A stretch of 29,918 nt of DNA from a virus (taxonomy: Duplodnaviria; Caudoviricetes): the IMG/VR virus record IMGVR_UViG_3300017913_001079, positions 1 to 29,918 of that record, one strand, 5' to 3'. The position numbers and the translations under genes were made by a program. Below the pieces are notes generated by a model. That model searched no databases and was not told the DNA's origin. It saw only the letters and a program-made list of their open reading frames with translations. Shown in pieces: positions 1-29,918 of this stretch (position 1 is its first letter; each line of letters starts with the position of its first letter).

Positions 1-192
1 GCACGTCATGAGCTTGCAGTTATTCGTCTGTTTGATGGTGTGGGTTGTGAGAAGTTTGCAGAGCATGCATTCAACTTTGCAGATAAAATGATTACAGAGA
101 AATATGGCGACCGTTGTTGGGTCGAGTCAGTTGAAGTCAGAGAGCATGGTGCCAACTCTGCAATCTATGAAAGAGAGCAAGATGGTAAATAA
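1..192 (+). CDS. queD: 6-carboxytetrahydropterin synthase QueD, C-terminal part (5'-truncated by window)
   Basis: Frame 1 (absent from the ORF track) reads ARHELAVIRLFDGVGCEKFAEHAFNF...CWVESVEVREHGANSAIYEREQDGK*. This is a T-fold PTPS/QueD C-terminus (GCE.FAE, V.V.E...NSA.Y), next to queE and folE. Confidence 0.85.
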   Translation, partial: ARHELAVIRLFDGVGCEKFAEHAFNFADKMITEKYGDRCWVESVEVREHGANSAIYEREQDGK

Positions 193-340
193 AGATCCAG
201 GTATGCGTCACTTCTATGTCAGTCTATTGAAGTCGGGTGTACGTATTATTGCAGGCGCTCAGTTGATGGCTGGTCAGATTTGGGTTGCAGGTCTGCTTAT
301 TGTAGCAGCAGAGTTTCTAGGAATCTTGGAAGAACTATGA
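182..340 (+). CDS. small hydrophobic membrane protein (hypothetical)
   Basis: ATG 182 overlaps the queD end. The product MVNKDPGMRHFYVSLLKSGVRIIAG...LLIVAAEFLGILEEL has two hydrophobic segments. Its stop overlaps the queE start (ATGA). Confidence 0.65.
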   Translation: MVNKDPGMRHFYVSLLKSGVRIIAGAQLMAGQIWVAGLLIVAAEFLGILEEL

Positions 341-1263
341 GTAAAGAATATCACTATAGCGAGACGTTCTATTCCATGCAGGGTGAAGGGCACTATACAG
401 GTCGCCCGACTGTATGGTTGAGATACTTCTTGTGCAACCTACAATGTAGTGGGTTCGGTCAGATTGATCCAACAAATCCTGAGTCTTACTTTCTCCCTTA
501 TGAGGAATTGGATGTTCATGAGAAGGATTTGATGGGTGAGCCTAAATATAAAGTCATGGAAGACCTACCAGTGTTTGAGCATGGCTGCGATTCTTCGTAT
601 AGCTGGTCAAAGAAGTTTAAACACTTGCAGCGTAAAGGAACGCCTGATGAGATCAAACAAGTTTTGGAGAATCTTCTACCAACTGGTCGGTTTGGCAGCA
701 CTACTCACTTATGCCTTACTGGTGGTGAGCCATTGATGAGACATGCCCAGGCTTGCACCATGGGTATTGTTAAGAGTTTTGTTGAAGATGATAATGCTCC
801 TATGCACATTACATTTGAGACAAATGGTACACAAGCTCTTGCAGATGAATTCTATGATTACTTCAATTGGTATGGTGGCACCGTAGGCTTTCCAGAAGTA
901 TTCTGGAGTGTCTCGCCTAAGCTATGGACTGTTGCTGGTGAAAAGGCTGATAAAGCTATCAAGCCAGAGAATGTTGCTAAGTATGCTTCTGTGAAAGGTA
1001 GTAAAGGTCAATTGAAGTTTGTTGCCAATGGTACAGATGAATGCTGGGAAGAGATTGACTCTGTTATCCAACAGATGCGTGATGTTGGTGTTGAATATCC
1101 AGTATGGATCATGCCTGTGGGTGCCACTGTAGAAGGGCAGAAAGCACAGATCAAAGGTCATCATTACGAAGATGGTGAGATTGCAGATATGGCTCTGCAA
1201 CGTGGTTGGAATGTTAGTGCACGAGTGCATACTTATTTGTGGGGTAATAAAATTGGTGTTTAA
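337..1263 (+). CDS. queE: 7-carboxy-7-deazaguanine synthase QueE (radical SAM)
   Basis: Motifs SETFYSMQGEGHYTGRPTVWLR, CNLQC...GCDS, LTGGEP, FETNGT, SVSPK, LKFV and SARVH. Start taken as ATG 337 (MSKEYHYSE). Confidence 0.92.
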   Translation: MSKEYHYSETFYSMQGEGHYTGRPTVWLRYFLCNLQCSGFGQIDPTNPESYFLPYEELDVHEKDLMGEPKYKVMEDLPVFEHGCDSSYSWSKKFKHLQRKGTPDEIKQVLENLLPTGRFGSTTHLCLTGGEPLMRHAQACTMGIVKSFVEDDNAPMHITFETNGTQALADEFYDYFNWYGGTVGFPEVFWSVSPKLWTVAGEKADKAIKPENVAKYASVKGSKGQLKFVANGTDECWEEIDSVIQQMRDVGVEYPVWIMPVGATVEGQKAQIKGHHYEDGEIADMALQRGWNVSARVHTYLWGNKIGV

Positions 1264-1660
1264 GGACGGTAAGTTTTATTATCAGTGGGACAGATATCAG
1301 GAAGATATCTGCGCGCTGGCAGATGATTTGACGTTTGAGCCATCTGTTGTTATTGGCATTGCAAGAGGTGGGTGTGTACCAGCGGTACAGTTATCTCATC
1401 TACTCGGTAAGCCTTTCAAAGCAGTTACATGGCAGACACGTGATGGTGGAGTGAAAGAAAAATACAAAGTTCCAGAGTATGCATTGATTGTAGATGATAT
1501 CAATGACTCAGGTAAAACACTCAGAGAGTTTACAGAAAGAATTGAACACGATAAGTTTGCTACTCTGACATTATTTACGAAACCATCGAGTGAATATACT
1601 GTTGACTTTTATGCTAAGGAAGCAGAAGATGATAAGTGGATAGTCTTTCCATGGGAATAG
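1256..1660 (+). CDS. type I purine phosphoribosyltransferase (xanthine-guanine PRT-like)
   Basis: VIGIARGGCVPA, PRPP-binding LIVDDINDSGKT and C-terminal WIVFPWE, typical of the Gpt family. Start is uncertain (TTG 1253 or GTG 1256). Confidence 0.88.
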   Translation: MFKDGKFYYQWDRYQEDICALADDLTFEPSVVIGIARGGCVPAVQLSHLLGKPFKAVTWQTRDGGVKEKYKVPEYALIVDDINDSGKTLREFTERIEHDKFATLTLFTKPSSEYTVDFYAKEAEDDKWIVFPWE

Positions 1661-1998
1661 TTCAACGCAACTGGGGAACATATGAAGTGCTTTATAGTGG
1701 TGAAGGATATAGGGTGAAGCGTTTACTAATTGATCCAGCGTCAGCATTGTCTAATCAGTATCACAACCATCGCTCAGAAGCATGGACTGTTGTTAATGGT
1801 GAAGTTCTACTTCAACTATTTCATCCAGAGAAAGATAAGCAGATGTATGAGATTCATTTGAGCAAAGGTGAGTCTCATACTATTGATGTTGGTACATGGC
1901 ATAGAGCCATTAACCCTACAGATACTGTTACAGAGATTATTGAGATCTGGACAGGAAACAAATTGTCTGAAGACGATATTATTAGAGCGGAAAGATAA
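1651..1998 (+). CDS. cupin, mannose-6-phosphate isomerase type II C-terminal-like domain
   Basis: RNWGTYEVL...VKRL.I.P...LSNQYHNHRSEAWTVVNG...HRAIN...IIEIWTG..LSEDDIIR matches the ManC/PMI-II cupin pattern. Confidence 0.85.
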   Translation: MGIVQRNWGTYEVLYSGEGYRVKRLLIDPASALSNQYHNHRSEAWTVVNGEVLLQLFHPEKDKQMYEIHLSKGESHTIDVGTWHRAINPTDTVTEIIEIWTGNKLSEDDIIRAER

Positions 1999-2037
1999 AT
2001 ATGACTATCAATTACAATACAGAGGAGTCTACATACT

Positions 2038-2709
2038 ATGTCGAAAAATAATCCAGAGCTGGGTCGTGAGGTGAATAAGTTTCTCGACTCTAAAGGTATC
2101 AATACACCAGTAACTGAAATGGTGAAAGTTGATCGTGAGACTAAACTTGCAAAGGTGGCTGAGCTTACGAAAGAGATGCTTGAGGTTCTAGGTTTGGATC
2201 TGACAGATGATTCTCTTGAAGAAACCCCTATGCGTGTAGCTAAGATGTATGTAGATGAGATCTTCTCAGGTCTGCGTTATGATACGTTCCCTAAATGTAC
2301 TACTGTAGAAAATAAGTTCTGTCATGGCGATGAGTTTGTTCTTGAGAAGAATATTACATTGTATTCTGATTGTGAACACCACTTGCGTCCTATCATTGGT
2401 ACAGCACATATTGCTTACATCCCAGGTGAAAAGGTTCTTGGCCTCTCCAAGCTCAATCGTATCACACAATACTTTGCACAGCGTCCTCAAGTACAAGAAC
2501 GTCTTACACAACAGATTGCTGAGTCAATTGCATTCATTACAGACTCACAAGATGTTATGGTTGTTGTAGAAGCAGCTCATACTTGTGTATCCCAACGTGG
2601 TATTAAAGATACTAATTCTTCTACAGTTACAGCATGTTGCCTTGGCCAGTTCGGTGAATCAAATTCAGAGCTCCGTAAAGAGGTTATGGCAAACATTAAC
2701 AGAGGTTAA
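2038..2709 (+). CDS. folE: GTP cyclohydrolase I FolE
   Basis: Motifs ETPMRVAKMY, CEHH, GLSKLNRI, RPQVQERLT and HTCVSQRG. SD AGAGGAG lies upstream. Confidence 0.96.
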   Translation: MSKNNPELGREVNKFLDSKGINTPVTEMVKVDRETKLAKVAELTKEMLEVLGLDLTDDSLEETPMRVAKMYVDEIFSGLRYDTFPKCTTVENKFCHGDEFVLEKNITLYSDCEHHLRPIIGTAHIAYIPGEKVLGLSKLNRITQYFAQRPQVQERLTQQIAESIAFITDSQDVMVVVEAAHTCVSQRGIKDTNSSTVTACCLGQFGESNSELRKEVMANINRG

Positions 2710-2909
2710 TGATGTCTATTGCACGAGGTCAAATGACCTGGATCAATGGTGAAAAATCCCCAGTGTTTGAACAGAAAGGCAAGAATGCAGAGAATGCAAT
2801 CTACAATGTCTTTCATGCTATGAGTATGCCCTTACATTTTGCACAACAGCAAGGCTACTTAGCAGATTATAAATTATGGTTAGTTGGAGATGAAGTTGAA
2901 GAAATCTAA
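2709..2909 (+). CDS. hypothetical protein
   Basis: 66-aa ORF translationally coupled to folE (TAATG) and filling the gap to the next gene. Confidence 0.6.
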   Translation: MMSIARGQMTWINGEKSPVFEQKGKNAENAIYNVFHAMSMPLHFAQQQGYLADYKLWLVGDEVEEI

Positions 2910-3243
2910 GTTTATCTGGGTCACATTCCAGAAAGAGGGTATCCACAAATACCCTGATGCACCTGAGGGTGTAGAGTTCCTAAAGTATCCTCATAGGCAT
3001 ATGTTTCACTTCCGTGTAGAGCTTGAAGTGTTTCATGATGACCGAGATGTAGAATTTATTCTGTTGAAAAGAGAGTTGGAAGCGTTGTATAATGAAGGCA
3101 CATTGCAGCTCGACTATAAGTCTTGCGAGATGATGGCTGATGATTTGTATGACTATATCTCAACAGCTTATCCAGAACGTGACATTGTTATTGAAGTAAG
3201 TGAGGATGGTGAGAATGGAACACGCGCGTACTACCCGAAGTGA
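2890..3243 (+). CDS. QueD-paralogue T-fold protein, DpdL-like (predicted CDG decarboxylase)
   Basis: FLKYPHRHMFHFRVELEV, SCEMMADDL and IEVSEDGENG give a T-fold with LxxxHRHxF. It is the second QueD-like gene of the cluster and directly precedes the transglycosylase. Confidence 0.7.
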   Translation: MKLKKSKFIWVTFQKEGIHKYPDAPEGVEFLKYPHRHMFHFRVELEVFHDDRDVEFILLKRELEALYNEGTLQLDYKSCEMMADDLYDYISTAYPERDIVIEVSEDGENGTRAYYPK

Positions 3244-4117
3244 GCTAGATGATATCGAGGCACGTAAGCCTCAGTTTTGTCATATTGCTCCTACCCCACA
3301 TTTGGATCTTGTAGATGGTCGTAAAGTACATCTTGTGCTTGCACATCTTATTGAAACGGATCCTAAGTATGTCGACTTCTATCTTGAGCAAAAAGAGAAG
3401 TATGACTGTACTATCATTATGGACAACAGTGCATTTGAAATGTACAAACAAGGTCGTCCAATGTATGATAGTGAGAAACTAATTACAATGGGTGAGCGTA
3501 TTGGTGCTGACTATATTGTTATGAGTGATTATCCTGGTGAAGAGTCAGCCAAGACTATCGAAGCAGCTGAACGAATGGCTCCAGAGATTAAAGAAGAAGG
3601 ATTCAAGACTTTTTATGTTCCGCAGAGTAAGATCGGAGACATGGATGACTACCTTGAAGGATTTAAGTATGGGTGTTATTCAGACAACGTTGATTATATT
3701 GGTGTGTCTATTCTTGGTGTTCCCAATGCGTTTGGTGGGATCGAAAAGGATAACAAACTACAGCGCTTTGCGTCTAGGCAACGGATATACTACGAACTAG
3801 CAACTACACCTTTCCTTGAGACTGCGAAGTTTATGGGTAAGAAGTTTCACTTCCTTGGTATGGTAGATGGTCCTAATGAGATTATGTTCATGAACCCATT
3901 CCGTCGATTTATTGACACATGGGACTCATCAGCAGCAGTGTGGGCTGGTCTTAATGGTCGTAAATTTGATAATAGTCCTACTGGTCTAGTTGGTGGTAAA
4001 TTTGAAAAAGAAGTTGACTTTGACTTCGAAACAAATGATTATGGACTTATCAATATGGCTAAAGAAAACATGAAGTTTATTGATAGACTTGTATGGGGTT
4101 ATTTGTGGGACAATTGA
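3215..4117 (+). CDS. dpdA: TGT-fold DNA guanine transglycosylase, DpdA-like
   Basis: IIMDNSAFE (cf. DSGxF), IVMSDYP, FYVPQ, FHFLG and DTWDSS appear in TGT/DpdA barrel motif order, inside a folE/queD/queE cluster. Start is uncertain (3200-3215). Confidence 0.7.
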   Translation: MEHARTTRSELDDIEARKPQFCHIAPTPHLDLVDGRKVHLVLAHLIETDPKYVDFYLEQKEKYDCTIIMDNSAFEMYKQGRPMYDSEKLITMGERIGADYIVMSDYPGEESAKTIEAAERMAPEIKEEGFKTFYVPQSKIGDMDDYLEGFKYGCYSDNVDYIGVSILGVPNAFGGIEKDNKLQRFASRQRIYYELATTPFLETAKFMGKKFHFLGMVDGPNEIMFMNPFRRFIDTWDSSAAVWAGLNGRKFDNSPTGLVGGKFEKEVDFDFETNDYGLINMAKENMKFIDRLVWGYLWDN

Positions 4118-4118
4118 T

Positions 4119-4460
4119 ATGAAAGATGAATTTGGTATGGAAGTTAATTTGAAACTGATGAAGTTTGATCAAGACCAATACAACTATGGTGAACCTGGTT
4201 ATGTTCAGGAGCTAGTAGAGTATATTGATTCGACATATGGTCAGCACTATGTCAACAAAGGTATCCAGGTTGTTGATGTATGGCAGAGTATGGGCAGTCT
4301 GAATACGACTGCTCGTGATACTGCAATCAAGTATCTTGCACGTTACGGCAAGAAGAATGGACGAAACCGCAAAGACCTGTTGAAGGCTATGCACTATATT
4401 ATTTTGATGATGTACGCAGAGGATTTGAATAATGATGAAACATCTAGCGAGCTCCAGTAG
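4119..4460 (+). CDS. DUF3310 / T7 gp1.7-like protein (putative nucleotide kinase)
   Basis: Signature YGQHY...IQVVD...AIKYLARYGKKNG..RKDLLKAMHY. Confidence 0.65.
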   Translation: MKDEFGMEVNLKLMKFDQDQYNYGEPGYVQELVEYIDSTYGQHYVNKGIQVVDVWQSMGSLNTTARDTAIKYLARYGKKNGRNRKDLLKAMHYIILMMYAEDLNNDETSSELQ

Positions 4461-4935
4461 TTCATCCGAACTTAGCACCTATACAGAAGACCAGGTGCAA
4501 CCGAATGCAATTGACCTTCGTGTTGATTCGCTACAAATGATTACAGACAACTTGTTTACAATTGATGAAGATAAGAAAGTACATCGAGGTTCAGAACCAG
4601 TGCGTACTGATGAAGATGGCTATTGGCGTTTGGAATCAGGGCGGCGTTATGAGGTAATCTTTGAAGGAACAGTTAAACTTGGTGAGAATGAAGCTGGTTG
4701 GGTAATCACACGTTCTACATTGAATCGTAATGGATTGTTCCTAACATCGGGTCTTTATGATACAGGTTATGAAGGTGTGATGGCTGGCTGCTTGCATGTT
4801 ACATCTGGCCCTGCTCGGATCAAAAAGGGCACTCGTCTTGGACAGTTTATTCTGTTCGATGCTGAGTCGTTGTCATCATATGATGGTGACTATGGTGTAG
4901 GTAAAGAACACGATAAGAAGTATGAAGATGAGTAA
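4435..4935 (+). CDS. trimeric dUTPase / dCTP deaminase-fold enzyme
   Basis: Motifs QVQPNAIDLRV, RSTLNRNG, LYDTGYEG and RLGQF. Confidence 0.85.
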   Translation: MKHLASSSSSSELSTYTEDQVQPNAIDLRVDSLQMITDNLFTIDEDKKVHRGSEPVRTDEDGYWRLESGRRYEVIFEGTVKLGENEAGWVITRSTLNRNGLFLTSGLYDTGYEGVMAGCLHVTSGPARIKKGTRLGQFILFDAESLSSYDGDYGVGKEHDKKYEDE

Positions 4936-5902
4936 GAATGCACTTGTTACGGGTATTACAGGACAGGATGGTGCTTACCTTGCTAAGCTCCTCCTGGATA
5001 AAGGCTATAAGGTATATGGTGCACAACGACGGAATACTGGCCTCCAGCATTGGCGGCTTGATCGTCTTGGCATCACAAATGAGATAGAGTTTGTTGATTT
5101 TGAGCTTAATGAATTCTCAAATATTACTCATGTTCTTCATCAAACCAAGCCTGACGAAATCTATAATCTAGCTGCACAATCTTTTGTGCATCTATCGTTT
5201 GATCAGCCAACATACACTTCAGACACGAACTATATGGGTCCTAGCCGCCTTCTAGAAGCAATTCGTATGGTGTGTCCTACAGCTAAGTTCTATCAAGCTG
5301 GTACATCTGAAATGTTTGGTAAGGTCCAACAAATCCCACAAAGCGAAACAACACCGTTTTATCCACGGTCACCTTATGGTGTAGCTAAGCTGGGTGCATA
5401 TTGGATGACTGTAAACTACAGAGAGTCATATGATATGTTTGCATGTAATGGTATTCTATTTAACCATGAATCACCATTGCGTGGTAAAGAGTTTGTTACT
5501 CGTAAACTCGTACACAATCTCGTCAAGGTTAAGAATGGCGACTTGGAGTATGTAGAGATGGGTAATATGGATGCCAAACGTGATTGGGGTCATGCTGCTG
5601 ATTACGTTGAAGGTATGTATCTAATGATGCAACAAGATAAGCCTGATGATTATGTCTTGTCTATGGAAGATACTCATACAGTACGTGAGTTTGCTCAGAT
5701 TGTATGTAATCATTTGTATCTAGATATTGATGAAGTGATTAAGATCAATCCAAAGTATTTGAGGCCAGCTGAAGTAGATTTGCTGATGGGTGATTCAGCT
5801 AAAGCTCGTATTGAATTAGGTTGGAAACCAAAGTATACTTTGGATAGCATGATTGATGAAATGGTAACAGAGGAACTAAAATATTATGTCAATGGAAATT
5901 AG
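4928..5902 (+). CDS. gmd: GDP-mannose 4,6-dehydratase
   Basis: Motifs ALVTGITGQDGAYLA, YNLAAQSFV, YQAGTSEMFG, PRSPYGVAK, NHESPLRG..FVTRK and RDWGHA. Confidence 0.96.
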   Translation: MSKNALVTGITGQDGAYLAKLLLDKGYKVYGAQRRNTGLQHWRLDRLGITNEIEFVDFELNEFSNITHVLHQTKPDEIYNLAAQSFVHLSFDQPTYTSDTNYMGPSRLLEAIRMVCPTAKFYQAGTSEMFGKVQQIPQSETTPFYPRSPYGVAKLGAYWMTVNYRESYDMFACNGILFNHESPLRGKEFVTRKLVHNLVKVKNGDLEYVEMGNMDAKRDWGHAADYVEGMYLMMQQDKPDDYVLSMEDTHTVREFAQIVCNHLYLDIDEVIKINPKYLRPAEVDLLMGDSAKARIELGWKPKYTLDSMIDEMVTEELKYYVNGN

Positions 5903-6755
5903 TATTAGTAAAGAAGAACTGCAGAAGCGGAAGATTATGGTAGCTTCACCGATGTATGGTGGACAGTGTGCTGGTATGTATACCAAGTCTTCTGTTGACC
6001 TTGCAACGCTAGCGGCGCACTGGGGTATGGATATGCGCTTCTTCTATTTGTTTAACGAGTCGTTGATTACTCGTGCTCGTAACTACTGTGTAGATGAATT
6101 TATGCGTAGTGATGCGACACACCTTATGTTTATTGACTCAGACATTGGGTTTGATCCAAACGATGTGTTGACACTTGCTGCATTGCAAAGTGAGAACCCA
6201 GATGATGACGACTATGACATTATCTGTGGTCCTTATCCTAAGAAATGTATCTCTTGGGAGAAAGTTAAGGATGCTGTAGACAAAGGCTTTGGGGATGATA
6301 ATCCTGAAAACTTGCAACGTTATGTTGGTGACTATGTGTTCAATCCTGTGGAAGGTAACAACATTCCATTGGACAAACCTGTAGAGGTATTGGAAGCTGG
6401 TACAGGCTTTATGATGATTCGTAAGAACACATTCCAGAAGTTTGCTGAGGCATATCCTGAGTTGTCTTATAAGCCTGACCATGTTCGTACAGCACACTTT
6501 GATGGTAGCCGTGAGATTCATTGCTACTTTGATGCTCTGATTGATGAAGAGAGTAAACGCTATCTGTCAGAAGATTATATGTTCTGTCAGTGGGCACGTA
6601 AGATTGGTCTGAAAGTATGGTATTGTCCTTGGATGCAATTGCAGCACATGGGCTCTTATGTATTTGGTGGTTCGTTACCTGACCTTGCACAGCTGGGTGC
6701 AAGTGCGACTGCTGATATGACTAAAATTGGTAAACAGAAAGCTCAGGGGCAATAA
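5886..6755 (+). CDS. GT-A fold glycosyltransferase-like protein
   Basis: ESLITRARN, THLMFIDSDIGF (DxD), GTGFMMI, YLSEDYMFC and terminal LQHMG. Confidence 0.75.
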   Translation: MSMEISISKEELQKRKIMVASPMYGGQCAGMYTKSSVDLATLAAHWGMDMRFFYLFNESLITRARNYCVDEFMRSDATHLMFIDSDIGFDPNDVLTLAALQSENPDDDDYDIICGPYPKKCISWEKVKDAVDKGFGDDNPENLQRYVGDYVFNPVEGNNIPLDKPVEVLEAGTGFMMIRKNTFQKFAEAYPELSYKPDHVRTAHFDGSREIHCYFDALIDEESKRYLSEDYMFCQWARKIGLKVWYCPWMQLQHMGSYVFGGSLPDLAQLGASATADMTKIGKQKAQGQ

Positions 6756-7412
6756 ATGATGAAACTTTGTAATGATACTGTGAATACTCTGAAAAACTTT
6801 AGCCAGATTAATCCTTCCTTGGTAGTGGAGGCTGGTAGCGAGATTGTTACCATGTCTCCATCCAAGACGATCATCGCTAAGATGATTACTGAGGAAGTCT
6901 TCGAACAACCATTCTGCATCTATGAGCTGAATAAGTTCTTGGGTGTTATCTCAATGTTGGAAGAACCAGACTTGAACTTTAACGAGAAGAGTGTGGAGAT
7001 TAAATCTAAGAGTGGTAATGTAAACTATACATATGCGGATCCTACAATGGTCGTTGCACCATTGACGACATCAGTCGCTGTAGATAATCCCGTATGTTCC
7101 TTTCAGTTGAACAATACTCAGCTGACGAGTCTGATCCGAGCTGCAAGTGTATTGCAGACTGATATCATTCGTTTGGTATCTACCGGTGGTAAGCTGCAAG
7201 TAGGAACGACAGACTCGAAAGATCCAACCTCACATACATTTGATATCGATATGGATGTAACAGTCGAACAGGACTTTGCTATCAATGTTAAAACTGAGAA
7301 TGTAGTGAAGATTCTGCCTTCCGAATACAATGTAACCGTTAGTGAACGTGTGATTCAGTTTAAGAATGACACACATACTTACTGGATTGTATCGGAGCGC
7401 ACTAATGGATAA
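6756..7412 (+). CDS. gp45: DNA polymerase sliding clamp
   Basis: LKNFSQINPSL, FCIYELNKFLGV, YTYADP and YWIV, in the expected position before gp44. Confidence 0.93.
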   Translation: MMKLCNDTVNTLKNFSQINPSLVVEAGSEIVTMSPSKTIIAKMITEEVFEQPFCIYELNKFLGVISMLEEPDLNFNEKSVEIKSKSGNVNYTYADPTMVVAPLTTSVAVDNPVCSFQLNNTQLTSLIRAASVLQTDIIRLVSTGGKLQVGTTDSKDPTSHTFDIDMDVTVEQDFAINVKTENVVKILPSEYNVTVSERVIQFKNDTHTYWIVSERTNG

Positions 7413-8346
7413 ACAAGACTTTCTGTGGACAGAAATATACCGTCCGAAGACGGTCGATGAGTGTGTACTTCCTCAAGAGCTGAAAGATGTATTCAATGCA
7501 TTTATTCAGGATGGTGAAGTGCCTAACCTCATCCTTTCGGGTGGAGCAGGTGTTGGTAAGACAACTGTAGCACGAGCACTACTGGACGAGCTTGGTCGTG
7601 ACTATATGTTTATCAATGGATCATTGGAAGGACGTAACATTGATACGTTGCGTACGCTGATCAAAGACTATGCTTCATCTGTATCCTTCCAAGGTGGTCG
7701 GAAATATGTGATTCTTGATGAGGCAGACTATCTGAATGCTCAATCTACACAACCAGCTCTTCGTAACTTTATGGAAGAGTTTTCCTCTAACTGTGGATTC
7801 ATTCTAACCTGCAACTTCAAGAATCGCATTATCGATCCACTGCAATCTCGTTGTTCTGTTATTGACTTTAAGTTTAAGAATAGTGAAAAGCCTGAGCTTG
7901 CTATGCAAATGTTCAAGCGTGCTATCACTGTACTTGATGAGAACAATATTGAGTACAACAAGAAAGTTGTAGCTGAGATTGTACAACAGAAGTTTCCTGA
8001 CTTCCGTCGTGTATGGAATACATTACAACAGGGTTCTGTTCTTGGAGCGATTGATACGGGTGTGCTGACTCAGTCTGATGATAGTATTACATCTCTTGTA
8101 GATTATCTGAAGAACAAAGAGTTTACAGAAATGCGTAAGTGGGTTGCTGAGAATAGTGATATTGATAGCAATATGATCTTCCGTAAGCTGTATGACAATG
8201 CATACCAATATCTCAAGCCTGAGTCCATTCCCCAGATTGTTGTTCATATCGCAGACTATCAATACAAGGCAGCTTTTGCTGTTGATCAAGAAATCAACCT
8301 GGTTGCGTTCTTGACGCACGTAATGATGGACTGTGAATTCAAATGA
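7405..8346 (+). CDS. gp44: clamp loader large subunit (AAA+)
   Basis: LWTEIYRP, Walker A GGAGVGKTT, Walker B ILDEADYL, SRC motif and FPDFR. Confidence 0.96.
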   Translation: MDKQDFLWTEIYRPKTVDECVLPQELKDVFNAFIQDGEVPNLILSGGAGVGKTTVARALLDELGRDYMFINGSLEGRNIDTLRTLIKDYASSVSFQGGRKYVILDEADYLNAQSTQPALRNFMEEFSSNCGFILTCNFKNRIIDPLQSRCSVIDFKFKNSEKPELAMQMFKRAITVLDENNIEYNKKVVAEIVQQKFPDFRRVWNTLQQGSVLGAIDTGVLTQSDDSITSLVDYLKNKEFTEMRKWVAENSDIDSNMIFRKLYDNAYQYLKPESIPQIVVHIADYQYKAAFAVDQEINLVAFLTHVMMDCEFK

Positions 8347-8732
8347 GCAACCCATTTGACTACCTAAACGCAATCAACTATACAAAAGAGAACCTAGTGC
8401 ACGGTAGTAACAACGATGAGTTGGCCGAGCAAGGATATAACGCATTTGTTGTTAACCGTGGACTATCGTTCTTTCCTGACACAATTTTGTATGCAAATGA
8501 GATGAATATCAAGCACCAGCTAGATAAGAGTCTCCAATTTGACTATCTTATAAATAGTATTAGACCTAAGAAACGGTTCAGTAAGTGGCACAAGAAGATT
8601 TCTAACGAGGACTTCGAAGCTGTTCAGATGTACTACAAATGTAGTGATTCAAAAGCAGAGACAGTACTCAAAGTGTTAACTAGTGAGCAGTTGCAATGTA
8701 TAAAAGATAGACTACAAAGTTGTGAGGAATAA
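8343..8732 (+). CDS. gp62: clamp loader small subunit
   Basis: PFDYLNAIN, YNAFVVNRGLS..PDTILYANEMN and KKRFSKW, with the expected synteny. Confidence 0.92.
   Translation: MSNPFDYLNAINYTKENLVHGSNNDELAEQGYNAFVVNRGLSFFPDTILYANEMNIKHQLDKSLQFDYLINSIRPKKRFSKWHKKISNEDFEAVQMYYKCSDSKAETVLKVLTSEQLQCIKDRLQSCEE
8549..8556 (+). promoter_or_regulatory. possible T4-type late promoter inside gp62, upstream of regA
   Basis: Exact TATAAATA, but it lies in coding sequence (YLINS) and may be incidental. Confidence 0.4.
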
Positions 8733-8737
8733 TAATA

Positions 8738-9136
8738 ATGTCTATTGAGATTGAAGACCTCGTTGAGGTCAAGTTGAAGAGTGATGATGACTTCTTGAAA
8801 GTAAGAGAGACGCTTACACGTATTGGTGTAGCATCAATCAAAGATAAGAAGTTGTTTCAATCCTGTCATATTCTCCATAAACAAGGCAAATATTACATCG
8901 TTCATTTCAAAGAACTATTTGCACTTGATGGTAAACCTACTAACTTTTCTGAAGAAGACCAAGCACGTAGAAATACTATTGCTAATCTAATTGATCAGTG
9001 GGATCTGATCGATCTTGTGGATCATAGTAAGACAAGCGAGCAAGTTGCTCCTTTGAATCAAATTAAAGTACTGCCTTTCAAAGAAAAGAATGAGTGGGAA
9101 CTAATCGCTAAGTACAACATTGGTAGAAAAAGCTAA
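8738..9136 (+). CDS. regA: translational repressor RegA
   Basis: DDFLKVRETLTRIGVAS, QSCHILHKQGKYYIVHFKELFALDG and RRNTIA. Confidence 0.97.
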   Translation: MSIEIEDLVEVKLKSDDDFLKVRETLTRIGVASIKDKKLFQSCHILHKQGKYYIVHFKELFALDGKPTNFSEEDQARRNTIANLIDQWDLIDLVDHSKTSEQVAPLNQIKVLPFKEKNEWELIAKYNIGRKS

Positions 9137-9143
9137 TCAACTG

Positions 9144-9172
9144 TTGACTTGACACTCAAGTAATACTATATA
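9144..9172 (+). promoter_or_regulatory. sigma70-like promoter for hsp20
   Basis: Intergenic TTGACT(9144)-17 bp-TATATA(9167). Confidence 0.55.
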
Positions 9173-9176
9173 TTAC

Positions 9177-9238
9177 ATAGGATGCCGAATGGTCGGGTCC
9201 TATAACTATCTTGCCTAACAGGAGATAATAGTAACATG
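9177..9238 (+). promoter_or_regulatory. two-hairpin 5'UTR, ROSE-like RNA thermometer
   Basis: Hairpin 1 is ATAGGA-TG-CCGA-ATGG-TCGG-G-TCCTAT. Hairpin 2 is TATCT-TG-CCT-AAC-AGG-AGATA, which buries the SD AGGAG opposite a bulged G. Confidence 0.65.
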
Positions 9239-9643
9239 ACTAGAGTACAATCTTTATTCCCAAAGTCAGCTTTTATTGGTTTTGATCATCTTTTAGCTGA
9301 TATGGAGTATGCAACAACACATGCTAACGATCACTATCCGCCTCACAATATCATCAGAGATAGTGAAACGGAATATACAATCGAACTAGCAGTTGCAGGC
9401 TTTGCTAAGGATGATATCACAGTAACGCAAAAAGAGCGGTCACTGAAGATTACAGGCGAATACAAAACTAAAGGTCGTGATGTAGTACATCGTGGTATTT
9501 CAACACGAAACTTTAAACGTACATTCCGTCTGTCAGAGTATGTTCAAGTAACTGGAGCCTCTTTTCAAGATGGCCTACTTGCAGTAACATTGAAGTTGGA
9601 AATCCCAGAAGAGAAGCAGCCTCGTCAAATCAATATCGATTAA
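9236..9643 (+). CDS. hsp20: small heat shock protein Hsp20 (IbpA-like)
   Basis: FIGFD, YPPHNII, IELAVAGF, HRGISTRNF..TF.L, GLL.V.L...IPEEK.PR.I.I. Confidence 0.96.
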   Translation: MTRVQSLFPKSAFIGFDHLLADMEYATTHANDHYPPHNIIRDSETEYTIELAVAGFAKDDITVTQKERSLKITGEYKTKGRDVVHRGISTRNFKRTFRLSEYVQVTGASFQDGLLAVTLKLEIPEEKQPRQINID

Positions 9644-9656
9644 ACGAGGAAAACAA

Positions 9657-9743
9657 ATGACCGATATTCAAACAATTACAGCATTTGCAGCTGTAACTGT
9701 TGCAATGATGGCAACAATCCTTACACCACTTCTTAGTGTGTAA
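9657..9743 (+). CDS. 28-aa hydrophobic peptide
   Basis: SD GAGGA 6 nt upstream of ATG. Product MTDIQTITAFAAVTVAMMATILTPLLSV. Below the ORF-track cutoff. Confidence 0.55.
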   Translation: MTDIQTITAFAAVTVAMMATILTPLLSV

Positions 9744-9820
9744 TGGTTAAGTCAAAAGGCGCTCAGAACTTTTTCTGGAGTATCATTCTTTTGATTGCTA
9801 TTGTAGCAATGATTAAATAA
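9743..9820 (+). CDS. 25-aa single-TM peptide
   Basis: Coupled to the previous ORF by TAATG. Product MVKSKGAQNFFWSIILLIAIVAMIK. Confidence 0.45.
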   Translation: MVKSKGAQNFFWSIILLIAIVAMIK

Positions 9821-9825
9821 GTAAA

Positions 9826-9860
9826 GGCAGGGGCGTTCATCGCCCCTGTTGACTTTTTAT
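9826..9860 (+). terminator. intrinsic terminator after hsp20 unit
   Basis: GGCAGGGGCG-TTCAT-CGCCCCTGTT followed by GACTTTTTAT. Confidence 0.75.
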
Positions 9861-9877
9861 CGAAGGAGAACGATTAT
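9849..9877 (+). promoter_or_regulatory. putative early/middle promoter
   Basis: TTGACT-17-GATTAT; the same pattern occurs at 4014, 19857 and 20181. Confidence 0.5.
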
Positions 9878-9927
9878 GGGAGATAGTGATGAGCTATGGA
9901 CCGCAAGAAATAAGGAGATGGTATCCA

Positions 9928-10389
9928 ATGAGATTGTCTAAGAACTTTACATTACAAGAGTTTACAAAGAGCCAAACAGCTCTACGACTTGACATTGATA
10001 ATACACCACTACCAGAACATCTTGATGCAGCACGTCTATTGTTTGACACTGTCGTACAACCTGTTCGTGATCACTTTGGACCTACAGTAATTAACAGTGG
10101 TTATAGAGGACCTAAATTAAATGAAGCAGTTGGCGGAAGTAGTAAGAGTCAGCATTGCAAAGGTGAAGCGGTGGATATTGAAGTGCCTGGAGTACCCAAT
10201 GCCACCGTGGCTGAATGGATAAGAGATAACTGTGACTTTGATCAGTTGATTCTTGAGTTCTATACACCTGGTATCCCAGATAGTGGTTGGGTGCATGTAT
10301 CAGTTGCAAATGCTGAGAATCGTAAGTCTGTTCTTACCGCAATGAAAGAAGACGGTAAGACAGTTTACAAGCAAGGAATCATAGCTTGA
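9928..10389 (+). CDS. peptidase M15A family (Zn D-Ala-D-Ala peptidase; endolysin-like)
   Basis: LSKNFTLQEF.KS.TA, INSGYR...LN.AVGGS..SQH..GEAVD, FDQLILEF and WVHVS. SD AAGGAG at 9912. Confidence 0.9.
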   Translation: MRLSKNFTLQEFTKSQTALRLDIDNTPLPEHLDAARLLFDTVVQPVRDHFGPTVINSGYRGPKLNEAVGGSSKSQHCKGEAVDIEVPGVPNATVAEWIRDNCDFDQLILEFYTPGIPDSGWVHVSVANAENRKSVLTAMKEDGKTVYKQGIIA

Positions 10390-10754
10390 GTGATATAGTA
10401 CACGTGATAGCCTTTATTATAGGGCTACAAATGCCTACCGGTGTCGAAGAGGTTCTGGTACAGTTCCGTGGTCTTGATACAGTATATTATAGTAAGCAAG
10501 ATTGTGATGATGCTCTTGAAGAGTATGGTCAAGAACACATTATGAACGAGTTTCTATCTGGATTAAGAGATGATCCAGATATTGTTCCGTTTCCTAAGAG
10601 TATGCCATCGTGCGTGCTTTATGATATGAGGACTGGTCAGTATCCAGACTTTCCTCAGTTTGATGTACCCGTGAATAAACCTGATGATGGACAAGGCGTG
10701 AAGAATGACGGATTGGGACGACAGGTATCTGGACCTAGCGGAACACTTCGCTAG
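10386..10754 (+). CDS. hypothetical protein with hydrophobic N-terminus
   Basis: 122-aa ORF with a TTG start overlapping the peptidase stop; fills the intergenic gap. Confidence 0.6.
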   Translation: MSDIVHVIAFIIGLQMPTGVEEVLVQFRGLDTVYYSKQDCDDALEEYGQEHIMNEFLSGLRDDPDIVPFPKSMPSCVLYDMRTGQYPDFPQFDVPVNKPDDGQGVKNDGLGRQVSGPSGTLR

Positions 10755-11157
10755 TTGGTCTAAAGATCCTTCTTCTAAGATTGGTGCTATTGCCGTTGGT
10801 GAGCATGGACAGATTCTGTCTCAGGGCTACAACGGTTTCCCTCGTGGTGTAGAAGATACACTACATCGATGGCACGATAAGAAGATCAAATATGATTATG
10901 TTGTTCATGCAGAGAAGAATGTAATCTACAATGCATCCTTAAATGGTGTATCTCTAAAAGACTCAACTCTCTATGTGTTTGGTCTTCCCGTTTGTAATGA
11001 ATGTGCTAAAGCAATTGTGCAGGTTGGAATTAAACGTGTTGTCTTTAGAGCACCTCCGAAGGATAATGGATATATCAATTTGAAGTGGGAAAAGGCTTGG
11101 GCCGTGACCAAGTCTATCTTCCGTGAGGCTGGAGTAGACTTTAAACAATATGAGTAA
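10705..11157 (+). CDS. cd: dCMP deaminase
   Basis: WSKDPS.KIGA, GYNGFPRG, VVHAEKN and PVCNECAK (HAE plus PCxxC-type Zn site). Confidence 0.93.
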   Translation: MTDWDDRYLDLAEHFASWSKDPSSKIGAIAVGEHGQILSQGYNGFPRGVEDTLHRWHDKKIKYDYVVHAEKNVIYNASLNGVSLKDSTLYVFGLPVCNECAKAIVQVGIKRVVFRAPPKDNGYINLKWEKAWAVTKSIFREAGVDFKQYE

Positions 11158-13651
11158 GTTCTATACGTACTTTCACAAGTGGGGTAATGCCCTGTATGTT
11201 CGTGGATATGAGAATGGCGAACGGTTCAATGAGAAGATTGACTCTCATACTTGGCAACCATATGTTTACTTTCCTGTCCGTCAAGAAACACCACACAAGA
11301 CTCTCGATGGTGTAAATGTTAAGCAGTTTCACTTTGACGACATCAAGACCGCACAAAATAAGATCAAAGAGTATAATGAAGTAGCTAACCAGACATACTA
11401 TGGTTCGACTAACTGGGCGTATGTGTATATTAATGAACACTTCCCTCAAGATATCGAATACGATGTTGATCTGATCAAGACTGCTACTATTGATATTGAG
11501 ACCATGTCGGAAGATGGTTTCCCTAAGATTGATACAGCAGACCAAGCTATCATTTGTATCTCTCTACGCTGTAAAGGTAAGACATACGTATTTGCTCATC
11601 AAGACTATGTTCCGAATCGTAAGGATGTTCTATTCATCCGTTGTAAGGATGAGATCGATATGCTGTATAAGTTTATCGACTTGTGGCGTGAGCTAGACAT
11701 TGACGTTATCACTGGCTGGAACATCGAGTTCTTTGATATGCCATACATCATCAACCGTATCAAACGATTGATTGGAGATAAGGCTGCCGAACGTCTCTCT
11801 CCTTGTGGACAGATCCAACAACGTGAAGTTCGTGGTTTCGATACAAAGATCTACGTTATCAACGGTATCGCTATCCTCGACTATCTACAAATGTATCGTA
11901 AGTTCTCCTACAAGATGGTTGAGAGCTACAAGCTAGACAATATCGCACACGAAGAGCTCGGCGAGAAGAAACTTGACTACTCTGAGTTTGACTCCTTGCA
12001 CCTACTATATAAACATGACTTCCAAAAGTTTGTAGACTACAACATCGTTGACGTTGATCTTGTTGAACGCCTAGACGACAAGCTGAAGATGATCGAGCAA
12101 GTGCTCGCTATTGCTTATGATGGCAAGTCTAACTATACCGATGCTTTCACTACTGTGCGTATGTGGGATACAATCATTCACAACTATCTGTCTAAACAGA
12201 ATATTGTTGTTCCTGGTCGTAACGATGCGACGAAAGAGCGTCGTATTGAAGGCGCTTATGTGAAGGACCCTCAAGTTGGTATTCATAACTGGGTTGTATC
12301 TTTTGACTTGAATAGTCTGTATCCTCACTTGATTATGCAATACAATATCTCACCTGAGATGTTTGCTGGTAAGTATGACGAGTTTCCTGACGTATCGCAA
12401 GTTGCTCGTGGTGAGATGATTATCAATAACACCGAGTATGCTGTGTGTGGTAAAGGCACCTACTTCCGCAAGGACAAGAAAGGCTTCCTTCCAGAGCTGA
12501 TGCAGTCGATGTATAACGACCGTGTTAAGTTCAAGAACAAGATGCTTGACGCTAAACAAGAATACGAGAAGAGCCCATCTCGTGACTTGGAGAAAGCTAT
12601 CGCTCAGAACAACAACATGCAAATGGCTAAGAAGATTCAGTTGAATAGTGCTTATGGTGCGTTATCTAACGAGTACTTCCGCTTCTTCTCTAACGACTTG
12701 GCTGAGTCGATTACGCTATCTGGTCAGCTGTCTATTCGCTGGGCTGAACGTAAGATCAATGAGTATTTGAACAAACTACTTGAGTCGGATGATGAAGACT
12801 TTGTTCTTGCTGTTGATACTGACTCTCTATACATCACGATGGACAAACTTGTCCAGAAAGTATTCCCTGATGGTGGTGATACTGAACAGATCATCGACTG
12901 GCTCGACAAGGTATGTGAGCAAAAGCTCGAACCATATCTCGATAAGTCATACAACCAACTTGCTGAGTATACAAACTCATACGAACAGAAGATGGTTATG
13001 AAACGTGAGTGTCTTGCTGACAAGGGTATCTGGGTTGCAAAGAAACGATACATCCTACAGGTCCATGATCTTGAAGGTGTACGATACTCTGAACCTCAAT
13101 TGAAGATGATGGGTATTGAAGCTGTACGTAGTTCAACACCAACTTCTTGTCGTGAGAACATTAAGAAAGCGCTAAATATAATTATGAATAAGGATAACGA
13201 TGAACTTAATAAGTTTGTACGGTTATTCCGAACTGAGTTTGGTACTTCTGACTTTGAAGATATTGCATTCCCTCGCAGTGTTAATAAACTAGATCATTAT
13301 ATTGATGGTGTACAAGATTATCGAAAGGGTACACCTATTCACGTTAAAGGTGCTATCGTTTACAACAGATTCCTCAAGGAACAGGGTAAAGATAAGCAAT
13401 ATATGACTGTCAAAGATGGTGATAAAGGTAAGTTTACATATATGAAGTTACCTAATCCTATGAGGGTTCATGTGATGACTACACCTGGTACATTGCCACG
13501 TGAGTTTGGCTTGGAGAAGTATATTGATTATGATAAGCAATATGAGAAGGCTTTCATTGAGCCGTTGAACAATATCGTTGAAAACATTGGTTGGAAAATT
13601 CAACTAGACCAACCACAACTAACATTTGAGGACTTGTTAAATGGCAATTAA
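11150..13651 (+). CDS. gp43: family B DNA polymerase
   Basis: Exonuclease motifs DIET, GWNIEFFD and YNIVDV; polymerase motifs SFDLNSLYP, KIQLNSAYG, DTDS and KKRY. Uninterrupted 833 aa. Confidence 0.98.
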   Translation: MSKFYTYFHKWGNALYVRGYENGERFNEKIDSHTWQPYVYFPVRQETPHKTLDGVNVKQFHFDDIKTAQNKIKEYNEVANQTYYGSTNWAYVYINEHFPQDIEYDVDLIKTATIDIETMSEDGFPKIDTADQAIICISLRCKGKTYVFAHQDYVPNRKDVLFIRCKDEIDMLYKFIDLWRELDIDVITGWNIEFFDMPYIINRIKRLIGDKAAERLSPCGQIQQREVRGFDTKIYVINGIAILDYLQMYRKFSYKMVESYKLDNIAHEELGEKKLDYSEFDSLHLLYKHDFQKFVDYNIVDVDLVERLDDKLKMIEQVLAIAYDGKSNYTDAFTTVRMWDTIIHNYLSKQNIVVPGRNDATKERRIEGAYVKDPQVGIHNWVVSFDLNSLYPHLIMQYNISPEMFAGKYDEFPDVSQVARGEMIINNTEYAVCGKGTYFRKDKKGFLPELMQSMYNDRVKFKNKMLDAKQEYEKSPSRDLEKAIAQNNNMQMAKKIQLNSAYGALSNEYFRFFSNDLAESITLSGQLSIRWAERKINEYLNKLLESDDEDFVLAVDTDSLYITMDKLVQKVFPDGGDTEQIIDWLDKVCEQKLEPYLDKSYNQLAEYTNSYEQKMVMKRECLADKGIWVAKKRYILQVHDLEGVRYSEPQLKMMGIEAVRSSTPTSCRENIKKALNIIMNKDNDELNKFVRLFRTEFGTSDFEDIAFPRSVNKLDHYIDGVQDYRKGTPIHVKGAIVYNRFLKEQGKDKQYMTVKDGDKGKFTYMKLPNPMRVHVMTTPGTLPREFGLEKYIDYDKQYEKAFIEPLNNIVENIGWKIQLDQPQLTFEDLLNGN

Positions 13652-13940
13652 GATTCCACAAGAGTATTTGTCTACAGATTATGATTTTGGTTTCTCTGGT
13701 ATCAGTGAAGCTGACTATAATAATCAGATCCAATCCACAGCTAATGAAACTGCTACACAAGTTGCAACAGAAACAGCAGAAGTTTACAAACGTAAGCTCG
13801 CAGATGTTGAGAGACTAATGATGCCTTTGCTAGTCAATCTACTAAAGACATCTGATAAAGAATACATCCATTGGCCAAACCGTAGTTCGCAGCTTGAAGA
13901 TAAGATCGAGCAGCTACTTGCTATCACACGAGACGACTAA
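13641..13940 (+). CDS. conserved T4-like hypothetical protein
   Basis: DYDFGFS...MPLLVNLLK...KEYIHWPNR; overlaps the gp43 stop. Confidence 0.75.
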   Translation: MAIKIPQEYLSTDYDFGFSGISEADYNNQIQSTANETATQVATETAEVYKRKLADVERLMMPLLVNLLKTSDKEYIHWPNRSSQLEDKIEQLLAITRDD

Positions 13941-14851
13941 TGCAGGCTTATTTTGCTTTGTGTGTAGCTATTGCAATCGCTGCTGTTGCTGCATGGTATA
14001 GTATTGTAGGACTAATGGCAATCTTTGCTGCAGCTGCTATTCCAATTGCTATCATGGGTAGTGTATTGGAAGTTGGTAAACTAGTTACGGCAAGTTGGTT
14101 GTATAACAATTGGAATAAGACACCTCTACTATTGAAGTCATATTTGACAGCAGCAGTAGTAGTGTTAATGCTAATCACATCAATGGGTATCTTTGGATTC
14201 TTATCCAAGGCACACATTGACCAAGGTATAGGAAGTGGTGATGCCTCGGCTAAGATCGAACGACTGGATACAGCTATCGAAAGCAATAGACGTGAGGTGG
14301 AGCGCGCCCAAAGAACGCTTGACGCCTTTGACGCGACGCTTGACCGTTACACTTCATTGGGGTACGTTACTCGTGGCCTCGATGCGCGCAAGGAACAAGC
14401 GGAAGAACGTGAAGCAATGCGTGATATCATCGAGAAGGCAGAAACAGAGAACGATAAGCTATATAACAAGAGGGCCGAGCTTGCAAGCGAAGTCCGAGCG
14501 TTTGAAGTTGAAGTCGGTCCGATCAAATATATTGCAGAGTTGATCTACGGCGAAGATAAAGGAAATCTAGATGAAGCTGTTAGGGCTGTTATCCTGCTTC
14601 TTATTTTTGTATTCGATCCTTTGGCTGTTCTCCTTCTTATAGCAGCAAACCAATCATTGGCTGAGCAAAATCGACATAAACGAATCATGAATGTTGTCGA
14701 TGAGGTAATGGAAGAAGATAAAGAAGTACTTGCTGCATTAGAAGATGATGAAGATAGAGATGGCGAAACAAGTAGAGCAGCTAGAAAAAGACCAAAAGAT
14801 TGGTTAGTAGGTAAATTAGTTGTTGACAAAGATAACGTTTCCAAGTTATAA
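13940..14851 (+). CDS. membrane protein, 3 N-terminal TM helices + coiled coil + C-terminal TM
   Basis: Hydrophobic residues 1-88, heptad-rich middle, then EVGPIKYIAE...IFVFDPLAVLLLIA. Confidence 0.8.
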   Translation: MQAYFALCVAIAIAAVAAWYSIVGLMAIFAAAAIPIAIMGSVLEVGKLVTASWLYNNWNKTPLLLKSYLTAAVVVLMLITSMGIFGFLSKAHIDQGIGSGDASAKIERLDTAIESNRREVERAQRTLDAFDATLDRYTSLGYVTRGLDARKEQAEEREAMRDIIEKAETENDKLYNKRAELASEVRAFEVEVGPIKYIAELIYGEDKGNLDEAVRAVILLLIFVFDPLAVLLLIAANQSLAEQNRHKRIMNVVDEVMEEDKEVLAALEDDEDRDGETSRAARKRPKDWLVGKLVVDKDNVSKL

Positions 14852-14852
14852 T
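14823..14852 (+). promoter_or_regulatory. consensus sigma70 promoter for uvsX-gp41
   Basis: TTGACA-18 bp-TATAAT, then SD AGGAG and ATG 14875. Confidence 0.75.
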
Positions 14853-14874
14853 CCGCATATTATAGGAGTTTATT

Positions 14875-15960
14875 ATGAGTAATTTTTTCAATGATCTAGT
14901 AGAGAAGATCAAAGATGACGACACACATATTGTTGCTGATGGACTGGGCAGTGCAGAGTTTAGTGGGTATATTGACACTGGTTCTTACATTCTTAATGCT
15001 GTTCTATCTGGTAGCATTTATGGTGGTGTTCCTAATAATAAGGTTACTGCTTTCGCTGGCGAGCAGGCTACAGGTAAGACCTTCTTTGCAATGGGTGTCG
15101 TCCAACAGTTTCTTAACGATAACCCTGACGGTGGTGTTATCTATTTTGATACTGAAGCTGCTGTTACTCGTGATATGATGGAAAGCCGAGGCATTGACAC
15201 GACACGTGTTATTGTCTCGGAACCAGATACTATTCAAAAGTTCCGTACCGTATGTCTGAATATCATTGACAAGTATACTGACACGCCTGAGAAACAACGT
15301 AAGCCAATGCTTATGGTTCTCGATAGTCTGGGTCAGTTGTCATCTTCGAAAGAGATGGAAGATACTGCCGATGGTAAAGACACACGTGACATGACCAAAG
15401 CACAGCTGATCAAAGCTACATTCCGAGTTATTAACTTGAAGCTAGCTAAGATTGGTGTGCCCCTCATTGTAACCAACCACGTATACGCTGCTGTTGGTTC
15501 ATATATCCCCACAAACGAGATTGCAGGTGGTAGTGGTCTGAAGTACACAGCTTCTACAATTGCAATGTTGACGAAGAAGAAAGATAAAGATGGTACTGAT
15601 GTTATCGGTAACATCATCAAAGTGACTATGTATAAGTCACGTCTTTCGAAAGAGAACAAACGAGTCGAAGTTAAGTTGTCCTATAAGACTGGCTTGGATC
15701 GTTACTATGGTTTGCTTGAGCTTGCTGAGAAGTATGGTATCTTCAAGAAGGTATCTACACGCTATGAGTTGAGTGATGGCCGTAAGGTGTTCTCTAAAAC
15801 AATCTACGAGAATCCAGAAGAATACTTTACTAGAGACGTTTTGGATCTGATCGATAAAGCAGCCAAGAAAGAGTTTGCATATGGTGAAGAAGACTCCGAT
15901 ACAGATGTGGAGACGGAATATGAATCGGGTAATACCTCATTATCAGATAACGGAGAATAA
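14875..15960 (+). CDS. uvsX: RecA-like recombinase UvsX
   Basis: IDTGSYILNA, AGEQATGKT, YFDTE, VLDSLG, TNHVY and GGSGLKY. Confidence 0.95.
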   Translation: MSNFFNDLVEKIKDDDTHIVADGLGSAEFSGYIDTGSYILNAVLSGSIYGGVPNNKVTAFAGEQATGKTFFAMGVVQQFLNDNPDGGVIYFDTEAAVTRDMMESRGIDTTRVIVSEPDTIQKFRTVCLNIIDKYTDTPEKQRKPMLMVLDSLGQLSSSKEMEDTADGKDTRDMTKAQLIKATFRVINLKLAKIGVPLIVTNHVYAAVGSYIPTNEIAGGSGLKYTASTIAMLTKKKDKDGTDVIGNIIKVTMYKSRLSKENKRVEVKLSYKTGLDRYYGLLELAEKYGIFKKVSTRYELSDGRKVFSKTIYENPEEYFTRDVLDLIDKAAKKEFAYGEEDSDTDVETEYESGNTSLSDNGE

Positions 15961-16180
15961 AAAGGACTTTCCTGAATGGGGCGTTCGTATTCTCTCAGGT
16001 GACTTTGCAGATATAGAGTTTGTTGTTGACCGTATCGGTATCCCCGAGCAGGTCGAAGAAGATGATACTCCTGTTGCTGTAAAGATTGAGTATACATTAT
16101 TGCAGGGCGAATGTCCTGCCGGTGAAAGTGTTCGTCTTACACAGACGATTGGTTGGATCATTGAGGACATTATTGAGTGA
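15920..16180 (+). CDS. small acidic protein at the T4 gp40 position
   Basis: 86 aa between uvsX and gp41. Similarity to gp40 is inferred from position only. Confidence 0.6.
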   Translation: MNRVIPHYQITENKKDFPEWGVRILSGDFADIEFVVDRIGIPEQVEEDDTPVAVKIEYTLLQGECPAGESVRLTQTIGWIIEDIIE

Positions 16181-17556
16181 TTGAAAATAAGATTCTGAGT
16201 AACCTTGTATACAATGAAACGTATGCGAGGGCTGTTATTCCTTTCCTACAGCCTGAATACTTTCAAGGGTTTGGCGATAAGACTGTCTTTGAGACTATCG
16301 CTAAACACTATGTAAAGTACAACACAGTGCCGACTGTAGAGTCATTGTCTATTGACGTTGATTCTATGGGTCTTAATGAGAACTTGTTTAAGCAGGCTCT
16401 TGATACCATTGAGATGTTGGATGAGAAGGCATACGAAGATAGTCAGTGGCTAGTTGATCAGACAGAGAAGTTCTGTCAAGAGAAAGCTGTATACAATGCT
16501 GTGATGGAGTCTATTGAGATTCTTGATGGCAAGACCAACGAAACAAAGACATCCATTCCTGATCTGTTGAGCAAAGCTCTTGGTGTGTCATTTGACCAAC
16601 ATATTGGCCATGACTTTATTGAGAATGCTGACTCTCGTTACGAGTCTTATCACAAAGTAGATAAGAAGGTAGACTTTGATCTGAAGTATCTTAATGCTGT
16701 GACCAATGGTGGGTTCAGTGAGAAGTCATTGAATGTTATCCTTGCTGGTACAGGTGCTGGTAAGTCACTTGCAATGTGTCATATGGCATCACATAACTTG
16801 AAGATGCATAAGAATGTATTGTACATTACTATGGAAATGTCTGAAGAAGCGATTGCTAAGCGTATTGATGCCAACCTGCTTGATAAGGCTTATGATACCA
16901 TTGACAAGTTGCCTAAAGAGACATATGAGAAGCTGATTGATGGTCTGAAGACTAAGACTAAAGGTCGTCTGATTATCAAGGAATATCCTACTGCAGCTGC
17001 ACACTCTTTGCACTTCAAGACTCTATTGAAAGAGCTTGAGATGAAGAAAAAGTTCAAGCCAGATATCATCTATATTGACTATATCAACATCTGTGCTTCA
17101 TCTCGTCTGAAAGGCAATGTTACAGCTAACTCATATACAATCGTTAAGGCTATTGCTGAGGAGCTTCGTGGGTTGGCTGTAGAGACTGGTGTTCCTATTG
17201 TCACAGCAACACAGACTAACCGGGCTGGTTATGATAGTAGTGATGTTGATCTAACAAATACTTCTGAGTCATTTGGCTTGCCAGCTACTGCAGACTTTAT
17301 GATTGCATTGATGCGTTCTGAAGAGTTGGATCAACGTGGTCAAGTACAGTTTAAGCAGCTGAAGAATCGTTATGCTGATCCATCTGTTAACCGTAGGTTT
17401 GTAGTAGGTGTTGATCTGAGCAAGTTTAGATTATATGATGTTGAAGATGAAGCACAAGATCTGAATGATAGCAATACAGCTATTCCAGATACACCAATCA
17501 TGGATGATATGACATTCAGAGACTCAAAACCTAAGTGGGGAGGTATGAAGATATGA
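16177..17556 (+). CDS. gp41: replicative DnaB-like helicase
   Basis: LAGTGAGKSL, YITMEM, IKEYPT, IDYINI, AEELRGLA, ATQTNR, SESFGLPATAD and KQLKNRY. GTG start. Confidence 0.97.
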   Translation: MIENKILSNLVYNETYARAVIPFLQPEYFQGFGDKTVFETIAKHYVKYNTVPTVESLSIDVDSMGLNENLFKQALDTIEMLDEKAYEDSQWLVDQTEKFCQEKAVYNAVMESIEILDGKTNETKTSIPDLLSKALGVSFDQHIGHDFIENADSRYESYHKVDKKVDFDLKYLNAVTNGGFSEKSLNVILAGTGAGKSLAMCHMASHNLKMHKNVLYITMEMSEEAIAKRIDANLLDKAYDTIDKLPKETYEKLIDGLKTKTKGRLIIKEYPTAAAHSLHFKTLLKELEMKKKFKPDIIYIDYINICASSRLKGNVTANSYTIVKAIAEELRGLAVETGVPIVTATQTNRAGYDSSDVDLTNTSESFGLPATADFMIALMRSEELDQRGQVQFKQLKNRYADPSVNRRFVVGVDLSKFRLYDVEDEAQDLNDSNTAIPDTPIMDDMTFRDSKPKWGGMKI

Positions 17557-17753
17557 ACAACTACGAAATCAAGACAGAAGGTAAGACTCATACCATCTTA
17601 GAGAAAGCTACTGGCTATGAAGTGTTCTCATCTAACAATAAACGTAAAGCATACAAGCAATTAGCTCATTTTAACATGGGTGGATGCTTTGATGGCTGGA
17701 CTCCATCGTTTTTTCTGACAGAAATTCCAGAAAATTATTACGAAGAAGGGTAA
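17553..17753 (+). CDS. hypothetical protein
   Basis: ATGA overlap with gp41 and SD GGAGG upstream; contains NMGGCFDGWTPSFF. Confidence 0.7.
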   Translation: MNNYEIKTEGKTHTILEKATGYEVFSSNNKRKAYKQLAHFNMGGCFDGWTPSFFLTEIPENYYEEG

Positions 17754-17759
17754 TAAAGT

Positions 17760-17767
17760 TATAAATA
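17760..17767 (+). promoter_or_regulatory. T4-type late promoter
   Basis: Exact intergenic TATAAATA. Confidence 0.75.
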
Positions 17768-17771
17768 GTTA

Positions 17772-17975
17772 CGCCGGGTAGTGTGTTTCACGATCTGTAT
17801 CCTCTACCTGCAGATTGCTCGTTGGTTAGCAGATGCCAGTGGCAAGAGCGCTAGTAAGGTCCGTGCGGGGATCCCTAATGCTGATTGGAAGTGACGGGAA
17901 GTATACTTTGGGGTTAAGCCTGTCCGAGCAATAGACAAGAAGAAAGCGGCCGGATTGCACGTCTGGCCGCTTTTA
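17772..17975 (+). ncRNA. putative structured non-coding RNA (~200 nt), family not recognised
   Basis: GC-rich, no + strand ORF, bounded by a late promoter and a terminator, with multiple nested helices. Confidence 0.6.
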
Positions 17976-17979
17976 CTTT
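17943..17979 (+). terminator. intrinsic terminator (possibly bidirectional)
   Basis: AAAGCGGCCGGA-TTGCACG-TCTGGCCGCTTT followed by TACTTT. Confidence 0.8.
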
Positions 17980-18092
17980 GTGAAGGGTTATTGTTATTGG
18001 TTGGGTCAAAGTTTGTATAACTCATGTGGATATTTATGATCTAGAACTCTCGGAAACACGTAAAATAAATATTTTTTTGAGTGTATTGTTTT

Positions 18093-18114
18093 TATAAATA
18101 AATGCATATAAATA
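18093..18114 (+). promoter_or_regulatory. tandem late promoters
   Basis: TATAAATA at 18093 and 18107 within an AT-rich spacer. Confidence 0.75.
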
Positions 18115-18143
18115 AACCCTTAATGCGCAACAAGGTAATTAAA

Positions 18144-18833
18144 ATGACTGAAGAAGTTAAAAAATCTTATATTGAGATGATCGCTGAGAAGATGAGTCAT
18201 GAAGCTCGTCACAACAGCTTTTATCAACTCGACGAGAAACCATCTGACAAACCTGATCTGGATAATGCCGACAAGGTAAATGCAGAGAAGAAAAATGCAC
18301 CAGGTGAGAAAGCTACACCTGCTGCTCCAGCTGAAGAAAAAGCTGGTGTCGGTGGTGACACAAGTCGTCCAAAAGACAAATCAAACGGTGACAAAGCTCC
18401 ATTGAAAATGAAGAATGGTGCTGAGATTGCTGAGAACCCAGACAACGCAGGTGCTTATGAAGCAATGGGTGTTAAGCTGGGTGAAGATACTGAGCTTGAC
18501 GAAATGTCTTCTAAAGAGAAAATGAAGCGTGGTCTGTACAACAAGAAAGCCAAGAACGAAGCAGCTGATGTTGATTCCGACAATGCTGAAAAAGCTCTGA
18601 AGCATGATTGTGCAACACACGTTGTCCACAAAGAGCATGGCGAAGGTAAATGTATCCCAGGCATGCACACTCTTGAAGAAGACGAAGAAGGTAACGGATA
18701 CGTAACTCACTATGACGTAATGTTCGATGGTGAAGATGGTCCATACATCGTTGAAGATATTGCAGTAGAAGATCTGGAAATCGTTCAAGAGATGAGCCAC
18801 GGTCACGCCAAGAAGAAAAAGTCTAAAATGTAA
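18144..18833 (+). CDS. late, probably head-internal protein with His/Cys-rich C-terminal domain
   Basis: Low-complexity charged N-terminal half with LDE/IAE/LGE motifs, then HDCATHVVHKEHGEGKC..GMH...HYDVMF...HGH. Start taken as ATG 18144. Confidence 0.75.
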   Translation: MTEEVKKSYIEMIAEKMSHEARHNSFYQLDEKPSDKPDLDNADKVNAEKKNAPGEKATPAAPAEEKAGVGGDTSRPKDKSNGDKAPLKMKNGAEIAENPDNAGAYEAMGVKLGEDTELDEMSSKEKMKRGLYNKKAKNEAADVDSDNAEKALKHDCATHVVHKEHGEGKCIPGMHTLEEDEEGNGYVTHYDVMFDGEDGPYIVEDIAVEDLEIVQEMSHGHAKKKKSKM

Positions 18834-18853
18834 TTCTTCTCCTAGAATGAGAG

Positions 18854-18891
18854 AAGCCTCCAGGATATAAATATCCTTGGAGGCTTTTTTT
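18854..18891 (+). terminator. terminator hairpin containing a late promoter and the next gene's SD
   Basis: AAGCCTCCA-GGATATAAATATCC-T-TGGAGGCTT followed by a T-tract. TATAAATA at 18866-18873, GGAGG at 18879-18883. Confidence 0.8.
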
Positions 18892-19833
18892 ATGGCTATA
18901 CAACAACAATATATCGTTTCAGAGCTTGAGAAAATGGGATATACGGTTACGACCAAATCCCAACGAAACATATCAATCATGCTCGGTCCTAAAGATGGCC
19001 GCCGGGTTGATACGCTAGAACTCATTGAGAGCAAGTTCAAAGGTATCGGTGCTGTTTATAACACTAAAGGTTCTGGTTCTACTATTGGTCGTGTTGAACT
19101 TGACAAACTGATCATATTTGCTAAACCAGCAAACAGACAGGGTGCTCAATCAGCTGGTATTGAAAATGAAATGAAGTTGATTGAGTATATCAATAGTGTT
19201 TCAGAAGGCGATTCGATTAACATTCAGTTTGTTGGAAAGAATGGTAGAGTAACATACAAAGACATTACTGAAGCAAGAGAGATGGGTCGTGTTACAGGAG
19301 GATATGCTAAGTCTGATGTGGACTTAATTGATTCTAGAGGTCGTAAGGTGATAGGTCTTTCTCTCAAACAGGCTGATGCTGAAGCCTGGGGTGCATTTGA
19401 TGCTGACAAACAAGCTATGGATGAGGTTCGTGCAGCCCTACAAAGAGGCGAAGCTGCAGGGATCGTTAATGTAACTCAAATGCCAGGTGGCTACTTTCAA
19501 CTGCAGAACAAAGGAAGAAAGATCAATGTCACCTTCCCTATATCAAGAGGACTTGCATATGATGCTGTCTTTGGAAGAGTTGATGATAAAAAGCTAGTAG
19601 TAATCAAACAAACATTTAGATCAAATCATTTTAGTGTGAAAGATGATACAATCGTTATAGAAGTAGAGAAAGTGTACAAAGATCTCAATCAGATAATGAG
19701 AGATCCAAATGATGCTCCTGTATGGAATGTTATGAATAGTGCAACACGTAATCCATCAGCACTAGGTATCAAAGGATTACGCCCATTAGTGCAGGCTAAA
19801 AGTCGTGCAAGAAGTTCAGTACCAATAAAATAA
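18892..19833 (+). CDS. putative PD-(D/E)xK endonuclease
   Basis: AGIENE...KSDV...IGLSLKQ motif arrangement in a basic protein. Confidence 0.6.
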   Translation: MAIQQQYIVSELEKMGYTVTTKSQRNISIMLGPKDGRRVDTLELIESKFKGIGAVYNTKGSGSTIGRVELDKLIIFAKPANRQGAQSAGIENEMKLIEYINSVSEGDSINIQFVGKNGRVTYKDITEAREMGRVTGGYAKSDVDLIDSRGRKVIGLSLKQADAEAWGAFDADKQAMDEVRAALQRGEAAGIVNVTQMPGGYFQLQNKGRKINVTFPISRGLAYDAVFGRVDDKKLVVIKQTFRSNHFSVKDDTIVIEVEKVYKDLNQIMRDPNDAPVWNVMNSATRNPSALGIKGLRPLVQAKSRARSSVPIK

Positions 19834-19856
19834 TTTAGTTTTTTTTAAAATAACTG

Positions 19857-19885
19857 TTGACCTTTCTCCGATTATATGTGATAGT
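19857..19885 (+). promoter_or_regulatory. putative early promoter
   Basis: AT-rich UP-like element plus TTGACC-17-GATAGT. Confidence 0.6.
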
Positions 19886-19908
19886 AAGATATAGTCAAGA
19901 GAGAGGAA

Positions 19909-20178
19909 ATGATTATGACATATACAAAAACACTGATGAATTCAATGACACCTTTTGAAGCGTTTATCAATGACGTTCTGAACGATGCGTTCTTGAAGGC
20001 TGTGGAGTCCAACAACCCGCTTCGTGAACAGAGCCTTCGTGGTAAGATCACTCTCGCTGAGTTGGATCAGATCATCTATGCTCACCCTTATTATGAGGAA
20101 GTGTCGATGGACACAATCGAAGATGCTGTTGTTGAGATTGAAAAGCATCTAGAGAAGGACAATCGTCTCGCAATCTAA
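19909..20178 (+). CDS. hypothetical protein
   Basis: 89-aa helical ORF with SD GAGAGGA and its own promoter. Confidence 0.75.
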   Translation: MIMTYTKTLMNSMTPFEAFINDVLNDAFLKAVESNNPLREQSLRGKITLAELDQIIYAHPYYEEVSMDTIEDAVVEIEKHLEKDNRLAI

Positions 20179-20180
20179 TG

Positions 20181-20209
20181 TTGACTTTTTAGTCAATATA
20201 GGTGATGAT
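20181..20209 (+). promoter_or_regulatory. putative early promoter with palindrome over -35
   Basis: TTGACT-17-GATGAT, with the inverted repeat TTGACT-TTTT-AGTCAA. Confidence 0.55.
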
Positions 20210-20233
20210 AAAGCATAAGTGAGAGAGATTGTT

Positions 20234-21334
20234 ATGACTAAGAATACACATATGGAACATATTGAGGACCTTATCATCAACGAAGGATATGTTGGTGGTA
20301 TCAAGGCCCTCCGTCACCTGTTGGATCTTCGCGAGAGCTTTGATAATGTAACTGTGAAGTGGGACGGTGCTCCTGCTATCTTCTTTGGCGTTGATCCAAC
20401 AGACCGTCGATTCTTTGTAGCTAAGAAGGGTATCTTCAACAAGAACCCTAAGGTGTACAAGTCTGTATACCAGATTACTAGTGAGCTGCAAGGCGATCTG
20501 TGCATGAAGATGGTCCAAGCATTCCAGTGGCTAGAGAAGCTGAACATCTCCGAAGGTGTATACCAAGGTGATCTGATGTGGACTGCTGATGATGTTACTG
20601 ATGGCTCTGTTCATCCTAACACTCTGATGTATGAGATTCCTGAATCTCTTACTCATAAGTTTGGTATCGTTGTACATACGAAGTATCAAGGTAGTAGCTT
20701 TGAGACTATGCGTGCTAAGTTCATCAAGAAGATTCCTGACTGGATGACTCTTGTTGATGGTCTATGGATTCGTGGTGCTGGCTATGAGGGTCAGCGTACT
20801 GAGTTCAACATCAATGACCGTATCGGTCAGCTGTTCGATATCCTTAACAAGATTGATACGAGCTACCTTGATGGCTTAGCTGCTTCTGAGCTTTCTCAGC
20901 AACGTCTGAAGTGCTTTATCAATACATTCATTCGTAGCAATAGTAAGATTGAATGGAACCAGTTTCGTTCATGGAACAATGCTTACTACAATGCTGAGAT
21001 GGATAAGCGTAAGACTGAGAAGGGCAAGGCTACTGTTGAGGCTAAACGTAAGGAAGTTGACCGTACTGTGGTTGACTTCTTTGACCACCAGTTCAACCTA
21101 TTGAGCGAGTTCTATCTGCTTATGATCGAAGCTAAGTCTGAGATCATTGACGTAATGAATCGTTCTTCGTCTGGTCCTTCGTGCTATTTCTTACATAAGG
21201 ATGGCTTGCTTGAGGAGACTAATCCTGAGGGTTATGTTTCAATCTCTAAGCATGGTGCTGTTAAGCTAGTTGATCGTTGGATGTTCAGCCGAGCTAACTT
21301 TTCAGATGAACTTATCAAAGGCTGGGAGAAGTAA
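20234..21334 (+). CDS. ATP-dependent ligase/nucleotidyltransferase-fold protein (DUF6267-like)
   Basis: KNTHMEHIED, TVKWDGAPA (motif I KxDG), YQGDLM (motif III), PEGYV (motif IV) and VKLVDR (motif V). Confidence 0.75.
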   Translation: MTKNTHMEHIEDLIINEGYVGGIKALRHLLDLRESFDNVTVKWDGAPAIFFGVDPTDRRFFVAKKGIFNKNPKVYKSVYQITSELQGDLCMKMVQAFQWLEKLNISEGVYQGDLMWTADDVTDGSVHPNTLMYEIPESLTHKFGIVVHTKYQGSSFETMRAKFIKKIPDWMTLVDGLWIRGAGYEGQRTEFNINDRIGQLFDILNKIDTSYLDGLAASELSQQRLKCFINTFIRSNSKIEWNQFRSWNNAYYNAEMDKRKTEKGKATVEAKRKEVDRTVVDFFDHQFNLLSEFYLLMIEAKSEIIDVMNRSSSGPSCYFLHKDGLLEETNPEGYVSISKHGAVKLVDRWMFSRANFSDELIKGWEK

Positions 21335-21987
21335 TGGATCGTCTGGTCTATCAAGTACAATGGGGCAACGGTGCCATTCATTCGGATGATGTATTAGAAG
21401 GTTTGGAGTGGTGTAGCAAGTCTGTTCAGGATTACTGTGATCGATTGAAAAGTGATTATCAAAAGTTCTATGTACCTGATCAGGAGCATGTATTACTACA
21501 AAAGTTTCTAGCCATTAAACCTCACATCAACGATTATGATGACTTCTTGTTTATCGATCTTGATGTTCATATCGCACCGCGCGCTGAGTTTGTAATCAGA
21601 GAAGCAGACCTTCAGGTTAAACTGTATAGGATTGCTAACTCTTTGACATGTGAACCTGATGGTACGCCTATCATGGCTCAGATTGTACCTCCTGTAAACT
21701 ATCCTAATAGTGGTGTGATGTTAGTCTCGCAACGACTAATGAAGCAGATCATTGAGTATATTGAGAGTGTAGATCTAGATTCACTTCCTCATTACTGTAC
21801 TGGTATCGATGAAGGTATCTTGTATGACTTCATGCATACTGAGATGAAGTATGGTGATTTCCTTGAGCTTCCATACAAGTACAATAGTATGGTGTTATAT
21901 CCTCATCAAATCAATGATGACACACAACTGTTCAGACATTTTTGTGGTCCAGAAGGAAAAGAGCTACTAAAGAGTTATTATAAATAA
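21334..21987 (+). CDS. GT-A glycosyltransferase (GT8/GT34-like)
   Basis: FLFIDLDV, PNSGVMLV, DEG, LPYKYN and HFCG. Confidence 0.75.
   Translation: MDRLVYQVQWGNGAIHSDDVLEGLEWCSKSVQDYCDRLKSDYQKFYVPDQEHVLLQKFLAIKPHINDYDDFLFIDLDVHIAPRAEFVIREADLQVKLYRIANSLTCEPDGTPIMAQIVPPVNYPNSGVMLVSQRLMKQIIEYIESVDLDSLPHYCTGIDEGILYDFMHTEMKYGDFLELPYKYNSMVLYPHQINDDTQLFRHFCGPEGKELLKSYYK
21979..21986 (+). promoter_or_regulatory. T4-type late promoter
   Basis: TATAAATA 5 nt before ATG 21992. Confidence 0.7.
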
Positions 21988-21991
21988 CATT

Positions 21992-22378
21992 ATGGCAGCT
22001 GTACACACTCTCAAAAAGACTCGCAACGAAGTCGTATTAAAGATATACAGAACCGATAATGGCGGTGGCACAGAGCAAATCGAACTTGATAGCGATAAGA
22101 TCAAGTTGGATAATGAGACATTTGTAGGTGCTGATGCTGAAGTAACAATTACAGAGATTTATTGGGGAACCAAACCTAATAAACACGTAGACATTTCTCG
22201 TGTAAATGATCCAGTTGCCAATACTATTCATGGACATTATTATCTACAAGGTGCAGGTCATTATGACTATAACGGCTTTGCTGACGATGTCTATTCGAAT
22301 GGAGCTGTCAGAGTCACTGGCGATGGTCCATTCCATGTTATCCTGAAGTTGACTAAAACTTCAGGCTATAACGTCTAA
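21992..22378 (+). CDS. late beta-rich hypothetical (probable virion) protein
   Basis: 128 aa behind a late promoter; ends ILKLTKTSGY. Confidence 0.75.
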   Translation: MAAVHTLKKTRNEVVLKIYRTDNGGGTEQIELDSDKIKLDNETFVGADAEVTITEIYWGTKPNKHVDISRVNDPVANTIHGHYYLQGAGHYDYNGFADDVYSNGAVRVTGDGPFHVILKLTKTSGYNV

Positions 22379-22382
22379 GTCT

Positions 22383-22390
22383 TATAAATA
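22383..22390 (+). promoter_or_regulatory. T4-type late promoter
   Basis: Exact intergenic TATAAATA. Confidence 0.75.
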
Positions 22391-22429
22391 AGCATGTATA
22401 CATTAACCCGGTAAGTCTAAGGAAAACCC

Positions 22430-24313
22430 GTGGAACCGAAAAAGAAAAAGTCGAAGAAAAATCCTGAGATCAAAGTATCTAAGGACACAATTGTTGCAAT
22501 GGATCCAGATATCAAGCTGAAAGGCGAGAGAGAAGATCAGCAACAAATTGGTGAAGCAGCTGAAAAGACAGCTGTTTTTGCGTTTGGGCGCATGAATCCT
22601 CCTACAACTGGTCACGAAAAGCTGATGCATGCAGTGCATAAGACTGCACAAGCGCACGGTGCCAAAGGCCATGTTGTAACATCTCACTCACATGATAATA
22701 AGAAGAATCCACTTCCTCAGGCTAAGAAGATCTCTTACCTGAAGAAGCTGCATCCGCATGTTGATGTTCATGGTTCTTCTAAGTCAGCTCCTACTATGCT
22801 GCATCATGCTTCTAAGCTGCATGCGCAAGGCCATAAGCATCTGGTCATGGTAGCTGGTTCGGATCGTACTAAAGAGTTCGAGAACACATTAAAGAAATAT
22901 AATGGTCAAAAGGGTCCGCACGGACACTATAATTTTAAGTCAATCAAAGTAGTTTCATCTGGTTCGAGAGATCCAGATTCAGAGGGTGTGTCTGGAATGT
23001 CCGGCACTAAGATGCGTGCACACGCTAAGGCAGGCGACCATAAGTCGTTCAAAAAAGGTCTGCCTACAGCTCTGCACAAGCATGCTGGTGACATCATGAA
23101 GCACATTAACGAAGGTATGGAAGACATTAATCAAGCATTTGAAGAGCTGACAGAAGCTCTTACTGTTGCAGGTCGTCGTAAGAAGGCTATTGCAATGAGA
23201 CGTAATCGTCTGAAACTGAAGAGAGCTAAGAAGCGTATGAAGTATAAGTTCGCTTCTAAAGACCAGTTAAAAAGACGTGCACGCCGTAAAGCCGTTCAAG
23301 CTATCAAGACTCGTCTTGCTGGTAAGGCTGGTAAAGAATACAGAAAGGCCTCATACGGCCAGAAGGCTGCTATCGATAAGCGTGTAGCAACTCGTAAAGC
23401 AATCATCAACAAGATTGCAACACGTAACATGCCTAAGGCTCGTAAGGCAGAAGCTGGTCGTCTCAAAGCTGCTCGTTCAGTTAGAGAACAGTTTGAAGCA
23501 CTGATCGAGATGAAATTGGATCACAGTAAACGTAATCCTTATCCAGAAGGCTCAGCAATGCATAAAGCAATGAAAGCCATCGATCAGAAGTTCAATAAGA
23601 CTGCCAACCAGAATCGTCGTATTGATCTTGAGAAGAAACGTAATGCTGATCCAGGATTCAGAGCTTTTGTACAAAAGAAAGCTATGAAGAAAAGAGGCAT
23701 GAGTGAAGGCGCTAACGATGGTGCAGAGCAGCCTAAGTATCATGCTGGTATGAGTGATAGCACTAAAGAGAAGCGTGTAGCTCAGTTTAAGAAGCAAGCT
23801 AAGATGGCTGATGATAATCCAAAAGCCTATAAGCCTGCTCCTGGCGACAAGACAGCCAAGACCAAACCATCCAAGTATACGAAACAGTATCACGATATGT
23901 ATGGTGAAAGTGTAGAGATGGAGATGAAAGAATTCTTCAATCTGATCGATACGTTTGAAGAAGCTATGGATCCTCTGCAAGCCAAACACGATCGTCAAAA
24001 GAAACAGCTGAAAATTAGACACGAGCGTGAGAAGTCACGTCAACAAGTCAGAGCTATCCGTCGTGAAGATGTAAATGAAATCTTTGATGCTTTGATTCTA
24101 ACTGAGAAATCTGGTAGTGCATTGGCTGATAAAGCATCTAAGTCTGGTATCTCTGTTGGTACACTTCGTAAAGTATACAACAGAGGTGTTGCTGCTTGGA
24201 AGACTGGTCATAGACCAGGAACAACACCACAGCAGTGGGGCTATGCGAGAGTGAATGCATTTATCGCTAAGAAGAAAAAAGGTAACCTCAATCACGATAA
24301 GGACCTTGCATAA
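22430..24313 (+). CDS. multidomain late protein: HIGH-family (cytidylyltransferase-like) nucleotidyltransferase + basic modules
   Basis: FAFGRMNPPTTGHEKL, KNPL, VAGSDR and MSGTKMR, followed by K/R-rich modules including KTKPSKYT and LRKVYNRGVAAWKTGHRPGTTPQQWGYARVNAF. GTG start. Confidence 0.85.
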   Translation: MEPKKKKSKKNPEIKVSKDTIVAMDPDIKLKGEREDQQQIGEAAEKTAVFAFGRMNPPTTGHEKLMHAVHKTAQAHGAKGHVVTSHSHDNKKNPLPQAKKISYLKKLHPHVDVHGSSKSAPTMLHHASKLHAQGHKHLVMVAGSDRTKEFENTLKKYNGQKGPHGHYNFKSIKVVSSGSRDPDSEGVSGMSGTKMRAHAKAGDHKSFKKGLPTALHKHAGDIMKHINEGMEDINQAFEELTEALTVAGRRKKAIAMRRNRLKLKRAKKRMKYKFASKDQLKRRARRKAVQAIKTRLAGKAGKEYRKASYGQKAAIDKRVATRKAIINKIATRNMPKARKAEAGRLKAARSVREQFEALIEMKLDHSKRNPYPEGSAMHKAMKAIDQKFNKTANQNRRIDLEKKRNADPGFRAFVQKKAMKKRGMSEGANDGAEQPKYHAGMSDSTKEKRVAQFKKQAKMADDNPKAYKPAPGDKTAKTKPSKYTKQYHDMYGESVEMEMKEFFNLIDTFEEAMDPLQAKHDRQKKQLKIRHEREKSRQQVRAIRREDVNEIFDALILTEKSGSALADKASKSGISVGTLRKVYNRGVAAWKTGHRPGTTPQQWGYARVNAFIAKKKKGNLNHDKDLA

Positions 24314-25563
24314 TGGCAAAGACACCTACGATTGGCGGTATCAAGATGAAGAAGCTCGGCAAGGGTAAACCTGGCCGTATGAAGAGTCTTGTTAAGCGTC
24401 ATCTGGGTGATAAAGCTGCAGATAAGATCACCAAGTCTGATGGTGCAGCTCTTATGGCAAAAGGTAAGAAGACAGGTGATACCGAACTTATGAGAAAAGG
24501 CTCGTTCATTAAGAACATGATGGGTGAAAGCATGTACAAAAGTCCAGCTCACAAACGTCTACAGAAGCATATGGATAAGATTCGTAAGACGAGAAGCTAT
24601 AAAGATACAGTCAAGAAGTATGGTGGTACACCTCTGAAACCAGGTGAGCAGAATCCAATGATGCCGACCAAAGAAGATGTTGGATTTCCTGATGATGGAT
24701 TTGGTACACCTAAAGGTGACAAGAAAGCTAGAGCAATGACTCCTGGTCAAAGCGCAACTAAAGCAGCTAACAGAGCTCGCAAGATGCGGGAACAGTCGAC
24801 CCCTTTTGCTGAATCCAAAGAGTATCAACGTACAAAAGAGCTTGCTCGCGCCGGTCTGATTGGTAAGAAAGATCTGTCTACATTTGAATACATCATGCGT
24901 AAGATGGATAATGGTCAAGCTCTTACTCAGAAAGAACGTAACTTTGTAGCTGGTATCTATGACAATCTATTGAAGTCTATCATTAAGAATCCAGATCTGT
25001 TTACACGTTTCAGAGCAATGGCTCGTCGTGGTAAATTTAATGAAGAGTTTGTTGATGATGTTAATGAGCTTCATGAAGCTACCGAAAGACTTGCCGAGTT
25101 GGAAGAGAAGGTTCTGACAAAGGCTGAGAAGAAGAAACGTGAAGAAGTAGCACAAGCAATTCAACGTGACAATCCAGGTATGCCAATGGCTAAGAAGATG
25201 GCAATTGCTACAGCAACAGCTAAACGCGTTGCTGAAGAAGCCTGCTGTGATGATTGTTCATCTCTCGATGAAGAGTTAATCGAAGAAGAAGTTCTGATCA
25301 TGGAAGCTGGTGAGAAGAAAAAGGTAAAACTGAACAAGATCCAACGTGGTGGTTCAAAGAAATTTTATGTTTATACACGAAACGACAAAGGCAACGTTGT
25401 CAAAGTTTCGTTTGGAGACCCAGGTCTCTCAATCAAAAGAGATGATCCAGAGCGTCGTAAGTCTTTTAGAGCAAGACACAATTGCGACAATCCTGGACCA
25501 AAATGGAAAGCTCGTTACTGGAGTTGCCGCCAGTGGAGAGCCGGAAGCAAAGTAGAGGGCTAA
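24313..25563 (+). CDS. basic modular late protein
   Basis: TAATG-coupled. K-rich modules and a C-terminal domain KKFYVY...VKVSFGD...RRKSFRARHNC....KARYWSC. Confidence 0.8.
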   Translation: MAKTPTIGGIKMKKLGKGKPGRMKSLVKRHLGDKAADKITKSDGAALMAKGKKTGDTELMRKGSFIKNMMGESMYKSPAHKRLQKHMDKIRKTRSYKDTVKKYGGTPLKPGEQNPMMPTKEDVGFPDDGFGTPKGDKKARAMTPGQSATKAANRARKMREQSTPFAESKEYQRTKELARAGLIGKKDLSTFEYIMRKMDNGQALTQKERNFVAGIYDNLLKSIIKNPDLFTRFRAMARRGKFNEEFVDDVNELHEATERLAELEEKVLTKAEKKKREEVAQAIQRDNPGMPMAKKMAIATATAKRVAEEACCDDCSSLDEELIEEEVLIMEAGEKKKVKLNKIQRGGSKKFYVYTRNDKGNVVKVSFGDPGLSIKRDDPERRKSFRARHNCDNPGPKWKARYWSCRQWRAGSKVEG

Positions 25564-25564
25564 A

Positions 25565-26998
25565 ATGAACGAAGATAGCAAAACATTGGCAAACAGACAA
25601 GGCTTGTCTCCTAATCTCGTAGATGCGGTTAGAGACGTTCTTTCTGGTAAGAAGCCTGAGATTGAAGCTGTAGACGACGAAGATACAGTTCAATTGCAAA
25701 AAGAACTGGAAACAACAGAAGAAGGTCTTGATCCAGTAAACAAGAAAGAGCTTAAAGGTAAGCACAAAGATCGTAAAGACAAAGACATCGATAATGATGG
25801 CGATGTTGATTCGACAGACAAATACCTGCACAAGCGCCGTAAAGCTGTATCCAAAGCTATTGGCGAAGCTGCATGTAAAAAGGGTATGTGTAAAGACGAA
25901 GACAAGAATGGTAAATGCGATACTTGTGGTGCCGATATGGATATGAAAGAGGGTGCCGACATGGTTCGCGACCCAAGAACTGGTCAGATGAAGTATAAGA
26001 CCGGTCGTATGCCTCTTTCTCTGCAACGTATGGCACGTCGTAAGCGTCCACTTGCTAAGCGTGTAATGCGTTCTAAAGTACAAGTAAACAGCTACGATCC
26101 AGAAGAAGTAGATGAAGGCAAGTTCAAAGATATGGTCACCAAAGACCAAGAGAACAAGCGCCTTGGTAAGACTAAAATGGTTGCTAACCCTCGCAATCAG
26201 AAAGTCCGCATGGTAACTCCTTCACGTGCTAAGATGGCTGTCAAGAAAGGCTTTGTATATGCAGAGCACTTTGAAGGTCTGAATGAAGATCCATACAAAG
26301 GTCAGCCAGTTGGTGTTAGTGTCACAATGAAGAACAAAGCTGGTAAAACAAATACCACTAAGTTCCCTGGTACACACTCCGCAGTTGCTGGTGCTAAGTC
26401 ACATATTGCACAAATGCAGAAAAAGGGCTACAAAGTACACAGTAAAGATCTGATGTATGGTAAGAACGAAGCTAGTATCGATAAGCTGTCTAGGTATATG
26501 AGTAAGTCAGCTGCTAACGTAACTGGCAAAGATGCTAAGACTCAAGACAAGCGTATCAAAGGTCAGTCAATGGCTGATAAGAAGATCCGTAAAGGTATGG
26601 GTTATTCAAGCGATGCTAAAGTTGCTGCTACTGAAGAAGTAAATGAAGCTCGTCGTGGTCGTCCAGCTAAGACACCAGTAGCTAACCAAGACACTGAAAC
26701 ACGTCACAACATCGTACATCAGCTGCGTAAGTCAGTTTCGCTTCGTGGTAATCATAGCGTCGAGTTTAAGGACGGTAAGAGTCATAAGATTTCAGCCAAG
26801 CATGCTTCTCAAGCACTTAACAAGTATAATAGCTTGAGAACAACTGGTGAGAAAGCAAACTATCAGAAACAACTTCACAAGTCGCATGATTCATTCCATT
26901 CGGCTCGTAAGTCTGATACACCAGGCGCTGCACCTAAGAAACCAGGTGTAAGTCTTGGTGGTGGTTCAGCAATTAGAAGAGCTATGAGTAAAGACTAA
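25565..26998 (+). CDS. basic modular late protein with DxDxDG Ca-binding-like motif
   Basis: DKDIDNDGDVDSTDKYLHKRRKA, CKDEDKNGKCDTCG and AT-hook-like RRGRP. Confidence 0.8.
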   Translation: MNEDSKTLANRQGLSPNLVDAVRDVLSGKKPEIEAVDDEDTVQLQKELETTEEGLDPVNKKELKGKHKDRKDKDIDNDGDVDSTDKYLHKRRKAVSKAIGEAACKKGMCKDEDKNGKCDTCGADMDMKEGADMVRDPRTGQMKYKTGRMPLSLQRMARRKRPLAKRVMRSKVQVNSYDPEEVDEGKFKDMVTKDQENKRLGKTKMVANPRNQKVRMVTPSRAKMAVKKGFVYAEHFEGLNEDPYKGQPVGVSVTMKNKAGKTNTTKFPGTHSAVAGAKSHIAQMQKKGYKVHSKDLMYGKNEASIDKLSRYMSKSAANVTGKDAKTQDKRIKGQSMADKKIRKGMGYSSDAKVAATEEVNEARRGRPAKTPVANQDTETRHNIVHQLRKSVSLRGNHSVEFKDGKSHKISAKHASQALNKYNSLRTTGEKANYQKQLHKSHDSFHSARKSDTPGAAPKKPGVSLGGGSAIRRAMSKD

Positions 26999-27318
26999 TG
27001 GCAATCAAAGCTGCTAATGTTGTAGAAAGAGGCGGTGAGCTTCCTGTTAAACCACAAAAGAAGTATGTGGAGCTCACTCCTCGTGTAGCAGCCAATAAAG
27101 TTCAACAAGTCCGTCAAAAGGACAATAAGATCAGAGCTGAGGATAAACCAAAAGTAAAAATCAGACCTGAAATGAAAAGTAATGATAAGAAGATTAGAGC
27201 AGAGGACAAGGTTAAGGGTACAAGAACGGTTAACATAAATAGACCTGTACAAACCTCTCAGTCCTCTACTCGAGAGATTTTAAAACCATCTCGTTATGTA
27301 GAAGATTTGATGAGATAA
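26998..27318 (+). CDS. basic hypothetical protein with internal repeat
   Basis: TAATG-coupled; DNKIRAEDKPK / DKKIRAEDKVK. Confidence 0.65.
   Translation: MAIKAANVVERGGELPVKPQKKYVELTPRVAANKVQQVRQKDNKIRAEDKPKVKIRPEMKSNDKKIRAEDKVKGTRTVNINRPVQTSQSSTREILKPSRYVEDLMR
27121..27210 (+). repeat. degenerate in-frame direct repeat (2 copies, 63-nt offset)
   Basis: gacaataagatcagagctgaggataaa versus gataagaagattagagcagaggacaag. Confidence 0.6.
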
Positions 27319-27334
27319 ACTAAGGAGACAAAAA

Positions 27335-27697
27335 ATGGCACAATGGGGTAATACAGATGACTCCGCCAACTGCGTAAGCTGGGCAAACCTTTCGCTCAAC
27401 GTAGCTAAGACAAAAGAAGAGCTCTATGGTAACACTACCGTTTCTGCTTCTATTGCAAATGCTCAAGTTGGCGTATTTGGTGTAAGCACAACAGAGATTG
27501 CAAACACGTTTGCTAACTCTTCCGTTTCGGCTGAAGCACTTGGTATTCCACATGCTGGTTGGGCGATCCGTACAGAAGGCCGTGGTGGTCGTGCTGGTCG
27601 TGTACAGTATGAAGTACTTGTTGCTATGTCATCGATCACTGGAGATGCTGGCCGTATTGCTGGTGATCCATCTGATGATGATGAACTGCCTGAATAA
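27335..27697 (+). CDS. probable virion structural protein
   Basis: SD AAGGAG. MAQWGNTD...HAGW...GRAGRVQYEVLVAM...GD..DDD resembles small T4-like virion proteins. Confidence 0.75.
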   Translation: MAQWGNTDDSANCVSWANLSLNVAKTKEELYGNTTVSASIANAQVGVFGVSTTEIANTFANSSVSAEALGIPHAGWAIRTEGRGGRAGRVQYEVLVAMSSITGDAGRIAGDPSDDDELPE

Positions 27698-27721
27698 TAT
27701 TTGATTCAGGAGGTCTAGATA

Positions 27722-28057
27722 ATGGCAACTGAAGTAAAAAAGATCTCAGAGTTAACAGCGGTAACGTCAGCCAACTCCACCGATTACATGGTGTTGGTTG
27801 ACGATACTTCTGGCACACCTGGTACTAAACGTATCAATGCCGGAGCACTGTTGACTACTGGTCTAAAGGCTAAGTTTGCTAATACAACTATTAGTCAACT
27901 ATCAGTGACAACAGATAAAATTGTTATCGATAACAGTAAAACTCCAACTAGTAGTTCGATGACTATTACTCAGGGTTCTATTTTCTATGATACAAACTAT
28001 CTGTATGTTGCTACAGCCAATAACACAATTAAAAGGGTAGCTCTGTCGACGTTCTAG
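27722..28057 (+). CDS. short fibre/decoration-like virion protein
   Basis: SD AGGAGG. N-terminal KKISELT...DYMVLVD...TKRI and C-terminal GSIFYDTNYLYVATANNTIKRVALSTF; T/S-rich. Confidence 0.7.
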   Translation: MATEVKKISELTAVTSANSTDYMVLVDDTSGTPGTKRINAGALLTTGLKAKFANTTISQLSVTTDKIVIDNSKTPTSSSMTITQGSIFYDTNYLYVATANNTIKRVALSTF

Positions 28058-28060
28058 ATT

Positions 28061-28444
28061 ATGGAAATACTTAGTGAGCGTAACTTCATGTTATATGCCG
28101 CTAAAAATTATGATAACCCTCAATGTATGGACGTTGACGAGTTTCGGGATGATTTGAAGCGATTTAATTATATCAAGAAGTTGTTTAACAAATATAAAAC
28201 AACTGGTGACCTTAAAGAGCATTTGATTATAAATCATCTGATTGTTGTGTATAATATATTTGGTGCAGAGTCAGCTACAAGAATGTTATTCTTCAAGCTG
28301 AAAGATTATCAAGAGATATTGAAACCGTTTTTAGTATTTCTTAATTATATGCCAGATATAGTTTATGGGGTGAATGAAGATCCAATTAGATCAACAGACA
28401 TTCCACTGGACAATAATATAGTAGTAAAGTTAAGAGAAATATAA
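28061..28444 (+). CDS. conserved T4-like hypothetical protein
   Basis: NFMLYAAKNYDNPQC...DLKRFNYIKKL...LIINHLIVVYNIFG. Confidence 0.8.
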   Translation: MEILSERNFMLYAAKNYDNPQCMDVDEFRDDLKRFNYIKKLFNKYKTTGDLKEHLIINHLIVVYNIFGAESATRMLFFKLKDYQEILKPFLVFLNYMPDIVYGVNEDPIRSTDIPLDNNIVVKLREI

Positions 28445-28965
28445 TGGCCGCAGTAGATATCTTTATGACATATCAGTTCATTAAGAAACTGACTACACCT
28501 TTCAATAAGTGGCCTGCATATAAAGCTGGCGTTATTGACAAAGATGGTAATATCCTTATCAAGCGTAAGGATATGAATACTACTACGCAAAAGAATTCAT
28601 TCAAACTATTTGATCTCCTTGTATTAAATCTCAAAAAACTGCTGGCCAAGTTCCCGGGTGGTAGATCAAAGATTGCCACCTATGCTGCTGCACTGTTCCT
28701 CATCAAGGAAGCCAAGAACTACGATGAAGATTCTATGGCTAACCTTGAAGAGGACTTTGCAGACTTCTTTGCTCAAAATGCTGCAATGATTGCTGAAAAT
28801 ATGGAAGAAGATGCACCTGTCAATAATGTTGGTGATGGTAACATTGCTGGCACAAGAGCAGATGGTCTAAAGATTACTCCAAAGCGCCGCAAGAAATATA
28901 AAGATCAAAATGCAATTGATCAGAAAAACATCGCTATGAATATTAGGAGAATTACAAATGCTTAG
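28444..28965 (+). CDS. conserved T4-like hypothetical (probable head-associated) protein
   Basis: YQFIKKLTTPFNKWPAYKAGVIDKDG, YAAALFLIKE and MEEDAPVNNVGDGNIAG. Confidence 0.8.
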   Translation: MAAVDIFMTYQFIKKLTTPFNKWPAYKAGVIDKDGNILIKRKDMNTTTQKNSFKLFDLLVLNLKKLLAKFPGGRSKIATYAAALFLIKEAKNYDEDSMANLEEDFADFFAQNAAMIAENMEEDAPVNNVGDGNIAGTRADGLKITPKRRKKYKDQNAIDQKNIAMNIRRITNA

Positions 28966-29422
28966 TGGTATTTTAGGTTCCCTGCTTGGGTTTAGTGGTT
29001 CTGTAGTACCAGCTATTACAGATCACTTTAAGACTAAGAACGAACAAAAGTTTGAACTCCAGAAGATGGAGAAAATGGCTGAGTTACGTAAAGCTGGATT
29101 TGACCATGAAATGAAGATGTTTGAGCAGCAAGCTGCTGATAAAGAACATGAAAGGTTAATCCAACATGATATATCAATCAATCAAGGCACGGGTTTCATC
29201 GCTGGCTTACAAAAGTCAGTACGACCTGTCATTACATATTGCTTCTTTGGACTCTTTGCTGCCATTGAAGTTACTCTTTTAATTGAGGCTCTGGAACAAG
29301 GAAAGTCTGTCGCAGAGTCGTTGAACATCCTTTGGGATGAGGACACTAAAGCGATCTTCGCGGCTATCATTTCTTTCTGGTTTGGATCTAGAGCAATTGA
29401 TAAGACGCGGAGAAATCGATGA
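28958..29422 (+). CDS. holin-like membrane protein (3-TM, GTA-holin-like)
   Basis: Hydrophobic N-terminus, SVRPVITY followed by a TM segment, and IISFWFGSR followed by a basic tail. Confidence 0.6.
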   Translation: MLSGILGSLLGFSGSVVPAITDHFKTKNEQKFELQKMEKMAELRKAGFDHEMKMFEQQAADKEHERLIQHDISINQGTGFIAGLQKSVRPVITYCFFGLFAAIEVTLLIEALEQGKSVAESLNILWDEDTKAIFAAIISFWFGSRAIDKTRRNR

Positions 29423-29918
29423 AGTATATTGTAACAATCCTCTTTCTAATTCTTGCTGTCACTTATAGCCATTCTGCTGAAGCAAAAGACTCTGGCTCAG
29501 TTAATATTGGCTACAAAGTAGAAGATAGTGTTGGTAAGAATATCAATGCTCATCAAAAATGGAATAAAGAATACGAACAGTGGCAGTTTGAAACAGAAAC
29601 AAATTACTACTATACAACTATTGACGGTGTTGAGAAAACAAGTCGTGGTGATGGTGAATATGAAGTGATTCTCAAACTGTCTGAGAAACACTACGCCATC
29701 AACAATGTAGGTTTCAACTATAACAAATTCAGAGAAACACAAAAGTTTCGCCCTCATATGGGTGTTGGTTGGGGTTGGAAACTCTATCGTGATGATAGAT
29801 GGAAAGTATCCAACGAACTGACACTGACTATGATGGGTATTGAAGGTTATAGTGAGATGGTTTATCGTAACTCACTTTGGGTTCGTTATAAGCATCCAGA
29901 AAGTAAATGGACACTGAC
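29419..29918 (+). CDS. signal-peptide-bearing outer-membrane beta-barrel protein (DUF481/YdiY-like), 3'-truncated
   Basis: Not in the ORF track; open to the window end. MKYIVTILFLILAVTYSHSAEA|KDSGSVNIGY...FNYNKFR...MGVGWGWKLY...YRNSLWVRYK has alternating aromatic amphipathic strands. Confidence 0.7.
   Translation, partial: MKYIVTILFLILAVTYSHSAEAKDSGSVNIGYKVEDSVGKNINAHQKWNKEYEQWQFETETNYYYTTIDGVEKTSRGDGEYEVILKLSEKHYAINNVGFNYNKFRETQKFRPHMGVGWGWKLYRDDRWKVSNELTLTMMGIEGYSEMVYRNSLWVRYKHPESKWTL

Follow-up and report, generated by a model that had tools for sequence, protein, structure and literature searches.

A late RNA gene with a four-way junction and an invariant loop, linked to gp41 in uncultured T4-like phages

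The window (the whole 29,918-nucleotide stretch of DNA that was analysed) covers part of the genome of an uncultured T4-like phage, at 17% completeness. Its gene set, assigned with PHROGs, comprises gp45, gp44/62, RegA, gp43, UvsX and gp41. The context of the RNA is a gene for a gp41-type DnaB helicase (positions 16177-17556, + strand; phrog_19, E 2e-118), and the closest cultured gp41 proteins among the matches listed were 53-59% identical. On the 3' side of gp41 follow, in this order, a 66-aa ORF without assigned function (17553-17753, + strand), the word TATAAATA at 17760, an RNA stretch of about 205 nt and a terminator hairpin; two further late promoters lie between this terminator and the next gene. 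The 66-aa ORF is the usual upstream neighbour of the RNA gene. It has 332 relatives, none of which carries a name, and its protein gave no clear match in Pfam, PHROGs, Atlas, Foldseek or VIA (best Z 4.6). At the other end of the window (280-2709), genes for a QueE-like radical SAM protein and a GTP cyclohydrolase were found with their neighbours, and this group is likely a 7-deazaguanine DNA-modification cluster.

The T4-type late promoter TATAAATA occupies positions 17760-17767 (+ strand). This word spans -13 to -6 (PMC1524935, accessible portion), and the +1 was therefore predicted at 17773. The word occurs seven times in the window, always on the + strand, compared with 1.8 occurrences expected. 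One copy (8549-8556) lies within the clamp-loader small-subunit gene, upstream of regA, and another (18866-18873) sits in the apex of a terminator-like hairpin that is followed by a T run (18856-18891), as a promoter for the next gene. The whole predicted transcript (17773-17979, + strand, about 205 nt) consists of a 5' hairpin, a four-way-junction core and a terminator; its 5' end was set by the -13 rule and by the contig start described below, and its 3' end was placed from the terminator. The latter is an intrinsic terminator hairpin with a U-rich tail (17942-17979, + strand), identified by fold and covariation; it was absent from the output of a simple terminator scan. In the long forms of the RNA (see below), three of its four scored pairs are compensatory, and the strong terminator reported by the first-pass annotation stands. 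That annotation had described a late promoter followed by a GC-rich, ORF-free RNA and a terminator. The words it quoted were all found in place, the unit is kept in the homologues, and the stretch is richer in GC than the whole window (0.52 vs 0.41). The ORF-free character holds for the + strand, where no ORF of at least 50 aa is present, but a 73-aa ORF overlaps the RNA on the minus strand (17804-18025). Antisense coding by this ORF was rejected, as its frame is not conserved and shifts among relatives.

For expression, eight metatranscriptome runs from five studies were used. They were chosen by the presence of part of the stretch, so that their cover gives no ranking, and uncovered stretches were kept out of the evidence. 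Contigs of relatives span the RNA in all eight runs. In run X7, a relative's contig of depth 3, which is about 94% alike, has its first + strand base at 17773, preceded by 18 adapter letters that carry the template-switch handle as given in the accessible part of PMC8579666; its 5' end is thus the predicted +1. Because template switching also marks broken RNA, and because the promoter spacing may differ by one base in a relative, this 5' end is treated as a single good hint. In X1, X2 and X3, contigs extend 45-100 nt beyond the terminator, which is read-through or DNA.

Relatives of the window RNA were collected as follows: a search with the downstream protein returned six loci, four of them with the RNA, and the matches from scanning viral and metagenome contigs with patterns, after a screen with nhmmer, completed a long-form set of the window and 10 distinct relatives. 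The nhmmer screen dropped chance pattern matches (4/11, 4/10 and 12/19 in three scans, and most in two others). In all six long forms that were checked (a duplicate pair included), the RNA gene follows gp41 and the small ORF; every aligned long form begins with the late promoter. The downstream gene differs among them. Identity to the window was 72-95% in the core and 47-73% in the flanks. In a gp41 tree built by a quick method from the best 61 of 84 sequences, the long forms make up one clade (99); the deeper order is not settled. The RNA core of locus L017 is 95% identical to that of the window, yet in gp41 this locus forms a long branch (61% across the fragment), which suggests recombination in or near gp41.

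The folding energy of the window stretch was not unusual against shuffles (z -0.33; core z -0.30), and the case therefore rests on the homologues. For the window alone, two competing folds were equal in energy (-65.6 and -66.1), so that the comparison across relatives decides the fold. The fold common to long and short forms is a four-way junction, with all elements on the + strand. P1 is formed by 17815-17821 and 17925-17931, the 3' strand following directly after P4; compensatory changes were found at 5/7 of its pairs in the long-form comparison and at 4/6 in the scoring of the revised core. The P2 hairpin (17823-17838) contains GCAGA(U) in its loop (17829-17834), has two of four pairs compensatory in the long forms and was also seen in per-sequence folds. 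The junction strand J2/3 (GUGGCA, 17839-17844) reads GAGGCA in most family members; the model R1 (see below) places L043, L168, L020 and L180 in the same register. It is followed by a long P3 arm (17843-17887; GCG-C-UAG/CUA-A-UGC with apical GUCC/GGAU), the pairs of which are kept in all long forms. Changes in this arm are one-sided only, which makes it the least certain helix, and its placement is uncertain as its base overlaps the junction strands. J3/4 (GGAAGU, 17887-17892; GGAA-N-A/U-G in the family) leads into P4 (17893-17924; 17893-17898 paired with 17919-17924), which carries a one-sided 7-nt bulge and covaries in the short forms. At its tip lies P4a (17906-17918), where three base pairs (CUU/AAG) enclose the invariant loop UGGGGUU (17909-17915). 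The revised core is 99.7% paired and has seven compensatory pairs.

Several helices drawn by the first-pass annotation agree with this fold. TGCTCG/CGAGCA, which falls in P1, and GACGGG/CCTGTC, which is P4, each keep 6/6 pairs in 11/11 long-form sequences, and the 5' stem GGGTAG/CTACCT keeps 4-6 of 6 pairs across the 11. The proposed multibranch was correct in being closed by P1 and in containing P4, but two of its helices were wrong and the stem of the UGGGGUU loop (17906-17918) had been missed. The helix TGGTTAGCA/TGCTGATTG forms 9/9 pairs in four of 11 sequences and 5-7 pairs in the others, and TGCC/GGCA forms 4/4 pairs in just 4/11; both are replaced by the local P2, the linker GUGGCA and the long P3. 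A GTG-TTT-CAC hairpin has its three pairs in the window only.

The long form carries an accessory 5' hairpin (17775-17810; stem 17775-17781/17804-17810) that is absent from the short forms. A pseudoknot had been proposed here between ATCTGT and GCAGAT at 17810-17815; that partner is wrong, with 5-6 of 6 pairs in only 5/11 sequences, but a pseudoknot of this kind exists as a loop-loop kissing contact. GCAGAT occurs twice in the window, and the second copy (17829-17834) sits in the P2 loop. Within the loop strand AUCUGU (17793-17798), positions 17794-17798 form five pairs with 17829-17833 of the P2 loop, and these are kept in 11/11 long forms. A U-A to G-C change in L011, L016 and L179 amounts to one evolutionary event. 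The contact explains the conservation of its two words in otherwise variable loops. A further candidate, a CCCUAA/UUGGGG pseudoknot, was rejected: it is confined to the long forms, where 4-6 of 6 pairs form, and shows no compensatory change.

The first-pass annotation had proposed collecting homologues downstream of gp41 and testing them for covariation. The RNA was found in more than 100 uncultured phage fragments, and covariation is present; in T4-like phages that are more distantly related, a shorter form takes the position that the long form has here. A profile of the small ORF gave 35 loci. In a structure search with the loop unconstrained, 24 of these had an adjacent RNA (17 distinct). 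In all 17 distinct copies the loop is identical, UGGGGUU, and it is closed by eight different Watson-Crick 3-bp P4a stems. In L200, the RNA gene is inverted relative to the small ORF; in this copy (1673-1811, minus strand), P4 is lengthened by a 17-nt insert and the stem reads CAC/GUG, and L205 and L218 have 15-nt inserts. A three-motif pattern scan then gave at least 120 short-form loci (total estimated at 200; 90 distinct). Since this pattern fixed its motifs, the invariance of the loop is argued from the loop-free search. The late-promoter word lies upstream in 117/120 matches, the small ORF in 114/120 and gp41 in 70 (long flanks were available in only 80). After removal of rows without promoter, with short flanks or duplicated, 88 distinct rows were kept. 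Covariation was strongest in the columns of four pairs of P4 and of the outer pair of P4a, all of which are standard in 88/88. P4 has 28 sequence variants in the 88 rows; in 55 short forms, it is 100% paired and compensatory at 5/6 pairs, more than in any shuffle or slid control, and the compensatory changes include G-U pairs.

That the stretch makes no functional RNA, being a DNA element, a terminator region or antisense coding, would fit the folding z of about -0.3 and the overlapping minus-strand ORF. The compensatory changes including G-U, the shifting antisense frame and the 5' end in an RNA library leave this reading a negligible share, and the stretch is almost certainly a real RNA gene.

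In the short forms, the core spans 90-136 nt, with a P2 hairpin in 88/88, a P3 of at least three pairs in 72/88 and a terminator of hairpin and T run in 87/88. They are without the 5' hairpin, and P1 starts a median of 5 nt after the estimated transcript start. J4/1 measures 0-1 nt in 74/88 (0 nt in 58/88) and J1/2 measures 2 nt in 46/88. One short form, L310, has an 87-nt leader with two small hairpins 5' of the core, unlike the 5' extension of the long form. The model R1, derived solely from 55 short forms, ranked positions 17804-17937 of the window first, although weakly (15.9 bits, E 0.058); it matched 8/10 long forms at E<1 and gave no match in 25 other sources. The exact P4 of the window is present in two short forms, and all family elements (late promoter, P1, P2, GnGGYA, P3, GGAA, bulged 6-bp P4, UGGGGUU stem and terminator) are present in the window. 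We take the window RNA to belong to this gp41-linked late RNA family as its long form.

Each of seven member records, including the 99% complete G014, holds one copy of the RNA. A search with R1 found none in the 97% complete G011, and no convincing RNA was found in 12/12 cultured T4-like phages tested, including S-PM2, DSL-LC03, Melnitz and T4. In these 12, R1 gave three weak matches in two records, with the P4/loop half missing in both alignments shown. With a loosely defined GGAA...TGGGGTT pattern, 13 matches were obtained in 9/16 records, none with promoter and P4. By blastn against cultured phages, the window RNA had no match and two short forms had only short chance matches. A pattern scan of GTDB returned 47 bacterial or archaeal matches (four at E<1, none below 0.05), and the P4 pairs were broken in the three shown. 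As R1 is weak on divergent forms, absence falls short of proof; taken at face value, the absence from the 12 cultured phages and from G011 indicates that the RNA is dispensable in close lineages. In G012, the record of L005, R1 had a weak match at 10765-10849 (17 bits, E 0.014); in this relative, the shared gene has no RNA upstream. The unrelated contigs L023 and L024 carry, in an AT-rich stretch at about 1450-1560, three iteron-like direct repeats, each about 17 nt long. A proposal that the RNA replaces MazG was dropped as uninformative: MazG is absent from all 10 records, carriers of the RNA and non-carriers alike.

The position of the small ORF, upstream in 114/120 matches, could mean that the RNA is one half of a two-part module with the 66-aa protein. 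This is decidedly unlikely: 11 of the 35 small-ORF loci are without adjacent RNA, G011 and an Ochrobactrum phage likewise have the small ORF or a weak match to it and no RNA, the helix of the protein is basic in the window and acidic in L011 and L016, and the fold searches with the 66-aa protein, which gave no clear match of any kind, showed no RNA-binding fold.

The RNA has its own promoter and terminator, its gene is inverted in L200 and the downstream gene varies, and it is therefore not a cis leader. Helices that are free in sequence, combined with a fixed loop and fixed junction purines, point to a conserved partner that reads the folded RNA. Complements of the loop were searched for: no Watson-Crick partner is conserved inside the RNA in long or short forms, E. 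coli rRNA holds no exact complement of UGGGGUU, and no complement lies within 40 nt of the starts of ORFs of at least 100 aa in G014-G016 or anywhere on the + strand of the window. Hfq-type small RNAs have a G-rich exposed loop and a terminator, as this RNA does, and UGGGGUU might accordingly be the seed of a base-pairing small RNA that targets C-rich mRNA sites or the anti-Shine-Dalgarno end; with no complement in any of these places, that reading is very improbable.

As no conserved complement of the loop turned up within the RNA, in E. coli rRNA or near phage ORF starts, a decoy or modulator that binds a protein was ranked first, and among the functional guesses of the first-pass annotation we likewise favour the decoy and put the ribozyme low. 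We infer, at a probability of roughly 0.35, that the RNA acts in trans by binding one conserved protein through the UGGGGUU loop and the purine-rich junction. P1 and P4 would stack, with the loop carried at the tip of the bulged arm. The helices would serve as a scaffold, fixed in pairing and free in sequence, and sequence-specific reading would be confined to GGAA, GnGGYA and the loop. The 5' hairpin of the long form would brace the fold by kissing the P2 loop. The partner may be a host protein of the translation, stress or anti-phage machinery, which the RNA would titrate while virions assemble. Against this reading, decoy RNAs often repeat their binding site and this RNA has a single loop and a single GGA, the evidence of expression is one depth-3 contig from a relative, and the present data do not discriminate between a protein, a tRNA, a small molecule and a second RNA copy as the partner.

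The last of these would make the RNA a self-assembling structural molecule, with intermolecular pairing of P2 loops and a four-stranded UGGGGU core, that forms dimers or tetramers which serve virion assembly or are themselves packaged. The late promoter would suit such a role, and the kissing pair of 11/11 long forms could act between molecules. In the short forms, a 6-nt palindrome is present in 11/54 distinct P2 loops compared with 4.5 in shuffles (one shuffle in 1000 as high), or 14/54 compared with 7.8 when G-U is allowed; P3 loops, used as control, show 4/51 compared with 4.1. However, 40-43 of the 54 loops have no palindrome, so that dimers may form in a subset, and the loops share common descent. 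The r(UGGGGU)4 tetraplex is known to be very stable (PMC6298561, available in part), but it is known for free hexamers and not for a loop closed by a covarying stem, and T4 and cyanophages assemble without this RNA. We regard multimers as a doubtful alternative to the decoy.

A tRNA could also be the partner. The loop resembles helix 80 (the P-loop) of 23S rRNA, in which a 3-bp stem closes a 7-nt loop beginning UGGGG (UGGGGCG at 2249 in E. coli); in the RNA the loop ends UU rather than CG, the stem sequence is free and the surroundings are unrelated. T-box RNAs, with their bulge sequence, are the other basis of comparison with CCA binders, and the exposed UGG/GG of UGGGGUU could pair with NCCA in a P-loop-like or T-box-like manner. 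In 23S rRNA, G2251 and G2252 pair with the P-site CCA (PMC7049736, available in part). A P-loop mimic might thus pair with the 3' CCA of tRNAs, shielding the ends or hiding uncharged tRNA from the stringent response. The fold has a tRNA-like topology, with a 2-nt J1/2 (46/88) and a 0-nt J4/1 (58/88): it shares with the tRNA cloverleaf a four-way junction, a closing stem of 7-8 bp, a 2-nt first linker, a 7-nt terminal loop and a last arm that would stack on P1, judging from the J4/1 of 0-1 nt. It differs in having long purine linkers and neither a T-loop, an anticodon-loop consensus nor CCA. Four of the seven member records hold 26-31 tRNA genes and two a tmRNA gene (G014, 58259-58647; G015, 73797-74140; 26-30 tRNAs, nearly all with encoded CCA). 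G014 combines 28 tRNAs with a permuted tmRNA of alphaproteobacterial type (RF01849-type), on account of which this member likely infects Alphaproteobacteria. However, tRNA content as a marker fails to separate carriers from non-carriers: G011, DLP6, S-PM2 and the Ochrobactrum phage, all without the RNA, have 25-37 tRNAs. Furthermore, UGGGG occurs 13 times in the E. coli rRNA operon, a copy framed by a 3-bp stem has about even odds by chance on our own estimate, the likeness to helix 80 is not above chance, and CCA pairing needs two or three fixed bases rather than seven. A tRNA binder is therefore unlikely. Equally hard to favour is its fuller version, in which the hairpin would seize tRNA CCA ends in trans, with a kissing-loop dimer in some lineages, and, late in infection, would steer host translation or dampen the stringent response.

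Riboswitch aptamers are typically small multi-way junctions with fixed purines and a peripheral loop-loop contact. This RNA shares that build and has no downstream gene to regulate, and it might be a free aptamer whose purine-rich junction soaks up a nucleotide signal (an alarmone or an anti-phage second messenger). No Rfam riboswitch scored, the junction has fewer fixed bases than in most aptamers and the most conserved element is the distal loop, and we consider an aptamer improbable beside the protein-binding decoy.

A widespread aquatic lineage of T4-like phages thus keeps a dedicated late gene at a fixed site for an RNA of 100-200 nt, whose scaffold varies freely while its loop never does, marking a conserved binding partner. 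To our knowledge, few trans-acting structured RNAs of phages have known jobs. A decoy, a tRNA binder, a multimer or a nucleotide sponge would each be a new phage tactic, and the CCA reading, if true, would mean that T4-like phages steer host translation with a tRNA-binding RNA that stands on its own. The long form is a natural experiment, as its extra hairpin kisses a P2 loop that is self-complementary in some short forms. The RNA is small enough to be made and tested directly.

The window was compared with known RNAs by a scan of Rfam 15, which gave no match at the gathering threshold and sub-threshold matches only at E<=10, in line with the novelty assigned by the first-pass annotation; among 12 further loci (11 with short forms), three sub-threshold matches were found, and the G014 copy had no match. 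The RNA is not a tRNA (ARAGORN 0, RF00005 negative, loop UGGGGUU, no CCA after P1), nor a tmRNA (no Rfam or ARAGORN match; G014 has a separate, real tmRNA), as had been stated from the sequence alone. Likenesses to other motifs (tmRNA D-loop, c-di-AMP, ykkC, cobalamin, glmS, SRP Alu) were rejected, being not family-wide and without Rfam score, and a likeness of GGAAUUGACGGG and CGCUAGUAA to 16S rRNA was rejected because the longest shared words (9-11 nt) were matched by about 10% or more of shuffles.

RNase P RNA was also set aside. The GGAA purine linker, the P4-like helix and the P1 strand directly after it are shared with CR-I/P4 of E. coli rnpB; here, P2 is a local hairpin, an S domain is lacking, the size is one third, and P4 has six contiguous pairs in 55/55 without a bulged U and without an Rfam match. 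A ribozyme, for which the conserved compact junction and the loose resemblance of GGAA-N-AG-P4 to GAGGAAAGUCCGGG of RNase P might speak, is highly improbable: P4 has no bulged U, and the window and the 12 loci had no Rfam match to self-cleaving ribozymes (HDV-like, glmS, twister, hammerhead and others). Terminator-bounded motifs of comparable type showed no self-cleavage in the tests given in the accessible text of PMC5737381. Among these orphan motifs, DUF3800-I, drum and FuFi-1, as well as skipping-rope, are likewise compact conserved RNAs followed by an intrinsic terminator and placed outside 5' UTRs (Weinberg 2017, PMC5737381, same portion); the present RNA differs in its T4 late promoter, gp41 linkage, restriction to phages and fold.

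What had been called a novel phage ncRNA is stand-alone, late, structured and covarying, with a fold that had been drawn partly wrong. RNA C and RNA D are non-coding RNAs of T4. CfrI, PhotoRC-II and wcaG, together with the glutamine riboswitch, are RNAs of T4-like cyanophages (PMC9964418, available in part). With all of these, the present RNA shares only being an ncRNA gene, and it had no Rfam match. The literature searched, which covered subscription journals to a small extent, held no description of it. The most comparable object is the set of candidate structured RNAs that Fremin 2023 drew from the same database, IMG/VR (PMC10690425, available in part); four supplement files of that study contained no family motif, and the family may be among its 10,006 unnamed candidates. 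With such an unnamed earlier listing possible, we file the RNA as a new structural class within a known kind of orphan phage RNA genes.
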